Positions 1-64,000 of a stretch of DNA of 64,000 bases are shown piece after piece. Source of the stretch: Bacteroidales bacterium. Lineage in GTDB: Bacteria; Bacteroidota; Bacteroidia; Bacteroidales; VadinHA17. A program made the translations under genes and the position numbers. Below the pieces are notes generated by a model. The model searched no databases, had not been told where the DNA came from, and worked only from the letters and a program-made list of their open reading frames with translations. Each line of letters begins with the position of its first letter. Within the stretch, counting starts at the first letter, position 1. Where the stretch lies: contig JAFGXX010000219.1 of the NCBI GenBank assembly GCA_016936435.1, positions 306 to 64,305 of the forward strand. The letters run 5' to 3'.

Positions 1-1
1 A

Positions 2-2998
2 ACTCCTTCCGCAGAGTACTCAACTGCCCCCTTCTTTGTCTGGAACTACAGGATCACAAAGGAGGAGATAGATCATTTCCTGAATGATTTCAGGGAACAG
101 GGCTTCCTCCAGGTATTTGTGCATCCACGACCCGGGCTGATAACCGAATATCTTTCCGATGAGTGGTTCGGGCTGTTCAGATATACTGTCGACAAAGGCA
201 AGGAGCTTGGAATGAAAGTGTGGATATATGATGAAAATTCATATCCCAGCGGTTTTGGCGGAGGGCATGTCCCTGACCGGATGCCGGAATCGGTAAACCA
301 GGGACAGGGACTGAAGATGACCCGGGTTGAAATCCTTCCTGACACAGCAGAAAAATATTACATCTGTCTGAAAGAGGAAAATGATGTCTTCACCGACATA
401 ACGGCTTCTGTGGACAACGAAAAAGGGAAGACAGGCAGATACCTTCTGTTCTCAAAAACGTTTTTTGGAAAGAGTGACTGGTATGGTGGATTTTCGTATG
501 TTGACCTCCTGTATCCGGGAGTTACCTCGAAATTTATTGAAATCACCATGGCCGGGTACGAAAAACACGTCGGGGCTGAGTTCGGACTAGCCGTCCCAGG
601 AACCTTCACCGATGAGCCCCATATTAACTCGCCAGGCGGAATCCGATGGACACCCGATCTGTTTGATGTCTTCCTGAACAAGTGGGGATATGACCTTCGC
701 ACAAATCTTCCTTCTCTTTATGAAGAGGTTGGCGACTGGAAAAAAATAAGACATAACTATACCCAGACACTTCTTCAGCTTTTCATCGACCGCTGGGCAA
801 AGCCCTGGTTTGATTACTGCCGGAAAAATAACCTGATATTCACAGGTCACTACTGGGAACATGAGTGGCCAAACATGCGTCCGGGAGGCGATAACATGTC
901 AATGTACGCATGGCACCAGATGCCGGCGATAGATATGCTTTTCAACCAGTGGAATGACTCTTCCGTCAGAGCACAGTTCGGAAATGTAAGGTCTGTTAAG
1001 GAGCTGTCCAGTGCCGCCAACCAGACCGGTCGCAACAGGAAACTAAGTGAAACTTACGGAGGCGGAGGCTGGGAACTGAGTTTCACCGACATGAAGCGGC
1101 TCGCCGACTGGGAATTTGCTCTTGGAGTGAACTTTTTGAATCAGCATTTATCACATTTCACACTGGCGGGTGCACGGAAATATGATTACCCGCTTTCATT
1201 CACATACCATGAGCCGTGGTGGAAGAATTATAAATATCTCAATGACCACTATGCAAGGCTCTCGGTGGCATTGTCATCCGGAGTGCAGATGAACGACATT
1301 CTGATCCTTGAGCCTACGACATCGGCATGGCTTTATGATTCCTACGCACAAAGGAATGCCGGATATGCAGCAATCGGACAGACATTTCAGAATTTCATAA
1401 CCAAACTGGAAAAAAACCAGGTAGAATATGACCTGGGTTCAGAGAATATCATTAAAGACCTGGGTTCGGTAAGAAAAGGAACATTTGTTGTTGGCCGGTG
1501 TGAGTACTCTGTTGTTGTCATCCCTCCGGGGATGGAGAACCTTGATCTTCCAACATTCAGGCTTCTGCAGAAGTTCGTTGCCGGAGGAGGCACCCTGGTT
1601 GCGTTTTCTGCTCCTTCACTGATCGACGGATCAGAGAACGAAGAGTTAAATCAGTTCTTATCAGAAAACAGTAAATTTATCCATTTTGAAACAGACATTG
1701 ATGATGTCTTAATCTCAAAATATTTCAGCAGTCAGGATATTGAATTCTCAGATTTTACATTTGGAAATCTGTATCATCACAGGAGGACCCTGGCCGACGG
1801 ACAGCTGATTTTTATAGTCAATTCAAGTCTTACCGCGAAAGCATCCGGGACTATAACTGTAAAAGGCGATGCAGTTTATGAACTTGACACTTTCACAGGA
1901 GATGTCAATGGTTACCCATGGTCAGATATGGGAGAGAAGGTAATTACAACTTTCTCACTTCCTCCTGCCGGAAGCCTCCTTATATTCATTCCATATGCCG
2001 ATACTGAACGATATATAACTCCATATAAGCCAGGGGATCTGAATCCCGTCGAAGCAGCCGCTCCGATTAAGATCAGCAGGGACAGGGAAAATGTTCTGAC
2101 TATTCCATTCTGCGATCTTACCCTGGGCGGAGAGACGACACCTGATATGCACAATTACAGTGCCGCCGACAAGGTATATAAATACTATGGGTTTGTAAAT
2201 GGCAATCCATGGAACCATTCTGTTCAATTCAAAACACGGACGATGGATCGTGACACCTTTGGCATAAATACAGGATTTGCAGTCACATATCATTTTAACG
2301 TAAGAGGAAGCTTTGATTATTCTACATTCAGGGCTGTCATAGAAAGACCATATCTATGGGAAGTGATGATTAACGGAAATGAAATAAAACCGGAAGAGGG
2401 CGAATGGTGGCTCGACAGGGAATTCAGGGTGTTCGATATCAGCAGTTATGTATTACAGGGAAAAAACACTATCTCTCTAAATGTTACTCCGATGAAAGTA
2501 AATGCCGAAATCGAACCCATTTACATAACCGGTGATTTTTCGGTCTTCGCGAAAGAGAAAGGCTGGTATATCGGACCTGCTGTTAATTTGTTAACAACCG
2601 GAAGCTGGTCGGATCAGGGCATGCCATTTTATTCGCAGGGGATCTCTTACAGCAGAGAATACAATCTCGCGTCGCCTGAGGGATATTATTTTATTGAACC
2701 CGGTGAATGGTCAGGCACTATCGCGGAGGTGACTGTAAATGGTGTCCCGGCTCCTGTGATAGCGTTCCCTCCATACAGATCAGATGTAACCAGCCTGATT
2801 ACACCTGGCCTTAACAAAATAGAGGTGAAAGTCACAGGAAGCCTCAAAAATCTACTGGGGCCTCATTTTAACAATCCGGCTCCCGGTCTGGTTTCTCCGG
2901 GTCATTTCAGGAATGTGAAATCATATCCTGCAGGTAATGATTACCAGTTAATCGATTATGGTTTGATGGAAGAGTTTTATCTCCTTAATGGTAAATAA
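2..2998 (+). CDS. Large glycoside-hydrolase-like protein (GH106 / GH2-sugar-binding-like), 5' end outside the window
   Basis: The frame is open from nt 2 to the stop at 2996-2998. Nt 2-118 translate to TPSAEYSTAPFFVWNYRITKEEIDHFLNDFREQGFLQVF, so the GTG at 119 in the ORF track is not the real start. The block WIYDENSYPSGFGGGHV and the size of about 1000 aa resemble Bacteroidota rhamnosidase-like hydrolases. The family call is from memory only. Confidence 0.5.
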   Translation, partial: TPSAEYSTAPFFVWNYRITKEEIDHFLNDFREQGFLQVFVHPRPGLITEYLSDEWFGLFRYTVDKGKELGMKVWIYDENSYPSGFGGGHVPDRMPESVNQGQGLKMTRVEILPDTAEKYYICLKEENDVFTDITASVDNEKGKTGRYLLFSKTFFGKSDWYGGFSYVDLLYPGVTSKFIEITMAGYEKHVGAEFGLAVPGTFTDEPHINSPGGIRWTPDLFDVFLNKWGYDLRTNLPSLYEEVGDWKKIRHNYTQTLLQLFIDRWAKPWFDYCRKNNLIFTGHYWEHEWPNMRPGGDNMSMYAWHQMPAIDMLFNQWNDSSVRAQFGNVRSVKELSSAANQTGRNRKLSETYGGGGWELSFTDMKRLADWEFALGVNFLNQHLSHFTLAGARKYDYPLSFTYHEPWWKNYKYLNDHYARLSVALSSGVQMNDILILEPTTSAWLYDSYAQRNAGYAAIGQTFQNFITKLEKNQVEYDLGSENIIKDLGSVRKGTFVVGRCEYSVVVIPPGMENLDLPTFRLLQKFVAGGGTLVAFSAPSLIDGSENEELNQFLSENSKFIHFETDIDDVLISKYFSSQDIEFSDFTFGNLYHHRRTLADGQLIFIVNSSLTAKASGTITVKGDAVYELDTFTGDVNGYPWSDMGEKVITTFSLPPAGSLLIFIPYADTERYITPYKPGDLNPVEAAAPIKISRDRENVLTIPFCDLTLGGETTPDMHNYSAADKVYKYYGFVNGNPWNHSVQFKTRTMDRDTFGINTGFAVTYHFNVRGSFDYSTFRAVIERPYLWEVMINGNEIKPEEGEWWLDREFRVFDISSYVLQGKNTISLNVTPMKVNAEIEPIYITGDFSVFAKEKGWYIGPAVNLLTTGSWSDQGMPFYSQGISYSREYNLASPEGYYFIEPGEWSGTIAEVTVNGVPAPVIAFPPYRSDVTSLITPGLNKIEVKVTGSLKNLLGPHFNNPAPGLVSPGHFRNVKSYPAGNDYQLIDYGLMEEFYLLNGK

Positions 2999-3123
2999 CA
3001 ATATTGTCGTTTCGAACATAAGATCATACAATATTCACTTTTCGAATAATATCTGAAACAATCCACAAATGCCTAAACATCAATATAATATTTTAGATTT
3101 ATTGTATAAATCAAATATTTATA

Positions 3124-3131
3124 TACTTTTG
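3124..3131 (+). promoter_or_regulatory. Candidate Bacteroidota -7 box (TACTTTTG, consensus TAnnTTTG)
   Basis: Exact TAnnTTTG match in an AT-rich intergenic region, 85 nt upstream of the ATG at 3216. Confidence 0.35.
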
Positions 3132-3215
3132 ATGCGTTTTTGAATGTTTAATAAAAATACTGGGGCAAAAGGTTTTCTGGCTTAAGCTCCTGAGTATAAA
3201 CTTAAAAACTATTCT

Positions 3216-4892
3216 ATGAGAAAAATTCTGACATTATTTGCCGGCACACTTATCACCGGGACTCTGCTGGCCGGCGGTCTGGTGACCAACACCAACCAGA
3301 GTGCTGCATGGGTACGCATGCCTTCGAGGAATGCATCAGTTGAGATCGATGCAGTATTCTTCAACCCGGCAGGCCTTATGAAGCTCGACAACGGATTACA
3401 CTTCGGACTTAGCAACCAGACCATTTCACAGGGGAGGGAAATCACGAACGACTATTCCGGACCCGGTGGCTTATATGGACTGAATCAGAATCTTTATGAG
3501 GGAAAGGTTTTTTCATGGTACTTCCCTTCAATTTATGCCGCCTACAAGCTTGACAGATTTGCATTTTCGCTGGGCTTCATGCCTATCGGCGGAGGTGGCG
3601 GAGCTGAATACGAAAAGGGGCTACCTTCATTTGAAATGGGCATCTCCGACCTCGTTCCCGGACTCGCCTCACAGGGTGCAACCGACTATGATGTTGACAT
3701 TTTCTTTAAGGGCAGTTCAACATGGCTTGGCTACCAGGGCGCCGTATCATTCAAGATCAACGACATGATCTCGGTTGCAGCAGGAGCCAGGTATGTGACA
3801 GCTAAAAATACATATTCAGGTTATCTCAGAAATGTTCAGGTACTCATGGGCGAAACATGGATGCCTGCTACAACTATTTTCAATGGTATTGTTTCCAACC
3901 TTAACGGGATAATTGGCATTCCAGGCCTCCTTGCCGATGCTATCAGTGGCGGGTTTGGAGATGCAACCCTCCAGAATCTGGTTGATGCAGAGCAGATGAC
4001 CTCAACGGAAAAAGCTGCCATCGAACAGGGACTTCTTTACATAGGTGTACCTGCCGCTGCACTGCCCACTATGAGTCTGAATACAATAAGCGGTACTGTT
4101 ACTACAGCTACGCCAACTCTTGAAACCAGCCGGAATGAAGCTCAGGCAACATCAGCACTGGTAGCGGACAAAAGTGCCGACGTAACGCAGACAGGTTCAG
4201 GTATTGCACCTTTCTTCAGCATCAATATCAGCCCCACTGAGAACCTCAACATTGCCATTAAATACGAAATGGCCACCAAACTTGAACTGATTAATGAGAC
4301 AAAACAAGATCTTCTCATAGGCTATACTGCTACCGGAACTCCTATAACACAGTTCCCCGATGGTGAAAAGACAAGAAGCGACATCCCTGCCATGCTCACC
4401 GTGGGTGTAGATTTCAGAATTTCCGAAAAACTGAAAGTTGCTGCAGGCGTAAACTATTTCTTCGACAAAGCAGCCGATTACGGTCACAAAGTCGATGCCG
4501 ACCTCTTCCCTCCCACACCGGTAACAGCAATTGCTAACTCAGAGATCATTGACCATAACGGGATGACATTGCACGGCGGACTGGAATACAATCTCTCCGA
4601 TAACTTCCTCGTAAGTGCAGGTTACTCTTACGGGAACAAGGGTGTGAACAGCAAATATCAGAGCGACATGACCTTCGGCAATCAAACCAACACCGTCGGA
4701 CTCGGAGGAGCGTATTCAGTAAGTGACAAGATAAAGATTAACCTCGGTGCAAACTATACAATGTATGCCAAAGACACAAAGACTGTTGATCACATGGTAA
4801 AATCGGGAGTGACTTATCTTAACTTCCCGGCTACTGAAACTTATCTTAAAAACACTCTTATTCTGGGTGTAGGCCTCGACCTGAGTTTCTGA
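3216..4892 (+). CDS. FadL/TodX-like outer-membrane transport beta-barrel
   Basis: Signal peptide MRKILTLFAGTLITGTLLAG. N-terminal block ...SAAWVRMPSRNASVEIDAVFFNPAGLMKL is typical of the OMPP1/FadL/TodX family. Gly/aromatic-rich beta-strand pattern with a C-terminal Phe (GLDLSF). Confidence 0.6.
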   Translation: MRKILTLFAGTLITGTLLAGGLVTNTNQSAAWVRMPSRNASVEIDAVFFNPAGLMKLDNGLHFGLSNQTISQGREITNDYSGPGGLYGLNQNLYEGKVFSWYFPSIYAAYKLDRFAFSLGFMPIGGGGGAEYEKGLPSFEMGISDLVPGLASQGATDYDVDIFFKGSSTWLGYQGAVSFKINDMISVAAGARYVTAKNTYSGYLRNVQVLMGETWMPATTIFNGIVSNLNGIIGIPGLLADAISGGFGDATLQNLVDAEQMTSTEKAAIEQGLLYIGVPAAALPTMSLNTISGTVTTATPTLETSRNEAQATSALVADKSADVTQTGSGIAPFFSINISPTENLNIAIKYEMATKLELINETKQDLLIGYTATGTPITQFPDGEKTRSDIPAMLTVGVDFRISEKLKVAAGVNYFFDKAADYGHKVDADLFPPTPVTAIANSEIIDHNGMTLHGGLEYNLSDNFLVSAGYSYGNKGVNSKYQSDMTFGNQTNTVGLGGAYSVSDKIKINLGANYTMYAKDTKTVDHMVKSGVTYLNFPATETYLKNTLILGVGLDLSF

Positions 4893-4914
4893 TACCAGCT
4901 TTAATTATTTTAAG

Positions 4915-4945
4915 AGCTGACTCTCATCGGGTCAGCTTTTTTTTT
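4915..4945 (+). terminator. Rho-independent terminator
   Basis: agctgac / gtcagct stem (4915-4921 and 4931-4937) with a 9-nt loop, followed by a run of 9 T. It lies 23 nt after the stop at 4892. Confidence 0.8.
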
Positions 4946-5001
4946 GCGAAATCGCCAATCCTTGCCCGACTGCGTCAGTCAGGCGGGCGAAATCCGTAAT
5001 A

Positions 5002-5685
5002 CTAATACGTTACACCCTGGTCGTTAAGAAATTTTATATACTCCTGCAGCCTCGGAGCTCCCGAGTTTATAAATTTCCGGTACCAGCCGGCGGCCTGACC
5101 AGGATTGCCAGCCTCTCCGGCCAGTGAAATGATATTTACATAAAGCAGCCCCTCCGATCCAAGGTTTTTTTGATCTGTCTCTTCAAGGATGTCTATAAAG
5201 CTTATCATTGCTTTAAGGATATCATCTCCTTCGGCATGTCTGAAAGCATCATTTATTTTCCGGTTCAGATCGTTATCAAGCGTTACTCCGTAGAAATGAA
5301 AACAATTCTCTGAACAGTCTTCAATAATATCTATCCATTCGGGTACTTTTTTGAGGGGTGGAAAGGTGAGAGTAAAATTCAGTTTTTCTCCCGGTGCGCT
5401 GAAAAGATGCGTTTCGGGGCAAAAGGGTATTCCTGTCGCTGAAATCATTCTTATTCGTGTTCCGTCGGGATATACAATATATGTGTTTTTGTCGACACAG
5501 AAACTGCCTCCGGCTATCCGGTTCTCCACAGAAAGCATTATTACAGTTGCTTTCTCTGAAGTTTCAAGCTTATTTATTATCAGAGTCTCATGGCTTTTGA
5601 GACCGTAATTCGGTTGTATAAATGCCTGAGCTGCAATCGTCAAAGTGATCAGTGACATATATCCTGTCAGCAATATTTTTTTCAT
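5002..5685 (-). CDS. Secreted hypothetical protein (Cys-containing N-terminal domain plus helical C-terminal domain)
   Basis: 227-aa ORF with signal peptide MKKILLTGYMSLITLTIAAQA. I recognised no family motif. Confidence 0.5.
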   Translation of the reverse strand: MKKILLTGYMSLITLTIAAQAFIQPNYGLKSHETLIINKLETSEKATVIMLSVENRIAGGSFCVDKNTYIVYPDGTRIRMISATGIPFCPETHLFSAPGEKLNFTLTFPPLKKVPEWIDIIEDCSENCFHFYGVTLDNDLNRKINDAFRHAEGDDILKAMISFIDILEETDQKNLGSEGLLYVNIISLAGEAGNPGQAAGWYRKFINSGAPRLQEYIKFLNDQGVTY

Positions 5686-5772
5686 CGCACTTAATTGGTA
5701 ATAATTCGTGCAAGTTACAAAAATGTAACCAAATCTTAATTGTTCCTTAACCGGTTGCGGAAAGGCCTGGTT

Positions 5773-5780
5773 TAACTTTG
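5773..5780 (+). promoter_or_regulatory. Candidate -7 box (TAACTTTG)
   Basis: TAnnTTTG match 24 nt upstream of the ATG at 5804 and 60 nt upstream of the ATG at 5840. Confidence 0.35.
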
Positions 5781-5839
5781 CCGGCAGAAAAAAGGTAATA
5801 ATTATGATGTTTAAAGGAAAAAAATCAAATCAATTATTT

Positions 5840-7576
5840 ATGAAAAGAATGTTATTCATTGCTGCTGTGGCAGCTATGGCAATTTTTGCGGGATGCAAGG
5901 AAGAGTATGCGATCCCGGTGGTTTCAGCACCCGGCAGCCAGAACGTTGAGATCAACAAATCGGTTGATCTGAGTTTCGGGTTCACGGCCGATGCCGGATA
6001 CAAATCTTCAACACTTACAGCTACAGGAGGCACTGCTGTCATCAAAACAGATGCTTCATCGGGTGAGATTACAGGTAATGTGGTCGTTACTTTCACTGCC
6101 GCATCAAATGTAGGGGCAGGGGCAGTGACACTTACCTTATCGGACAATGAGGGTCAGATAGAGACTGCCACGGCAGTCCTGAGCATTTATGAGGAAGGTG
6201 CACCGATTATTTCAGCTCCGGCCAATACTGAGGTGGTTCAGACGAAAAGTACAGACATTTCTTTCTCCTTTACATCCGAAGGAGGATATAATTCTGCTAC
6301 CCTTCAGGCTACAGGCGGTACTGCAGTAATCAAAACTGATCCTGCCGAGGGAGCAAACTCAGGCAACGTGGTTATAACTTTCACAGCTGACAGGACTACA
6401 GGTGCAGGCTCGGTAGTTATAACTATGAAAGACAGCAATAACAAGACCGGTGTCGCAACAGCTGTTCTTAATATAACTGAATGGCCAACAATATCGGTAA
6501 CCCAGAGTATTACAGCCAACACCACATGGGAGACCGGTAAGATCTACATTCTTGAAGGAAGGATCACTGTTGTTGCTGATGTCACACTTACCATAGAACC
6601 CGGTGTTGTTGTTAAAGGTCGTGAAGGAGCTGAGTCAAATGCCACAGCACTTATGATAGCCAGAGGAGGAAAGCTTATTGCTGAAGGCACTGCTGATTCA
6701 CCAATTATATTCACCTCAGTTACCGACAAGATTCTGCCGGGGGAGATTGCAAGTCCAACCATGTCTTCATCAGTCAACGGCCTCTGGGGTGGTCTTCTTA
6801 TTCTCGGAAAAGCTCCAATATCGGCTGAAGCAGAAGCAATGCAGATTGAAGGTATTCCCCCGTCCGACCTTAACGGACTTTACGGAGGTTCAGTACCTGA
6901 TGATAACTCCGGATCGCTTAAATACATCTCGATCCGTCATGGTGGCACCAACATAGGTGAAGGAAACGAAATAAACGGTCTTACGCTCGGAGGAGTAGGT
7001 TCCGGTACTATTATCGAGAACATTGAGATAGTTGCCAACCAGGATGATGGAATTGAGTGGTTTGGTGGTACTGTAAACGTTAAAAACGTAATTGTATGGA
7101 ATACAGGTGATGATGCAATTGACACCGATCAGTCATGGGCCGGCACACTTGATAACTTCATCATTGTCAACCCCGGTGATGAGTGTTTTGAACTTGACGG
7201 ACCTGAAGGTACTCTTGCAGCTAAACATACACTGAAGAACGGATCTGTCTATGCCGATAATGCCCAGGGTATTGCCGACCTTGATGACTCCTCCCCCCTT
7301 GCTGCATCCGACTCATGGGTCGACATGACCGGAATCTATTTCTTCGGTCTCAAGGCAGGTCAGGTTTTTGATAAAGTGCCTACATACTACACATGTACAT
7401 TCTCGAACTTTGAGGCAACCTTACCTGCAGGAAGTGTGCTTACAGACTTCTTTAAAGATGGAAGCGATGTTTTCACCATGGCAGTAAATGAAGGAGCCAA
7501 TACGGTCGGAGCTGATGTAACCGCCTTCTCCGGCTGGTCGTGGGCTGCTGTTTCAGGTTCTTTGACAGGTTTTTAA
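5840..7576 (+). CDS. Surface lipoprotein with two tandem Ig-like repeats and a beta-helix-like C-terminal domain
   Basis: The lipobox MKRMLFIAAVAAMAIFAG|C favours the ATG at 5840 over 5804. Two repeats of about 96 aa share GGTAVIKTD, GNVV[VI]TFTA and TAVL. The C-terminal part (ITANTTWETGKIYILEGRITV... IEWFGGTVNVKNVIVWNTGDDAIDTDQSW) looks like a parallel beta-helix. It lies immediately upstream of a TonB-dependent receptor. Confidence 0.6.
   Translation: MKRMLFIAAVAAMAIFAGCKEEYAIPVVSAPGSQNVEINKSVDLSFGFTADAGYKSSTLTATGGTAVIKTDASSGEITGNVVVTFTAASNVGAGAVTLTLSDNEGQIETATAVLSIYEEGAPIISAPANTEVVQTKSTDISFSFTSEGGYNSATLQATGGTAVIKTDPAEGANSGNVVITFTADRTTGAGSVVITMKDSNNKTGVATAVLNITEWPTISVTQSITANTTWETGKIYILEGRITVVADVTLTIEPGVVVKGREGAESNATALMIARGGKLIAEGTADSPIIFTSVTDKILPGEIASPTMSSSVNGLWGGLLILGKAPISAEAEAMQIEGIPPSDLNGLYGGSVPDDNSGSLKYISIRHGGTNIGEGNEINGLTLGGVGSGTIIENIEIVANQDDGIEWFGGTVNVKNVIVWNTGDDAIDTDQSWAGTLDNFIIVNPGDECFELDGPEGTLAAKHTLKNGSVYADNAQGIADLDDSSPLAASDSWVDMTGIYFFGLKAGQVFDKVPTYYTCTFSNFEATLPAGSVLTDFFKDGSDVFTMAVNEGANTVGADVTAFSGWSWAAVSGSLTGF
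5909..6484 (+). repeat. Tandem protein-level repeat (2 x about 96 aa) inside the lipoprotein gene
   Basis: Residues AIPVVSAPGSQ...LSIYEEG (nt 5909-6199) align with APIISAPANTE...LNITEW (nt 6200-6484). The two share the columns SAP, S.D.SF.FT, GY.S.TL.ATGGTAVIKTD, GNVV.TFTA, GAG.V and TAVL. Confidence 0.8.
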
Positions 7577-7598
7577 TAATTAATCAGATCAATAACCA

Positions 7599-7630
7599 AA
7601 ATCCACAGGAGAATCTTCTCCTGTGGATTT
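7599..7630 (+). terminator. Perfect 14-bp hairpin between the lipoprotein and TonB-receptor genes (terminator or attenuator)
   Basis: aaatccacaggaga (7599-7612), loop atct, tctcctgtggattt (7617-7630). It sits 23 nt after the stop at 7576 and 33 nt before the ATG at 7663. Confidence 0.65.
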
Positions 7631-7662
7631 ATTACAAACAAATTTTATCGATAAAGTCAATT

Positions 7663-10563
7663 ATGCGCAGTTTTAAAATTTTTTCAATCATTGTTCTGGT
7701 CCTTCTGGGCTCTTTGAAACTTCATGGCCAGAACGGCATCATCAGGGGAACTGTATTCGATGAGTCACTGGGTGAACCTATGATAAGCGTTACAGTTGTC
7801 GTGGAAGGAACGACAACAGGCATTACCACTGATCTTGACGGCAAGTTCAACCTTTCCGTTGCGCCAGGAACCTATAATCTGAGGTTCTCATTCGTTTCCT
7901 ATGAAACGAAAGCTATAAATGATATTAAGGTGAAGCCGGGAGAAGTAACACTCCTGGAAAATGTCATGCTCAAATCTTCAACCATCGGTCTTTCGGAGGT
8001 CACTGTGTCTGCCAGTGCGGTCCGCAATACTGAAGGTGCGATGATGGCTATAAAGATGAACTCACCGAACCTGATGGATGGCATTTCCGCCGTCAATTTC
8101 AGGCGAATGGGCGATTCAGATGCTGCAGCGTCGATGAAAAGGGTACCCGGAGTATCTGTCGAAGGCGGCAAATACGTTTTTGTCCGGGGATTGGGAGACA
8201 GGTACACGAAGACAATACTTAACGGTGTTGATATTCCCGGACTTGATCCTGACCGTAACACAATGCAGATGGACATTTTTCCAACAAACCTGATCGATAA
8301 TATTATTGTCCATAAATCCTTCAGCGCCGAACTTCCGGCCGATTTCACCGGAGGGGTAATCGACATTGCAATAAAGGACTTCCCCGACCAGAAAAAAGGT
8401 AGTCTTTCTTTCAGCTCAAGTTATAATCCCGATTTTCATTTTAAAAGTGACTATCTGACTTACTCCGGCGGCAAGACTGATTTCCTGGGTTTTGACGACG
8501 GAACGAGATCCATTCCTGCTACCGAAGATCTTCCATATTTCGCCACTGTGCTCGGTGATCCGGAAAGCGAACAGGGACTCAGGTACAGGGAGGTTCTGGA
8601 AAGTTTCAATCCTACCATGGCTGCACAGAAGGCTGCCAGTTTTATTGATTACAGCGCTTCGGCATCATTCGGTAACCAGATACCGGTCAATAAACTGACG
8701 ATAGGATACAATTTCGGGATATCATATAAGAACAACACAGAATTTTATGAAAATGCCGAATATGGCCGTTATGGCCTGTCAAGTGATCCTGACGTAATGG
8801 ATCTGGAGGTAAGGGAATTCCAGAAAGGCAACTTCGGGATGAACAGTGTTCTGCTTAGCGGACTTGCAGGATTTGCCGTAAAAACACAGAACTCAAAATA
8901 CAGGATAAATCTTATCCATCTTCAGAACGGAGAATCAAAAGCAGGAGTTTTTGATTACACGGGGTCCGACCAGGGAAGTAACTTCTCAGGCTTCCAGCAT
9001 AACCTTGAATACAGCCAGCGTTCATTGACAAACCTTCTTATCGACGGTAAACATTCACTGAAAGGTCCGAAAATGGATATAATCTGGAAATTGTCGCCTA
9101 CACTTTCCTCGATCAGTGATCCCGACGCACGCTTTGTAAGGTACGTAACCGATAATAACGATTTCAGGATCAACACCGAGTCAGGGTTCCCGGAACGTAT
9201 CTGGAGAGACCTGTCTGAAATAAACCTTGCAGGTGTGGCCCATATTTCAAAGGAATTCAACTTCAGGGGTGAAAAGGCCAGATTCAATTTCGGTGGAGCC
9301 TATGGTTATAAGGAACGAGATTTTATGATCCGCAAGTTCATGCTTAATATAAGGAATGTACCATTGACGGGAGATCCCGATGAACTCTTCAGAGATGATA
9401 ATATGTGGCCTCTGTACGGTACCGATTACACGAGCGGCACGACATATGAGGCAGGTTTTATTCCCTCCAATCCCAATCAGTTCAATTCAAATTCTACAAA
9501 TGCAGCAGGCTATGCTTCAGCAGAACTGACGCTCCTGAAAGGACTCAGAGCCATCGCAGGACTGAGAACCGAGAAATTTGTACAACGTTATTCCGGACGT
9601 AACCAACTTGGCACAATTGTTCTTGACAACGAAAAAGTGCTCGACGAACTTGGCTTCTTCCCGTCCCTTAATCTGATTTACAACATAAACGACAGGCAGA
9701 ATATAAGGGCATCCTATGCAAAAACCATTGCCCGCCCTTCTTTCAAGGAACTTTCCTTTGCAGAGATAGTAGATCCTTTAAGCGGAAGGTCATTTGTTGG
9801 CGGTATGTTTCGCGATGCTGATGATGTAGCAGGAAGGGAATACTGGGACGGTAACCTTGTAAGCTCCCACATCCATAATGCTGACCTCCGCTGGGAGATG
9901 TTTCTCAAAGACGGACAGATGCTGTCTCTGAGCGGATTCTACAAATATTTTATCAAACCTATCGAGATAGTCCAGTATGCAAGCCAGACAGGGACCTTCC
10001 AGCCCAGAAATGTTGGCGACGGGCAGGTTCTGGGTCTTGAGATCGAATTCAGAAAAGATCTTTCGATGTTCTCATCATCGCTTAAGAATCTGATCGCCAC
10101 ATCGAACATATCGGTTACAAGCTCGCGTATCGAATTGAGTCTTACTGAATATTATTCAAGAGTGGAGAATGCCAGAAGCGGACAAAAAATTGACAATTAC
10201 CGTGAAATGGCAGGACAGGCACCCTGGATAATCAACAGCGGCCTCACCTACACGGGAGGAGAAAAAGGATTCTGGTCAGGTTTTGAGGCAGGCCTGTACT
10301 ATAATGTTCAGGGAACGACTCTTCAGTATGTAGGGATTGCAGACCGGCCGGACATCTATACGCTTCCTTTCCACAGCCTGAACTTCAACGCCGGCAAAAG
10401 TTTCGGCAGAGAAAAGAAACTTCAGATCGGGTTCAAGATCGACAACCTTCTGAACGACAAGAAAGAATCTGTCTTCAGATCATTTAATCCAACCGACCAG
10501 TTCTTCACAAAACTTGAACCCGGGATAACATACCATTTACGACTGAGTTATGCCCTCTTCTGA
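7663..10563 (+). CDS. TonB-dependent receptor with an N-terminal carboxypeptidase-regulatory-like domain (not SusC-type, no SusD partner)
   Basis: The start at 7663 gives signal peptide MRSFKIFSIIVLVLLGSLKLHG. GIIRGTVFDE...DLDGKFNLSVAPGTYNLRFSFVSYETK matches a CarboxypepD_reg domain. A plug region (VRGLGDRYTKTILNGVDIPGLDPDRN) and a long beta-barrel ending in Phe (RLSYALF) follow. The 7540 start in the ORF track would run through the hairpin. Confidence 0.8.
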   Translation: MRSFKIFSIIVLVLLGSLKLHGQNGIIRGTVFDESLGEPMISVTVVVEGTTTGITTDLDGKFNLSVAPGTYNLRFSFVSYETKAINDIKVKPGEVTLLENVMLKSSTIGLSEVTVSASAVRNTEGAMMAIKMNSPNLMDGISAVNFRRMGDSDAAASMKRVPGVSVEGGKYVFVRGLGDRYTKTILNGVDIPGLDPDRNTMQMDIFPTNLIDNIIVHKSFSAELPADFTGGVIDIAIKDFPDQKKGSLSFSSSYNPDFHFKSDYLTYSGGKTDFLGFDDGTRSIPATEDLPYFATVLGDPESEQGLRYREVLESFNPTMAAQKAASFIDYSASASFGNQIPVNKLTIGYNFGISYKNNTEFYENAEYGRYGLSSDPDVMDLEVREFQKGNFGMNSVLLSGLAGFAVKTQNSKYRINLIHLQNGESKAGVFDYTGSDQGSNFSGFQHNLEYSQRSLTNLLIDGKHSLKGPKMDIIWKLSPTLSSISDPDARFVRYVTDNNDFRINTESGFPERIWRDLSEINLAGVAHISKEFNFRGEKARFNFGGAYGYKERDFMIRKFMLNIRNVPLTGDPDELFRDDNMWPLYGTDYTSGTTYEAGFIPSNPNQFNSNSTNAAGYASAELTLLKGLRAIAGLRTEKFVQRYSGRNQLGTIVLDNEKVLDELGFFPSLNLIYNINDRQNIRASYAKTIARPSFKELSFAEIVDPLSGRSFVGGMFRDADDVAGREYWDGNLVSSHIHNADLRWEMFLKDGQMLSLSGFYKYFIKPIEIVQYASQTGTFQPRNVGDGQVLGLEIEFRKDLSMFSSSLKNLIATSNISVTSSRIELSLTEYYSRVENARSGQKIDNYREMAGQAPWIINSGLTYTGGEKGFWSGFEAGLYYNVQGTTLQYVGIADRPDIYTLPFHSLNFNAGKSFGREKKLQIGFKIDNLLNDKKESVFRSFNPTDQFFTKLEPGITYHLRLSYALF

Positions 10564-10588
10564 ATGGTATTTTGTGCATAGTTGACTT

Positions 10589-10633
10589 AAATGCCCGTTG
10601 GCCTGCCGGTTACAGGTTACAGCGGGCATTTTT
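10589..10633 (+). terminator. Terminator-like hairpin with a T-run
   Basis: aaatgcccg (10589-10597) pairs with cgggcattt (10623-10631) and is followed by ttttt. The loop is large. It lies 26 nt after the receptor stop. Confidence 0.5.
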
Positions 10634-10657
10634 CCTTTCCTGATAACTATTTTAAAT

Positions 10658-10665
10658 TACCTTTG
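10658..10665 (+). promoter_or_regulatory. Candidate -7 box (TACCTTTG)
   Basis: TAnnTTTG match 45 nt upstream of the ATG at 10710. Confidence 0.35.
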
Positions 10666-10709
10666 TAGTAACCTGACATATCATTTTGCCACATAATTCT
10701 GAAACAGTT

Positions 10710-11396
10710 ATGGATTCTAAGAACAAAAAGATACTCATAGTGGATGATGAAGAAGACCTGTGTGAAATTCTACAGTATAATCTTGGCAACGCGGGTTACG
10801 AGACAGAAGTTGCTCATTCGGCTGAAGAAGCAATAAAAAGGAAAATTGATTCATTTGACCTTATAATACTTGATGTAATGATGGGCCCTATGTCGGGATT
10901 CAAATTCGCTGATAAGCTAAGGAATGAAATGGGAATATCCGTACCTGTCATTTTTCTGACTGCAAAAGACACTGAAAATGATATCCTTACAGGCTTCAGC
11001 CTTGGAGCTGACGATTATATCCCCAAACCTTTTTCTGTTAATGAACTTACAGCGAGGGTCAGGGCCGTGCTTAAAAGATCGAATAAGGAAAAAACAAAAA
11101 TTCAGGCAGGGATGAAATTCGGAGCCCTGGAACTGGACACTTCAAAAAAACGACTGCTGATAAACGACGAAAAAGTTGAACTTACCAGGAAAGAATTTGA
11201 GATATTACAGCTCCTGCTCGAAAATCAGACCACTGTATTCTCGAGAGAAGAAATCCTGCATGAAGTATGGGGCAGCGATGTGATCGTGACCGACAGGACC
11301 GTGGATGTCAATATAACAAGGCTGAGAGCAAAACTCGGCGTTTTCGGACAAAACCTGAAAAACAAATCGGGCTACGGCTATTTTTTTGAATTCTGA
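10710..11396 (+). CDS. OmpR/PhoB-family response regulator
   Basis: Receiver domain (KILIVDDEEDL, DLIILDVMMP-like, LTAKD, PKPF) and a winged-helix output domain (LTRKEFEILQLL, TVDVNITRLRAKL). ATG at 10710; the TTG at 10686 is less likely. Confidence 0.9.
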   Translation: MDSKNKKILIVDDEEDLCEILQYNLGNAGYETEVAHSAEEAIKRKIDSFDLIILDVMMGPMSGFKFADKLRNEMGISVPVIFLTAKDTENDILTGFSLGADDYIPKPFSVNELTARVRAVLKRSNKEKTKIQAGMKFGALELDTSKKRLLINDEKVELTRKEFEILQLLLENQTTVFSREEILHEVWGSDVIVTDRTVDVNITRLRAKLGVFGQNLKNKSGYGYFFEF

Positions 11397-11414
11397 TAAA
11401 ACAGCAACTTTCTG

Positions 11415-13172
11415 ATGCTCTCAAAAAACCGATTCCGTAATAACCTGCTCTTCTTTTATTCAGCAATATTCATACTGGTTGCACTCCTGATAATAACTTA
11501 CCAGTACAGCAGGGAAAAGGAATACAAGATCTCCGCACTAAACAATGAGCTTCTGAACATTACCAGGATCACAGATAATTTCATCAGGATAAATGCAATA
11601 TACCCTGAAGGAAGCTTCAGGCTTATCGATTCGCTGATGAGGCTGCTTCCCGAAAAAAACCTTAGGATATCGATCATCGACACTTCCGGGACCGTAATGT
11701 TCGACAGCTTCGTTGCCGGTTATGAAAATATGGAAAATCACAGAACAAGACCTGAGATTGTAACTTCAGGAGTATCGGATTTCGGAACTGCAGTGAGAAA
11801 ATCGGAAACGACAGGACAGGAATATTACTATTTTGCAAAAAATTTCGGGAGTTATTACGTAAGAGCCGCTGTTGTTTATGATATCAATGTTGCCACCTTC
11901 CTGAAGGCCAATATGAGATTCCTGCTGCTGCTTTTGTTCTTTTTCATTATAGTGGGTATAGTCCTGCTGATTGTCACCAACAAATTTGGTGAATCCGTAA
12001 CCCGCCTGAGAGATTTTGCAATCGGGATCCGGCACGGGAAACCTTTTGAAATAAGCTTCCCCAGAAACGAACTTGGAGTTATAGGTTCTGAGATACTCGA
12101 TATATACAACAACCTTATTTCAGCCAAAAACGAACTTGCCAACGAGAAGGAGAAACTTGTAAAACACCTTAATGCATTGAATGAAGGTGTTGCATTCTTC
12201 TCCCCCGAAAAGAAGATCAGCTTTAATAACGACCATTTCATCCAGCTCATGAATATGATCTCGGGAGATCTGAAGATTTTCACCTCTAATTTCTTTGAGA
12301 TCCCCGAATTCAGCGAGGTAGAAGATTTTGTAGACAAAAACATGGAAAAGACACCTGCAGGTTCCGATCTTCCAGCCACGGAGTACCAGGTATCGAAAGA
12401 CGGGAGATTTTTCAGGATCAAATGTGTAATCTTTAACGATAAAAGTTTTGAAGTTATCCTGAGCGATGTCACCAAAATCGGAAAAAACAAGATGATAAAG
12501 CAGGAGATGACATCAAATATAGCCCATGAACTTAAAACACCGGTTGCTTCTGTAAAAGGCTATATCGAGACTCTCCTTAGTAATTCGGTTACCGATCCGC
12601 ACAAGCAGAAATATTTCCTCGAAAAGGCTCTTGGACAAACCGACAGGCTTACCGGACTGATAAACGATATATCGGTTCTGAACAAGATAGAAGAAGCCGG
12701 CACCACATTCCTGCTTGAGAAAGTAAGGATCAGGAAGATCATCAGGGAAGTCAGGGATAATTTCAGGTCAGCCATTGAAGCAAAAAAGATGAAGCTTGTA
12801 ATAAACGTCGACGACAAGGTTGTGGTGAAAGGCAATAAATCGCTCATTATGTCAATATTCCAGAATCTTACCGAGAACTCGATCAATTATGCAGGTGAAA
12901 ACACAACTATAAATATCCTCGTTTATAATGAGGATAAAAAATTCTTCCATTTTTCCTTTTCCGACAATGGCATTGGCATTCCGCAGGAACACATAGGAAG
13001 GGTATTCGAAAGATTTTACCGGATAGACACGGGAAGATCACGAAAAAGCGGAGGAACAGGTCTTGGCCTTGCCATTGTAAAAAATGCTGTTATCCTTCAC
13101 AGGGGTGAGATAATGGTCAGGAATAAAACCGGAGGAGGAACGGAATTTCTCTTCTCGCTTCCGAAACATTAA
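11415..13172 (+). CDS. Sensor histidine kinase (two TM helices, periplasmic sensor, HisKA plus HATPase_c)
   Basis: H-box SNIAHELKTPVASVKGYIETL, N-box QNLTENSINY, and G-boxes DNGIGIP and GGTGLGLAIV. TM helices LLFFYSAIFILVALLIITY and FLLLLLFFFIIVGIVLLIV. It starts 18 nt after the response-regulator gene. Confidence 0.9.
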   Translation: MLSKNRFRNNLLFFYSAIFILVALLIITYQYSREKEYKISALNNELLNITRITDNFIRINAIYPEGSFRLIDSLMRLLPEKNLRISIIDTSGTVMFDSFVAGYENMENHRTRPEIVTSGVSDFGTAVRKSETTGQEYYYFAKNFGSYYVRAAVVYDINVATFLKANMRFLLLLLFFFIIVGIVLLIVTNKFGESVTRLRDFAIGIRHGKPFEISFPRNELGVIGSEILDIYNNLISAKNELANEKEKLVKHLNALNEGVAFFSPEKKISFNNDHFIQLMNMISGDLKIFTSNFFEIPEFSEVEDFVDKNMEKTPAGSDLPATEYQVSKDGRFFRIKCVIFNDKSFEVILSDVTKIGKNKMIKQEMTSNIAHELKTPVASVKGYIETLLSNSVTDPHKQKYFLEKALGQTDRLTGLINDISVLNKIEEAGTTFLLEKVRIRKIIREVRDNFRSAIEAKKMKLVINVDDKVVVKGNKSLIMSIFQNLTENSINYAGENTTINILVYNEDKKFFHFSFSDNGIGIPQEHIGRVFERFYRIDTGRSRKSGGTGLGLAIVKNAVILHRGEIMVRNKTGGGTEFLFSLPKH

Positions 13173-13334
13173 AAAATAGCGACACGATCTGACAATAAAT
13201 TTCAGCCTGATCACCGGCTGAACACTGGCTTATATGGATGCCCGGAACCCTAAAGGATAAAAATATTTCTTCCAGCCAGGGAAAAAAGAAAGCAGCGTTC
13301 TTGTTTTTCGGTAATTTTGAAAAAAAAGAACTCC

Positions 13335-14750
13335 ATGAAATCTGTATCACTTTTTTTTCTTTTATTGTTATTTGTTTCACAGCCGCTCCGACCCCAGGAA
13401 GATGTCAGCCATGATAAGATTGCCGGTTCATGGATTGGCAGGATACAGGCAGGTGGAATATCGCTGAGAGTAGTATTCGATTTTACCGTTGCGGATAAAG
13501 ATTCAATAGCTGTGACATTTGCCAGTCCCGATCAGGGCTCAAAAAATATAAGTATCGGGCCTGTCATACTTTGGGGTAAGGAGATAAACGTGAAAGCCCC
13601 TCTTCTGTTGGCTGAATATAAAGGAAGCTTCAAAAACGACACTCTCATCGAAGGCACATGGTATCAGGCCGGAAGATCGGCTCCGCTCAACATTTCAAAG
13701 CTCAGGCAGGCCTTTAGCCTGAACAGGCCCCAGGAACCCACACCACCATTCCCATACATATCTGAAGGTGTGACTTTCATGAACGAGATAGCAGGGATTG
13801 AGCTTGCCGGCACCCTTACATACCCCCGTGGAGATGGACCTTTTCCTGCTGTCATTCTTGTTTCGGGTTCCGGATCCCAGAACAGGAACGAAGAGCTGAT
13901 GGGCCATAAACCTTTTCTTGTTATCGCCGATCATCTGACCCGAAACGGGATAGCCGTTCTGAGATACGACGACAGAGGTGTGGGGCAATCGAAGGGATCG
14001 CCGTTGAACTCCACAACCGCCGATTTCGCCACCGATGCTGAAGCAGCATTCCTATACCTTAGAAAAAGAAAAGAAATCGATTCCGGATATATCGGGATAG
14101 CAGGTCACAGTGAAGGAGGGCTTATTGCTCCCATGGTAGCCTCACGTAATCCTGAGACAGCCTTTATAATCTCTCTGGCAGGGACCGGCGTAAAGGGAGA
14201 AACTATCATGCATACTCAGAATTATGAGATAGGACTGGCTTCAGGGATGGATCCCACAGCCCTGAAAAGGGGTGTTGCCATAAACAAAAAGCTATTTGCT
14301 GTTCTTAAAAAAGAAAATGATGATGCGAGAGCTGCTGAAAAGATAAGGACCGTTTACAAAAAGATACTGGAAAAAGAGAAGAAATCAACCGAAGAGGTCA
14401 ATAAACTTGTAAGCGAGCTTAACAATTCACTCAATCCGGCATCCTATCCCTGGATCAGGTATTTTATCACTACCGATCCCGGAAAGTTCTGGAAAAAAGT
14501 AAAATGCCCGGTGCTGGCTCTTAACGGTGATAAAGATCTGCAGGTTTCTGCAGCAGTAAACCTGCCGGCAATTGAAAAAGCCCTGAGGGCAGGAGGCAAT
14601 AACAATGTAACTGTCAAAATGTTACCCGGACTTAACCATCTCTTCCAGAATTGCAAGACAGGCCTGCCGGCAGAATATGGCGAAATTGAGGAGACATTTT
14701 CGCAGGAAGTCATGGAAATTATGGCAGACTGGATCAAGGCTCTGAAGTAA
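13335..14750 (+). CDS. Secreted alpha/beta hydrolase
   Basis: ATG at 13335 gives signal peptide MKSVSLFFLLLLFVSQP. Nucleophile elbow GHSEGG, plus VLALNGDKD and a late His (GLNHLF), fits the alpha/beta fold. Confidence 0.7.
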   Translation: MKSVSLFFLLLLFVSQPLRPQEDVSHDKIAGSWIGRIQAGGISLRVVFDFTVADKDSIAVTFASPDQGSKNISIGPVILWGKEINVKAPLLLAEYKGSFKNDTLIEGTWYQAGRSAPLNISKLRQAFSLNRPQEPTPPFPYISEGVTFMNEIAGIELAGTLTYPRGDGPFPAVILVSGSGSQNRNEELMGHKPFLVIADHLTRNGIAVLRYDDRGVGQSKGSPLNSTTADFATDAEAAFLYLRKRKEIDSGYIGIAGHSEGGLIAPMVASRNPETAFIISLAGTGVKGETIMHTQNYEIGLASGMDPTALKRGVAINKKLFAVLKKENDDARAAEKIRTVYKKILEKEKKSTEEVNKLVSELNNSLNPASYPWIRYFITTDPGKFWKKVKCPVLALNGDKDLQVSAAVNLPAIEKALRAGGNNNVTVKMLPGLNHLFQNCKTGLPAEYGEIEETFSQEVMEIMADWIKALK

Positions 14751-14767
14751 TATTTTGTCATTAACTG

Positions 14768-17700
14768 ATGCGCTCTCTTATACTGATATTACTTCTTTTT
14801 ACAGGCACGCTTCAGCTTCGGTCGCAGGTGCTCATAAATGAATTCTGCTCCTCAAACTTCACAGGTATTAAAGACGAAGACGGGGATCTCTCAGACTGGA
14901 TAGAACTGCTGAATACGTCTTCATCAACAGTAAACCTGAAAGGATATTCTCTTTCCGACAATGCCGGAGATCCTACTAAATGGACATTTCCTGAATTACT
15001 TCTTGATCCCGGAGCATATTTGCTGGTGTTTGCGTCGGATAAAGACCGTTCCGGTGTCCCTCTCAGCCGGCACACGGTAATTGACAGAGGATCGACATGG
15101 AAATATCTTGTCCCTGAATCTGATATTGGAGAAATGTGGAAAACAACTGCTTTCGATGATTCGGGCTGGAATAGCGGACAATCAGGATTCGGTTATGGCG
15201 ATAATGACGACTCAACAAAGCTGGATAAGATACTGAGCGTTTATTTACGTAAGGAGCTTGTAATTGATGACCCCGGGAAAATTACCGAACTAATATTAAG
15301 TATTGATTATGATGACGGATTTGCTGCTTTTATTAACGGCCACGAGATCGCGAGGGCAAACCTGGGGGAAGCGGGTTCGGCAATAAGCTTCAACGAGATA
15401 GCTTCAGCTTCAAGGGAAGCTACAATGTACAATGGAGCTTACCCGGTCAATTTCATTGTCTCAAATCCTTCTTCCCTTCTGGTTGAAGGAGTAAATGTGC
15501 TGTGCGTGGAAGGCCATAACAGGGGGGAAACATCTTCAGATTTCACCCTTATACCGATGCTTACTGTTGGAACAACAGGAACAGGCTACAGCGAAAATAT
15601 GCCTGAATACATAAACCTGAAAGGAGAATATCTTCACACCAGCTTCAAAATAGACAGGGACGGGGAGACACTTATACTCTCAAAACCCGGTTCTGTGATA
15701 ACAGACTCGGTAAGTCCTGTTCAGCTACCTGCCGACATCTCCTATGGCCGTAATCCGGATGGAAAGGGAACATGGTCGTTTTTTTACAAACAGACACCCG
15801 GAAAAGAAAACAACACGGAGGGATTTTCCATTCTTCCCCCTGCCGACTCAGTTTATTTTTCCAGATCCGGAGGACATATTGATGCTCCCTTCACTCTCGT
15901 AATAACGGCCGCAAGTATTGAAGATACTATTTATTATACCCTCGACGGATCAGAACCTTCACGTGGTGATTCTGTATATAAGGTCCCGCTGAACATTTCA
16001 GACGATTGTGTAGTGAGAGCCAGGACAATAAACCATAATAAATTGCCGGGAGTGATATCAACTCACACATACCGAAAAATAAATCATTCATTTCCGGTGT
16101 TTTGTATCAGCACTGATCCGGAAAACCTCTGGGATTACTATACAGGCATATATGTAATGGGCCCTAACGCATCACCGGAATCCCCGTTCAAAGGTGCAAA
16201 CTTCTGGCAGGACTGGGAAAAACGGGCTCACATGGAATTTTACGACGAAAACGGGATCCGGCATATCGACCAGGATATCGGTGTAAAGATCTTCGGGGCT
16301 TATTCCAGAGCAAGAAATCAGAAATCATTGGCTTTTTTCGCACGCCGGGAGTACGGAAAAGGATCTTTTGAGTATAAATTCTTCGACGACAAGCCGATAG
16401 ACAAGTTCGAATCTATAGTACTCAGAAACGGGGGAAATGACTGGGGAAAGGCAATAATAAGAGATGGTATCACATCAACGCTGGTCAGGGATATGAATAT
16501 CGACCGTATGGCCTTCCGTCCTGCTATCCTGTACCTGAATGGTGAATACTGGGGCATACTGAACCTTCGTGAAAAGGTGAACACAAATTACCTGGCCTCC
16601 AATCATCAGGTTGATCCTGAGAACATCAATCTTCTGGAAAAAAACTCTGTTCTTATTGAAGGTTCCAGCACCGCTTACAAACAGATCATCAGTTTCCTGA
16701 ACAGCACCACGCTTGAAAGTGAGCTGAATTACAATCAGATAAGCAGACAGATAGACCTGGATAATTACATTCAGTACCAGCTTACCCAGATCTATATCGA
16801 TAACCGCGACTGGCCGGGTAATAACATAAAATACTGGAATACAAATGATCCCGGTAGTCGATGGAGATGGATCATCTTTGATACCGACTTCGGATATTCA
16901 ATGAAAACGGTAACGGCATACGAGTACAATACACTTGAATTCGCCCTGCGTCCCGACGGCACCAGCGGCGCAAACATTGCATGGGCTACCCTTCTTTTCA
17001 GAAGGATGATGTCGAACCATGGATTCAGGAACCAGTTTATTAACCAGTACGCCGACAGAATTAACACCACATTTACACACGAAAATTTAGTGTCAATAAC
17101 CGATTCAATACGACAGATATACCTTAGTGAGATCCAGAACCATGTCGATCGCTGGGGATTGAGCCTGTCGAACTGGGAGAACAGCATCAACAATATCAGG
17201 ACTTTCGCGTATAACAGGCCTTCCCATGCCCGGCAACATCTGATAGCAACACTCGGTCTCGATGAATTGCTTAATCTGAGGGTCGAGATCCGTGACCCCG
17301 GATCGGGAAAAGTGAAGATCAATTCGGTTATTCCGGATAAGTATCCATTTGCAGGATTTTACTTCAGGAATATACCCATAAAGCTTACTGCTGTTCCTTC
17401 GCCCGGATATAAATTCATAAGATGGGAAGCCGGAGGTTCAGCGATGTTTACCAGGACCATTGACTATAAAATGACAGGATCAACGACAATCAGGGCAGTC
17501 TTCGGATTTGCCGGCGGGGAGGATAACCGGCTTGTTATAAACGAAATAAACTACAACTCGGCCCCCGGAATGGATCCGGAGGACTGGGTTGAGCTTTACA
17601 ATGCAGGCAATTCCACTGTGAATCTCAAAGGCTGGACGATAAGCGATGCCTCTGTTGAATCAGGGTTTAAAATAGGATCCGACCTCCTCATTGAACCCGG

Positions 17701-18307
17701 AGGTCTCGCCGTCATCTGCCGGGAGCAGGAATCTTTCATTAAAACATTTCCGGGAACACGCAATACAACAGGCAACATGGTATTCGGGCTGAACAGTACC
17801 GGTGATGATATAAACCTGTTCGATCCTTCAGGTCTGCTCATTGATTTTGTTAATTATACACCAAATCCTCCATGGCCTGTTGATGCAAACGGCACGGGTG
17901 CAACAATTGAGCTTACCGATCCTTTCCGCGACAACAACCTGGGTCAGAACTGGAGATCCAGACAGAACGGCGGATCTCCGGGTGAGAAAAACCTGGCAAC
18001 GGGGACAGAAGATCTTATACAGGCCGGTGAAGATGATGACAGGCTCGACTGCTTTCCAAACCCCTTCAGTGATTTTACCACTATCTGTTTCACGATAAAG
18101 ACTCCCGGCAGATACAGACTCGAAGTCCTCGACCTTCAGGGCAGAGTTGTTAAGACAATTGCAGACCACCATTACCAGCCCGACACATACATTATCGAAT
18201 GGAGAGGCGATGGAAATTCAGGTACTTTTGCCGGAACGGGAGTATATTTTTTAAAGCTTACAGGAAAGGGGACAAATCAGAATATTAAAGTCATTATCAC
18301 GGGATGA
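14768..18307 (+). CDS. CotH-family protein with two lamin-tail (LTD) domains and a type-A T9SS C-terminal sorting domain
   Basis: LTD-like blocks VLINEFCSSN...DWIELLNTSSSTVNLKGYSLSD and LVINEINYNS...DWVELYNAGNSTVNLKGWTISD. The central CotH-like region includes LRNGGNDW, YLNGEYWGILNLREK and DNRDWPGNNIKYW. The C-terminal CFPNPFSDFTTICF...GVYFLKLTGKG...IKVII matches the Por secretion tail. Confidence 0.75.
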   Translation: MRSLILILLLFTGTLQLRSQVLINEFCSSNFTGIKDEDGDLSDWIELLNTSSSTVNLKGYSLSDNAGDPTKWTFPELLLDPGAYLLVFASDKDRSGVPLSRHTVIDRGSTWKYLVPESDIGEMWKTTAFDDSGWNSGQSGFGYGDNDDSTKLDKILSVYLRKELVIDDPGKITELILSIDYDDGFAAFINGHEIARANLGEAGSAISFNEIASASREATMYNGAYPVNFIVSNPSSLLVEGVNVLCVEGHNRGETSSDFTLIPMLTVGTTGTGYSENMPEYINLKGEYLHTSFKIDRDGETLILSKPGSVITDSVSPVQLPADISYGRNPDGKGTWSFFYKQTPGKENNTEGFSILPPADSVYFSRSGGHIDAPFTLVITAASIEDTIYYTLDGSEPSRGDSVYKVPLNISDDCVVRARTINHNKLPGVISTHTYRKINHSFPVFCISTDPENLWDYYTGIYVMGPNASPESPFKGANFWQDWEKRAHMEFYDENGIRHIDQDIGVKIFGAYSRARNQKSLAFFARREYGKGSFEYKFFDDKPIDKFESIVLRNGGNDWGKAIIRDGITSTLVRDMNIDRMAFRPAILYLNGEYWGILNLREKVNTNYLASNHQVDPENINLLEKNSVLIEGSSTAYKQIISFLNSTTLESELNYNQISRQIDLDNYIQYQLTQIYIDNRDWPGNNIKYWNTNDPGSRWRWIIFDTDFGYSMKTVTAYEYNTLEFALRPDGTSGANIAWATLLFRRMMSNHGFRNQFINQYADRINTTFTHENLVSITDSIRQIYLSEIQNHVDRWGLSLSNWENSINNIRTFAYNRPSHARQHLIATLGLDELLNLRVEIRDPGSGKVKINSVIPDKYPFAGFYFRNIPIKLTAVPSPGYKFIRWEAGGSAMFTRTIDYKMTGSTTIRAVFGFAGGEDNRLVINEINYNSAPGMDPEDWVELYNAGNSTVNLKGWTISDASVESGFKIGSDLLIEPGGLAVICREQESFIKTFPGTRNTTGNMVFGLNSTGDDINLFDPSGLLIDFVNYTPNPPWPVDANGTGATIELTDPFRDNNLGQNWRSRQNGGSPGEKNLATGTEDLIQAGEDDDRLDCFPNPFSDFTTICFTIKTPGRYRLEVLDLQGRVVKTIADHHYQPDTYIIEWRGDGNSGTFAGTGVYFLKLTGKGTNQNIKVIITG

Positions 18308-19288
18308 TCAACGCAGCTTTTTCAGAGCTGCCAGTTGTTTCAGAATGATCCTTCCTCTTGCAACAATACCTGCAGACGTTTCCCCCCGGAGCATATTGAT
18401 TGTAGCGGACAGCTCCTGTGCCAGTTCAGGGTAAATCAGGGCCAGCCTGTATATAATTTCCATTGAGTAGGCCTTTACGGCAACCGAACTTACCCGAGAT
18501 TTCAGGAATGAAAAGCAATGGTCAGTCAGAATGCCCTGATAACTGCTTCCCATCTTTGCCATATCCACCTTTGTGATTATCCTGAGATAAGAACGCAACA
18601 CGCTTTCATTGATAATTTTATCCAGCGAATCAACCATGAGGGGAATCTTATCGTAAAATAATACGGGGTTTTTATCGGCTACTTTGGTAAGTATCCAGGA
18701 AGCATGAAATCCTATTTTCCCGTCATCTGACAATGAATAATCAATGAGTTTACTGAACAACCAGGGATCTTCAGAGGCGGAAGTTGCAATGTATTCTATT
18801 TCCCTGGTCCTCATCGTGGATCCTATCACTTCAAGAAAAGCGCTATCGGCATCAGGGTCAAAGTCGGGAGGTTTATTGTAAGTGCCTGATAATTCGTGTA
18901 TTCCTGTTTGTTCCAGATATTTCTCGGCAACGATTACATCCGCATCCAGCAAGTCAAGCTCTCTCAACCCTGAAGGCAGCATCCATCTGAAAGCATTATG
19001 TTCAAATAATAAGGGAAGCTCGTCGAGGGTGTCGCAAATAAAAGGGATAAGAACAATATGCTTTTTGCCATAGTCATGATCCACCTCTTCCATCCTGCCG
19101 CAGATAACAATATCTATCGACAGTTCTTCCCTGATCTCCCTGACTATGCATTCTTCCTCAGTCTCCCCATCATTAATTTTGCCGCCCGGGAATTCCCATT
19201 TAAAGGGATGATCACTTTTCTCATCCCTCTGAACAACAAGGACTTCCTGATCCTCATTACGTATTATAGCGCATGTGACTCTTATCAT
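18308..19288 (-). CDS. NUDIX hydrolase (MutT-like) fused to a C-terminal HEAT / AlkD-like helical domain
   Basis: NUDIX box GGKINDGETEEECIVREIREELSI (G-x5-E-x7-REUxEE). About 190 aa of helical repeats follow (FHASWILTKVADKNP, LRSYLRII, VKAYSMEIIYRL), reminiscent of DNA-alkylation-repair HEAT proteins. That part is inference. Confidence 0.65.
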   Translation of the reverse strand: MIRVTCAIIRNEDQEVLVVQRDEKSDHPFKWEFPGGKINDGETEEECIVREIREELSIDIVICGRMEEVDHDYGKKHIVLIPFICDTLDELPLLFEHNAFRWMLPSGLRELDLLDADVIVAEKYLEQTGIHELSGTYNKPPDFDPDADSAFLEVIGSTMRTREIEYIATSASEDPWLFSKLIDYSLSDDGKIGFHASWILTKVADKNPVLFYDKIPLMVDSLDKIINESVLRSYLRIITKVDMAKMGSSYQGILTDHCFSFLKSRVSSVAVKAYSMEIIYRLALIYPELAQELSATINMLRGETSAGIVARGRIILKQLAALKKLR

Positions 19289-19300
19289 CCGGCAAAGGTA

Positions 19301-19750
19301 TCAGAGATCTTCATACAATGGAATGACGAGCAGGAATTCGTATTTATTGTTTTCGAAATCAATCCTGCATGCATAATGATCGATCCCGTTTGTGACGATG
19401 AGATATGGAACCCGGAAGCCCATGTTGTAACATACTATCTGGTCGAACACCTTGTCGTTAAGCGTAATTTCAGGTGCCTTGCATTCAACGATCATGACCG
19501 GCTGTCCGGCTCTGTTGTGAACAAGTATGTCAACCCTTCTGTTGAGATTGTTAAATTTCGACTTGATCTCTATTCCAATCAGACCGGGCGGATAGCCTCC
19601 TTCATTAACAAGGTATTGAATAAAATTCTGCCTGACCCACTCTTCGGGTGTCAGCCTGACATGCTTTTTCCTGATCGGATCAAAGATCATTTCCTCTCCC
19701 TCCTTCCCCGAGATGCGAAATGAATATTCCGGCAGCTTAAGTTGTCTCAA
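19301..19750 (-). CDS. HsdR_N-domain protein (type I restriction enzyme R N-terminal, PD-(D/E)xK-like fold)
   Basis: 149 aa. WVRQNFIQYLVNEGGYP and RRVDILVHNRAGQPVMIVECKAP are typical of the stand-alone HSDR_N family. It ends 12 nt upstream of the NUDIX gene. Confidence 0.7.
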   Translation of the reverse strand: MRQLKLPEYSFRISGKEGEEMIFDPIRKKHVRLTPEEWVRQNFIQYLVNEGGYPPGLIGIEIKSKFNNLNRRVDILVHNRAGQPVMIVECKAPEITLNDKVFDQIVCYNMGFRVPYLIVTNGIDHYACRIDFENNKYEFLLVIPLYEDL

Positions 19751-19760
19751 CTTTGTTTCG

Positions 19761-19768
19761 TACTTTTG
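19761..19768 (+). promoter_or_regulatory. Candidate -7 box (TACTTTTG); a second match TATCTTTG lies at 19798-19805
   Basis: Two TAnnTTTG matches in the divergent intergenic region upstream of the ATG at 19912. Confidence 0.3.
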
Positions 19769-19911
19769 ATTTTAAGAACAAATAAACAACAATCTTCTAT
19801 CTTTGGGAATTCTTTATACCATACTTTTTTATTACCTTACTGAAATACTGGTACTGTTAAGGAGAAAAAGATATTAAATACCCGGAAAAAGTCAGGGACA
19901 GGAGTCTGATT

Positions 19912-20682
19912 ATGAAAACAAAAGAGGAAATAGTAAACAACTGGTTACCCAGGTACACAGGAAAAGAGCTGGGGTCGTTCGGGAAATATATTCTTCTCAC
20001 CAACTTCATGTATTATGTTGAGCTTTTTTCAAAGTGGTACAATGTTCCTATAGAGGGACGCGACAAAAATATGCCCAGTTCCAGCTATAACGGGATGACG
20101 ATAATTAATTTCGGTATGGGCAGCCCTAATGCGGCAACGGTAATGGATCTCCTGAGTGCAGTAAGTCCGCATGCAGTATTGTTCCTCGGTAAATGCGGAG
20201 GACTTAAGAAAAAGAACAAGGTCGGAGATCTTATTCTGCCGATCGCTGCCATAAGAAGCGACGGTACTTCAAATGATTATCTCCCCAATGAGGTTCCTGC
20301 ACTGCCGGCCTTCAAGCTGCAGATAGCTGTTTCGTCGACAATAACAAAATTCAAAAAGGAATACTGGACGGGTACAGTGTATACAACGAACAGGAGAGTA
20401 TGGGAATACGACGACAGGTTCAGGAAATATCTTATGAAGACCCGTGCAATGGCCATCGACATGGAAACAGCAACAATATTTACAGTTGGATTTGCCAATG
20501 AGATTCCTACAGGAGCGCTGCTGCTTGTAACTGATCAGCCTATGATTTCGACTGGGATCAAAACTGCCAGCAGTGATGCCGAAGTAACGGGTAAATATGT
20601 TGAGACACATCTGAAAATAGGGATTGACTCCCTCAGGGAAATCAAGGACAGCAAAATTTCAGTAAAACATCTCATTTTTTAA
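19912..20682 (+). CDS. amn: AMP nucleosidase-like nucleoside phosphorylase (PNP_UDP_1 fold, short Bacteroidota form)
   Basis: The N-terminus MKTKEEIVNNWLPRYTGKEL and the blocks FLGKCGGL and AIDMETATIF match the 256-aa Bacteroidota AMP nucleosidase family. Confidence 0.7.
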   Translation: MKTKEEIVNNWLPRYTGKELGSFGKYILLTNFMYYVELFSKWYNVPIEGRDKNMPSSSYNGMTIINFGMGSPNAATVMDLLSAVSPHAVLFLGKCGGLKKKNKVGDLILPIAAIRSDGTSNDYLPNEVPALPAFKLQIAVSSTITKFKKEYWTGTVYTTNRRVWEYDDRFRKYLMKTRAMAIDMETATIFTVGFANEIPTGALLLVTDQPMISTGIKTASSDAEVTGKYVETHLKIGIDSLREIKDSKISVKHLIF

Positions 20683-21693
20683 ATGGCTTTACCATACGAA
20701 CAGATAATTGCAGATCTTAAAAAAAGGATTTTCAAGCCTGTCTATTTCCTTGCAGGAGAGGAACCGTATTATATAGATATCATCACTGATTACATAGAGC
20801 AGAATGTGCTGGACGAAAGTGAAAAATCGTTTAACCAGGTGATCTTCTATGGCGAAGATACCTCAGTAGCATCCATAATCGATACTGCAAGGAGGTTTCC
20901 GATGATGTCGACACATCAGGTCGTTATTATAAAGGAAGCACAGTCACTGAAAAAAATAGAGGATCTCCTCATATATTTTGAAAAACCTCTCATTTCAACA
21001 ATCCTGGTCATAAACTATAAATACAAAGTACCCGACAAAAGAACAAAGTTCTTTAAATTTCTCAACAGCCAGGGATTCTATTTTGAATCTCCCCGGCTTC
21101 GCGATCACCAGGTCACCGCATGGATAGAAAAGTACCTGATGACAAAGGGTATTAAGACAGATCCTTCTGCCAGCGCCATGCTCACAGAATATCTCGGAAA
21201 CGATCTTCAGAAGATTGCCAATGAACTCGAAAAGCTTTTAATAACCCTTAAAAACGAAAAACCGGTCATAACAACTGCCCTTATCGAAAAGAATATTGGT
21301 ATCAGCAAGGATTTCAATAATTTTGAGCTTCAGAAAGCTGTGGGAGAGAAAAATATCCTCAAAGCGAATATTATTGTGAATCATTTTGCTGCCAATCAGA
21401 AAGATAATCCGATAGTGCTGACCATAGCATCTCTTCTGATGCATTTTTCAAGGTTGCTCACCTATCACTACCTTAGCGACAAGTCGAGAAACAATGTCGC
21501 AGCAGCGCTGAAGATAAATCCATATTTTGTAACTGAATATGAGATCTCTGCATCAAAGTATAACGCTGCAAAAACAATTCAGGTGATAAGCCTGCTTCGT
21601 ACTTACGATATGAAATCAAAAGGATTCGGAGATATCAGCAGCGAGCCCGGAGACCTGCTGAAAGAATTAATATTCAAGATATTACATTTATAG
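20683..21693 (+). CDS. holA: DNA polymerase III delta subunit
   Basis: KPVYFLAGEEPYYIDIITDYIE and FNQVIFYGED. 336 aa. The ATG directly abuts the amn stop. Confidence 0.85.
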   Translation: MALPYEQIIADLKKRIFKPVYFLAGEEPYYIDIITDYIEQNVLDESEKSFNQVIFYGEDTSVASIIDTARRFPMMSTHQVVIIKEAQSLKKIEDLLIYFEKPLISTILVINYKYKVPDKRTKFFKFLNSQGFYFESPRLRDHQVTAWIEKYLMTKGIKTDPSASAMLTEYLGNDLQKIANELEKLLITLKNEKPVITTALIEKNIGISKDFNNFELQKAVGEKNILKANIIVNHFAANQKDNPIVLTIASLLMHFSRLLTYHYLSDKSRNNVAAALKINPYFVTEYEISASKYNAAKTIQVISLLRTYDMKSKGFGDISSEPGDLLKELIFKILHL

Positions 21694-21718
21694 AATTAAA
21701 TATCCGAAAGCAAAGTTA

Positions 21719-21743
21719 CTGAAAATAAGATCCTTATTTTCAG
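21719..21743. terminator. Bidirectional hairpin between convergent holA and yqgE
   Basis: ctgaaaataag (21719-21729), loop atc, cttattttcag (21733-21743). A/T-rich flanks on both sides. Confidence 0.55.
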
Positions 21744-22330
21744 TTCATATCGGGTGACTCGGGAAAATCAGCCCACATCCTGTACCTGCTTTTCAGTCCT
21801 CTGAGGATTTTTTTCCAGCTGTTATCAAGGTTGTTGTTAAGTATAATATCTGTATTTATTTTCGCAATAACCCATGAGTTTTCTTTCAGTTCTTTCTCAA
21901 GCTGGCCGGCTGCCCATCCCGAATAGCCAAGGAAGAATCTTATCTGTGAATTTTTTATCTTCCCCTTGTCTATCAGCTCGCGAATGTAATCGATATCGCC
22001 GCCCCAGAAGATATTTTCATTCACCCATACACTTTTAGGTATATGATCTCCGAGGTTATGCAGATAATGCAGGGTGTCAGGCGATACAGGTCCACCCATA
22101 CTGAGATACTCCTGCCATTTGTCGAAACCAGAGATAGCGTCACATACTTTTATTTCCAGCTTTTTGTTAAGGATGAATCCGACCGATCCTTCACTTGTAT
22201 GATCGGCAAGATATACAACGGTACGGTTAAAGAAAGTGTCGGGCAGGAAGGGTTCAGAGATAAGTATCTTGCCCTTTTCCGGGATCTTGTCCTCCGGCAG
22301 AATAGTGAAAAAATCAAGTTCCGGTTCCAT
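21740..22330 (-). CDS. yqgE: YqgE/AlgH-family (UPF0301) protein
   Basis: LISEPFLPDTFFNRTVVYLADHTSEGSVGFILNK and GGPV...LHYLH, with GYSGWAAGQLEKEL, are characteristic of the family. Confidence 0.85.
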   Translation of the reverse strand: MEPELDFFTILPEDKIPEKGKILISEPFLPDTFFNRTVVYLADHTSEGSVGFILNKKLEIKVCDAISGFDKWQEYLSMGGPVSPDTLHYLHNLGDHIPKSVWVNENIFWGGDIDYIRELIDKGKIKNSQIRFFLGYSGWAAGQLEKELKENSWVIAKINTDIILNNNLDNSWKKILRGLKSRYRMWADFPESPDMN

Positions 22331-22463
22331 AGAAATATCTTGCCAAGTTAATCAATTAACAACAAATGCTCAAAAAATGTTTAGAAGCATATAAATCATA
22401 AAAATATTGAAAAAATTACTACAATATTTAAAGCTTACCTGACAATTAAATTAATTATTATCA

Positions 22464-22471
22464 TAATTTTG
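22464..22471 (+). promoter_or_regulatory. Candidate -7 box (TAATTTTG)
   Basis: TAnnTTTG match 22 nt upstream of the ATG at 22493. It overlaps the TTG at 22469 used by the ORF track, which argues for the 22493 start. Confidence 0.35.
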
Positions 22472-22492
22472 CGCCTGATTTTAATAATACAT

Positions 22493-24256
22493 ATGCAAAA
22501 AAGCACTTTGCGGATTACAGGTAACAAGGTTGTTCTCAATAACCGTGAAAGGATGTGTGAGACAGCTGATGAGCTTCTGGCGAGTGAAAAATTCAGGACC
22601 GTGCTCGATCACTGTCTCGGTCACCTGGAAACAAAAAAGTCACCGCTGATCAACATCTTTGAAGGCGGGAGCTTCACATCTGCACAGGTTGAAGATCTGG
22701 TTAAGACCCTTACCCTGCTGGTAAAGTACGAAGGGAATGTGGTACCTCACATATTCGACAGATCTGAGGGCTTCCTGAAAGACGTCCAGCTTCTTAACAA
22801 TTTCGTTGAATATCTGTACGATTACTGGAGGCACTTCGACCGTTTCATTATAAATGATTCGGAAGGCGACAGGCTTGACAAAAGACCTTACAGAACCTTC
22901 AATGAGACAGTTGAACACCTGACACATCTTATCCGCACCGTGTACCGCCAGATACAGGAGAACATAACCGGAAGTCATCCAAATGTATACCGGCAGGTTC
23001 CTGCCGGAGCGGAAATGGCAGTCATTTCTCTTCCCAAAGAGATCAATTTCCCGTCCGGGAGATATTCCAGGCTTAACTGTGTTCCGGTAATAAGACAGAT
23101 GCTTATCTATCCTCCCCTGGTTATTCAGCAGCCCATGAATAAAAGAACCGGGGAATTCAAAAGGATAGACACTAACCCTGTTGACCTTATCGGTGTGAAT
23201 TGTGAAGAATGGCTCTGTTACCCGGCTAAAGTAGGTAAACTGCTGATCCTGGTCTATATTCATCTCGATTTTTATGAACTTGGCTTCGCACTCTGCAATC
23301 TTTTTCAGCTTGCCGACGATACGGAGCTGAATGCCAGACCTGATGCGATATTTGTTTACGGAGTCCAGGAAAAGGTCCTGGATGATCTTTCGAGTTTTCC
23401 TACGGTATTTCACGAAGACAGTGATTCGGGAATGTTTATAGGTGCCGTTCCCGGAAGACCTGAGTTTGGTTATTTCGGGTATCTGAAAAAAATGATCCTT
23501 ACTCTTCATAACTCAATAATCATGAGGGCAGGGAAAATGCCATTCCACGGTGCCATGGTAAGGATCCTGCTTCAGGGAGACAAGGAGGCGACCATTCTTT
23601 TAATGGGCGACACAGGAGCCGGAAAATCTGAGACGCTGGAAGCTTTCAGGGTCCTTGGTGAGAAATATATAAGAGAATTGACCATCATTGCGGACGACAT
23701 GGGTTCCATTGAACTTGACGCTGATGGTTTTCCTGTCGGTTATGGAACAGAGACCGGTGCCTTCCTCAGGCTCGACGATCTTCAGCCGGGTTATGCCTAT
23801 GGTCATCTCGACCGGTCGATAATCATGAACCCGAACCAGGTCAACGCACGTATTGTGATGCCTGTAACAAGTTACAATACAGTGATCAAAGGCCACAGGA
23901 TCGACTATATTCTCTATGCCAACAACTACGAGGAAATAGATGAAGAACATCCGATAATTGAGCGTTTTCATTCAGCTGAAAAAGCCCTCGATATTTTCCG
24001 TACAGGTGCTGTGATGAGCAAGGGGACAACAACCACAAGCGGGCTTGTCCATTCCTATTTCGCGAACATTTTCGGCCCCCCGGAATACAGAGATCGTCAT
24101 GAAAATATTACAGCCCGATATTTTGAATCGTTTTTCAGGGCAGGCATCTTCGTAGGCCAGATGAGAACCCGGCTTGGAATTCATGGATATGAAACCACAG
24201 GTCCCAAAGAAGCAGCAACGGAGCTACTCGGTATAATAAATCCTCAGGTAAACTAA
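22493..24256 (+). CDS. Uncharacterised protein with a C-terminal HprK / PEPCK-like P-loop domain
   Basis: FHGAMVRILLQGDKEATILLMGDTGAGKSETLEAFRVLG...IIADDMGSIEL follows the HPr-kinase C-terminal pattern (HG...GVLL.G.SG.GKSE.AL.L...G..LVADD). The N-terminal region of about 350 aa has no motif I recognise. Confidence 0.55.
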   Translation: MQKSTLRITGNKVVLNNRERMCETADELLASEKFRTVLDHCLGHLETKKSPLINIFEGGSFTSAQVEDLVKTLTLLVKYEGNVVPHIFDRSEGFLKDVQLLNNFVEYLYDYWRHFDRFIINDSEGDRLDKRPYRTFNETVEHLTHLIRTVYRQIQENITGSHPNVYRQVPAGAEMAVISLPKEINFPSGRYSRLNCVPVIRQMLIYPPLVIQQPMNKRTGEFKRIDTNPVDLIGVNCEEWLCYPAKVGKLLILVYIHLDFYELGFALCNLFQLADDTELNARPDAIFVYGVQEKVLDDLSSFPTVFHEDSDSGMFIGAVPGRPEFGYFGYLKKMILTLHNSIIMRAGKMPFHGAMVRILLQGDKEATILLMGDTGAGKSETLEAFRVLGEKYIRELTIIADDMGSIELDADGFPVGYGTETGAFLRLDDLQPGYAYGHLDRSIIMNPNQVNARIVMPVTSYNTVIKGHRIDYILYANNYEEIDEEHPIIERFHSAEKALDIFRTGAVMSKGTTTTSGLVHSYFANIFGPPEYRDRHENITARYFESFFRAGIFVGQMRTRLGIHGYETTGPKEAATELLGIINPQVN

Positions 24257-24274
24257 AAAAAAACTGCTGAATCA

Positions 24275-26689
24275 TCAGTATTTCTCCGGAACGGCTTCCT
24301 TCATCATTGCGTATACTGCGTCGAATATATCTTCTGCATTGGGCTTGGAGAAATAATCACCATCTGATGTATATGCCGGCCGGTGTTCCTTGCCGGTGAG
24401 TGTCCTTGGCGGAGAATCGAGATAGTGCCAGCCGCCGTGTCTTTCGACCACTTCCTGAAGCATGAAGGCTGTAGTACCTCCGGGTACATCCTCGTCGACG
24501 AAAAGTATCCTGTTGGTTTTCTTAAGAGAATCAAGGATAATTCCCCCTGTATCGAAAGGAACCAGTGTCTGAACATCGATAAGTTCTACGGAGATGCCGT
24601 GCATAGCAAGCTGTTTCACAGCTTCTGCTGCTATCCTGACTGTCGAACCGTATGTCACAAGAGTTATATCAGTTCCCTTGTTAAGTATCTCCGGCACTCC
24701 CAGAGGTATCCTGAACTCTCCGGTGTTGTCAGGTCTTCTTTCCTTAAGTCTGTATCCGTTAAGCGGTTCGATGACCACAGCAGGGTCGTTACCTTCAAGA
24801 AGGGTATTATAGAATCCGGCAGCCCTTGTCATATCGCGTGGGGCACAAACATAAACACCGCGCACCGAGTTAATGAGCATACTCATTGGCGACCCGGAAT
24901 GCCAGATGCCTTCAAGCCTGTGTCCTCTGGTTGAAATGATCAGCGGTGCGACCATCCTTCCTGCTGTCCGGTAATGTGTCGTAGCCAGGTCGTCACTGAG
25001 GATCTGAAGTGCATACATAAGATAATCGAGATACTGTATCTCGGCAATAGGTCTCATTCCCCTGAGAGCCAATCCAATACCCTGACCGAGGATAGTGGCT
25101 TCTCTGATACCTGTATCTGTTATCCGGAGTTCCCCGAACTTTTTCTGTAATCCCTCAAGCGACTGGTTTACTCCTCCTATGTTTCCTGTATCCTCACCAA
25201 AGGTTACGAGAAGAGGATATTTCGTAAACAGCTTCTCATAATTGTCTCTCAATATCTCCCTTCCGGGCACTTCTGGTGAGTTTTCGGAGTATACAGGCTC
25301 TATGGGCGCTACCTTAAGCACCGATGTGGGTGTTTCGTTGTAAAGGAAAGTATTATAACGGAATGAAGCGTCGTCATAGTTTCGTTTTAGCCATCCGTGC
25401 AGATCTTCCCTCAGATTGTCCGATTTGTTGCATGTTTCACATACATTACGAAGGATCTTACGTGCAGCCATGAAATTATCCCTGCGTATAGGCGTTGCAA
25501 CTTTGATCAGATCCTCTGTAATGTTGTCGACAGAAGCTTCTTTGGTTGCCTCAGAACATCTGCAGCTTCTGTCGTGAATTATTTTCACGAGTGCATCCCG
25601 TTCAACCCTGACGGGTTCCTGGAACATCTCCCAGCTCTTTTTCCGTGCCTGTTTTGCTTCTTCTTCTGCTTCCGCAGCTATACCGTCAAGTTCCTCTCCG
25701 GTGGCAATATTATTTTCAATAATCCAATCCCTCATCTTAATGACAGGATCAAAATCCTTCTCCCACTTAAGCCTCTCTTCACTTTTATACCTTTCGTGCG
25801 AGCCTGAGGTGGAGTGACCCAGAGGCTGGGTAACTTCCTCGATATGAAACAATACCGGCTTATGTTCACGCCTGCATATTTCTATTCCTTCACTGTACAT
25901 CCTGATCAGGCCGGGGTAATCCCACCCTTTCCCTTTGTAGATCAGGTAGCCGGCTTTACCGGGTTCATCCTCAAATCCCCTCAGTATGTCGGAAATGCTT
26001 CCCTTTGTGGTCTGGTATTTCTTTGGCACTGAGATCCCGTAACCATCGTCATAAACCGATACTGCCATTGGAACCTGTAGAACACCGCCTGCATTGATAG
26101 TCTCCCAGAAATGTCCCTCGGAAGTGCTTGCATCACCAATGGTGCCAAAGGCCACTTCATTTCCCTGAAGTGAGAGGTTTGTGAATTTATGAAGTTCTTT
26201 GTTCTGCCGGAATAATTTTGAAGCATAAGCAAGCCCAAGCAACCTGGGCATCTGTCCGGCGGTAGGAGAAATGTCGGAGGACGAGTTTTTCTGTTTTGTA
26301 AGTTCTTTCCATGTTCCGTCGGGATTTATATTGGGAACTGAGAAATGGTTGTTGAAAACCCTTCCTCCGCTGCCAACGGGATCTATTTCCCTGTCGGTAT
26401 TACCATAAAGCTGATGAAAAAACTGAAGCGGATCGAATAGCCCCATGGCCATCATCCATGTCTGATCGCGGTAATAACCCGACCGCCAGTCACCGTCCCT
26501 GAATTGTTTTGCCATGGCAATCTGAATAATCTCCTTACCATCGCCAAAAATGCCGAATTTAGCCCTGCCCGAGAGTACCTCACGTCGTCCTATGACACTC
26601 AGGTTACGGCTTACATTAGCCAGACGGAAATCGGCAAGAACCTGTTCCCTGCTGATATTGATACCGGAAATAATATCTGTGTTATTCAT
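24275..26689 (-). CDS. Fused E1 alpha/beta 2-oxoacid dehydrogenase component (ThDP-dependent)
   Basis: 804 aa. The N-terminal half is E1-alpha-like (GTIGDASTSEG, FWETINAGG). The C-terminal half is transketolase-pyrimidine / E1-beta-like (VTFGEDTGNIGGVNQ, DTGIREATILGQGIGLAL, FVDEDVPGG). Confidence 0.8.
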   Translation of the reverse strand: MNNTDIISGINISREQVLADFRLANVSRNLSVIGRREVLSGRAKFGIFGDGKEIIQIAMAKQFRDGDWRSGYYRDQTWMMAMGLFDPLQFFHQLYGNTDREIDPVGSGGRVFNNHFSVPNINPDGTWKELTKQKNSSSDISPTAGQMPRLLGLAYASKLFRQNKELHKFTNLSLQGNEVAFGTIGDASTSEGHFWETINAGGVLQVPMAVSVYDDGYGISVPKKYQTTKGSISDILRGFEDEPGKAGYLIYKGKGWDYPGLIRMYSEGIEICRREHKPVLFHIEEVTQPLGHSTSGSHERYKSEERLKWEKDFDPVIKMRDWIIENNIATGEELDGIAAEAEEEAKQARKKSWEMFQEPVRVERDALVKIIHDRSCRCSEATKEASVDNITEDLIKVATPIRRDNFMAARKILRNVCETCNKSDNLREDLHGWLKRNYDDASFRYNTFLYNETPTSVLKVAPIEPVYSENSPEVPGREILRDNYEKLFTKYPLLVTFGEDTGNIGGVNQSLEGLQKKFGELRITDTGIREATILGQGIGLALRGMRPIAEIQYLDYLMYALQILSDDLATTHYRTAGRMVAPLIISTRGHRLEGIWHSGSPMSMLINSVRGVYVCAPRDMTRAAGFYNTLLEGNDPAVVIEPLNGYRLKERRPDNTGEFRIPLGVPEILNKGTDITLVTYGSTVRIAAEAVKQLAMHGISVELIDVQTLVPFDTGGIILDSLKKTNRILFVDEDVPGGTTAFMLQEVVERHGGWHYLDSPPRTLTGKEHRPAYTSDGDYFSKPNAEDIFDAVYAMMKEAVPEKY

Positions 26690-26777
26690 AATATGTATTA
26701 CAAAATAAATTTAACGTTTTTGCATTCATTAAACAAATAACAGAGCCGGTTGTTTAACAGAAAGAGAAATTGATCAT

Positions 26778-26785
26778 TATATTTG
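26778..26785 (+). promoter_or_regulatory. Candidate -7 box (TATATTTG), flanked by a direct repeat ATTGATCAT
   Basis: TAnnTTTG match 69 nt upstream of the ATG at 26854. The sequence attgatcat occurs on both sides of it. Confidence 0.3.
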
Positions 26786-26853
26786 AGCATTGTATTGATC
26801 ATCCGCCGGAAAATGAAGCTATAAATTCAAAAAAAAGATCAGGTTAAAGAAAC

Positions 26854-27105
26854 ATGTTCATAAAATTACTTATACTAAGCGGGATAATTCTGATCATTGC
26901 CTTTGTATTTATGGCGGTCAGGATTCTCTTTAAGCCCGGAGGGCGCTTCCCTGAGATACACGTGGGCCGTAACAGGGAGTTGAGAAAAAGGGGTATTTCC
27001 TGTGCCAGGACTACCGACACAGGATGTAATCCCGTTGACAGCACTGACGGGTGTCCGACCTGTGGTATCAGAGGCAGCCAGATCAACTTTTTCAGCGAAC
27101 CCTGA
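26854..27105 (+). CDS. Small single-pass membrane protein with a 4-Cys C-terminal motif
   Basis: 83 aa. N-terminal TM helix FIKLLILSGIILIIAFVFMAVRILF, a basic stretch, then ISCARTTDTGCNPVDSTDGCPTCG. It has its own promoter-like box and converges on apbE. The overlapping minus-strand ORF 26844-27086 has no such features. Confidence 0.5.
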   Translation: MFIKLLILSGIILIIAFVFMAVRILFKPGGRFPEIHVGRNRELRKRGISCARTTDTGCNPVDSTDGCPTCGIRGSQINFFSEP

Positions 27106-27138
27106 GCAAGCGGGTCTGAATATACGGAAAAAGGGGGT

Positions 27139-28164
27139 TTACTGCTGAGAAATAAATTCTTCCATGCTCTCAGTCATCCATGTTCTGAAATTGCCTTCAT
27201 AGTCGGAAAACACGAGGTAAGCATCATATTCGGGATGACGCTCCAGGAATTCTATCGTTTTATCCTTACCCATTACCATACAGGCTGTCGCAACAGCGTC
27301 GGCAGTGGAACAGTCGGACGCGAGTATTGTTGCGCTCAGCAGCGTGTTACGGGCCGGATAACCTGTACGGGGATCGATGGTATGAGAATATTTGATCCCG
27401 TCCTCAACGTAAAATTTACGGTAATTACCCGAAGTTGCCAGCGAGCGGTCTTTCATTTCAATCACGGCTGTAAGATCCTGCCCCGGTGTAAAATTATTTT
27501 CTACAGGTCTGTCGATCCCTATCCTCCATAATGAGCCGTTTTTGTCACCCCTGACCCTCACTTCACCCCCGATCTCTACAAGGAAGCTGCCTATACCTGA
27601 TTCTTCGAGATAAGAAGCTACTACATCGACGGCATACCCTTGTGCTATTGCGTTAAAATCGAGCATTATACGTGCATCCTCCTTAAGTATTTCTCCATTT
27701 TTGAGAACCACTTTATCCATTCCGACGAGATTACGGAGACTGTCTATCACTTCGGGATCAAAGTTACGATGCTCATCAGGTCCAAAGCCCCATGCCCTTA
27801 CAAGAGGGCCTACAGTTATATCAAAGGAACCGCCGGTAAGCCAGTATATTTCCTTCGATCGTTGGAAAACGTCGACAAACCACTTGTCGGGCCTCGCCTT
27901 TTCATTACGGTTAATCTTCGAAACGATAGAAGAGTCTTCGTAAAGAGACAGTGACATATCGAAACGGGCAAATATCCTTTCAACTTCTGCTTTAAGTTCT
28001 GAAGGGTCTCTGCCATCATTATTCTCAAATACCACACTGTAGGTTGTGCCCTGTGTTGTGCCTGTAAATCGTGAATATTCTTTCTCTGGGGCGCATGAAG
28101 AAAGGAGAAAAAATATCAGCGCAAGATAAATTCCTTCCTTTAATATCTTAACGGTAAAATACAT
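27139..28164 (-). CDS. apbE: FAD:protein FMN transferase (flavin-trafficking lipoprotein)
   Basis: The start at 28164 gives lipobox MYFTVKILKEGIYLALIFFLLSS|C and leaves 4 nt after the nqrF stop. Motifs AIAQGYAVD, SGNYRKF and HTIDPRTGYP. Last gene of the nqr operon. Confidence 0.85.
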   Translation of the reverse strand: MYFTVKILKEGIYLALIFFLLSSCAPEKEYSRFTGTTQGTTYSVVFENNDGRDPSELKAEVERIFARFDMSLSLYEDSSIVSKINRNEKARPDKWFVDVFQRSKEIYWLTGGSFDITVGPLVRAWGFGPDEHRNFDPEVIDSLRNLVGMDKVVLKNGEILKEDARIMLDFNAIAQGYAVDVVASYLEESGIGSFLVEIGGEVRVRGDKNGSLWRIGIDRPVENNFTPGQDLTAVIEMKDRSLATSGNYRKFYVEDGIKYSHTIDPRTGYPARNTLLSATILASDCSTADAVATACMVMGKDKTIEFLERHPEYDAYLVFSDYEGNFRTWMTESMEEFISQQ

Positions 28165-28168
28165 TGTT

Positions 28169-29422
28169 CTATACCCCGAAATCGTCAAAAGAGATATTCT
28201 CCTGTGGTACACCAAGGCTGTCGAGCATTTTTATAACAGCGTTATTCATCATCGGGGGGCCGCAGAAATAGTATTCAAAATCTTCCGGCTCGTCACACTT
28301 ACAGAGATAGTTTTCGAGCAGTACCTTGTGAATGAATCCTGTGTAACCGGTCCAGTTATCTTCAGGCAGAGGTTCGGAAAGAGCGAGGTTGAAAGTGAAG
28401 TTGGGGAATTCTTTCTCTATTGCCCTGAATTCATCCTCATAGAAAACCTCCCGCAGGGAACGTGCTCCATACCAGTACGATACCCTTCGGTTTGTTTTCA
28501 ATGTTTTGAAAAGATGGAATATGTGTGAGCGTAGAGGAGCCATGCCTGCACCTCCTCCTATATAGACCATTTCTGATCCGGTATCCTTGATATGAAACTC
28601 ACCATAAGGTCCTGATATTGAAACTTTATCACCCGGTTTCCTTGAAAAGATATATGAGGAACAGATACCCGGAGGTACTTTTATAAACTCATTTTTTGTA
28701 TTATCCCAGGGTGGCGTTGCGATCCTGATATTTAGTTTTATAAGGTTTTTCTCCGCCGGATAATTTGCCATCGAATAAGCCCTGAAAGTCTCCTCTGAAT
28801 TTTTTATCGACAGATCCCACATTGAATACTGGTCCCAGTCTGCCCTATACTCGTCTTCGATGATGAAGTCCCTGAATGATGTCTGGTATTTCGGAACGTC
28901 GATCTGGATATATCCGCCGGGGTCAAAATTAAGTTCTTCTCCTTCCGGGAGTCTGACGACAAATTCCTTGATAAAGGTTGCTACATTTCTGTTAGAGACG
29001 ACCTCACATTCCCATTTTCTGATTCCGAGAACTGATTCAGGCAGTTTTATTTTCATGTCCTGCCTTATTTTTACCTGGCAGCCAAGTCTCCAGTGGTCCT
29101 GCTGTTCCTTCCTGGTAAAGAAGCCTGTCTCAGTAGGGAGTATGGATCCACCACCTTCGAAGACCTGGCATTTGCACATCCCGCATGTGCCACCACCACC
29201 ACAGGCTGAAGGCAGGTAAATCCCGTTGTTCGAAAGGGTGAAAAGAAGATTTGATCCCGGCGAAACAGTTATCTCCCTGTCATTGATCTTAAGTTTTACA
29301 TCTCCTTTTGGTGTCAGTTTATCGCGGGCAAAAAGTAGAAGAGCGACAAGCAGCAGGGTGATTATAAGAAAAACAACTATACTTAGCAGAGTCGTTACAA
29401 TGGTCGAAAATCCTATTATCAT
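28169..29422 (-). CDS. nqrF: Na+-translocating NADH:quinone oxidoreductase subunit F
   Basis: N-terminal TM helix, 2Fe-2S ferredoxin motif [15 protein letters not shown] site RAYSMANYP, and an NADH-binding domain GGGAGMAP. Confidence 0.95.
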
Positions 29423-29438
29423 GATATCATAATAACGA

Positions 29439-30056
29439 TTAAAGGTTAATACCCATAAAACCCATGAAAGCGATAGCCATCAGTCCGGTTAAAATGAAGG
29501 TAATACCCAGCCCTCTCAGTGGTGCCGGCACATTGCTGTATTTCATTTTCTCTCTGATGGCAGCTATTCCCGCTATAGCCAGAAACCAGCCTATGCCTGA
29601 TCCGAGTCCGAATACGGTAGCTTCTGCAATATTTTGATATTCACGCTCCTGCATAAAGAGTGAGGCTCCAAGGATGGCACAGTTTACAGCGATAAGCGGA
29701 AGAAAGATACCAAGTGAATTATACAGAGAAGGACTGAATTTTTCCACGATCATTTCAACGAGCTGGACCATGGCGGCTATCATTGCAATAAATACCATGA
29801 AGGTAAGAAAACTGAGATCTACATCTGCAAATCCTTCCCCGAGCCAGGCCAGAGCTCCTTTATCGAGAACATATTTTTCGAGAAGATAATTGACAGGCAC
29901 GGTGATCACAAGTACAAATATCACTGCCACGCCAAGACCTATTGCCGTCTTTACACTTTTTGACACTGCAAGGTATGAGCACATACCCAGGAAAAAGGCG
30001 AAGACCATGTTCTCGACAAAAATCGACTTTATGAATATATTGAGCAGATTTTCCAT
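29439..30056 (-). CDS. nqrE: Na+-NQR subunit E
   Basis: 205-aa polytopic protein. [21 protein letters not shown] and NCAILG. Position within the nqr operon. Confidence 0.9.
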
Positions 30057-30068
30057 GACGCTGTCGTT

Positions 30069-30719
30069 TTATTTCTCGATAAGACTTTTATTCCTGCTAC
30101 GCTGTACCCATATTATAAGGCCTACCACAATAAGGGCCATGGGAGGAAGTATCATCATTCCGTTGTTCTCATAGCCGATTGAATAGGCACCTATTTTTTC
30201 CATTACCGGATATCCCATCAGGGTTCCCGATCCCAGTAACTCCCTGAAAAAGGCCACAATAATGAGTATCAGACCGTAGCCTGCTCCGTTTCCCAGGCCG
30301 TCAATAAAAGAAGGCCATGGTTTATTAGCCATTGCAAAAGCTTCGAGGCGCCCCATTATTATACAATTCGTTATTATGAGTCCCACAAAAACGGAAAGCT
30401 GCTTGCTTACGTCAAAAGCATAGGCCTTCAGCACCTGGTCGACAAGTATCACCAGGGTGGCTATAACAACAAGCTGCACTATAATTCTTATCCTGTCGGG
30501 TATAAAATTACGGATCGCTGAAATTACCACATTTGATACCGCTATCACGATCACAACCGACAGGGCCATGACCAGTGCCGGTTTAAGTTTTACCGTGACA
30601 GCCAGAGCAGAGCATATCCCGAGAACCTGAACGGTGATGGGGTTGTTTTTATCCAGCTGATCGGTAAACAACTTCAGGTTCTTTGCTGAGAAAAGAGGTT
30701 CTTTTGTGATGTTGTTCAT
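30069..30719 (-). CDS. nqrD: Na+-NQR subunit D
   Basis: [18 protein letters not shown] and ITNCIIMGR. 216-aa membrane protein. Operon position. Confidence 0.9.
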
Positions 30720-30722
30720 ATC

Positions 30723-31424
30723 CTATATCCTGTTTTTCAGTAGGTAATCACTATATTTTATGATGCAGTCGTAGAGCATATTTTCAAGTCCCTTGCTTGT
30801 GATGGTCCCGCCCGATATGGCATCAACGCCATGAATATCACCCTCGTCAGCTCCTCCCTTATGGACAATGACCGAGGTAAAACTGTCATTGTCGAACAGT
30901 TTTTTGCCGATAAACATTTCTTCAAACCATGAAGTATTTATCTCTGCACCCAGGCCGGGAGTCTCGCCTTTATGATCGAAGGTAACTCCGTAGATGGTGT
31001 TCATATCAGATTTTATTGAGACATAACCGAATATCGGACCCCACAAACCTTTGCCTTCCACAGGCAGTATAATAACCTGCTCACCGCTCTGTGACACAGC
31101 CCTGAATACCGGAAGATATTGTTCTTCAGCAGGTTTTCTTTGTTCATTTTTCAGCACAACGGAAAATGCGTCAACTCCTTCAATATTCTGACCTCCGGAG
31201 TTTATGACGAAGCTCTCCGTGATGTGTTTTGCATATAATTCCACGCTGTTCTCTCTGTCAGCCTGAATTCCTATTGATTCCAGCATGCTTTTTTTCTTTT
31301 CGATCTCGAGGTTTCTTGCCTGCGCCGGCTGAAGAAGGGTAGCAGCAAGTGAAAGCAGAGTCGCAACTATCACTACCATTACCGTCGAGAATATGAAGAT
31401 ATATCTGTTACTGAAATGCTTCAT
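30723..31424 (-). CDS. nqrC: Na+-NQR subunit C
   Basis: N-terminal anchor, GKGLWGPIFGYVSI, and FMN attachment motif ISGGTITS. Confidence 0.9.
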   Translation of the reverse strand: MKHFSNRYIFIFSTVMVVIVATLLSLAATLLQPAQARNLEIEKKKSMLESIGIQADRENSVELYAKHITESFVINSGGQNIEGVDAFSVVLKNEQRKPAEEQYLPVFRAVSQSGEQVIILPVEGKGLWGPIFGYVSIKSDMNTIYGVTFDHKGETPGLGAEINTSWFEEMFIGKKLFDNDSFTSVIVHKGGADEGDIHGVDAISGGTITSKGLENMLYDCIIKYSDYLLKNRI

Positions 31425-31429
31425 CTTGA

Positions 31430-32599
31430 TTAATTGTTAGTTGCTAACTTCGTTCTTGCAAGTCTTTTTCTGATATGCGACTGAATAATGAAATAGTCGA
31501 TCAGAGGTGCGAACAGATTCATAAGAAGTATCGCCAGCATAACTCCTTCGGGATATGCAGGGTTAAGTACCCTGAACAGAACCGAGAGTATTCCGATAAG
31601 CAATCCATATATCCATTTTCCTTTTTCTGTCTGAGAGGCAGTAACAGGGTCGGTTGCCATGAACACAGTACCAAAAGCAAAGCCGCCCATCACAAGGTGA
31701 TAGTAGAAGGGTAGCTCCATGTAAGCGTTAACTGCAGTAGCATTAAGTATCAATCCCATCCCTGCTCCTCCGGCCAGCACCGAGATCATGATCTTCCAGC
31801 TTCCCACGCCGGTCACAAGGAGGATAAGTGCACCTATAAGAACCGCTATCGTCGATGTTTCACCAACCGAGCCCGGGATAGTCCCTATGAACATATCAAG
31901 GAAAGATGGCAGATCTGCGGTGTCGCCAGCTGCGCAGAGAGCCAGAGGTGTCGCCCCCGAAAAACCGTCTGCCACGCTGATACCTTTTGTAAGTCCTGCG
32001 GTCCATACCTTGTCTCCTGTCATCCATCCCGGATAGTTAAAAAAGAGAAAGGCCCTTGCCAGCAGCGCCGGATTAAAAATATTCATGCCTGTACCCCCGA
32101 ATATCTCTTTCCCGAGAATAACGGCAAATGCCACCGAGATAGCCAGCATCCACAAAGGTATGTCTACAGGTACTATCAGTGGTATCAGAATCCCGGTTAC
32201 CAGATAGCCCTCATTGATCTCATGTCCCCTGATCTGCGCAGCTATGAATTCTATTCCGAGACCTACAACATAGCTTACTATTATAAGAGGAAGTATCTTC
32301 AGTAAGCCGAACCAGAAAGACTGCATTATTCCGGCTTCAGCTCCCATGGCCCTGAAATGCTGTAATCCCGTATTATAGGCTCCGAAAAGAAGGACGGGAA
32401 TAAGTGAAATTACAACCACTATCATCGTACGCTTCAGGTCGAGGCTGTCCCTGACGTGCGATCCCCTGAACGTTACTTTGTCAGGAACAAACATAAAAGT
32501 CTCAAATCCTTCAAAAACAGACCGGAATTTTGAGAACCTTCCACCCTCCTCAAAATGGGGTTTGATTTTGTCTATCTTTTTTCGTAAGGAATCCATCAT
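31430..32599 (-). CDS. nqrB: Na+-NQR subunit B
   Basis: KIKPHFEEGGRFSKF and FMN attachment motif FSGATPLAL. Polytopic. Confidence 0.9.
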   Translation of the reverse strand: MMDSLRKKIDKIKPHFEEGGRFSKFRSVFEGFETFMFVPDKVTFRGSHVRDSLDLKRTMIVVVISLIPVLLFGAYNTGLQHFRAMGAEAGIMQSFWFGLLKILPLIIVSYVVGLGIEFIAAQIRGHEINEGYLVTGILIPLIVPVDIPLWMLAISVAFAVILGKEIFGGTGMNIFNPALLARAFLFFNYPGWMTGDKVWTAGLTKGISVADGFSGATPLALCAAGDTADLPSFLDMFIGTIPGSVGETSTIAVLIGALILLVTGVGSWKIMISVLAGGAGMGLILNATAVNAYMELPFYYHLVMGGFAFGTVFMATDPVTASQTEKGKWIYGLLIGILSVLFRVLNPAYPEGVMLAILLMNLFAPLIDYFIIQSHIRKRLARTKLATNN

Positions 32600-32617
32600 C
32601 TGAATATTCTCTTATAA

Positions 32618-33970
32618 CTAGCTCATTTCCTTTATCATCAACTCAAGGCCTTTCCTGATCACCGACTGAATCTCAATCTTCGAAGGACAAATGAATTCAC
32701 AAAGGGCGAAGTCTTCTTCTGCAACTTCATAAATACCAAGGTTTTCCATTGAATCAATATCTTCGGCAATTATAGCTTTTAACAGCTGCATGGGGTAAAT
32801 ATCCATTGGAAGAACTTTTTCATACTTACCGGTAAGAACAAAAGCTCTTTCACCACCATGAAAATTCGTGTCGAGCCTGTAATCGCGTGAGGGAAGCAGA
32901 CTCGAAAGAAATGTTCTGTGAAAGCTGAATTTTTTCAGTCCCGGACTTGCCCAGCCGAAAAATTCGAAATAATCACCTTCGGGAATTACCGTGATCTGTG
33001 AATCGTAAAAACCAAGATAGCCGTCGGAAGCTATTTTTGACCCTGTGAGGACGTTACCACTGATATACCTCATGTTGCCGGGTTTAACATTTTCCTTTAC
33101 AAGCGGGGTAACGGAAGATCCTGCAAGAACCTTGTGATAACGGGGGTTAATGACTTCCGACCCGGTAAGTGCAATTATCCTTTCCGGCCTGTAAACGCCT
33201 TCCATAAAAAGGATACCTGCAGTTACCACATCCTGAAGGTTGATATACCACACCTTTTCTCCCTTGTTCACCGGGTCGAGATGATGAATATGAATCCCGA
33301 CATTGCCTGCAGGATGGGGTCCGGAGAAATATGAAATTTCAACTCCCTCAGCTTCAGAGAGTACCTGTGAAGGTTTGCATGCTCCATTCAGAACCAGATA
33401 TACTTTGCCATCGGTAAGTTTGGCAAGTGTCTTCAGTCCTGTACGAAATGCCTCAGACTGAAAATTGTCAGCTATAAAATTATAGTCGGGAGCAAGAGGT
33501 GCGGAATCAAAGCCTGATATGAATATTGATTTTGGCACATCGCCAGGGTCAGCAACGATATGGTAAGGTCTCTGTCTCAAAGCCGGCCACAGGCCTGATG
33601 AAAGAAGACTTTTCTTAATCTCATCCCTGTTTAGTGATGCGGGGTCTGCCCTGCGAAAAGAGAAAGACTCATTACCTTCTTTTTCGATTACTACCTGTAG
33701 TATCTTGCGTCTGTCGCCACGCTCAACCGAGAGCACTTTGCCACTTACAGGCGAAGTAAAGACAATATCCGGCCTGATTTTGTCATGAAACAGCGGCGAC
33801 CCGGCCTGAACATTGTCCCCGCTTTTTGCAATAAGCTTCGGGATCAATCCGGGAAAATCAACTGGTCTGACAGCAAACAATGAAGGTTCAGCAGCTTCTG
33901 CCAAAACCTTTTCAGCAATTCCCCTGATCCGGATGTCTAATCCCTTCTTCAGCTTTATGGATCTGGTCAT
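32618..33970 (-). CDS. nqrA: Na+-NQR subunit A
   Basis: 450-aa soluble subunit. IKLKKGLDIRIRG N-terminus. First gene of the operon. Confidence 0.9.
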   Translation of the reverse strand: MTRSIKLKKGLDIRIRGIAEKVLAEAAEPSLFAVRPVDFPGLIPKLIAKSGDNVQAGSPLFHDKIRPDIVFTSPVSGKVLSVERGDRRKILQVVIEKEGNESFSFRRADPASLNRDEIKKSLLSSGLWPALRQRPYHIVADPGDVPKSIFISGFDSAPLAPDYNFIADNFQSEAFRTGLKTLAKLTDGKVYLVLNGACKPSQVLSEAEGVEISYFSGPHPAGNVGIHIHHLDPVNKGEKVWYINLQDVVTAGILFMEGVYRPERIIALTGSEVINPRYHKVLAGSSVTPLVKENVKPGNMRYISGNVLTGSKIASDGYLGFYDSQITVIPEGDYFEFFGWASPGLKKFSFHRTFLSSLLPSRDYRLDTNFHGGERAFVLTGKYEKVLPMDIYPMQLLKAIIAEDIDSMENLGIYEVAEEDFALCEFICPSKIEIQSVIRKGLELMIKEMS

Positions 33971-34033
33971 CTAAAAACAGGTTTTAGTAATATTCTGGGA
34001 GAATAAAGTTCCGTTAATAAAATAACACAGCTA

Positions 34034-34041
34034 CAAAAGTA
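34034..34041 (-). promoter_or_regulatory. Candidate -7 box for the nqr operon (CAAAAGTA on the + strand, TACTTTTG on the - strand)
   Basis: TAnnTTTG match on the minus strand, 64 nt upstream of the nqrA start at 33970. Confidence 0.35.
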
Positions 34042-34099
34042 AAAATAGCATCCTATTTTACATCATCAAATAGTTATTATGACAATTTATTTTTTGCAC

Positions 34100-34107
34100 T
34101 ATTTTTG
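34100..34107 (+). promoter_or_regulatory. Candidate -7 box (TATTTTTG)
   Basis: TAnnTTTG match 27 nt upstream of the ATG at 34134. Confidence 0.35.
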
Positions 34108-34133
34108 TTCATAACCATGAAGCTGATGTTCAT

Positions 34134-35426
34134 ATGAGAAAAATATTCATAGCTGTCATATTCCTGTTGTCCGGACTACACATTTCGGGAGCTGGTATAC
34201 AATATGATGACGGCCCCTGGGGAAACATGATATCTGACCCCAGGATAAAAAGTGTCAGGTTGTTTAACGAAGGATGGAACCTCTCCTACCCTGTAATCAG
34301 ACTAAACAGCGGCGAAAAGCTCATTTTTATGTTTGACCTGCTTGGAAATACCTCTGAATCATATTATTATACTTTCATTCATTGTGACAAAGACTGGAAC
34401 AGGTCCGACATTTTCCCCAACGATTTTTTGGAAGGATTCACCGACAATCCGCTGGAAGAGCTAAGCCCGTCGTTCAACACCACAGTCAATTATTTCCATT
34501 ACAGACTAAGCTTCCCGAACGAAAGAGCCGCACTAAAAATATCCGGTAATTATATCCTCTTTGTTTACCAGGCCGATAACCCGGAAAAACCTGTGATAAC
34601 ATACAGGTTCATCGTAAAAGAGGATGCTGTAAAAGTGGATATAAGGGCAAAAAGGCCGATGATATCTCCTGCCAGGGAAAGCGGACAGCAGATAGAATTC
34701 TCTGTTGATATTACAGTTGCGGGATTGATAGATCCGTACAGAAATGTTTATTCCACCCTGCTTCAGAATGGCAGGTGGGATAATTCAATAAACAACCTTA
34801 AACCTGATGTTCACGGAGGCAATGAGCTTATCTATAATTCATTATCCGACAAGAATATTTTCGACGGCGGGAATGAATTCCGTTATTTCGATATCAGGAG
34901 CATCAGGAGGCTGACTGAAAATGTTCGCCGGATAGATTTCAATGCACCATATTATCATGTAGCCCTGGCGCCATCAGAAAGCCGTCAGTTCAAACCATAT
35001 TTTTACTGGCAGGATTTCAACGGAAAATATTATGTGGCTGTTGAAGAAGGAAGAGATCACGAAACTGATGCTGATTATCTGTACACATATTTTACACTTG
35101 AATCCGGCGACGTCATACCCGGCGGAGAAGTTTATGTAACAGGAAGTTTCTGCAACTGGACAACAGCTAAAGACAATCTTATGATATACAATCCTGTTGA
35201 AAGGGAATATGAATGCACTATACAGCTAAAACAGGGATGGTATAACTATGAATATGTCTTTGTCAGCGATAGTGACGGATCATGTGATCCGAAGAGATTT
35301 GAAGGAAGCCATACCGAAACTGAAAACGACTATATGTCCATAGTATATTACCGGAACCCGAGAGGCCGTTACGACAGGGTCATCGGTACAGGGAGCATCA
35401 ACACACTGAACCGGGTCACCTATTGA
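34134..35426 (+). CDS. DUF5103 / T9SS plug-protein-like secreted protein
   Basis: Signal peptide, then IKSVRLFNEGWNLSYPVIRLNSGEKLIFMFDLL...YYYTFIHCDKDWNRSDI and SGNYILFVY. This resembles the family named after the Plug subunit bound to the SprA translocon. Recalled from memory, not searched. Confidence 0.55.
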   Translation: MRKIFIAVIFLLSGLHISGAGIQYDDGPWGNMISDPRIKSVRLFNEGWNLSYPVIRLNSGEKLIFMFDLLGNTSESYYYTFIHCDKDWNRSDIFPNDFLEGFTDNPLEELSPSFNTTVNYFHYRLSFPNERAALKISGNYILFVYQADNPEKPVITYRFIVKEDAVKVDIRAKRPMISPARESGQQIEFSVDITVAGLIDPYRNVYSTLLQNGRWDNSINNLKPDVHGGNELIYNSLSDKNIFDGGNEFRYFDIRSIRRLTENVRRIDFNAPYYHVALAPSESRQFKPYFYWQDFNGKYYVAVEEGRDHETDADYLYTYFTLESGDVIPGGEVYVTGSFCNWTTAKDNLMIYNPVEREYECTIQLKQGWYNYEYVFVSDSDGSCDPKRFEGSHTETENDYMSIVYYRNPRGRYDRVIGTGSINTLNRVTY

Positions 35427-35935
35427 GCATGTCCGTGCACGTCGATGCCAAAAAGCATGAAAAGTGTATGTTTCAGAACTCTGAGAATCTCATTCATATA
35501 TTCCTCAACTGCCCGTACCGAACCCGGAAGAGTAAAAACCAGCGATTTTCCGGCAACTCCTGCCACGCCCCTGCTTAAAAGGGCATTTGGCATATTGCTG
35601 CCGTATTTTATCCTTATATACTCCATTATCCCCGGAATTTCTTTTGTAAGGAAGGGACGCACCGTTTCTACAGTTATGTCGCGGGGACCTATTCCAGTAC
35701 CGCCGGTGGTAAAAATGAGGTCATAAACCGAAACTGCAGTTTCGAGAGTTTCCTTCAGAACATCTGCATCATCAGGTATCAACATAACACGGGTTTCAGC
35801 TTTCCACCCTTCATTTGCCATGAAGTCAGATATCATCTCTTTTATACGGGGACCGCTGCGATCTTCATACTCGCTGCCGGATGCCCTGTCGCTGAGGGTA
35901 ATAACAAGTATCCTGAAACTTGAAGGTAAATTCAT
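35420..35935 (-). CDS. mogA: MogA/MoaB-family molybdopterin adenylyltransferase
   Basis: ILVITLSDRAS and DLIFTTGGTGIGPRDIT. 171 aa. Overlaps the moaC stop by 4 nt. Confidence 0.8.
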   Translation of the reverse strand: MNLPSSFRILVITLSDRASGSEYEDRSGPRIKEMISDFMANEGWKAETRVMLIPDDADVLKETLETAVSVYDLIFTTGGTGIGPRDITVETVRPFLTKEIPGIMEYIRIKYGSNMPNALLSRGVAGVAGKSLVFTLPGSVRAVEEYMNEILRVLKHTLFMLFGIDVHGHAQ

Positions 35936-36378
35936 CTTTTTACTTTTTCAATTAGATGGATATCATCGATCACCATGGAATCATCAACAGCCTTACACAT
36001 ATCATATACTGCCAGAAGGGCCGCCGAAACTGCAGTCAGAGCCTCCATTTCGGCACCGGTTCTGTCGATACATCTTACCTCGCTGGTAACCGACACTCCC
36101 ATTTCGTCTGTTGCAAGGTCAACACTTACCGATGTCAGGCTTATGTTATGGCACAGAGGTATAAGCTCCCATGTTTTCTTTGCCGCATTAATCCCGGCGA
36201 TACGGGCTACGGCAAATACATCACCCTTTCCGATATTATTCCCGGCTATAAGCTTTATGGTCGAAGGAGCAAGGTTTATATGTCCTGCTGCCCGTGCCTT
36301 CCTGTCCTGCTTCTTTTTATTCCCCGTGTCTACCATTACTGCTTTTCCGCTGCTGTCGGTATGTGTCAGTTTTTTCAT
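35932..36378 (-). CDS. moaC: Cyclic pyranopterin monophosphate synthase
   Basis: MVDTGNKK, GDVFAVARIAGINAAKKTWELIPLCH and TGAEMEALTAVSAALLAVYDMCKA. Confidence 0.9.
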   Translation of the reverse strand: MKKLTHTDSSGKAVMVDTGNKKKQDRKARAAGHINLAPSTIKLIAGNNIGKGDVFAVARIAGINAAKKTWELIPLCHNISLTSVSVDLATDEMGVSVTSEVRCIDRTGAEMEALTAVSAALLAVYDMCKAVDDSMVIDDIHLIEKVKR

Positions 36379-36381
36379 TTT

Positions 36382-37182
36382 TCAGCCTCCGATATTATAA
36401 AAATTATCTTTGTGGTTAACCATTCCGCTTGCGGGTTTCATTTCAACAGCTTTCTCTATGGCTTCCCGATAGCTAATCTCCCTTATGTTGAAGCCAATAT
36501 CGCTGAACAGACAGGGTTTCAGCATCCCGTTTGAAGTAAGTCTGAGCCGGTTACACAGAGGGCAGTTGCCTCCGCTGCCTCCTTCAACTGTCGTAAAATG
36601 ACCGCTGACCAGGTCCATCTGGTGTATGTATCTTATTTCTAAATTATTACGGGCACAGAATTCCCTTACAAGTTTTGCATCTTCTTCTTCCCTTGATTCT
36701 CTGACGACACAATTTATTTTCACCGGCAGCAGACCAGCCTTTTTTGCCGCACTGATACCCTCAATCACATCGGCAACATTACCACCACGGGTTATGTAAG
36801 CAAACTGCTCAGGATCAGTTGTGTCAAGACTTATATTCACACGTTGAAGACCTGCTTTCCTGAGCTCTCCTGCAAAATTTTTCAGCAGGGTCCCGTTGGT
36901 TGACATGGAAAGGTCTTTTATTCCTTTTATTCCGGCTAACATTCCGACAAGTTCAGTTATACCCTTTCTTACAAGAGGCTCTCCACCTGTGATCCTTACC
37001 TTCCATATTCCCATCGAGACTGCTGATTCGGTAAATTTTACAATCTCGTCAAAAGTGAGAATATCCTCATGTCTGAGCAGTCGGACCCCCTCCTCAGGCA
37101 TACAATACCGACACCTGAGGTTACACCTGTCGGTGACCGATATTCGCAGGTAGTTTATTTCTCTTTTATATCTGTCGTACAC
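36382..37182 (-). CDS. moaA: GTP 3',8-cyclase (radical SAM), short form
   Basis: CNLRCRYC radical-SAM cluster, second cluster CPLCNRLRLTSNGMLKPC, and a C-terminal double Gly (FYNIGG). Confidence 0.85.
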   Translation of the reverse strand: MYDRYKREINYLRISVTDRCNLRCRYCMPEEGVRLLRHEDILTFDEIVKFTESAVSMGIWKVRITGGEPLVRKGITELVGMLAGIKGIKDLSMSTNGTLLKNFAGELRKAGLQRVNISLDTTDPEQFAYITRGGNVADVIEGISAAKKAGLLPVKINCVVRESREEEDAKLVREFCARNNLEIRYIHQMDLVSGHFTTVEGGSGGNCPLCNRLRLTSNGMLKPCLFSDIGFNIREISYREAIEKAVEMKPASGMVNHKDNFYNIGG

Positions 37183-38344
37183 TTACCAGCTCTCCCTTTT
37201 CAATTGTTTTGGTTCCGACCGGAAGCGTAACTATTCCCCATGTATCGGTCAGTGCTGTCAGATGCCCTGAGCCGTGATATTCAACCGGCAGCGCCATTCC
37301 GTCGGGAGTAAGTTTTACCGGAATAAGTGCCATCCTTTCCGTATACTTTCGTGAAACTCCTTCTTTCATCGGAAGCTTTAATGTCAGCGGTTTCCAGTTC
37401 GAACCAAGCATTTTGCAGATAACCGGCCGTACCATAAGTTCGAAAAGCATAAAAGAAGATACCGGGTTTCCGGGCAGCCCGAATAAAATGGCATTTTCAT
37501 GAATTCCGAATGTTGTCGGTTTTCCCGGTTTAACAGCCACTCCTGAAAATAGTATTTTCACTCCTGCTCTCTCCATAACTGAGGGAACAAAGTCAAAATC
37601 GCCCATCGACACCCCTCCTGTTATTATTACTATATCGTTTTCCGAAAGAGCCTTTTGCAGCACTGAGAAGGTAACTGCTTCGTCATCTTTGGCTATGCCG
37701 TAATACCGTGCAGTGCCGCCTGCCACATAAGTCTGATGAATAAGCTGATATGAATTTGAATTTCTTATCCCCGATGCGGAAGGTGTCTCACCCGGTTCTA
37801 CAAGTTCGCTGCCTGTGCTGATTATACCTGTCCAGGGCTTTTTTGACACCTCGATACGGGTTTGACCTGTCGCAGCCATGATACCTATATCCTGGGGTCT
37901 GATAACTTTCCCCGGATTCAGGACCACATCACCATTTTTGACATCTTCAGCGCGGCTGGAGATATTCGTCCCCCTTACTGTTCCGGTTATTCTTATTCTC
38001 CCGGTTGGAAGCTGTTCTGTCAGCTCCACCTCGACAACACAGTCGGCACCTTCAGGAACTACGCCTCCTGTCATGATCCTTGAACACTGGTTCACCCCTA
38101 TCCTCTGACGGGGTGTGTAACCGGCAGGTATTGTCTCTATAATATCCAGGTCATTCCCCAGATCAGTTTTACGGGCAGCAAAACCATCCATGGCTGCCTT
38201 GTTAAAAGGAGGCAGATCGGTATCGCTTACTACAGGACTGTAGAGAACACGGTTCAGTGACTCTGTGAAGGGAATTGTCTCTTTAGTCATCCTCCGGCAT
38301 TCAGTCCCGGTAACTATCTCCAAAGCTTTTTCAAATGGTATCAT
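37166..38344 (-). CDS. moeA: Molybdopterin molybdenum/tungsten transferase
   Basis: FNKAAMDGFA, IMTGGVVPEG, ITGGVSMGDFDF and KPGKPTTFG. Overlaps moaA by 17 nt. Confidence 0.9.
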   Translation of the reverse strand: MIPFEKALEIVTGTECRRMTKETIPFTESLNRVLYSPVVSDTDLPPFNKAAMDGFAARKTDLGNDLDIIETIPAGYTPRQRIGVNQCSRIMTGGVVPEGADCVVEVELTEQLPTGRIRITGTVRGTNISSRAEDVKNGDVVLNPGKVIRPQDIGIMAATGQTRIEVSKKPWTGIISTGSELVEPGETPSASGIRNSNSYQLIHQTYVAGGTARYYGIAKDDEAVTFSVLQKALSENDIVIITGGVSMGDFDFVPSVMERAGVKILFSGVAVKPGKPTTFGIHENAILFGLPGNPVSSFMLFELMVRPVICKMLGSNWKPLTLKLPMKEGVSRKYTERMALIPVKLTPDGMALPVEYHGSGHLTALTDTWGIVTLPVGTKTIEKGELVSVRQI

Positions 38345-38424
38345 TTCTTAAATTGTTATCTGATTTAGCAGTATGCAGCCTCATGGACGCGTCCTCACTG
38401 TAATGGTAATGTTGCTTTCACAAT

Positions 38425-39492
38425 TCATCCGCTGCCTTTAAGGGCGACAGCCGCGGCAGGAACAAAACTTAGCCACACTTCCGACATTTCATTTATCCCC
38501 AAATTTCTGAATTCATCCCTTGTTATGTCGACGAAGAATCTCTCGCCTGCATCAACAGTGATCTCCATTCCATAGTCGGAAGGAATTATATCCCTGACTA
38601 CACCCCTGTAACAATTTATACAGGCATCTTCCGGTTTATTAAGATGGATCTTTATTGAATCGCTTCTGATAATAATAAGACCATCATCAGGGTATACTCC
38701 ATCTTCAAGGACAAAATCGACAGCCGCCTCACTTCTCGCTTTCCATTTCCCGTCCTCACCGATGAACCTTACCCTGTAGAAATTTCGTATGCCTGAATAG
38801 CGTGCAACAAACCTGCTGACAGGATTTGAGAAGACATCGTCGGGATGGCCCGACTGAATTATACTACCGTTATGTATTACTCCCACACAGGAGGCAAGAC
38901 TTACCGCTTCCCTGTAATCGTGCGTCACATGAACGATGGTGATACCTTTTCTGTTCAGTTGCCTCAGCAGCCTCCTGATATCGTCCCTCAGGCTGGCATC
39001 GACTGAGGCAAGAGGTTCATCCAGAAGAAGCACCCCGGGCGAAGTGATCAGGGTACGTGCGAGGGCTACCCTCTGCAACTCTCCTCCCGACAGATTAATA
39101 GGGACCCTGTCAAGAAGATGTGCTATGTTCAGTTCTCCCGCGATATGTTCAACCCTTTTACGGATCACATTTTTTTCCTCTCCACTGCAGCGCAGCGAAT
39201 AGGAAATATTTCCGTAAACCGTCATATTGGGAAAAATGGCATAATCCTGAAATACGAGACCGGTTTTGCGTTCCTGGATCTTTTTATTCGTTACATCTTC
39301 ATTATTGATCCATATCTTTCCGCTGTCGGGTTTTTTAAGCCCTGCAATTAATTCCAGGAGCTGGGATTTGCCTGAACCTGATCGTCCGAGCAGAACGAAG
39401 TATCCGCCTTCAGGAATGTTAATATTGATATCCTTAAGCCGGAAATCGCCAAGTTTTTTATTTATGCCCTCAAGCTTCAGCATTACCTTCAT
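38425..39492 (-). CDS. ABC transporter ATPase of a tungstate/molybdate (WtpC/ModC-type) system, with a C-terminal TOBE-like domain
   Basis: Walker A GRSGSGKS, signature LSGGELQRV, Walker B LLLDEP. An extra C-terminal beta-rich domain of about 120 aa. Confidence 0.8.
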   Translation of the reverse strand: MKVMLKLEGINKKLGDFRLKDININIPEGGYFVLLGRSGSGKSQLLELIAGLKKPDSGKIWINNEDVTNKKIQERKTGLVFQDYAIFPNMTVYGNISYSLRCSGEEKNVIRKRVEHIAGELNIAHLLDRVPINLSGGELQRVALARTLITSPGVLLLDEPLASVDASLRDDIRRLLRQLNRKGITIVHVTHDYREAVSLASCVGVIHNGSIIQSGHPDDVFSNPVSRFVARYSGIRNFYRVRFIGEDGKWKARSEAAVDFVLEDGVYPDDGLIIIRSDSIKIHLNKPEDACINCYRGVVRDIIPSDYGMEITVDAGERFFVDITRDEFRNLGINEMSEVWLSFVPAAAVALKGSG

Positions 39493-40279
39493 ATCTGACC
39501 TCCTTTCTGGTTACTGATATGAGACGGAGAAAGATGAAGATCATCAGGGCCACCAGTACAAAAAGCACTGATACCGGCCGGGCATAAGCCAGCCCGAAGG
39601 AACTGAACCTTTCATAAATCAGTACCGGGGCTATCATCGGATGATAGGCTACCATTACTACTGCTCCGAATTCGCTCATGCCTCTTGCAAACATCATAAT
39701 GAAGCCGGTTATGATGCTTCTCCAGGCAATGGGAAGCGATATGGTAAAAAAGACCCGCGAAGGACTTGCACCGAGGGTCAGGGCAGCTTTTTCAAGCCTT
39801 TCCGGAACGGCTGCAAACCCGTCGCGGGCTGAATTTATAAGGAAGGGAACGCTTACGAAAGCCATTGCCAGGGCAATACCGGCAGGATTGTTTACCAGTG
39901 TCAAACCTATAGTGTCGGCAGCTTTCCCCAGGACGCCTTCGCGTGATATAAAACCCAGCACTGCCAGACCTGCTGCAGTGTGTGGCAGGACCACGGGCAG
40001 GTCGATAAGACCCTGTACCATGCTCTTCAGGGGAAACTCCTTCCGGGCCATTATCCATGCCAGTGGTATGCATACGAATGCAAACACAAAGGTAGCGGCA
40101 AAGGAAACCCACAGTGTGAGCCAGATACTTTGCCTTACGTCGTCGTCGTTTACAGTCTCCAGAAGGTCGGAACCGGCAGTATGAAGGAACATTCCCGTCA
40201 GGGGCGCCAGGATGAAGAGCAGAACCAGCGATGACAGGAAAAGCATCAGCAGTGAAAAAGGAGTCTGGCGTATCATCAC
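39470..40279 (-). CDS. ABC transporter permease (WtpB/ModB-type)
   Basis: 269-aa polytopic protein with the EAA-like loop LEKAALTLGASPSRVFFTISLP. Overlaps the ATPase gene by 23 nt. Confidence 0.8.
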   Translation of the reverse strand: MMIRQTPFSLLMLFLSSLVLLFILAPLTGMFLHTAGSDLLETVNDDDVRQSIWLTLWVSFAATFVFAFVCIPLAWIMARKEFPLKSMVQGLIDLPVVLPHTAAGLAVLGFISREGVLGKAADTIGLTLVNNPAGIALAMAFVSVPFLINSARDGFAAVPERLEKAALTLGASPSRVFFTISLPIAWRSIITGFIMMFARGMSEFGAVVMVAYHPMIAPVLIYERFSSFGLAYARPVSVLFVLVALMIFIFLRLISVTRKEVRYEGNAEA

Positions 40280-40285
40280 ATGCTT

Positions 40286-41233
40286 TTATCCGTTTACGTA
40301 TTCCTTCAGAATGACAGGTATCAGTTCGGGCCGTGAAGTTAATCCGGGCACTATGGGCTCCTGTCCGTTAATTTTCATTATCTCGGTGCCTTCAGGTCCC
40401 AGAAGCATTTTAACAAAATCGAGGGCATAGTCCATGTTCGGGGCATCGTTCAGAACTGAAATGCTGTAGTTAATATATTCGCCGTCAACAGTCATGGAAG
40501 TTCCCGGACTGCTGCCAGCTATATCAACAGAAACGAGGCTGTAGATGCTGTTCATCTCCGGATTACCCAGATTTATTTCATCGGGCAGGACGAGGTATTT
40601 CATTTTATGCTGAACAGCGACTGAGCGGTAAATAAAAATATAATCGACTGCATTTGATTCTATCAGAGCTACCAGATCGACTTCCTTGGGTCGTATAAAC
40701 GACTGGTTCTTTGCCAGGAATCTTCCGGAGAGGTCAGACTTACCATAGAATTTTTGCGCCAGCATCATTGTGAGAACGGCCCTGTAACCGCATGGATCAG
40801 AATCGGGGTCCGACCTGCCATAGGTTACATCATCCCTTAAAAGTATATCTGTCCAGTTATCCGGACTGATCTCATCGCTATACCTTGATTTCTCCTGGTA
40901 GGCTATCACCATTTCGTTTGTGGCAAACCTTATGTTCCACCCGGCATATTCAGGAATAATAAGCCTTTCTATAACAAGGTGATCGGCTGATGCTATGATG
41001 TCGCAGCTTCTCTTCAGTTCAGTTATCTTACGGGCGCAAACAATGCTTCCTGCAGGCTCCAGGAGTACTTTCAGCGTCGGATGTTTTTTTTCAAATTCAT
41101 TAGCCATCTGTTTGAAGGGAACAGAAAGGCTTCCGGCATGAAAAATTATCAGTTCTTCTTTTTTACCGCTTTTATTTATACATCCCGTCAGAACAGAAGC
41201 CAAAAGCAGTACACCAGAAAGTATTTGTCTCAT
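40286..41233 (-). CDS. Periplasmic oxyanion-binding lipoprotein (WtpA/ModA-type, tungstate or molybdate)
   Basis: Lipobox LLASVLTG|C. FHAGSLSVPF, SDPDSDPCGYRA and FIYRSVAVQH resemble the archaeal-type WtpA family as I recall it. The metal specificity cannot be read from sequence. Confidence 0.65.
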   Translation of the reverse strand: MRQILSGVLLLASVLTGCINKSGKKEELIIFHAGSLSVPFKQMANEFEKKHPTLKVLLEPAGSIVCARKITELKRSCDIIASADHLVIERLIIPEYAGWNIRFATNEMVIAYQEKSRYSDEISPDNWTDILLRDDVTYGRSDPDSDPCGYRAVLTMMLAQKFYGKSDLSGRFLAKNQSFIRPKEVDLVALIESNAVDYIFIYRSVAVQHKMKYLVLPDEINLGNPEMNSIYSLVSVDIAGSSPGTSMTVDGEYINYSISVLNDAPNMDYALDFVKMLLGPEGTEIMKINGQEPIVPGLTSRPELIPVILKEYVNG

Positions 41234-41286
41234 TTTAGATTATATAACAATGAATTGCATGTATTCAACATGCAGGGGGTCTGAAA

Positions 41287-43494
41287 TTACTGATAGTTTT
41301 TTACAACATCTATCACTTCGGGTAAATCCATTCCTATTTTACGCAGAGATTCTATTTTCGGGACGCCATTGTTGTTCCAGCCGCGTCTTTTATATACTGC
41401 ATCTATAAGCGCCTCGTATTGCTCTTCCCTGTATTTTCTCAGCATCTTCAGCTTCTCCTCCGAAGTCATCGCTGCCGTGTCGATACCGGTTTTTTCCCTT
41501 AGTTGTTTATCGTATCTCTCAGCCCGCGATTCATATTCTTCCAAGGTAACAGGACCAGCGGCCCTGAACGGCTGACGGTCATGGACCCTGGTGCCGAATC
41601 CGAGCCTGAGGTTAAATATACGCTGGAAGTTGTAAACCCTCTCGGAATCCTGAATAAGCCTGTACTTGTCAAATTCTCTTCCTGTTACGGCCTTGTAGAT
41701 AGTGACGTAATTATCGACATGTTCAGGTACTTTGGCAGGCTCATCCGTTTCGGCATTGTTTTCCGGTTCCACATCATTCCATGGAAGTTTGCAGAGACCC
41801 ACCAGTCCGAACCATGTTCTGAACATAGGGAAATAATGGAGTGCCTCGGCTTTATCTTCAAAAGTCGGGATCTGGTTGTTTACCATATCCATAAAAATAA
41901 GCCATGCCTCATCGTGCTGGGGTCCTTTGTTGGTCATGGCAAAACCTCCCTGCTGTGCCAGCGATTCCTTCGAAACATACTGGGAATATTCCAGACCTTT
42001 GTTTTCCATCCCAATATCGTTGAGGAAACCGGCATCACCCCATCCGTTGGCAATGAACATCTCTTTCATGCGACGCACCCCGAGCCCGGCTGTCTTTCCG
42101 AAACCCTCACCCCTGGCAAGCTGATGCATCAGTTCAAGTGCCGCGCCGGCATTCCCGAATTTCAGTTCAAGACCTCCTGTTCTTTCCTTATTTAGTATCC
42201 CGTTTTCGTAACATTCCATAATGAATGCCGTAAGCGTGCTCCATGTTATTGTGCAGATACCGTAAGTATCACAATAAAAGTTGGCTTCGATGATATATTC
42301 TGGGTCAAAAATACCACAGTTGGAGCCCAGCCCGGCGGCATTTTCATATTCAGGACCGTCCACAAGTACCTTCTGACCTTTATAGGGGCCTGTTTTCAAA
42401 GCAAAGTCTTCGACTCTCTTACTGCACGACATGTTACATCCTATCCAGCAGCCGTCGGGAACATTCTGGGTGAAATAGCTCTTCCATACCGAAGAATCTA
42501 TTTTAAAAGCTTCCGGGTGGCTACCATATTTGTAATTATTCACGGGCAGGAGATCGTGATCGTTCATTATCTCCATCAGATGGGCGGTTCCTGTCTGGCG
42601 CATCTGGCACTGTTTGTCGTCAAGTTCGCGCATTTCTTTATTGAACCTCTTGCCCCTTTCCATTATAGCTTCCAGGTCGACAACATTGTTAAGATTACCT
42701 TTTACCCCGGGGATCTTGCACACAAGAGCTTTTATTTTCTTATCCCTGAACACCGTTCCTATACCTCCCCTTCCGGCCTGCTTCATACGAAGCTGCTTCT
42801 TTTTGGGGTCATAGAAGCTGAAATTCAGCATCCCGATAAGTGAATGCTCTGCCGCCGAACCTGTCGACACTATCCCGATATTCTTCTTTTCATCCTCATT
42901 ATCGGCAAACAGCTCCGTCAGATCCTCTATCAGGGCATGACTGTCAAAATTCCCGTCAAGTGCTTCATACATCTCTATCCTGTGGTTGATGCCATCGATA
43001 TATACCACGACGTCTTTTTCAGACTTGCCCTGAAGCTCGATCGCGTCAAAGCCGGCGAATTTCAGAAAAGGGCCGAAAAAACCTCCTACGTTGCTGTCCA
43101 TCACCGAACAGGTCTGCGGAGAGATGGTTACAACAAGCGACTTGCCGGTTCCCGAATATTGTGTAATACCACCAATAGGCCCCGAGGAGATGACTATTTC
43201 ATTTTCCGGATCGTTCCATTTTGTCGAAGGTTTTGTTCCGTCCCAAAGAAGTCTCAGGCCATATCCCTTTCCCCCGATGAATTTCTCCTTCATAACAGGG
43301 GCTACGTCTTTTTCCCTTATCTCCTGTGTGCCGACGTTTATATATAATACCTTGTCGGTATAGCCCCTGCTGAGCGGTATCCATGTGTAGTCACTGCTAA
43401 AAAGAAGCCTGTGCTGTGCTTTTATCGTTTCTTTATCCATTCCGGGAACTATTTCAGGATTAATACTCTCAACATCAAAAATACAATTTTCCAT
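41287..43494 (-). CDS. aor: Aldehyde:ferredoxin oxidoreductase family protein (tungsto/molybdopterin), long 735-aa form
   Basis: AOR N-terminal domain (KVLYINVGTQEI...FIGGKGYGLRLL, GPIGG, SPQT), Cys cluster DGCWIGCNMSC, DGPEYENAAGLGSNCG and GLCKLPW. About 130 aa longer than the classical 605-aa AOR. Confidence 0.8.
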   Translation of the reverse strand: MENCIFDVESINPEIVPGMDKETIKAQHRLLFSSDYTWIPLSRGYTDKVLYINVGTQEIREKDVAPVMKEKFIGGKGYGLRLLWDGTKPSTKWNDPENEIVISSGPIGGITQYSGTGKSLVVTISPQTCSVMDSNVGGFFGPFLKFAGFDAIELQGKSEKDVVVYIDGINHRIEMYEALDGNFDSHALIEDLTELFADNEDEKKNIGIVSTGSAAEHSLIGMLNFSFYDPKKKQLRMKQAGRGGIGTVFRDKKIKALVCKIPGVKGNLNNVVDLEAIMERGKRFNKEMRELDDKQCQMRQTGTAHLMEIMNDHDLLPVNNYKYGSHPEAFKIDSSVWKSYFTQNVPDGCWIGCNMSCSKRVEDFALKTGPYKGQKVLVDGPEYENAAGLGSNCGIFDPEYIIEANFYCDTYGICTITWSTLTAFIMECYENGILNKERTGGLELKFGNAGAALELMHQLARGEGFGKTAGLGVRRMKEMFIANGWGDAGFLNDIGMENKGLEYSQYVSKESLAQQGGFAMTNKGPQHDEAWLIFMDMVNNQIPTFEDKAEALHYFPMFRTWFGLVGLCKLPWNDVEPENNAETDEPAKVPEHVDNYVTIYKAVTGREFDKYRLIQDSERVYNFQRIFNLRLGFGTRVHDRQPFRAAGPVTLEEYESRAERYDKQLREKTGIDTAAMTSEEKLKMLRKYREEQYEALIDAVYKRRGWNNNGVPKIESLRKIGMDLPEVIDVVKNYQ

Positions 43495-43611
43495 GCAGGT
43501 TTATAAATGATATTAATCATTTTGAAATGAAATAAAACGGTATCAGTACCGTTAAAATGACATTATTGCAAAAAGATAAAAAGGTTTGTAACTTGCAACC
43601 ATATAATTAAG

Positions 43612-44106
43612 ATGACGATGGGACGTATAAATTTATTATTGATCTCTTTTATAATACTTTTCATAACAGGCTGTGAAACAAATAAATGGGCCGAAAATGA
43701 ATCCAAGATGATATACGAATACATTGAATCGCTTGAAGACACCAGTTATGTTAAGTATGCGAGTGGATTGTATTACATTGAACTTATCCCGGGGACCGGA
43801 CCTTTTCCGGCAGATGAGGATACGGTATACTTCAAATATAAGGCAGCCTTCACTGACTATGTTCAGTTCGACTGGAACAGGCCCTATTCAACTCCTTTCA
43901 AATATATTATGGGATCATTTGTCGGAATGACTATGAAGGGTGTGGATGAGGGATTACATTACATGAAAGCAGGAGGTACTGCGAGATTGCTTACACCTTC
44001 GAGCCTGGCCTACGGTTTTGAAGGTCTCTGGGGAGTGGTACCGGGTTATACACCTGTTGTCTGGACCATCGAGCTCGACAGCATCAAACCCCACGCCGGA
44101 AGGTAA
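43612..44106 (+). CDS. FKBP-type peptidyl-prolyl isomerase lipoprotein
   Basis: Lipobox ILFITG|C. GTGPFPADEDTVYFKYKAAF and GGTARLLTPSSLAYG, ending WTIELDSI. Confidence 0.65.
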   Translation: MTMGRINLLLISFIILFITGCETNKWAENESKMIYEYIESLEDTSYVKYASGLYYIELIPGTGPFPADEDTVYFKYKAAFTDYVQFDWNRPYSTPFKYIMGSFVGMTMKGVDEGLHYMKAGGTARLLTPSSLAYGFEGLWGVVPGYTPVVWTIELDSIKPHAGR

Positions 44107-44132
44107 GGTTCTCATAATAAAATATTTCCTTT

Positions 44133-44720
44133 ATGAACAACGCCGCTATCAGGGAACACCTGTCCCGCTACAAGGCAGGTATTGCCGGGGCGGGCGGGCT
44201 GGGATCCAACTGCGCCATGGCACTTGCCCGTGCAGGTGTAGGGACTCTGGTTATCTCCGATCATGACCTGGTGGAAGCTTCAAACCTGAATCGCCAGTAC
44301 TATTTTCTGAACCAGGTGGGAACGCTGAAAGTATCAGCCATCAAAGAAAATATTGCCCGGGTATCGGAAAACACAGAGATAATAACACATGCAATTAAAC
44401 TTGACAGGAATAACATTCCTGAAATCTTTGCAGGCTGCGATGTGATAGTTGAAGCTCTCGATACGGATGAAATGAAACAGATGCTTATAGAGACCGTACA
44501 GACTGCTTTGCCGGGTATTCCTGTTGTAATTGGATCTGGTCTGTCAGGCTGGGGTAAAAGCAATGAAATCAGATACCGTAAAATCGACGATACACTTTAT
44601 GTATGCGGCGATGAATACTCAACTTCGGACGAAGATCTTACACCGATGGCGCCCAGGGTGCTTATGGTCGCCGGGATGCAGGCAAATACGGTGATTGAGA
44701 TCCTTATGAATAAACCCTGA
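44133..44720 (+). CDS. thiF: Short ThiF-family E1-like adenylyltransferase
   Basis: GAGGLGSNCAMALARAGVG nucleotide loop and SNLNRQ. 195 aa, the short thiF type found in Bacteroidota and Clostridia. Immediately upstream of a ThiS-like gene. Confidence 0.75.
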   Translation: MNNAAIREHLSRYKAGIAGAGGLGSNCAMALARAGVGTLVISDHDLVEASNLNRQYYFLNQVGTLKVSAIKENIARVSENTEIITHAIKLDRNNIPEIFAGCDVIVEALDTDEMKQMLIETVQTALPGIPVVIGSGLSGWGKSNEIRYRKIDDTLYVCGDEYSTSDEDLTPMAPRVLMVAGMQANTVIEILMNKP

Positions 44721-44734
44721 AACGACATCTCCCC

Positions 44735-44938
44735 ATGAAAATAATGCTCAACAAACGTGAAGAAGAATTCGATGCCGATATACTTAGCATTCAGGATATG
44801 CTAAACCTGAAAAACTACTCCTTCAGATTGAGAGTAATAAAGATAAACGGGGTACTTATTCCATCAGGAAAATACAGTTCAACCTATATAAACGAAGGCG
44901 ACGAGGTTCAAATGATATACCTCATGAGCGGAGGTTAA
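44735..44938 (+). CDS. thiS: ThiS/MoaD-family sulfur carrier (C-terminal GG)
   Basis: 67 aa, ending ...MIYLMSGG. Beta-grasp size. Adjacent to the thiF-like gene. Confidence 0.75.
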   Translation: MKIMLNKREEEFDADILSIQDMLNLKNYSFRLRVIKINGVLIPSGKYSSTYINEGDEVQMIYLMSGG

Positions 44939-44962
44939 AAAAATATGTAATTTTGTATCATA

Positions 44963-45301
44963 ATGCTAAAGGTCAGGTTCACAGATAAGATACCTCTTCC
45001 TCTCAGAAACAAATACGTTCTGACCGTCCTGATCTTTGCCGTATGGATCCTGTTGCTCGACTCCAACAATCTTGTAGCCAGGATCAGGGAAATGAGGGAG
45101 CTCCGGAATCTTAACAACGAAAAGGAGTATTACCTTAACAAGATTGAAGAGGACAGTAAAAAACTGAGGGAACTACGGACCGACGACCGTAATCTCGAGA
45201 AATTTGCCAGGGAACAGTACAAAATGAAAAGACCCGATGAAGATCTGTATATTGTTCTGACCCCGCATGAAGACAGGCAGATTTCAAGAAAAGTCAACTG
45301 A
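44963..45301 (+). CDS. FtsB/DivIC-like septum formation initiator
   Basis: A single TM helix (VLTVLIFAVWILLL) followed by a coiled coil (RIREMRELRNLNNEKEYYLNKIEEDSKKLRELR). 112 aa. Confidence 0.6.
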   Translation: MLKVRFTDKIPLPLRNKYVLTVLIFAVWILLLDSNNLVARIREMRELRNLNNEKEYYLNKIEEDSKKLRELRTDDRNLEKFAREQYKMKRPDEDLYIVLTPHEDRQISRKVN

Positions 45302-46571
45302 GACTATCAGATTTTTTCTCCAATGACCGGTATTCATGAAGGAGGCTCACTGCGTCAGTTTGAGTCGGTTTATTACCTGTCATCAGCAAAAGCTCAGCGG
45401 CAGCTTCCATAACAGGCACTTTAGCAAACATCGACCTGTGAACATGATTCAGGTATTTAACCATCCTGAACATGTTGAACCATCCGTAAAATCTCTTGAT
45501 GAATGCTTCTTTAGATGATGTGTTCTGGTTTATCTCGGCCATTTTGGCAACCCATTCGTCCGCAGGCAGAAAGGACCTCAATCCCGGAGGAAGGGAATCG
45601 TATATTTCTGAAAAATGTTTTTCTCCGCTTCCGTACAGGCTTCCTGCAAAACTGAAAAGGTCTTTGAGTCCGGTGAAGGAATGTGGATTAAAAGTCATAA
45701 GATCTTCATGATCCTCATTTATGAGCTTTGAAATGGTTGCTCCCGTTCCGAAAGGAACCCTGTCCGAAACTCTTGGTGAGGGATATACTGTCGTAGAAGC
45801 GAGGTTGAAATATCCGCCTGACGGGATAAGTTTCTGAACCATGTAAAAATCCTCTCCGGCCTGCCGACGGTTCATTCCTCCTGATTTCAGATAGGCTGAA
45901 GCCCGGAATGCTATTGCAGAACCTATGGTGTGAAATACGTAGGGGTGACCTGTAAATTCCATTGCCCGGTAAAAATACCTCATGTGCAGCTCATAATATA
46001 CAATATATCTGTATGTAACGGCTGAATACCCTGAGCCATTCAAAGGATGCTCAAAACTGACGGAACAGGCATTACGTTCCTGATGACCGGAAAAAGCGTC
46101 AAAGATAGCGGTGAAGTAATTTCCTCCGACAGTACAGTCGGCATCGAGACTGACTATTATCCCGTCGGGATTACCAGTGGCATTGAATCTTCTCAATGCT
46201 TCGTCCATTCCTGTCTTTCGTGCCAGTCCCACACCCCAGTCTTTAATTGAAGGCTGTCCCGTATCAATATAGAAAAGCCGGAAAAAACACGAAACATTAT
46301 CATGTTTCCATTTTTCAATGGCGGCAGCACATTTCATGTTATTCTGAACAGATCGTATACCGGCGCCCGGAGGGGCATTGATAACAATGATTATCTCGAC
46401 ACTGCAGGCGGGCCGGTCGCACTGAAGAAGGGAATCGAGTAAAACTGTTATGTCCGGTTCATCGAATGCCGGCACAACGACAATGATACCAGTGTCGCCA
46501 GCAGGTTCTTCCGTAATAAACTGAGGGAACAAAGTTCTTTTTGAAAGCCACTCAGTGGCAAAAGCCGCCAT
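45294..46571 (-). CDS. Family 2 glycosyltransferase
   Basis: IIVVVPAFDEPD, IIVINAPPG and SLDADC (DxD-like). 425 aa. Confidence 0.7.
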   Translation of the reverse strand: MAAFATEWLSKRTLFPQFITEEPAGDTGIIVVVPAFDEPDITVLLDSLLQCDRPACSVEIIIVINAPPGAGIRSVQNNMKCAAAIEKWKHDNVSCFFRLFYIDTGQPSIKDWGVGLARKTGMDEALRRFNATGNPDGIIVSLDADCTVGGNYFTAIFDAFSGHQERNACSVSFEHPLNGSGYSAVTYRYIVYYELHMRYFYRAMEFTGHPYVFHTIGSAIAFRASAYLKSGGMNRRQAGEDFYMVQKLIPSGGYFNLASTTVYPSPRVSDRVPFGTGATISKLINEDHEDLMTFNPHSFTGLKDLFSFAGSLYGSGEKHFSEIYDSLPPGLRSFLPADEWVAKMAEINQNTSSKEAFIKRFYGWFNMFRMVKYLNHVHRSMFAKVPVMEAAAELLLMTGNKPTQTDAVSLLHEYRSLEKKSDSLS

Positions 46572-46576
46572 GGGGC

Positions 46577-47176
46577 TTATTTTTTCTCTTCCTGGTATTT
46601 GATGTTCAGGGCATCTATGATACGCTGTGTAATATCAAGACTTCTGTCGCCATACAGTACCGGGCTTCCGAAGCTTTTACCCAGGATGTAATGATAATTA
46701 TAATCCGATTTATTTTCCTCGAGGAAAGTTGTGATATAATCGACAATCTGCCTGTTCATAACCTGCTCCTCTTCAAGTAGTTGAGCCTGAAGATTCTCAT
46801 GCAGTGAAAGAAGATCCTGCTGCTGCTGATACAGTGCCTGTTCCATTTCAGCTGCGGTAGCTCGGGTAACAAGTCCCTTGGAAACTTTTTCCTGGAAATC
46901 CCTTGCGTTCTTTTCATAGGAACCTCTCTTTGAATTTACTTCAGCTTCGGCATTTTTCTGTTTTTCCAGCAGTTCGTTCCTCCTGTCGAAGAACATGTCA
47001 AAATGAAAGATAACAGAATCGATATTAACGAATGCTATACCCTGCAGATCCGGAGAAGCAGTCACTGTTGTCACATCAGAAGATTTCTTCTCTTTTCCCG
47101 AAGTAAAGTGCAGGACATAAAGGAGTGCAACTGCAACAAATAACAGAGCAAATAGCGCTATATCAAGTTTCTTCAT
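46577..47176 (-). CDS. OmpH/Skp-like periplasmic chaperone
   Basis: Signal/anchor sequence, then a long coiled coil (LLEKQKNAEAEVNSKRGSYEKNARDFQEKV...QQQQDLL). 199 aa. Confidence 0.65.
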   Translation of the reverse strand: MKKLDIALFALLFVAVALLYVLHFTSGKEKKSSDVTTVTASPDLQGIAFVNIDSVIFHFDMFFDRRNELLEKQKNAEAEVNSKRGSYEKNARDFQEKVSKGLVTRATAAEMEQALYQQQQDLLSLHENLQAQLLEEEQVMNRQIVDYITTFLEENKSDYNYHYILGKSFGSPVLYGDRSLDITQRIIDALNIKYQEEKK

Positions 47177-47209
47177 TTCAGATGAAATATTTATTTAACA
47201 TTTAAGGCG

Positions 47210-47217
47210 CAAATATA
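47210..47217 (-). promoter_or_regulatory. Candidate -7 box (CAAATATA on the + strand, TATATTTG on the - strand)
   Basis: TAnnTTTG match on the minus strand, 34 nt upstream of the OmpH-like start at 47176. Confidence 0.35.
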
Positions 47218-47263
47218 AAGAATATTAACAAAAGGCAGCAACGATGAGGAATAATTATGGTTA

Positions 47264-48253
47264 TCAGAACTCCGGGCACGGGATTGCCCTGATCCTTCTT
47301 TTCTGTGTACCCAGCGAAATTGAGGTGAATTCGTAAACAATTGATATTTCATGGGCCCCTCCGGTAGAACCTATCAGATTCGATACGGTAAAATCATAGC
47401 TGTAACCGATATGCAGCTGGTCTGTTTTCACTCCGACAAGTCCGATAATTGCATCGCCGGCCTGACTTGTCAGGAAGGGGATACCCCGGTACCACAATCC
47501 GAAGATCAGTGGATCCCTGTAATAGTAAAGGCCTACGTCCGTCTGATGGAATTTTGCCTGGGTCTGGTAATTCAGGGCCACCGACAGTACTTCACGGAAT
47601 TTTGTCCGGAGCCTTGTCTTTTTATAAAGCTGAACACCTCCAAAGAAATTGAATTTCATAGGGACAGTAGCCTCATCACCATAAAAGGAAGTCTTGGGTA
47701 CCAGCAGGTGATCGAGAGTAAAACCTGCCCACATCATTTCGTTGTATACTACTGCTGACGTCGCAAAATCGACATCGGCCACACTCTCGAAAGGAGGAGG
47801 GTATATTGAAGGAACTGTACCGCTTCCGGTAAGCTGGCTGTTAAATATCAGCTTATAGATATCGAGCCCCAGGTAGTAGAACTTGAAATTTATCCCGGGC
47901 CGGATATGCCATTCCCTGTTGATCTGAAAATCGTATGAATAGAGCAGGCCTATATTTGTTGTACTCAGGTCACCCGAACCTGCGACGTCATAAGTTGCAA
48001 GGACCCCTATCCCGGAGTTGAAATTCGGCATCGCCTTGTCGAAAGCGATACTGTAGGTATGGAATACACCGGGAACGGCAGGCCACTGGTTTCTGTAGTT
48101 TATGCCAAGCCTGTATTCTTCTGTCGCCCCTGCAAATGAAGGGGCAAGATAGAGCTGATTTGCATAAAACTGGGAAAAGGTAGGGTCCTGGCTAAAACAA
48201 TCTGCAGAAATGGTAAGTGCCAGCAAAAGCAGATATATGTTCCTTTTCAGCAA
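47264..48253 (-). CDS. PorP/SprF-family T9SS outer-membrane protein
   Basis: After the signal peptide comes QDPTFSQFYANQLYLAPSFAG, the family hallmark, then a beta-barrel pattern. TTG at 48253 is the only canonical in-frame start (stop at 48299-48301; no ATG or GTG between). Confidence 0.8.
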   Translation of the reverse strand: MLKRNIYLLLLALTISADCFSQDPTFSQFYANQLYLAPSFAGATEEYRLGINYRNQWPAVPGVFHTYSIAFDKAMPNFNSGIGVLATYDVAGSGDLSTTNIGLLYSYDFQINREWHIRPGINFKFYYLGLDIYKLIFNSQLTGSGTVPSIYPPPFESVADVDFATSAVVYNEMMWAGFTLDHLLVPKTSFYGDEATVPMKFNFFGGVQLYKKTRLRTKFREVLSVALNYQTQAKFHQTDVGLYYYRDPLIFGLWYRGIPFLTSQAGDAIIGLVGVKTDQLHIGYSYDFTVSNLIGSTGGAHEISIVYEFTSISLGTQKRRIRAIPCPEF

Positions 48254-48447
48254 ATCTGATCCGGTTAGGTTTATGTTGACGAAATTAGTGAAATCAAATC
48301 ACAATTATGTCATATATAACGAACTTTTGAACTGAAAATGATAAACAGAAGATGAATTTTTCATGAAGATGTTCAAAAACAGGAAGCTCACATCAAAGAC
48401 ACATTTAGGTCAAACTATTTATTTACTGCATATTATATCTTATTCTG

Positions 48448-49761
48448 TCAATTTTTCAACAGTGTCACGTCACCCATCCGCGTAAAAGAATCGCTGTTAA
48501 TAAAATTTCCGCGCACCTTCCACACGTAGACGCCCGGGTCACACAACTGACCTTTGTAATAGCCGTCCCATCCATAGTTGATATCATTGCTTTCAAAGAT
48601 CATGACACCTCTCCTGGTGAATATCCTCAGCTGATAGTCGCTGACACCTGAAAATACCGGATGAAAGATGTGTGATACTTCATCGCTTTTAGGACTGTAA
48701 TAGCCTCCCGAAGGTCCGTTTGGATTTGGGATGAATGCGTTCGGGAACTCGATGAAACATGAGGAACCGGTAAAGGCATTCTCAACTACCATCGAATCTG
48801 TACATCCGTATTCCGATATGGCAATGAGCCTTACATTGTAATGACCATCCCGGCCGTATTTATGTCTGGGCTCAAACATTCCGGAGCCGCTTCCATCGCC
48901 GAAGTCCCAGCTGAACTTCTGAGCTCCTTCAGAATAATTGCGGAAAAGTATCTCATCATCGACGGTGACATTGTTCTCACAAATTACTTCAAACCGTGCT
49001 TCAGGCTTAGGATGAACTTTTATAACTACTGAAGATTGATGCTGTATCCCGGAGGAATAGACCAGAAGGCTTATATTATATTCTCCTTCCATGTCGAAAA
49101 GCCAGACCGGATAGCCAGATGCTGAATAACCTCCGTCGCCGAATTTCCACAGGCATGAATCGTATGCTGCTGCCAGGCATCTGAAACTTACCTTCAGGGG
49201 AGCACATCCCTCGGTGACAGAAGCATTCAGATATGAACCATTTCCTGAGAAGAGTTTTAATTTCCTGTCTCCCCTGTCAGCAGCTTCATCCATTGCTCCT
49301 GCTGCCGGGATGTTGACTTTTGCGGCTCCGTCAGACTCAGGAAAAGTTTGTTGGGTTATAGCACTGCCGGAATTATTTTCACCTGTCCCGGGGCTCCTCC
49401 CTTGAGCGGCATCCGATTTCCCCTGTTTTATGCTTTCATTTTCAGATTTACCCGTATTGATAATTTTATCCTCAGCACGAATGACCGGAACATCTGTTTT
49501 TATTTCAACAGCTTCGGGTTCGGAGTTAATAATTTCGGCCGGAGGGTCAGAAGTGAGAATAAGGGAGAGGACAGTACCGGCAACTACAACAGCTCCCGCA
49601 TACCAGATATTCAAACGGGAAGGGTTAAAACGCAGGAACTCCCTCATTGCAACCCGTCGCATAAGCCTGCTGCCTGTTGACGGAGAAGGAATAACCTCTG
49701 CGCTTTCAAGCTTCCGCCTGAAAAGATCATTCAGTATTCTGTCTTCACTGTTCTGTTCCAC
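48448..49761 (-). CDS. Membrane-anchored protein: anti-sigma-position N-terminus, one TM helix, two PKD domains, and a type-B T9SS (gliding-motility-associated) C-terminal domain
   Basis: N-terminal ILNDLFRRKLESAEVIPSPS, TM helix IWYAGAVVVAGTVLSLIL, PKD motifs WKFGDGG and FSWDFGDGSGS, and C-terminal EFPNAFIPNPNG...YGWDGYYKG...GVYVWKV. Confidence 0.7.
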   Translation of the reverse strand: MEQNSEDRILNDLFRRKLESAEVIPSPSTGSRLMRRVAMREFLRFNPSRLNIWYAGAVVVAGTVLSLILTSDPPAEIINSEPEAVEIKTDVPVIRAEDKIINTGKSENESIKQGKSDAAQGRSPGTGENNSGSAITQQTFPESDGAAKVNIPAAGAMDEAADRGDRKLKLFSGNGSYLNASVTEGCAPLKVSFRCLAAAYDSCLWKFGDGGYSASGYPVWLFDMEGEYNISLLVYSSGIQHQSSVVIKVHPKPEARFEVICENNVTVDDEILFRNYSEGAQKFSWDFGDGSGSGMFEPRHKYGRDGHYNVRLIAISEYGCTDSMVVENAFTGSSCFIEFPNAFIPNPNGPSGGYYSPKSDEVSHIFHPVFSGVSDYQLRIFTRRGVMIFESNDINYGWDGYYKGQLCDPGVYVWKVRGNFINSDSFTRMGDVTLLKN

Positions 49762-49841
49762 TTCACTGTTCCTTTTCTGCTTTTCTGTTCTTCTGCTTTA
49801 CAAACTCCCTGGTTTGTTATCCATTTTGGGTTATAACCTTT

Positions 49842-50414
49842 TTACTTCTGGTCTCTTCCGGCTGTGTATTGATTTTTCAACTTCCTGAGCTTTCCCAGTT
49901 TTTCCCTTAATACAGCCCTCGCCCTGCTGTATTGTGATTTTGAGGTATTTATGTCGATGCCCAGCATTGTGGCAATCTCTTTATGATGGTATCCTTCCAC
50001 TGCGTAAAGGTTGAACACCATTCTGTATCCTGCAGGAAGCTCGTTCAGCACCTTAAAAAGCTCGTCTGATGTGAAAAAATCATCCTCAAAGCTAGCCACT
50101 CCTGTCTCAACACTTACATACTCTTCAATTTCAAGATGATACCTGAACTTCAGATTTTTGTGATAATAAGTTATCGCGGTGTTAACTGCCACCTTCCTCA
50201 ACCAGCCTGTAAAAGAACCTGTACCTGTAAACTCATCTATGTTAAAAAAAATCTTTATAAAACTGTCCTGCAGGATATCTTCCGCTTCAGCCTTGTCGGA
50301 AGCATACCGGAGACAAACACCCAGCAAAAAACGGGAATATCTGTCGTACAGCATTTGTTGCGCCTTCCTTTCATGTCTGGCGCACCCCTCTATTATTTGC
50401 TGGTCGCTCATCAT
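49842..50414 (-). CDS. ECF-type RNA polymerase sigma-70 factor
   Basis: Region 2 (DKAEAEDILQDSFIKIF, WLRKVAVNTAI) and region 4 (YHHKEIATMLGIDINTSKSQYSRARAVLREKL). Confidence 0.9.
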   Translation of the reverse strand: MMSDQQIIEGCARHERKAQQMLYDRYSRFLLGVCLRYASDKAEAEDILQDSFIKIFFNIDEFTGTGSFTGWLRKVAVNTAITYYHKNLKFRYHLEIEEYVSVETGVASFEDDFFTSDELFKVLNELPAGYRMVFNLYAVEGYHHKEIATMLGIDINTSKSQYSRARAVLREKLGKLRKLKNQYTAGRDQK

Positions 50415-50597
50415 ATACTGAGGACAATTTTAAGACCTTTCGGGCAATGATTTGGTTGCACAGGGTGAAAAATTAATTCAAAATAAATAATTTCATTTTT
50501 ATTTGCCATTTTAAATGACAAAGGTCAGCAAAAAGGATTGAGTTATCATCTTAATTAGCAACTTTAAAACAAAATAAAATAACTGATATTTTTCCCT

Positions 50598-51509
50598 ATG
50601 TTCAACAGATTTATCGCAGCAATACTTCCATATTTCCCCCAGAAATTCGTGTGGATTTTTTCCAAATCATATATCTCAGGGGAGACCGCCGAAGACGCCA
50701 TGCGCGTCTGCAAAGACCTTAACAGCAAGAATATAAAGGTCACCATTGACGTGCTCGGTGAGTTTATCGAAAATCTCGGTGAAGCTGAAACCAACAAAAA
50801 AGAATACCTCGATCTTATCGACCTTTCACAGCAAAACGGTATCGACGGTAATTATTCGGTCAAGCCTACAAGCTTCGGCCTTCTTATCGATAAGGAGGTG
50901 TGTTATGATCATATCAGGGAAATAGTAGCGAAAGCTGCTTCCTTTAACAATTTCATAAGGATCGATATGGAGGACTCTCCCTGTACAACTCTTGAGATTG
51001 AGCTTTTCAGGAGGCTTAAAAAGGAGTTTCCCAAAAACGTAGGGCTTGTTGTCCAGGCATACCTCAAGAGGACTCTCGACGACATAAAAGGTATGGCCGA
51101 CCTGAACTCTGAGGATAATCCTTTGAATTTCCGTCTGTGCAAAGGTATTTACGTTGAACCGGAGGAAATATCCTATAAAAAGTATGAAGAAATAAATCAG
51201 CATTATCTGGAAGACCTTGAATATATACTGGCCAATAAAATATATGCAGGGATAGCCACACATGACAAACCATTAATAGAAGGAGCATATAAACTAATCA
51301 GGAAATATAATGTGCCAAAACACATGTATGAGTTCCAGATGCTTTACGGAGTTACGCCAAAGCTGCGCGACAGTATTGTAAATGAAGGCCATACCATGAG
51401 AATATATGTGCCTTTCGGGGAAAAATGGTTCGGTTACTGTACCCGCAGAATGAAGGAGAATCCCAGGATGGTCCAGGATATAATAAAGGCTATCTTCTGG
51501 AAAGGATGA
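50598..51509 (+). CDS. Proline dehydrogenase family protein (monofunctional)
   Basis: IRIDMEDSPCT, VVQAYLKRT, RLCKGIY, IATHD and FQMLYGV. 303 aa. Confidence 0.8.
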   Translation: MFNRFIAAILPYFPQKFVWIFSKSYISGETAEDAMRVCKDLNSKNIKVTIDVLGEFIENLGEAETNKKEYLDLIDLSQQNGIDGNYSVKPTSFGLLIDKEVCYDHIREIVAKAASFNNFIRIDMEDSPCTTLEIELFRRLKKEFPKNVGLVVQAYLKRTLDDIKGMADLNSEDNPLNFRLCKGIYVEPEEISYKKYEEINQHYLEDLEYILANKIYAGIATHDKPLIEGAYKLIRKYNVPKHMYEFQMLYGVTPKLRDSIVNEGHTMRIYVPFGEKWFGYCTRRMKENPRMVQDIIKAIFWKG

Positions 51510-51568
51510 TCTGAGTGCCCCTGAAAGGAATAAGGGAACGGAATTTTTTGAGATCTTTTATTACAGTC

Positions 51569-52294
51569 TTATTTCTCCTTCAGTAATTCGAGGTATCTTC
51601 TGTATATCATATCAGCTTCAGAATCACTGATCACCGGTGTTACCATTACCGGCTTTTCAGGCAGTCCGTTTATTAGCAAATAAGCCGCCGGTATAAGTAA
51701 TAAAGGGCTCAGCCCGGCAATTTTATCGGAAGGTATCTGCCCTTTTGAATAAGCATCGTTTTTCTGTTGTTGCCTGATGATCTCGTAATTCATCGCCGGA
51801 TCGCCCAGCTCTCCCTGAACTACCCTTCCCTGATATGCAGACACTGCCATGTTGAATTTCGCGTTGTCGAGTTTCTGGTCGGAGCTTATCTGTGGCCTGA
51901 AAAGATCGGACCGCAGCGACGCAATCCGGGGCATAATAACAACCTGCTGAATTTCCAGTGTGTCAGTATGCATAAATATACCTGCTATAAATTCTTTTCC
52001 ACTGAGAGAATCGTCTATCTGGATCACCGCAGGCTTATACCCCAGACTCCTGAAGATTACAGTATCGTGCCGGTTGACATAGAATGCAAACCTGCCTTTT
52101 TCATCACTGACACCTGAGAATATCCTGTTAATGAATATCTGGGAACCACCAAGAGAGACATTTGTTTCTGCATCCCGGATCAGGCCGTGAAAAAGCAACA
52201 TCTTTGAGCCTGTACCTGAAACCTGGCCGAAAAGAGAACAGGAAGAAAACAACAACAGTGGCAGAACCAGAAGATACTTCTTTATGGAGTCCAT
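51569..52294 (-). CDS. Secreted protein with a carboxypeptidase-regulatory-like domain
   Basis: Signal peptide, then FHGLIRDAETNVSLGGSQIFI...SDEKGRFAFYVNRHDTVIFRSLGYKP. Confidence 0.5.
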   Translation of the reverse strand: MDSIKKYLLVLPLLLFSSCSLFGQVSGTGSKMLLFHGLIRDAETNVSLGGSQIFINRIFSGVSDEKGRFAFYVNRHDTVIFRSLGYKPAVIQIDDSLSGKEFIAGIFMHTDTLEIQQVVIMPRIASLRSDLFRPQISSDQKLDNAKFNMAVSAYQGRVVQGELGDPAMNYEIIRQQQKNDAYSKGQIPSDKIAGLSPLLLIPAAYLLINGLPEKPVMVTPVISDSEADMIYRRYLELLKEK

Positions 52295-52295
52295 T

Positions 52296-52868
52296 TCAGA
52301 ATTTGATTATCAGCTCCGACAGTTCGCGTTTTGGCACATGATGATTATGATCATCATCGCGCCAGTATCTGATGTCACCATCCTTCACTGTGTCGATGAT
52401 GACATTCTCTGTTGGCTTACCCAAGGCAAGAATCAGAAGGATCTCATACTTCCCGGGGATATTGAATTCACTCCGCAGCTGTTCACGCTTTATTGAAGCT
52501 ATCATGCAACCGCCCAGGCCGGCTTCCGTTGCACCAAGCATAATACTCTGTGCAGCAATTCCATGGTCGACGCCAAAAGTATCGGTTACCGACATATCGC
52601 CCAGGATAATAATATAAGCTGAAGGCCTCTCTCCCGGTTCCGGTCCGTCCCAGTCTTTCAGATATGCAGCCCACTGAACGGAAGGAAATACTCTGCTGCA
52701 ATCTTCAGGAGAATTCACAAGCATGTACTTAAGAGGTTGCCGGTTTGCTCCGGAAGCAGAAAGCCTTGCGAGATCCACGAGTTCCTCAAGGATTGCTATA
52801 TCCACCCTGACGGATTCATCAAAGCGTCGGTAGGATCGGGTCTTTACTACATAATCTTTAAGCTTCAT
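52296..52868 (-). CDS. Nitroreductase family protein
   Basis: RSYRRFDE, SASGANRQPLKY and GVDHGIAAQSIMLGATEAGLG. Confidence 0.8.
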   Translation of the reverse strand: MKLKDYVVKTRSYRRFDESVRVDIAILEELVDLARLSASGANRQPLKYMLVNSPEDCSRVFPSVQWAAYLKDWDGPEPGERPSAYIIILGDMSVTDTFGVDHGIAAQSIMLGATEAGLGGCMIASIKREQLRSEFNIPGKYEILLILALGKPTENVIIDTVKDGDIRYWRDDDHNHHVPKRELSELIIKF

Positions 52869-52891
52869 GACTGAAAAAATACTATGAAGGC

Positions 52892-54454
52892 TTAATTACC
52901 GTCACTGTAATATCCTTCGCGTGACAGAAGATGATCGAGGTTGGCGAGACCATAGACGACCACAGCAGTAACAATAGAAGTATGATCCTGATATTCAGGG
53001 ATACTTTTGTTATAGAGATCGTTTTCGGTGTGCCATATTTCCTGATAGTTGAAATTATATCCCTTCGAATCGGGAGCTTCGAAGCCCAGAGTAGGTACAC
53101 CTTTTACGGCAAAGGGGCCGCTGTCGGTACCGCTGGCAACTGCCGGTCTGGGCCGTGGAGCTTGTGTTCTCTTTCGCAGCGTAAAGGGAAAATCGGGATT
53201 GATGCTGTTAAGAGGCTCGCACACTTTTACAAAATCGTCATACATAGCCTCCGGCACCGTTAATCCTGAAGCTACTGTGGGGCCTCCGTCACGATTGAAA
53301 TAATTTGAGATTTTCGGTAGTTTGTCACCATTTGTCTCAACCCAGTGTTTGGAACCCAGAAGCCCGAACTCCTCTGCTGCCCACAGACAAACGAGGATCG
53401 TCCGTTTAGGTTTACCTCCTGCTGCCATGATAAGACGGGCAGCTTCCATATTAGGGGTCACTCCCGATCCGTCATCAACACCACCTGTTGCAACATCGTA
53501 GGAGTCGAGATGTCCTCCCATCATCACATATTCATCCGGATATTTTGTTCCCCTTATGACTCCTATAACATTATGGTATTTAACCGGTCCGGGTTTAAAA
53601 TGATTTCTAATGTCGAACTCCAGGAGGAAGTAACGTCGTTCCCTTACCATTTTTTCTATTATCGCATACTGACTTTCGTCGAGTTTTATGTCGCATACTG
53701 TGGGAAGTGTCTCAAAAGTCATTTTGTCGAGATTTTTCCGGTCATAAAGTGCCCTTATCGGTACTGCAGCTGACTGTATCACTCCCAGGATACCGGCTTC
53801 TACCATCTCTTTGTAGAAGAGAGCAGGTTCATCCTTAACCTGAGGTGTTGACTGCTGCGGACCGTAACCCGGAGGCGGTCCGCCGGGACCCTGCATTCTT
53901 CCACCCCTGGATGCCTGCCTGACTGAATCGTTGTAGGCTATTACACCCGCGCGTATCGAATCGCCCTGGGCTGACCAGTCTATCGGCCAGCCGCTGTTTG
54001 TGCCGGTTATCAGTACCCAGGCTCCCTTCAGAGCTCCCTTCATCCTGTCAAAATCAGCACGGGTTTTTGGCTCCAGAAGAACATGTCCTCTCTGGACACC
54101 CTTGGTTCCTGCTGTAAATGAAGGAGTTGCAAAATGAAGAACCATGCCGTTATCCGAAAGCATTCTGCCGAACCAGGGCCCCCGGTTGAATCCCACAGGC
54201 ACACTTCCCGCTTCGTCCATGATCACCTCCATACCCCATTTCCTGAACTCCGATGCACACCACAGAGCTGCGTTTTCGTAAGCATCCGAGCCCACCGGCC
54301 TCCCTCCGAAACGATTAGCGATTACATCAAGATGATGCATCGTACGGTTATCAGTATTACCCAGTTCTATGATCTTGTCAATGACCTTATTCTGCTGGGC
54401 AACAGCGCCGGCAGCAAAAAAACCCATAAGTAAAAGTGAAATTATTCTTTTCAT
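52892..54454 (-). CDS. M28-family aminopeptidase with an inserted PA-like domain
   Basis: Signal peptide. GGHLDSYDVATGGVDDGSG, WAAEEFGLLGS and HTENDL metal-ligand blocks. Confidence 0.8.
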   Translation of the reverse strand: MKRIISLLLMGFFAAGAVAQQNKVIDKIIELGNTDNRTMHHLDVIANRFGGRPVGSDAYENAALWCASEFRKWGMEVIMDEAGSVPVGFNRGPWFGRMLSDNGMVLHFATPSFTAGTKGVQRGHVLLEPKTRADFDRMKGALKGAWVLITGTNSGWPIDWSAQGDSIRAGVIAYNDSVRQASRGGRMQGPGGPPPGYGPQQSTPQVKDEPALFYKEMVEAGILGVIQSAAVPIRALYDRKNLDKMTFETLPTVCDIKLDESQYAIIEKMVRERRYFLLEFDIRNHFKPGPVKYHNVIGVIRGTKYPDEYVMMGGHLDSYDVATGGVDDGSGVTPNMEAARLIMAAGGKPKRTILVCLWAAEEFGLLGSKHWVETNGDKLPKISNYFNRDGGPTVASGLTVPEAMYDDFVKVCEPLNSINPDFPFTLRKRTQAPRPRPAVASGTDSGPFAVKGVPTLGFEAPDSKGYNFNYQEIWHTENDLYNKSIPEYQDHTSIVTAVVVYGLANLDHLLSREGYYSDGN

Positions 54455-54707
54455 CCGTTTATAATTTATTTTTTTGTCTGATGAAACCTACATGTTTGAA
54501 ATTTAAATAAATACATCCTTGCGAAAGCCATACATGCGGGTTACATCATCGCTTTTATTATTTACACTGCAATCTAGCAATAATATGTTAAAATTAATTC
54601 ATCTCCCGGCATGATATTTAGTTTGGTGGGTTATGTGTGATTTAAAAATTTTATTAGATTTGATGAGTGCCTGTTAGTGTATTCAGAGTTAATTTAATAA
54701 GGGTGGT

Positions 54708-56165
54708 ATGTCAAAGGTTGTTGTTCTTGGTGCCGGCATAGCAGGGCATACTGCAGCTGCACATCTCAGAAGGAAACTTTCGGGGAAACATGAGGTTATA
54801 GTGGTCAGTCCTTCCAGGTATTATCAATGGATCCCTTCCAATATCTGGGTTGGGATAGGGAAAATGACAATTGATCAGGTTCGCTTCGATCTCAGACCTC
54901 TGTATAAGAGATGGGGAATACGGTTTGAGCAGGCAAGGGCAACGGCGCTTTACCCGGAAGGCCATGGAAGCGGAAACCTGCCTTTGGTAGAGATAGAACA
55001 TACAGATCATGACCATAAAGGAGAAAGAACATTTATTGAGTACGACTATCTCGTAAATGCAAGCGGTCCCAGACTCGATTTTGAAGCGACAGAAGGTCTT
55101 GGTCCGGGTAAATACACATACTCTGTCTGCTCCTGCGACCATGCTGCAGAAACATGGGAAGCTCTTAAATTGTGCTTTGAAAGAATGGGCAGGGGAGAGA
55201 AAGTAAGACTTCTTTTCGGAACAGGACATCCCACTGCGACCTGTCAGGGTGCCGCCTTCGAATACGCACTCAATGTTGCAAATGAGATAAGGGTCAGAGG
55301 CTTAGCTGACAAAGCAGAGATGACATGGATAACAAATGAATATGAGATCGGTGATTTCGGAATGGGTGGAGCCTTTATCAAAAGGGGAGGCTATGTAACA
55401 TCAACAAAGATATTCAGTGAATCGGTGCTGGCTGAATACGGGATAAACTGGATAAAAAGAGCTGGCATAACAAGGATTGAGAAAGGTACTGCACACTATG
55501 AAACACTTGACGGAACAACAGGGAAAGTGCTTTTCGATTTTGCAATGCTGATACCTGCATTTTCCGGAACCGGTATCAAGGCTTTCGATCAGCAGGGTGC
55601 AGATATAAGCGAAAGGCTTTTTGCTCCCAACGGATTTATGAAAGTCGATGCCGATTATTCAATAAAACCCTTTGAGGAGTGGTCAGTAGCCGACTGGCCA
55701 TCTGTATACCAGAATCAGGCTTACAAAAACCATTTTGCCCCCGGGATCGCATTCGCTCCCCCCCATCAGATATCCAAACCGATGAAAAGCCCGGGGGGTA
55801 TGCTAATAACACCCGCTCCACCCAGGACAGGAATGCCGTCGGGAGTTGCAGGTAAGATAGTTGCAATGAATATTGTCGACATAATAAATAAAGGAAAAAC
55901 CGAGCTAAAACATAAAGCCTCGATGGGAAGGATGGGAGCTGCATGTATCGTTTCTGCCGGCTTCGGCCTTCTCAAAGGTCAGGCTGCAACAATGACGGTC
56001 TTCCCTATAGTGCCCGACTGGGAAAAATATCCGCAGTGGGGTCGCGACCTCAGCTATACCGTTGGTGAAATCGGACTGGCAGGACACTGGATAAAACTGC
56101 TTCTGCACTATCTCTTCCTGCATAAGGCCAAAGGCTATCCTTTCTGGTGGCTTTTACCCGAATAA
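54708..56165 (+). CDS. Sulfide:quinone oxidoreductase-like FAD-dependent disulfide oxidoreductase
   Basis: N-terminal Rossmann motif VVVLGAGIAGHTAA. Candidate redox Cys in TATCQGAAFEY and GAACIVSAGF, at SQR-like spacing. 485 aa. Confidence 0.6.
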   Translation: MSKVVVLGAGIAGHTAAAHLRRKLSGKHEVIVVSPSRYYQWIPSNIWVGIGKMTIDQVRFDLRPLYKRWGIRFEQARATALYPEGHGSGNLPLVEIEHTDHDHKGERTFIEYDYLVNASGPRLDFEATEGLGPGKYTYSVCSCDHAAETWEALKLCFERMGRGEKVRLLFGTGHPTATCQGAAFEYALNVANEIRVRGLADKAEMTWITNEYEIGDFGMGGAFIKRGGYVTSTKIFSESVLAEYGINWIKRAGITRIEKGTAHYETLDGTTGKVLFDFAMLIPAFSGTGIKAFDQQGADISERLFAPNGFMKVDADYSIKPFEEWSVADWPSVYQNQAYKNHFAPGIAFAPPHQISKPMKSPGGMLITPAPPRTGMPSGVAGKIVAMNIVDIINKGKTELKHKASMGRMGAACIVSAGFGLLKGQAATMTVFPIVPDWEKYPQWGRDLSYTVGEIGLAGHWIKLLLHYLFLHKAKGYPFWWLLPE

Positions 56166-56195
56166 CCTTATTAAGAACATTAAAAACATAAGAAT

Positions 56196-56354
56196 ATGGC
56201 AAAGAACATAGTAAGGGGTTACAACGAAGAATCCTACCCCCCGATGCCAACCAGAGCAACAAAATACTGGCGTAAAAGCCTGATTAAACAAATAATAATG
56301 TTTTTCGTCCTGAACCTTAGGATCATGAGAATTATAGTAGGCGGACACTCCTAG
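56196..56354 (+). CDS. Possible 52-aa membrane peptide downstream of the SQR-like gene
   Basis: The ATG at 56196 gives MAKNIVRGYNEESYPPMPTRATKYWRKSLIKQIIMFFVLNLRIMRIIVGGHS. There is one hydrophobic segment, it starts 30 nt after the SQR-like stop, and its stop overlaps the convergent mqnD stop. It is below the 60-aa ORF-track cutoff. Confidence 0.3.
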   Translation: MAKNIVRGYNEESYPPMPTRATKYWRKSLIKQIIMFFVLNLRIMRIIVGGHS

Positions 56355-57187
56355 GGCGTGGTGAGGAAAATCTGCCGGGGCATTTCAGGTATTATTCCTC
56401 TTTCGTGCGCAATCCTGAACAGTTCCGTGATGGCATTTCGCCCCTCTGTACCCAGATTGATCGTGAATTTATTGACATACAGTTTAATGTGGCTGTTCAT
56501 CACATTGCTGTCCATTTCCCTGGCATTAGCACGCACAAAATCATATGAAGCCATTGCATTATGGTATGCATATTCAAGGCTTCTGCGGATTATACGGTTC
56601 ACTTTGAGAGCTGTCTGATAAGGAACCTTCCTGTTGATAACCACAGTGCCCAAAGGGATAGGCAGACCGGTAAGCTTCTCCCAGTACTCACCCATATCGG
56701 CCACCTTATGCAGACCTTTACGGAAATAGGTGAAACGTGTTTCGTGGATTATCAGACCTGCATCAGCCTCATCATCAAGGACAGCCTTTTCAATATCTGA
56801 AAACAGGTATTCGGTTTTATTCTTCGCCTCAGGCCAGGCTATACTGAACAGCATATTGGCAGTTGTATAAAGGCCGGGGATGGCAATTCTGGCTTCGGAG
56901 ATTTTCATCGGATCAAGCAGCTGCTTGCTGATCAGCAGGGGGCCGTTTCTGTAGCCGAGAGCACTGCCCGAATCAAGTATCTGATATTGCTTTGACGCAT
57001 ACGCAAACGCATAATAGCTCATCTTGGTAATATCCATATCTCCCCTGAAAGCTTTTCTGTTCAGTTCCTCGACATCGGCAAGATGATAGTCAAACTCCAG
57101 TCCCTCGCTATCTATCCTGCCGTTGACCATGGCATCAAAAATGAAGGTGTCGTTGGGGCAGGTAGAAAATCCTAATGTCAGTTTCAT
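56351..57187 (-). CDS. mqnD: 1,4-dihydroxy-6-naphthoate synthase (futalosine pathway)
   Basis: N-terminal MKLTLGFSTCPNDTFIFDAMV is the MqnD hallmark. 278 aa. Adjacent to mqnB. Confidence 0.8.
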   Translation of the reverse strand: MKLTLGFSTCPNDTFIFDAMVNGRIDSEGLEFDYHLADVEELNRKAFRGDMDITKMSYYAFAYASKQYQILDSGSALGYRNGPLLISKQLLDPMKISEARIAIPGLYTTANMLFSIAWPEAKNKTEYLFSDIEKAVLDDEADAGLIIHETRFTYFRKGLHKVADMGEYWEKLTGLPIPLGTVVINRKVPYQTALKVNRIIRRSLEYAYHNAMASYDFVRANAREMDSNVMNSHIKLYVNKFTINLGTEGRNAITELFRIAHERGIIPEMPRQIFLTTP

Positions 57188-57189
57188 CT

Positions 57190-57873
57190 TTATGAGTCGA
57201 GCAATTGTAAAAGTTCTTTCAGCTTATCTGACAGATTCTCCAGGGCAAGCGGAATATCCCAGTTTTTAACATTCCTGGGCTCAACCCTGTTTGATACCGA
57301 TCTCAGTGCCAGAAAGGGAATCTTCTCCCGCATGCAAATATAGAAAAAAGTAGCTCCCTCCATTGTTTCGATATCAGGATTATATTTGATGGTGAGCCTT
57401 TTAATAGCTGCCTCCGTACCGGAAGATGTATTTACACTTATCGCACGAACAGGTCTCAGAAGCGCATATGCTTTTTTAACATACTCATTATCAGCCTCAA
57501 GCCAACCATCCCTGAATGGATACCCATCCGGATCCGCAAAGCCTGCTTCTGCAAGAGTTGAAAAACCGCTTTCACTTTCAATACCGGTGTCTGCAAAACA
57601 GTCCTTAACCGGCATTACCACATCACCTTTCTTAATGTCATGCCTGTAACTCCCTGCAATGCCGGCGTTTATCGCGATTCCCGGCAATGAATTTGCCCTT
57701 ATCCATTTAGCCATCTCCCACGAGGTATTCATAGCTCCTACGCCTGTCACCAGAACAGATATCTCAAGGTTACCGTAATAAAACCGGTCGCCATCGGCTC
57801 TCATCCCGGAAATTTTCTTCAATGAATCAGCTTCAGAAAGAGTGGCAAACACGATCAGAACATTCTTTATCAT
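57190..57873 (-). CDS. mqnB: Futalosine hydrolase (nucleosidase fold)
   Basis: LIVFATLSEA, GVGAMNT, GIAGS and METMEGATFF-like blocks. 227 aa. Starts 2 nt upstream of mqnD. Confidence 0.75.
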   Translation of the reverse strand: MIKNVLIVFATLSEADSLKKISGMRADGDRFYYGNLEISVLVTGVGAMNTSWEMAKWIRANSLPGIAINAGIAGSYRHDIKKGDVVMPVKDCFADTGIESESGFSTLAEAGFADPDGYPFRDGWLEADNEYVKKAYALLRPVRAISVNTSSGTEAAIKRLTIKYNPDIETMEGATFFYICMREKIPFLALRSVSNRVEPRNVKNWDIPLALENLSDKLKELLQLLDS

Positions 57874-58032
57874 AATTATGGGTGCCTGGTCACCATTAAA
57901 AATTATAACCCTTATGCAGACCGGAACCTTTACGGTCTGTAATATGTCCGCTTATATGCTATTCAAATATATCGCTTTAACCAATACCAGTAAAAACATT
58001 ATTTGTTAATATTGTATCAAATTCCTGCTATT

Positions 58033-58443
58033 ATGATCTACATCACACGTCGGGAAAGATTCAGTGCTGCACACAGGATGTTCAGGGCAGACTGGTCGGA
58101 CGAAAAGAACATGGAGGTTTTTGGCAAATGCTCCAATCCAACATGGCACGGGCACAATTATATTCTGTGGGTCACGGTAAAAGGTGAGCCCTCGGAGGAA
58201 CACGGATTTGTGATGAACCTGACCACACTTAAGAAGATCATTACCGAGAAAGTGATCGATAAGCTTGACCACAGGAACATGAACACCGATGTGGATTTTA
58301 TGGCAGGCAGAATAGCAACGACTGAAAACCTGGCTATTGCGATATGGGGTGAACTCAGGCCTGTGATTGAAAGAGAGGGTGCAAAGCTGCACTGCGTTAA
58401 AATCGAAGAGACTGAAAACAATTATATTGAATACTATGGCTGA
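58033..58443 (+). CDS. 6-pyruvoyl-tetrahydropterin synthase family protein (COG0720, C-x5-HGH type)
   Basis: [23 protein letters not shown] and LDHRNMN. ATG at 58033; the ORF-track start at 58003 is less likely. Confidence 0.8.
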
Positions 58444-59083
58444 AAAGAAAAAAAAGTCAAAATGCGCCGTCAGAACCAATGGAAACGGCTATACAAGGAT
58501 TGATAAATGGGATGAGGAGAACATAAAGGAACTATCGGGATTATATTTCAGGATCCTTGAACTTATAGGTGAAGATCCCCGCAGGGAGGGACTGCTGAAA
58601 ACCCCCGAAAGGGTTGCCAAAGCAATCAATTTCCTCACAATGGGTTATTCTCAGAATCCCTGCGATATCCTGAACTCGGCAAAGTTCAGTGAAGATTACA
58701 AGCAGATGGTTATCGTGAAAGATATTGATCTCTACTCCATGTGTGAACATCACATGATACCCTTCTATGGGAAAGCACATGTAGCTTACATCCCCGACAA
58801 GTACATCACAGGACTGAGCAAACTTGCAAGAGTAGTAGAAGCTTTCAGCAGAAGACTGCAGGTACAGGAAAGACTTACCATGCAGATTCGCGACTGCATT
58901 CAGGAATGTCTGAATCCGCTCGGTGTGGCAGTGGTAATTGAAGCTCAGCACATGTGCATGCAGATGAGAGGGGTTCAGAAACAGAATTCCGTGACTACCA
59001 CTTCGGCATTCACCGGAATCTTTCTCAGTAACCTGAACACACGTGAAGAGTTCGTTCATCTCATCGGCTCAAAACTTCATTAG
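58436..59083 (+). CDS. folE: GTP cyclohydrolase I
   Basis: [48 protein letters not shown] and HMCMQMRGV. The ATG at 58436 overlaps the PTPS stop (ATGGCTGA). Confidence 0.9.
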
Positions 59084-59110
59084 TCTTCCCGGATAATATT
59101 GTTCTATAAT

Positions 59111-59992
59111 ATGAAAGCATACGTATTCCCCGGGCAGGGGGCACAGTTTCCCGGAATGGGCAAAGACCTTTATGAAAATTTTCCGGTTGCAAAGGAGTTG
59201 TTCGAGAAAGCAAATTCCATTCTGGGTTTCAGGATCACTGACCTGATGTTCACAGGAACGGCTGAAGACCTGAAACAGACACGGGTGACCCAGCCAGCAA
59301 TATTTCTTCATTCGACAGTTATGGCAGCCGTGCTTGGCGACACATTCAGACCCGACATGGTTGCAGGTCATTCCCTTGGTGAATTTTCGGCTCTCGTGGC
59401 AAATAAAACCCTTTTATTTGAAGACGGGCTAAAACTGGTAGCGAAAAGAGCTGAAGCCATGCAGAAAGCATGTGAACTGAATCCATCCTCGATGGCTGCT
59501 ATAATAGGTGCCGACGATAAACTTGTTGAGGATGTATGTGCCTCGGTTGCCGCTGTCGTGGTACCCGCTAATTATAACAGTCCGGGACAAATCGTTATTT
59601 CAGGGTCAGATGAAGGTGTAGATCAGGTAATTGCAGAACTTAAGAACAGGAACGTAAGAAAAGCCATTAAACTGGCTGTCGGCGGAGCCTTTCATTCACC
59701 CTTTATGGAACCTGCACGTACTGAACTGGCTGAAGCCATTAATGTTTCGCCTTTCGGCAAACCTGTATGTCCGGTCTATCAGAATGTGACAGCTTCACCA
59801 TCAACCGACCCGCCTGCTATCAAAGCCAATCTGATCGCCCAGCTCACATCGCCCGTTCTCTGGACACAAACCGTGCATAAAATGATTGCCGACGGGGCTG
59901 CCTCTTTCACCGAAGTGGGACCCGGATCGGTACTGCAGGGACTAATAAAAAAGATCAACCCCGATGTAGCTACCGGGGGAGTGGTGTTCTGA
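59111..59992 (+). CDS. fabD: Malonyl-CoA:ACP transacylase
   Basis: YVFPGQGAQFPGMGKDL, GHSLGEFSALV and GAFHSPFM. Confidence 0.9.
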   Translation: MKAYVFPGQGAQFPGMGKDLYENFPVAKELFEKANSILGFRITDLMFTGTAEDLKQTRVTQPAIFLHSTVMAAVLGDTFRPDMVAGHSLGEFSALVANKTLLFEDGLKLVAKRAEAMQKACELNPSSMAAIIGADDKLVEDVCASVAAVVVPANYNSPGQIVISGSDEGVDQVIAELKNRNVRKAIKLAVGGAFHSPFMEPARTELAEAINVSPFGKPVCPVYQNVTASPSTDPPAIKANLIAQLTSPVLWTQTVHKMIADGAASFTEVGPGSVLQGLIKKINPDVATGGVVF

Positions 59993-60095
59993 ATTCTTCC
60001 CCTGCTGAGGCTGGTCCAGCACAAAAAAGATTCTGACAGCACTTTTACCTGCCCGCCGGAAACTGCTGTAACTTAAGGAATTCCGGGAGAGGATG

Positions 60096-63068
60096 TCATA
60101 CAGGTTTCATAATTGCACCCATATGTCTCTTCCCGTCTACCATTATCTCAAGAGGCTTCTCAAACCTTACATGCCGCAGAATGCTGTCTTCATATACCGC
60201 TTCCAGACCGTTCAGGTATTCGACATCATAATATCCTTCATCGATAAAAGGATTTATTGTGAAATAGCCGACCCTGAAAGAGGTCAGGTTCTGAAAAAAA
60301 TGGGTTCCCTGGCTGGGATCGATACGATAATTCTTTAGCCCCGACTCAATTATTATCCTTGCAGCCGATATCTGAGACCATTTTACCGGAATACCGAGCC
60401 ACGGATCTGTAGAGCCCCACCTGCCGGGTCCGATGAGTACATACCCTGCATTTTTGTTAACAAACTGTGTATTAAGGTTCTCGACCAAAGCTGCGGTTTC
60501 AGTGTTCTGAGAGGCATTGAAGGATTCAGGTTTTATATATACAAGATCGTGAATACCCTTGAACAAACCGTGCCCGAGAGCCGACAAAGAAAAGATTATC
60601 GTTTTCTCCACAGCTAAGTTTTCGAGATTTATATTGTATGTCTCATCCGAATGGACGATAGGCCTGATCTGGAGGAAATTGAAGATCTTAGGTGTCCCGA
60701 CGGGAGTCTCCAGGTTAACTGCAAATTCAATCTCGATGGGATTATTCATCTCCCTCTGTCCCAGTTCCATGAGGGTTGTGAGAATTTCGGCCAGAGGAAA
60801 GGAGTTGTGCTGGAGTATTCCTGCAAAAGTAATAACCTTCTTTCCACTGTGCAGGATGCCATCGCGTAGAACATTGTTTACCCGGTCATAGGTAGATGCC
60901 AGTTGCCTCATCGCGTAATCATTACCTGCCTCATTTATATCTATGTGGAGGATGTTCACGCCATCGTCAGTGGAAGGGACAAAGCTCTCAATGTTAAGAT
61001 CGAGGGCCCTGAATTCTTTCTGTGAATTGCGGACAGCAGTCTCAGGTGAAGAAAGCTGTAATATCTTTTTCGGATGTTTAGGACAAAAGCGGAGTGAAAG
61101 ACCACCTTCGACAATCAGTTTACCCAGACCGAAAGCCACATTGGCGATACCGTCTTCTGCCTTTTCCGAACCTATGGGATAGTAATTTATCGACCTCGCC
61201 ACACCCGAAATTGTCGGATAGAAAATATCTCCATGTCTGCTACCGCAAATTTCCTGTAGAATGATGCCCATTTTTTCTTCATCGATCACATTTGCGGTAG
61301 CCGTCATGTATGCTTTACTTGCCTTGTAGTAAACCGATGCATATACCTCTTTTATGGCATCCGACATTGCTTTGACCATCTGTTTGTTGTCGGCAAGACG
61401 CGGTATCATGTATGTTGAATATACACCGGCAAAGGGCTGATAATGTGAATCCTCAAGTTTGCTCGACGACCTCACCGCTATAGGATGATTTCTGGACACA
61501 GCCAGGAAGGCGTAGAAATCCTGATAAACTCTCCCCGGAAGTTCGGCATTGATGAACCTGTTCAGAATCTCCTCGTCGGGAAGATCCGATAATGCCACCG
61601 AATAGAGATTGTTGTGGTCCATAAACTCATCGAAGATATCGGTGCTCAGTACTACTGTCCGCGGAATGGTGATCAGGACATCAGGGAAGCGGTTGAAAAG
61701 CTTGTGATTCTTAATGATCCTGTTTATGAAAGCAAGCCCCCTGGCTTTTCCACCTATGGAACCTTCTCCGATACGTGAAAAGATCTGGTACTCGTCGAAG
61801 CTTGTCTTGTCGAATTTTGCTATTACCCCTCGGCCCTTACCCAGACGAAATGAAGAAATTGCAACATAAAGAAACCGTCTCATTTCATCCATCGTGTCAA
61901 AATCATCTTTTCTGACATATTTAAACATCTGTGCAACAGGAAAAAGAGCCCTTGCATTCAGCCATTTCGAGAAATGATTGCGGGTTGCATGATATTCAAG
62001 TGTGTTGTCGGGAATTGTAAGAAGCTTCTGTTGAAGACTTTGCAGATCGGTGGCAATGGCTATGGGTTCAAGAGTCTCGGGATTTCTGAAGACAAAAGGT
62101 CCAAACGCAAGATTCTGAATGATAAAGTTGCGCAACTCCAGGGAAAGTGATTTGGAATATTTATGAATAAATCCTGCCCCCATGCTTTCCGCTTTCTCCT
62201 TGTGTCCGAGATTTGACGATTGTAACAGAAAAGGAACTTTGTCATCATCAGCCATTACCACTTCGCATAACCTGAACCCGGCATTCTCATCAAGGATAGC
62301 GTCTCTCTTATAGCTTATATCGGAGATAACTCCCAGAACATTGTATTTGAATTTATTATAAAGACCAACAGCGTCGTTGAAGTTATTTGCCAGCAGGATC
62401 TTAGGCCGGCCTCTCATTTTAAGCATCCGCTGATGTTCATTAAGAGCTTCTCTTTGAAAATCAAGCGACTGAAGAAGAACTATCTTGTAGATATTGGGAA
62501 GATATGATGAAATATAGCGAATGGAATTCTCTACCAGTATAATGGCCTGAACACCTACATTTTCAATATCATGCTCCGAATTCATCTTATCCTCTAGAAG
62601 CTTTATTATTGCCAGGATGAGAGATGCATCGCCAAGCCAGCAGAATACATAGTCTATTGCGCTCAGATCCTCACCTTCAAGCCGCAACGACACTTCGCGT
62701 GAAAAATATGTTAGGACAACGATAGGAATCCGTTCATGTTTCTCCTTGATCTTTTTAGCCATGGCAAACACATCCGTCCCCTTCAGTGAGAGCATCGAAA
62801 TAACCAGGTCTACGTTCCCCTCACTAAGTATAGTGAAAGCATCGTCGGCATTATCGGTCTGGATGAAAATCGGAGGATACCTGAGGTTGAGGGATACATA
62901 TTCATTAAAGATCTGCTCATCAATTCTTCCATCCTCTTCAAGCATGTAATTGTCGTAATTACTGCAAATCAGAAGCACCCTGTGAATCCGCTTCTGCATT
63001 AAAAGATTGAAGGAGGTATCAGTGAAATCGTATTTCTGAAGATCAACAATTCCGTCAATAATTGTCAT
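60096..63068 (-). CDS. Multidomain protein: two receiver-like domains, a PPDK_N-type ATP-grasp (PEP/pyruvate-binding) domain, and an uncharacterised C-terminal module
   Basis: ATP-grasp blocks GSIGGKARGLAFIN, VRSSSKLEDSHYQPFAGVYSTY, MGIILQEICG and IEIEFAV...FLQIRP. N-terminal CheY-like segments (RVLLICSNYD...DLVISML...IVVLT, and a second one). No GG.TSHAA swivel motif. The C-terminal YVLIGPGRWGSTDPWLGIPV and GTHFFQNLTS are shared with the upstream paralog. Confidence 0.7.
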   Translation of the reverse strand: MTIIDGIVDLQKYDFTDTSFNLLMQKRIHRVLLICSNYDNYMLEEDGRIDEQIFNEYVSLNLRYPPIFIQTDNADDAFTILSEGNVDLVISMLSLKGTDVFAMAKKIKEKHERIPIVVLTYFSREVSLRLEGEDLSAIDYVFCWLGDASLILAIIKLLEDKMNSEHDIENVGVQAIILVENSIRYISSYLPNIYKIVLLQSLDFQREALNEHQRMLKMRGRPKILLANNFNDAVGLYNKFKYNVLGVISDISYKRDAILDENAGFRLCEVVMADDDKVPFLLQSSNLGHKEKAESMGAGFIHKYSKSLSLELRNFIIQNLAFGPFVFRNPETLEPIAIATDLQSLQQKLLTIPDNTLEYHATRNHFSKWLNARALFPVAQMFKYVRKDDFDTMDEMRRFLYVAISSFRLGKGRGVIAKFDKTSFDEYQIFSRIGEGSIGGKARGLAFINRIIKNHKLFNRFPDVLITIPRTVVLSTDIFDEFMDHNNLYSVALSDLPDEEILNRFINAELPGRVYQDFYAFLAVSRNHPIAVRSSSKLEDSHYQPFAGVYSTYMIPRLADNKQMVKAMSDAIKEVYASVYYKASKAYMTATANVIDEEKMGIILQEICGSRHGDIFYPTISGVARSINYYPIGSEKAEDGIANVAFGLGKLIVEGGLSLRFCPKHPKKILQLSSPETAVRNSQKEFRALDLNIESFVPSTDDGVNILHIDINEAGNDYAMRQLASTYDRVNNVLRDGILHSGKKVITFAGILQHNSFPLAEILTTLMELGQREMNNPIEIEFAVNLETPVGTPKIFNFLQIRPIVHSDETYNINLENLAVEKTIIFSLSALGHGLFKGIHDLVYIKPESFNASQNTETAALVENLNTQFVNKNAGYVLIGPGRWGSTDPWLGIPVKWSQISAARIIIESGLKNYRIDPSQGTHFFQNLTSFRVGYFTINPFIDEGYYDVEYLNGLEAVYEDSILRHVRFEKPLEIMVDGKRHMGAIMKPV

Positions 63069-64000
63069 GTCTGTTCATTATTTTCAGTCATTGATATAAC
63101 TGCATATCCCTTTTTGCCATCCATCATAATAATGAGAGGCCTGTTAAACCTTACATGGCTGAAAAAACTCCCTTTCTTTATAAGCTCCTGACATCTTATC
63201 TTTTCCCAGCTCACACTGCCCTTGTGTGAAGCGGTGTTTACTGAAAAATACCCCACATTCATTGAGGTAACGTTATGGAAAAAGTGGGAGCCCAGGGAAG
63301 CATCGAGATGATAACCCGGCAGGTCTGTCTCAACAATGATCCTGGCATTTGATATCTGGGGCCAGGCTACTGGAATACCTATGAACCTGTCGCGTGAGCC
63401 CCATCTTCCGGGTCCTATAAGTATGTACTTCCGCCCTTCACTGATCATGACATCATTTATTTTTTCAATTTCCGATGCCATTTCGACTGTTTTCTGGTTA
63501 TCAAAATCATCAGGGTCGACATAGATCATGTCGGAAATAGTGTCTACAATTCCGTTACCCATACTTCTGGGTGACTCAAGGATAACCTGTTCCATCTCCA
63601 GTGAGGCAGGATCAAATGTATATACAGCACCCCTTCCCACAAGAGGTTTCATCTGCAGAAGGTAGAATGATGCATTACCTTCTTCATCCCTGTTCAGGTC
63701 GACTGCAAACTCAATCTCTGAGGGGTTGCCGGTAGCTTCTGTCACTATGTCAAGAATTGTTTTAAGAGTTGAAGCCAGTGGGATATAGTTATATTTAAGT
63801 ATATCAGCAAAATTTATGACCCTCGGACCCGGAGCATCAAGACCCGGAGTAATGATATCATTGTCAATGTTAAGCACCGATGCACTGTGTTTTATAGTCC
63901 CATGCCTTTCAGCTGTCGCCATATCGAGTTTTGCCAGACCTGCATTTTCACCTTCAAGAAGGTTCAGGTTCTTCTTTTTCATGTCAACGGCATAAAAATG
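63065..64000 (-). CDS. Paralog of the preceding gene (end of the ATP-grasp domain plus the same C-terminal module), 5' end outside the window
   Basis: The frame stays open upstream of the ATG at 63982 up to nt 64000 (HFYAVD-MKKK). The HFYAVDM region aligns with EFRALDL inside the 990-aa paralog, so the gene very probably continues beyond the window. Shared blocks: EIEFAVDL, YLLQMKP, YILIGPGRWGSRDRFIGIPV and GSHFFHNVTS. It overlaps the downstream gene by 4 nt (ATGA). Confidence 0.65.
   Translation of the reverse strand, partial: HFYAVDMKKKNLNLLEGENAGLAKLDMATAERHGTIKHSASVLNIDNDIITPGLDAPGPRVINFADILKYNYIPLASTLKTILDIVTEATGNPSEIEFAVDLNRDEEGNASFYLLQMKPLVGRGAVYTFDPASLEMEQVILESPRSMGNGIVDTISDMIYVDPDDFDNQKTVEMASEIEKINDVMISEGRKYILIGPGRWGSRDRFIGIPVAWPQISNARIIVETDLPGYHLDASLGSHFFHNVTSMNVGYFSVNTASHKGSVSWEKIRCQELIKKGSFFSHVRFNRPLIIMMDGKKGYAVISMTENNEQT

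Follow-up and report, generated by a model that had tools for sequence, protein, structure and literature searches.

A large uncharacterised branch of PPDK_N ATP-grasp proteins with a family-specific C-terminal domain, represented by a tandem gene pair in Bacteroidales

Two minus-strand genes, A and B, at the end of the window (the whole 64,000-nucleotide stretch of a Bacteroidales contig that was analysed) were found to encode proteins from a large branch, as yet uncharacterised, of the PEP-synthase/PPDK/rifampin-phosphotransferase ATP-grasp superfamily, in which a family-specific domain of ~176 aa occupies the place of the swivel-His and substrate domains of related enzymes. Genes for glutamate dehydrogenase (GDH) and 2-oxoacid:ferredoxin oxidoreductase are recurrent neighbours of the family, an observation that is new in this analysis and its strongest functional clue. 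The reading that we tentatively prefer, while giving it somewhat less than an even chance, is that these proteins may be receiver-gated ATP-dependent phosphotransferases with a new acceptor module, linked to the 2-oxoglutarate/glutamate node.

The tandem pair and its domains

Gene B (60096..63068, minus strand) is a 990-aa ORF whose product carries, by ORF call and domain assignment, a pseudo-receiver, a receiver, a linker, a PPDK_N ATP-grasp and a C-terminal tail, and an identical protein is also encoded on the extended contigs L001 and L002. The frame of gene A is open to the window edge, and the window holds its 3' part (63065..64000, minus strand), corresponding to residues 843-1153 of a paralog that was 1153 aa at full length on L001 and L002 (L001:4742-8203); the initial annotation of this DNA, made from the letters alone, had rightly taken the upstream gene to be truncated. 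It had also noted translational coupling through an ATGA overlap at 63065..63068 (minus strand), and as the minus strand there reads acATGAca, the stop codon of A and the start codon of B do overlap by 4 nt. The two proteins have the same domain order (pseudo-receiver, receiver, helical linker, PPDK_N ATP-grasp, ~176-aa tail) and were 36% identical over 982 aligned positions in a pairwise alignment. At 47 loci the A-B junction was a 4-nt overlap in 12 cases and spanned 17 nt or less in 46. The tightly coupled tandem pair is conserved only inside the window's Bacteroidales clade; homologs at 38-60% identity were nearly all single genes, so that pairing is not a property of the family, and the earlier expectation of a conserved tandem arrangement held within the clade but not beyond it.

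The predicted PPDK_N-type ATP-grasp of B was recovered at residues 437-810 (60639..61760, minus strand; Pfam E 1.3e-35), with the motifs GGKARGL, VRSSS..EDS, EIEFAV and LQIRP all found and key residues at GGK441, R533-S-S-S, E539-D540, E779-I-E781 and LQ800-I-R802-P. We take the GGK, R-S-S, E-x-E and LQ-x-R motifs to map to K22/R92/D321/E323/Q335/R337 of PPDK. In 41 diverse full-length homologs GGK441, R533, E539/D540, E779/E781, Q800 and R802 were invariant or at least 90% conserved, and the nucleotide-site residues GGK441, R533, E539/D540, E779/E781 and Q800 were kept in the 44 A and 70 B orthologs used for residue conservation, as was R802 in those of B. Foldseek searches with B returned RPH (5hv1, E 3.8e-12), PEPS (2ols), HpeI (9goj) and PPDK (1kbl), with probability 1.00. 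Within the window fragment of A only the last part of PPDK_N is visible (63596..64000, minus strand; EIEFAV at 63701-63718, LQMKP at 63644-63658), and here Lys replaces the R802-equivalent Arg in 44/44 orthologs. Apart from this substitution the nucleotide-site residues are, as judged from sequence, intact in both paralogs; this fixed replacement of Arg by Lys in LQ.RP suggests that the ATP-grasp of A may work unlike that of B.

N-terminal to the ATP-grasp of B, the two CheY-like segments of the initial annotation were both recovered. The first, REC1 (residues ~29-160; 62589..62984, minus strand), matched Pfam Response_reg with E 3.2e-07 (2e-08 when the N-terminal third was scanned alone) and barely cleared the cut-off (30.9 vs 30.2 bits). 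It is without the acidic pair, as had been reported, and in an alignment to RR468/CheY its Met92 falls at the acceptor Asp, a position held by Met in 44/44 A orthologs and by Met or Trp in 70/70 B orthologs. REC2 (residues ~172-315; 62124..62555, minus strand) is a divergent receiver assigned by profile matches to PDB receivers, which made up 19/20 of its matches, the best E being only 0.0017; in A the corresponding stretch matched Response_reg at E 8.9e-4, under the Pfam cut-off. Some 35-40 residues are inserted behind helix 1 of REC2, which keeps E180, D250 (codon 62319-62321), S284 and K303, a set present in 44/44 A and at least 69/70 B orthologs. The proposal of a receiver-gated system is reasonable, REC2 having a canonical E/D/S/K set in both paralogs; REC1 is a pseudo-receiver. 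Between the receivers and the ATP-grasp lies a DUF5752-like linker (residues ~320-430; 61779..62111, minus strand), predicted from secondary structure to form a beta-hairpin and helical bundle and bearing a YH..RNHFSKWL motif; paralog A (25.6 bits, cut-off 23) and the homologs P0135 and P0219 matched Pfam DUF5752, and the gene B protein gave no match to this Pfam entry.

The C-terminal tail domain

The tail of B (residues 815-990; 60099..60626, minus strand) is a novel domain by the sequence and structure searches given below. As PPDK_N ends at ~810, the tail runs from about residue 804/815 to 990 and spans ~176-187 aa; its existence had been correctly recognised, but its length had been put too high, at ~230 aa. 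The tail of A (residues 978-1153; 63068..63595, minus strand; GPGRWGS at 63395-63415, SLGSHFFHN at 63272-63298) is 41% identical to that of B and shares with it the previously noted blocks GPGRWGS, GIPV.W.QIS.ARII.E, G[ST]HFF.N and HVRF..PL.IM.DGK.

Conservation was assessed in 142 diverse tails with less than 50% mutual identity, in which the tail motifs were invariant or at least 95% conserved. In the GPGRWGS motif of B (residues 880-886; 60411..60431, minus strand), a GxGxxG-like loop following a beta-strand, R883 and G885 were invariant and G880, G882 and W884 at least 97% conserved. In SQGTHFFQN (residues 919-927; 60288..60314, minus strand), G921 and H923 were invariant and S919, F924, F925 and N927 at least 98% conserved. 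With G892 and E908 also invariant across the alignment, such motif conservation far exceeds chance at the sequence level, and the two motifs singled out in the initial annotation, GPGRWGS and G[ST]HFF, proved essentially invariant family-wide. All 44 A orthologs keep all tail residues, with a fixed Thr-to-Ser change just before the His. The polar set R883, D888, E908, S919, H923 and N927 is what a catalytic or phosphate-binding site would be expected to show. The invariant polar residues of the tail would fit a ligand-binding or regulatory site equally well.

Modelled alone with AF2, the tail gave a confident independent fold (pLDDT 90, pTM 0.88); in a model of linker, ATP-grasp and tail (residues 315-990; pTM 0.70), residues 918-930, spanning the conserved loop that carries His923, had pLDDT<50. 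The tail had zero matches in Pfam or PDB sequences, its model had none at E<=1e-3 by Foldseek against PDB and BFVD, and comparison of its profile with canonical swivel domains was negative. Neither A nor B matched PEP-utilizers or PEP-utilizers_C or contained a GG.TSH motif in domain and motif searches, in agreement with the earlier failure to find a swivel motif or PEP-utiliser barrel. As no kinship of the tail to the canonical phosphohistidine domain was detected in sequence, profile or fold, a phospho-His role for H923 is suggested only by its invariance, its position and a local motif likeness. The shared element is [ST]-H ahead of a pair of hydrophobic residues. Neither of the outcomes that the initial annotation had named as contrary to its reading was seen: the tail matched neither the PEP-utiliser mobile domain nor a characterised family with confidence, and its motifs are conserved in homologs and the tandem in the clade.

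The tail domain was detected in at least 1,951 protein clusters at E<=1e-3, always behind PPDK_N and almost always C-terminal. No stand-alone tail was found among them, seeming tail-only ORFs being frameshift fragments, and seven forms of 565-625 aa without REC appeared to be complete. These short forms suggest that the ATP-grasp and the directly following tail alone make up the family's conserved core, with the receivers as a probable accessory input.

Gene neighbourhood and proposed function

NADP-GDH (NF006929, 785 bits) was adjacent and on the same strand in 29 of the 55 metagenome loci with adequate flank; these loci had GC of 31-67%, and their family proteins were only 41-90% mutually identical. 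The order GDH - gene - GDH was seen in Lutibacter, the isolate Lutibacter sp. B1 among them, and POR-A-B-GDH in L079. The order in the window's clade (~56-60 loci) was MurI (glutamate racemase), 2-oxoacid:acceptor oxidoreductase alpha and beta, A, B, with a terminator-like hairpin between the POR genes and A in the window genome. GDH adjacency was absent in some homologs (L083-L085). Adjacency to GDH might mean co-regulation instead of direct action.

Characterised PPDK_N enzymes all relay the ATP beta-phosphate via a His (PMC4844700, PMC12167813), and there is precedent for a PPDK-derived protein acting as a regulatory autokinase (PMC13400623). In the phosphotransferase reading, the ATP-grasp would spend ATP on the phosphorylation (or pyrophosphorylation) of an acceptor bound by the tail, and His923 would be the likeliest residue to serve as phospho-carrier or in catalysis. 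A histidine kinase would gate this activity by phosphorylating D250 of REC2, and REC1, with Met at its acceptor site, could serve as a structural or dimerisation adaptor. In the window's clade A and B would be made together through their tight coupling and, judging from this co-expression, probably form a heteromer, with the single copy elsewhere presumably a homomer. Gene neighbourhoods point to a physiological target in the 2-oxoglutarate/glutamate node (GDH, 2-oxoacid:ferredoxin oxidoreductase), where the protein may, like VadK, work as a regulatory (auto)kinase on the enzymes of the node or together with them, or may act on a node metabolite.

ATP-grasp enzymes generally activate carboxylates, the neighbours are enzymes of one metabolic node, and the R/D/E/S/H/N set and GxGxxG-like loop of the tail fit a small-molecule or phosphate pocket. 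These points would suit a direct kinase or ligase placing phosphate, or an acyl-phosphate, on a tail-bound metabolite (glutamate, 2-oxoglutarate or a derivative, for example) through no phospho-enzyme intermediate, with H923 as general base or binding residue. We consider this unlikely, since all characterised PPDK_N-type ATP-grasps use a phospho-His carrier and not direct transfer (PMC4844700, PMC12167813), beside GDH there is no missing metabolic step calling for such an enzyme, and receiver fusion characterises regulators more than it does pathway enzymes.

A non-catalytic sensor or scaffold, in which bound ATP or AMP would signal energy state and GDH or the oxidoreductase would be controlled allosterically with no phosphotransfer, the tail being a protein-protein or ligand-binding module, appears more doubtful still. 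The absence of a recognisable acceptor domain, the suitability of GDH adjacency for a binding partner and the physical interaction of VadK with its target enzymes (PMC13400623) are in its favour; but the full catalytic ATP-grasp set, including metal-binding E779/E781 and Q800/R802, is (near-)invariant over deep divergence, which is unusual in a pseudoenzyme, and VadK itself autophosphorylates.

A further reading is the ATP-grasp half of a split dikinase, presenting ATP, like HpeI, PpsB and CreI, to a separate swivel-His/substrate subunit through the tail as a docking domain. Stand-alone PPDK_N subunits are known and HpeI was among the best structural matches (PMC12167813); yet known split systems have the His-subunit gene next door, whereas the window and L001-L085 gave a single gene with a PEP-utilizers domain or swivel-type His motif, lying ~7 kb off in L083 and encoding a complete Rph-like enzyme, ATP-grasp included, and the PEP-utilizers family was absent among conserved-neighbour clusters of the metagenome loci, so that we regard this reading as very improbable.

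The database annotation itself ('phosphoenolpyruvate synthase' or 'PEP/pyruvate-binding domain-containing protein') has next to no chance of being correct as to PEP synthase despite a genuine PPDK_N match, being refuted at the domain level by the missing PEP-utilizers swivel domain, GGxTSH motif and PEP-utilizers_C barrel, with NCBIfam PEP-synthase models scoring at most 53 bits against cut-offs of 598-1063 and the same misannotation known for RPH-family proteins (PMC4844700).

Comparison with known systems

The best structural match to the ATP-grasp of B was rifampin phosphotransferase (RPH-Lm, PDB 5HV1/5FBS; ~390 aligned columns at the Foldseek E given above), and RPH-like 'PRK06241' models were the best NCBIfam matches of the A/B family, all far under cut-offs. 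In both groups the ATP-grasp is N-terminal to the other catalytic parts and the key His lies near the C-terminus, and members of both regularly carry a mistaken PEP synthase annotation (PMC4844700). A RIF-binding domain of 430 aa and a canonical swivel domain at the C-terminus, bearing His825, are present in RPH but not in the A/B family, which instead carries one 176-aa domain of unmatched fold and, unlike RPH, has receivers at the N-terminus. PEP synthase and pyruvate phosphate dikinase (PDB 2OLS, 1KBL/1DIK) have a homologous PPDK_N ATP-grasp with nucleotide-site motifs matching those of A and B, which are without the central phosphohistidine domain (GGxTSHAAI) and the PEP/pyruvate TIM barrel. 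The two-component dikinases HpeHI, PpsAB and CreHI show that a PPDK_N ATP-grasp may lack a swivel in its own polypeptide (PMC12167813), and HpeI (9goj) was a top structural match of the A/B-family ATP-grasp by Foldseek. Their ATP-grasp subunits are stand-alone proteins of ~330 aa encoded beside the swivel/substrate subunit, whereas in A and B the ATP-grasp is fused to a novel tail and receivers, with no swivel partner found nearby.

Tandem-receiver response regulators such as PleD resemble A and B in that a competent and a degenerate receiver at the N-terminus precede an enzymatic output, and the A/B family gave a weak PleD-family NCBIfam match (E 0.0025). A and B differ in placing the pseudo-receiver ahead of the competent one, the reverse of the PleD order, in having an ATP-grasp and not GGDEF as output, and in the large insertion of REC2. 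In Actinobacteria, the PknG-GarA/OdhI system, a Hanks-type kinase with an FHA protein, places GDH and 2-oxoglutarate-consuming enzymes under phosphorylation control; its proteins are unrelated to A and B, and gene neighbourhood alone suggests what may be a functional analogy only. VadK (Rv1127c) of Mycobacterium tuberculosis is a PPDK-derived regulatory autokinase which has lost the pyruvate/PEP domain and regulates a central-metabolic pathway, the methylcitrate cycle, by contacting its enzymes (PMC13400623). Although VadK keeps the canonical phosphohistidine domain (His422) and is without receivers or a tail-like domain, it offers the nearest parallel to a possible mode of action of the A/B family.

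The gene pair and its ATP-grasp domain

Gene B (60096-63068, minus strand) encodes a protein of 990 aa, and the 3' part of its upstream paralog, gene A, lies on the same strand as an open frame reaching nt 64000. The stop codon of A and the start codon of B overlap by 4 nt (63065-63068; minus strand ...acATGAca...). Inspection of the open reading frames, Pfam searches and alignment confirmed the initial annotation in this overlap, in the presence of PPDK_N without swivel-His or PEP domains, and in the C-terminal domain (hereafter the tail) that the two proteins share. Extension of the contig had been proposed, and by exact-protein look-up the same locus was found on two longer contigs, L001 and L002 (GCA_016926325.1), where the upstream gene is complete and its product 1153 aa long. 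Aligned over 982 positions, A and B share 36% identity, and A carries ~170 additional residues at its N-terminus. This extension (L001:4742-5260, outside the window) contains the motifs KELSCINQ and AWQYPEF, gave no match in Pfam or PDB sequence searches, and could be a sensor domain particular to the A copy.

PPDK_N (Pfam PF01326) was matched in both proteins (B residues 437-810, E 1.3e-35; A, E 3.4e-36), and Foldseek gave a probability of 1.00 to 2ols, 1kbl and 1dik through the ATP-grasp domain. A model of residues 315-990 (pLDDT 81.5, pTM 0.70) had structural matches to RPH, PEPS, HpeI and PPDK that were confined to the ATP-grasp. GGK441, R533-S-S, E539-D540, E779/E781 and Q800/R802 are invariant or nearly so, and the phosphate Lys/Arg and Mg2+ acidic pair by which the ATP-grasp superfamily is recognised are present as K441, R533, E779/E781 and Q800/R802, with R802K a fixed change in A. 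As read from these residues, the nucleotide site of this receiver-linked PPDK_N ATP-grasp is intact, and both paralogs are under purifying selection with the key residues all retained.

The pair had been proposed to act as a system. In 46 of 47 loci no more than 17 nt separate A from B, and in 12 the two genes overlap by 4 nt. In the window's clade A and B may form a heteromer. The pairing is clade-specific, and homologs at 55-60% identity to B are solitary genes.

The C-terminal domain

The tail of B (~815-990; motifs GPGRWGS, 880-886, and SQGTHFFQN, 919-927) gave no Pfam match at E<=10, whether searched as a single sequence or with 28 diverse members, and none to PDB sequences as a single sequence or a profile. 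An exhaustive search of 1.84 billion representative proteins with a tail profile recovered 1,951 clusters at E<=1e-3, 515 of them reaching E<=1e-30. Counted at 50% identity the family comprises no fewer than 1,951 clusters, and at 90% over 6,000. Conservation was scored over the 142 full-length tail matches out of the best 150. Only four of the 142 tails lie more than 19 residues from the C-terminus, and these are first modules of two-module proteins or carry a further C-terminal extension. PPDK_N precedes the tail in every long protein examined. Invariance of the GPGRWGS and G[ST]HFF blocks had been put forward as a check, and R883, G885, G921 and H923 proved invariant over the 142 tails, as did G892 and E908; G832, G834, N866, G880, G882, W884, D888, P894, S919, F924, F925, N927 and Y935 are at least 95% conserved.

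AlphaFold2, run on an alignment of 120 sequences, predicted the tail as a confident stand-alone domain (pLDDT 90, pTM 0.88), whose beta/alpha core is preceded by a small N-terminal beta-meander and a long helix and followed by a C-terminal beta-meander; the invariant S919-H923 segment has pLDDT <50 in the 315-990 model. Foldseek of the tail against PDB and BFVD returned nothing at E<=1e-3, and the listed matches included no phosphohistidine domain. The weak matches (E 0.09-0.9, TM 0.11-0.34) were to the PA domain (7f2d/4tjv), LD-carboxypeptidase (1zl0/5z01) and the CPS small subunit (1jdb_C). The last two belong to one fold class, the swivelling beta/beta/alpha fold, of which the phosphohistidine domain is also a member. 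The PA domain has this fold (PMC4000134), and the predicted structure may offer a lead, and only a lead, to kinship of the tail with the class. Pfam, PDB, Foldseek and hhalign comparisons gave no confident match, and the tail stands, as was first suspected, without a known-family match. As a C-terminal domain it is obligatory and under strong constraint, and its fold is unmatched.

Several other identities were considered and rejected. The idea of a degenerate PEP-utiliser swivel domain arose from a visual likeness (a leading 'G.G...G..V', a central 'LIGPGRWGS..LGIPV' and a closing 'DG..G.I') and is unsupported, as hhalign of 143 tails against a canonical swivel profile of only four sequences gave a probability of 0.5% and aligned only 'LGIP'. 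A Pol-beta nucleotidyltransferase was dismissed because the NTP_transf_2 match in one library protein (P0161) is a separate domain beyond its second tail copy, and similarity to Longin (VAMP7, profile E 0.017; Pfam in 1 of 28 tails) was judged to be chance. Short tail-only ORFs on long contigs, which look like proteins made of a tail alone, are pieces of full-length genes broken by frameshifts in long-read MAGs. At L086:3137-6576 and L087:3350-9795, both in long-read MAG assemblies, frameshifts split family genes into 3-5 consecutive ORFs, and such assemblies lead to spurious 'tail-only' and 'PPDK_N-only' entries in public protein collections.

The family ranges from a short form of ATP-grasp and tail only (seven representatives of 565-625 aa, with a Met start and apparently complete) through forms of 990 aa and 1150 aa to two-module fusions of 1520-1650 aa. 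Three such fusions (P0161, P0127 and P0148) carry the ATP-grasp and tail module twice in a single polypeptide; their second tail is more divergent, with GPGRWGS and FGTHFFQ retained, and two of them have a terminal extra Pol-beta-type nucleotidyltransferase domain. The two-module fusion echoes the A-B tandem gene pair. Named sources are Bacteroidales/Bacteroidota, Lutibacter, Fibrobacter and Chitinispirillaceae, and metagenome homologs span a GC content of 31-72%.

Receivers and genomic neighbourhood

Pfam matches a receiver at residues 70-142 of B and, in A, at the position of the second receiver-like segment; DUF5752 was found above the Pfam cut-off in the A linker ahead of the ATP-grasp. 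The first receiver of B (REC1) has the receiver fold signature by Pfam (30.9 bits), yet Met92 aligns with the phospho-acceptor Asp of solved receivers, and this position is Met in all A orthologs and Met or Trp in all B orthologs, so REC1 is a pseudo-receiver. The second (REC2) is divergent, with an insertion of ~35-40 residues; as a single sequence it was uninformative against PDB, and with a profile 19 of 20 matches were receivers, at marginal E-values (best 0.0017). An acidic residue after beta1, Asp after beta3, Ser/Thr after beta4 and Lys after beta5, the receiver pattern, are found in REC2 only, and E180, D250, S284 and K303 of REC2 are kept family-wide and in both paralogs. We infer that phosphorylation of D250 would gate the ATP-grasp activity; no conserved kinase gene was found near the family gene in the neighbourhoods examined.

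The metabolic neighbourhood (glutamate dehydrogenase, GDH, and 2-oxoacid oxidoreductase) was overlooked in the initial annotation. Gene order is conserved across ~56-60 GTDB loci of the window's clade, running from MurI through 2-oxoacid:acceptor oxidoreductase alpha and beta to A and B, with convergent FabD next. Four Bacteroidales/Bacteroidota MAGs (L060, L065, L066, L080) are without A, and in three of these B follows the oxidoreductase beta gene by ~30 nt, which suggests co-transcription there. A terminator-like hairpin of 11 pairs followed by a T-run separates the beta gene from A at L001:4672-4706, so in that genome the T-rich 40 nt ahead of A may hold a separate promoter for A-B. A terminator-like GC hairpin with a T-run (59959-59978, minus strand), 118 nt past the B stop and within the 3' end of convergent fabD, may be the terminator of B. 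Linkage to 2-oxoacid:ferredoxin oxidoreductase (POR) was rejected as a family-wide trait, being limited to the window's clade and interrupted by the hairpin between POR-beta and A.

A scan of metagenome contigs, which covers almost only long forms, gave 80 diverse loci at 38-60% identity to B. They have one recurrent neighbour, an NADP-specific GDH (NF006929, 785 bits). In 19 loci this GDH is the immediate upstream gene, on the same strand; it occurs in 29 of the 55 loci whose upstream flank reaches at least 1.6 kb, and tblastn detects it in 42 of 80. The family proteins with GDH directly upstream share 41-90% identity with one another (median 53%). In Lutibacter (L075, L077, L078, L082) the family gene sits between two NADP-GDH paralogs of the same strand, ~105-120 nt from each (L078:1847-7787), and in Lutibacter sp. 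B1, an isolate, these three genes make up a discrete unit on one strand. One Porphyromonadaceae MAG has the order POR-A-B-GDH. In 6-9 loci (among L088-L167) an NfnA-like FAD/NAD-binding protein and a gltA/NfnB-like 'NADPH-dependent glutamate synthase' lie just downstream, and such an Nfn-type pair, also downstream of the family gene at L086:7545-9522, adds an NADPH/ferredoxin element to the neighbourhood theme. The 2-oxoacid oxidoreductase is named at the level of a family that includes 2-oxoglutarate enzymes, and the neighbour enzymes all act at or beside the 2-oxoglutarate/glutamate/NADPH node. PADLOC gave no match for an anti-phage defence role, and Rfam none for a riboswitch or other known RNA near the operon in L001 or L078.

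Possible function and comparison with known dikinases

The two-component link and the adjacency to GDH or POR in diverse genomes make the family a candidate for regulating the point where carbon and nitrogen metabolism meet in Bacteroidota. To our knowledge no kinase-type post-translational control of the 2-oxoglutarate/glutamate node is known in Bacteroidota, and a literature search for it found none; searches for REC and PPDK_N proteins, DUF5752 or a GDH-adjacent 'PEP synthase' were also empty. VadK, a truncated PPDK, regulates the methylcitrate cycle (PMC13400623), and by analogy the family might have a role at the glutamate/2-oxoglutarate node. Characterised PPDK_N enzymes all pass the ATP beta-phosphate via a His (PMC4844700, PMC12167813), from which we infer that the proteins may carry out ATP-dependent phosphotransfer with the tail as acceptor module and His923 as carrier or catalytic residue. 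A fuller version, which we consider unlikely, is of an unrecognised signalling kinase system in Bacteroidota, Fibrobacterota and other bacteria, in which the ATP-grasp would autophosphorylate the invariant His on a new fold and the phosphate would then pass to GDH/POR or to the protein's own Asp250. Were GDH or POR the recipient, this would be direct post-translational control of the node; were it Asp250, a His-to-Asp phosphorelay powered by an ATP-grasp, not by a histidine-kinase catalytic domain.

Direct phosphorylation or ligation of a small molecule is a less likely rival to phosphotransfer through the tail, given the relay through His in characterised relatives. A non-catalytic nucleotide sensor is less likely again, since near-invariance of the phosphate-binding and Mg2+ residues would be unusual in a pseudoenzyme. 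Least favoured is the ATP-grasp half of a split dikinase: such systems have a stand-alone ATP-grasp subunit of ~330-400 aa beside a swivel-His/substrate subunit, whereas here the ATP-grasp is always fused to the tail, no swivel-type His gene was found in the window or L001-L085 except the complete Rph-like gene of L083, and no swivel-His family occurs among the conserved-neighbour clusters of the metagenome loci.

Database sources name these proteins only 'phosphoenolpyruvate synthase', 'PEP/pyruvate-binding domain-containing protein', 'CheY-like' or 'hypothetical'. The annotated PEP synthase/PPDK function is excluded at the domain level, with neither swivel-His nor PEP/pyruvate barrel: the phosphohistidine swivel domain PF00391 gave no match even at E<=10, neither B, A nor any of 79 metagenome homologs has the GGxT[SC]HAA motif, the TIM barrel PF02896 was matched in neither A nor B, and B ends 187 residues past the ATP-grasp. 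NCBIfam PEPS models scored at most 53 bits against cut-offs of 598-1063. Thousands of 'phosphoenolpyruvate synthase' entries are misannotated, and metabolic reconstructions of environmental Bacteroidales based on that name would falsely infer a gluconeogenic step.

What is new is a domain in the PPDK_N dikinase superfamily and a testable link to nitrogen and carbon metabolism. Rifampin phosphotransferase-like dikinases combine the ATP-grasp with Rph_4th/RIF-BD and a C-terminal swivel His, of which only the ATP-grasp aligns here (390 columns); the PigC/RedH and Rph models of NCBIfam fell far under their cut-offs (NF041857, 19 bits against 999). A canonical Rph-like dikinase of 786 aa (PPDK_N, Rph_4th and PEP-utilizers; L083:728-3088) lies ~7 kb from the family gene in Ca. 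Sulfidibacterium hydrothermale, so canonical and tail-type PPDK_N proteins coexist in one genome. The characterised PEP-synthase-type ATP-grasp enzymes all move phosphate by way of one particular swivelling His domain. Set beside them, a very large family has given up that domain and settled on another, without structural match and bearing an invariant His of its own, which, if the tail accepts phosphate, would be a second solution to the same mechanistic problem.
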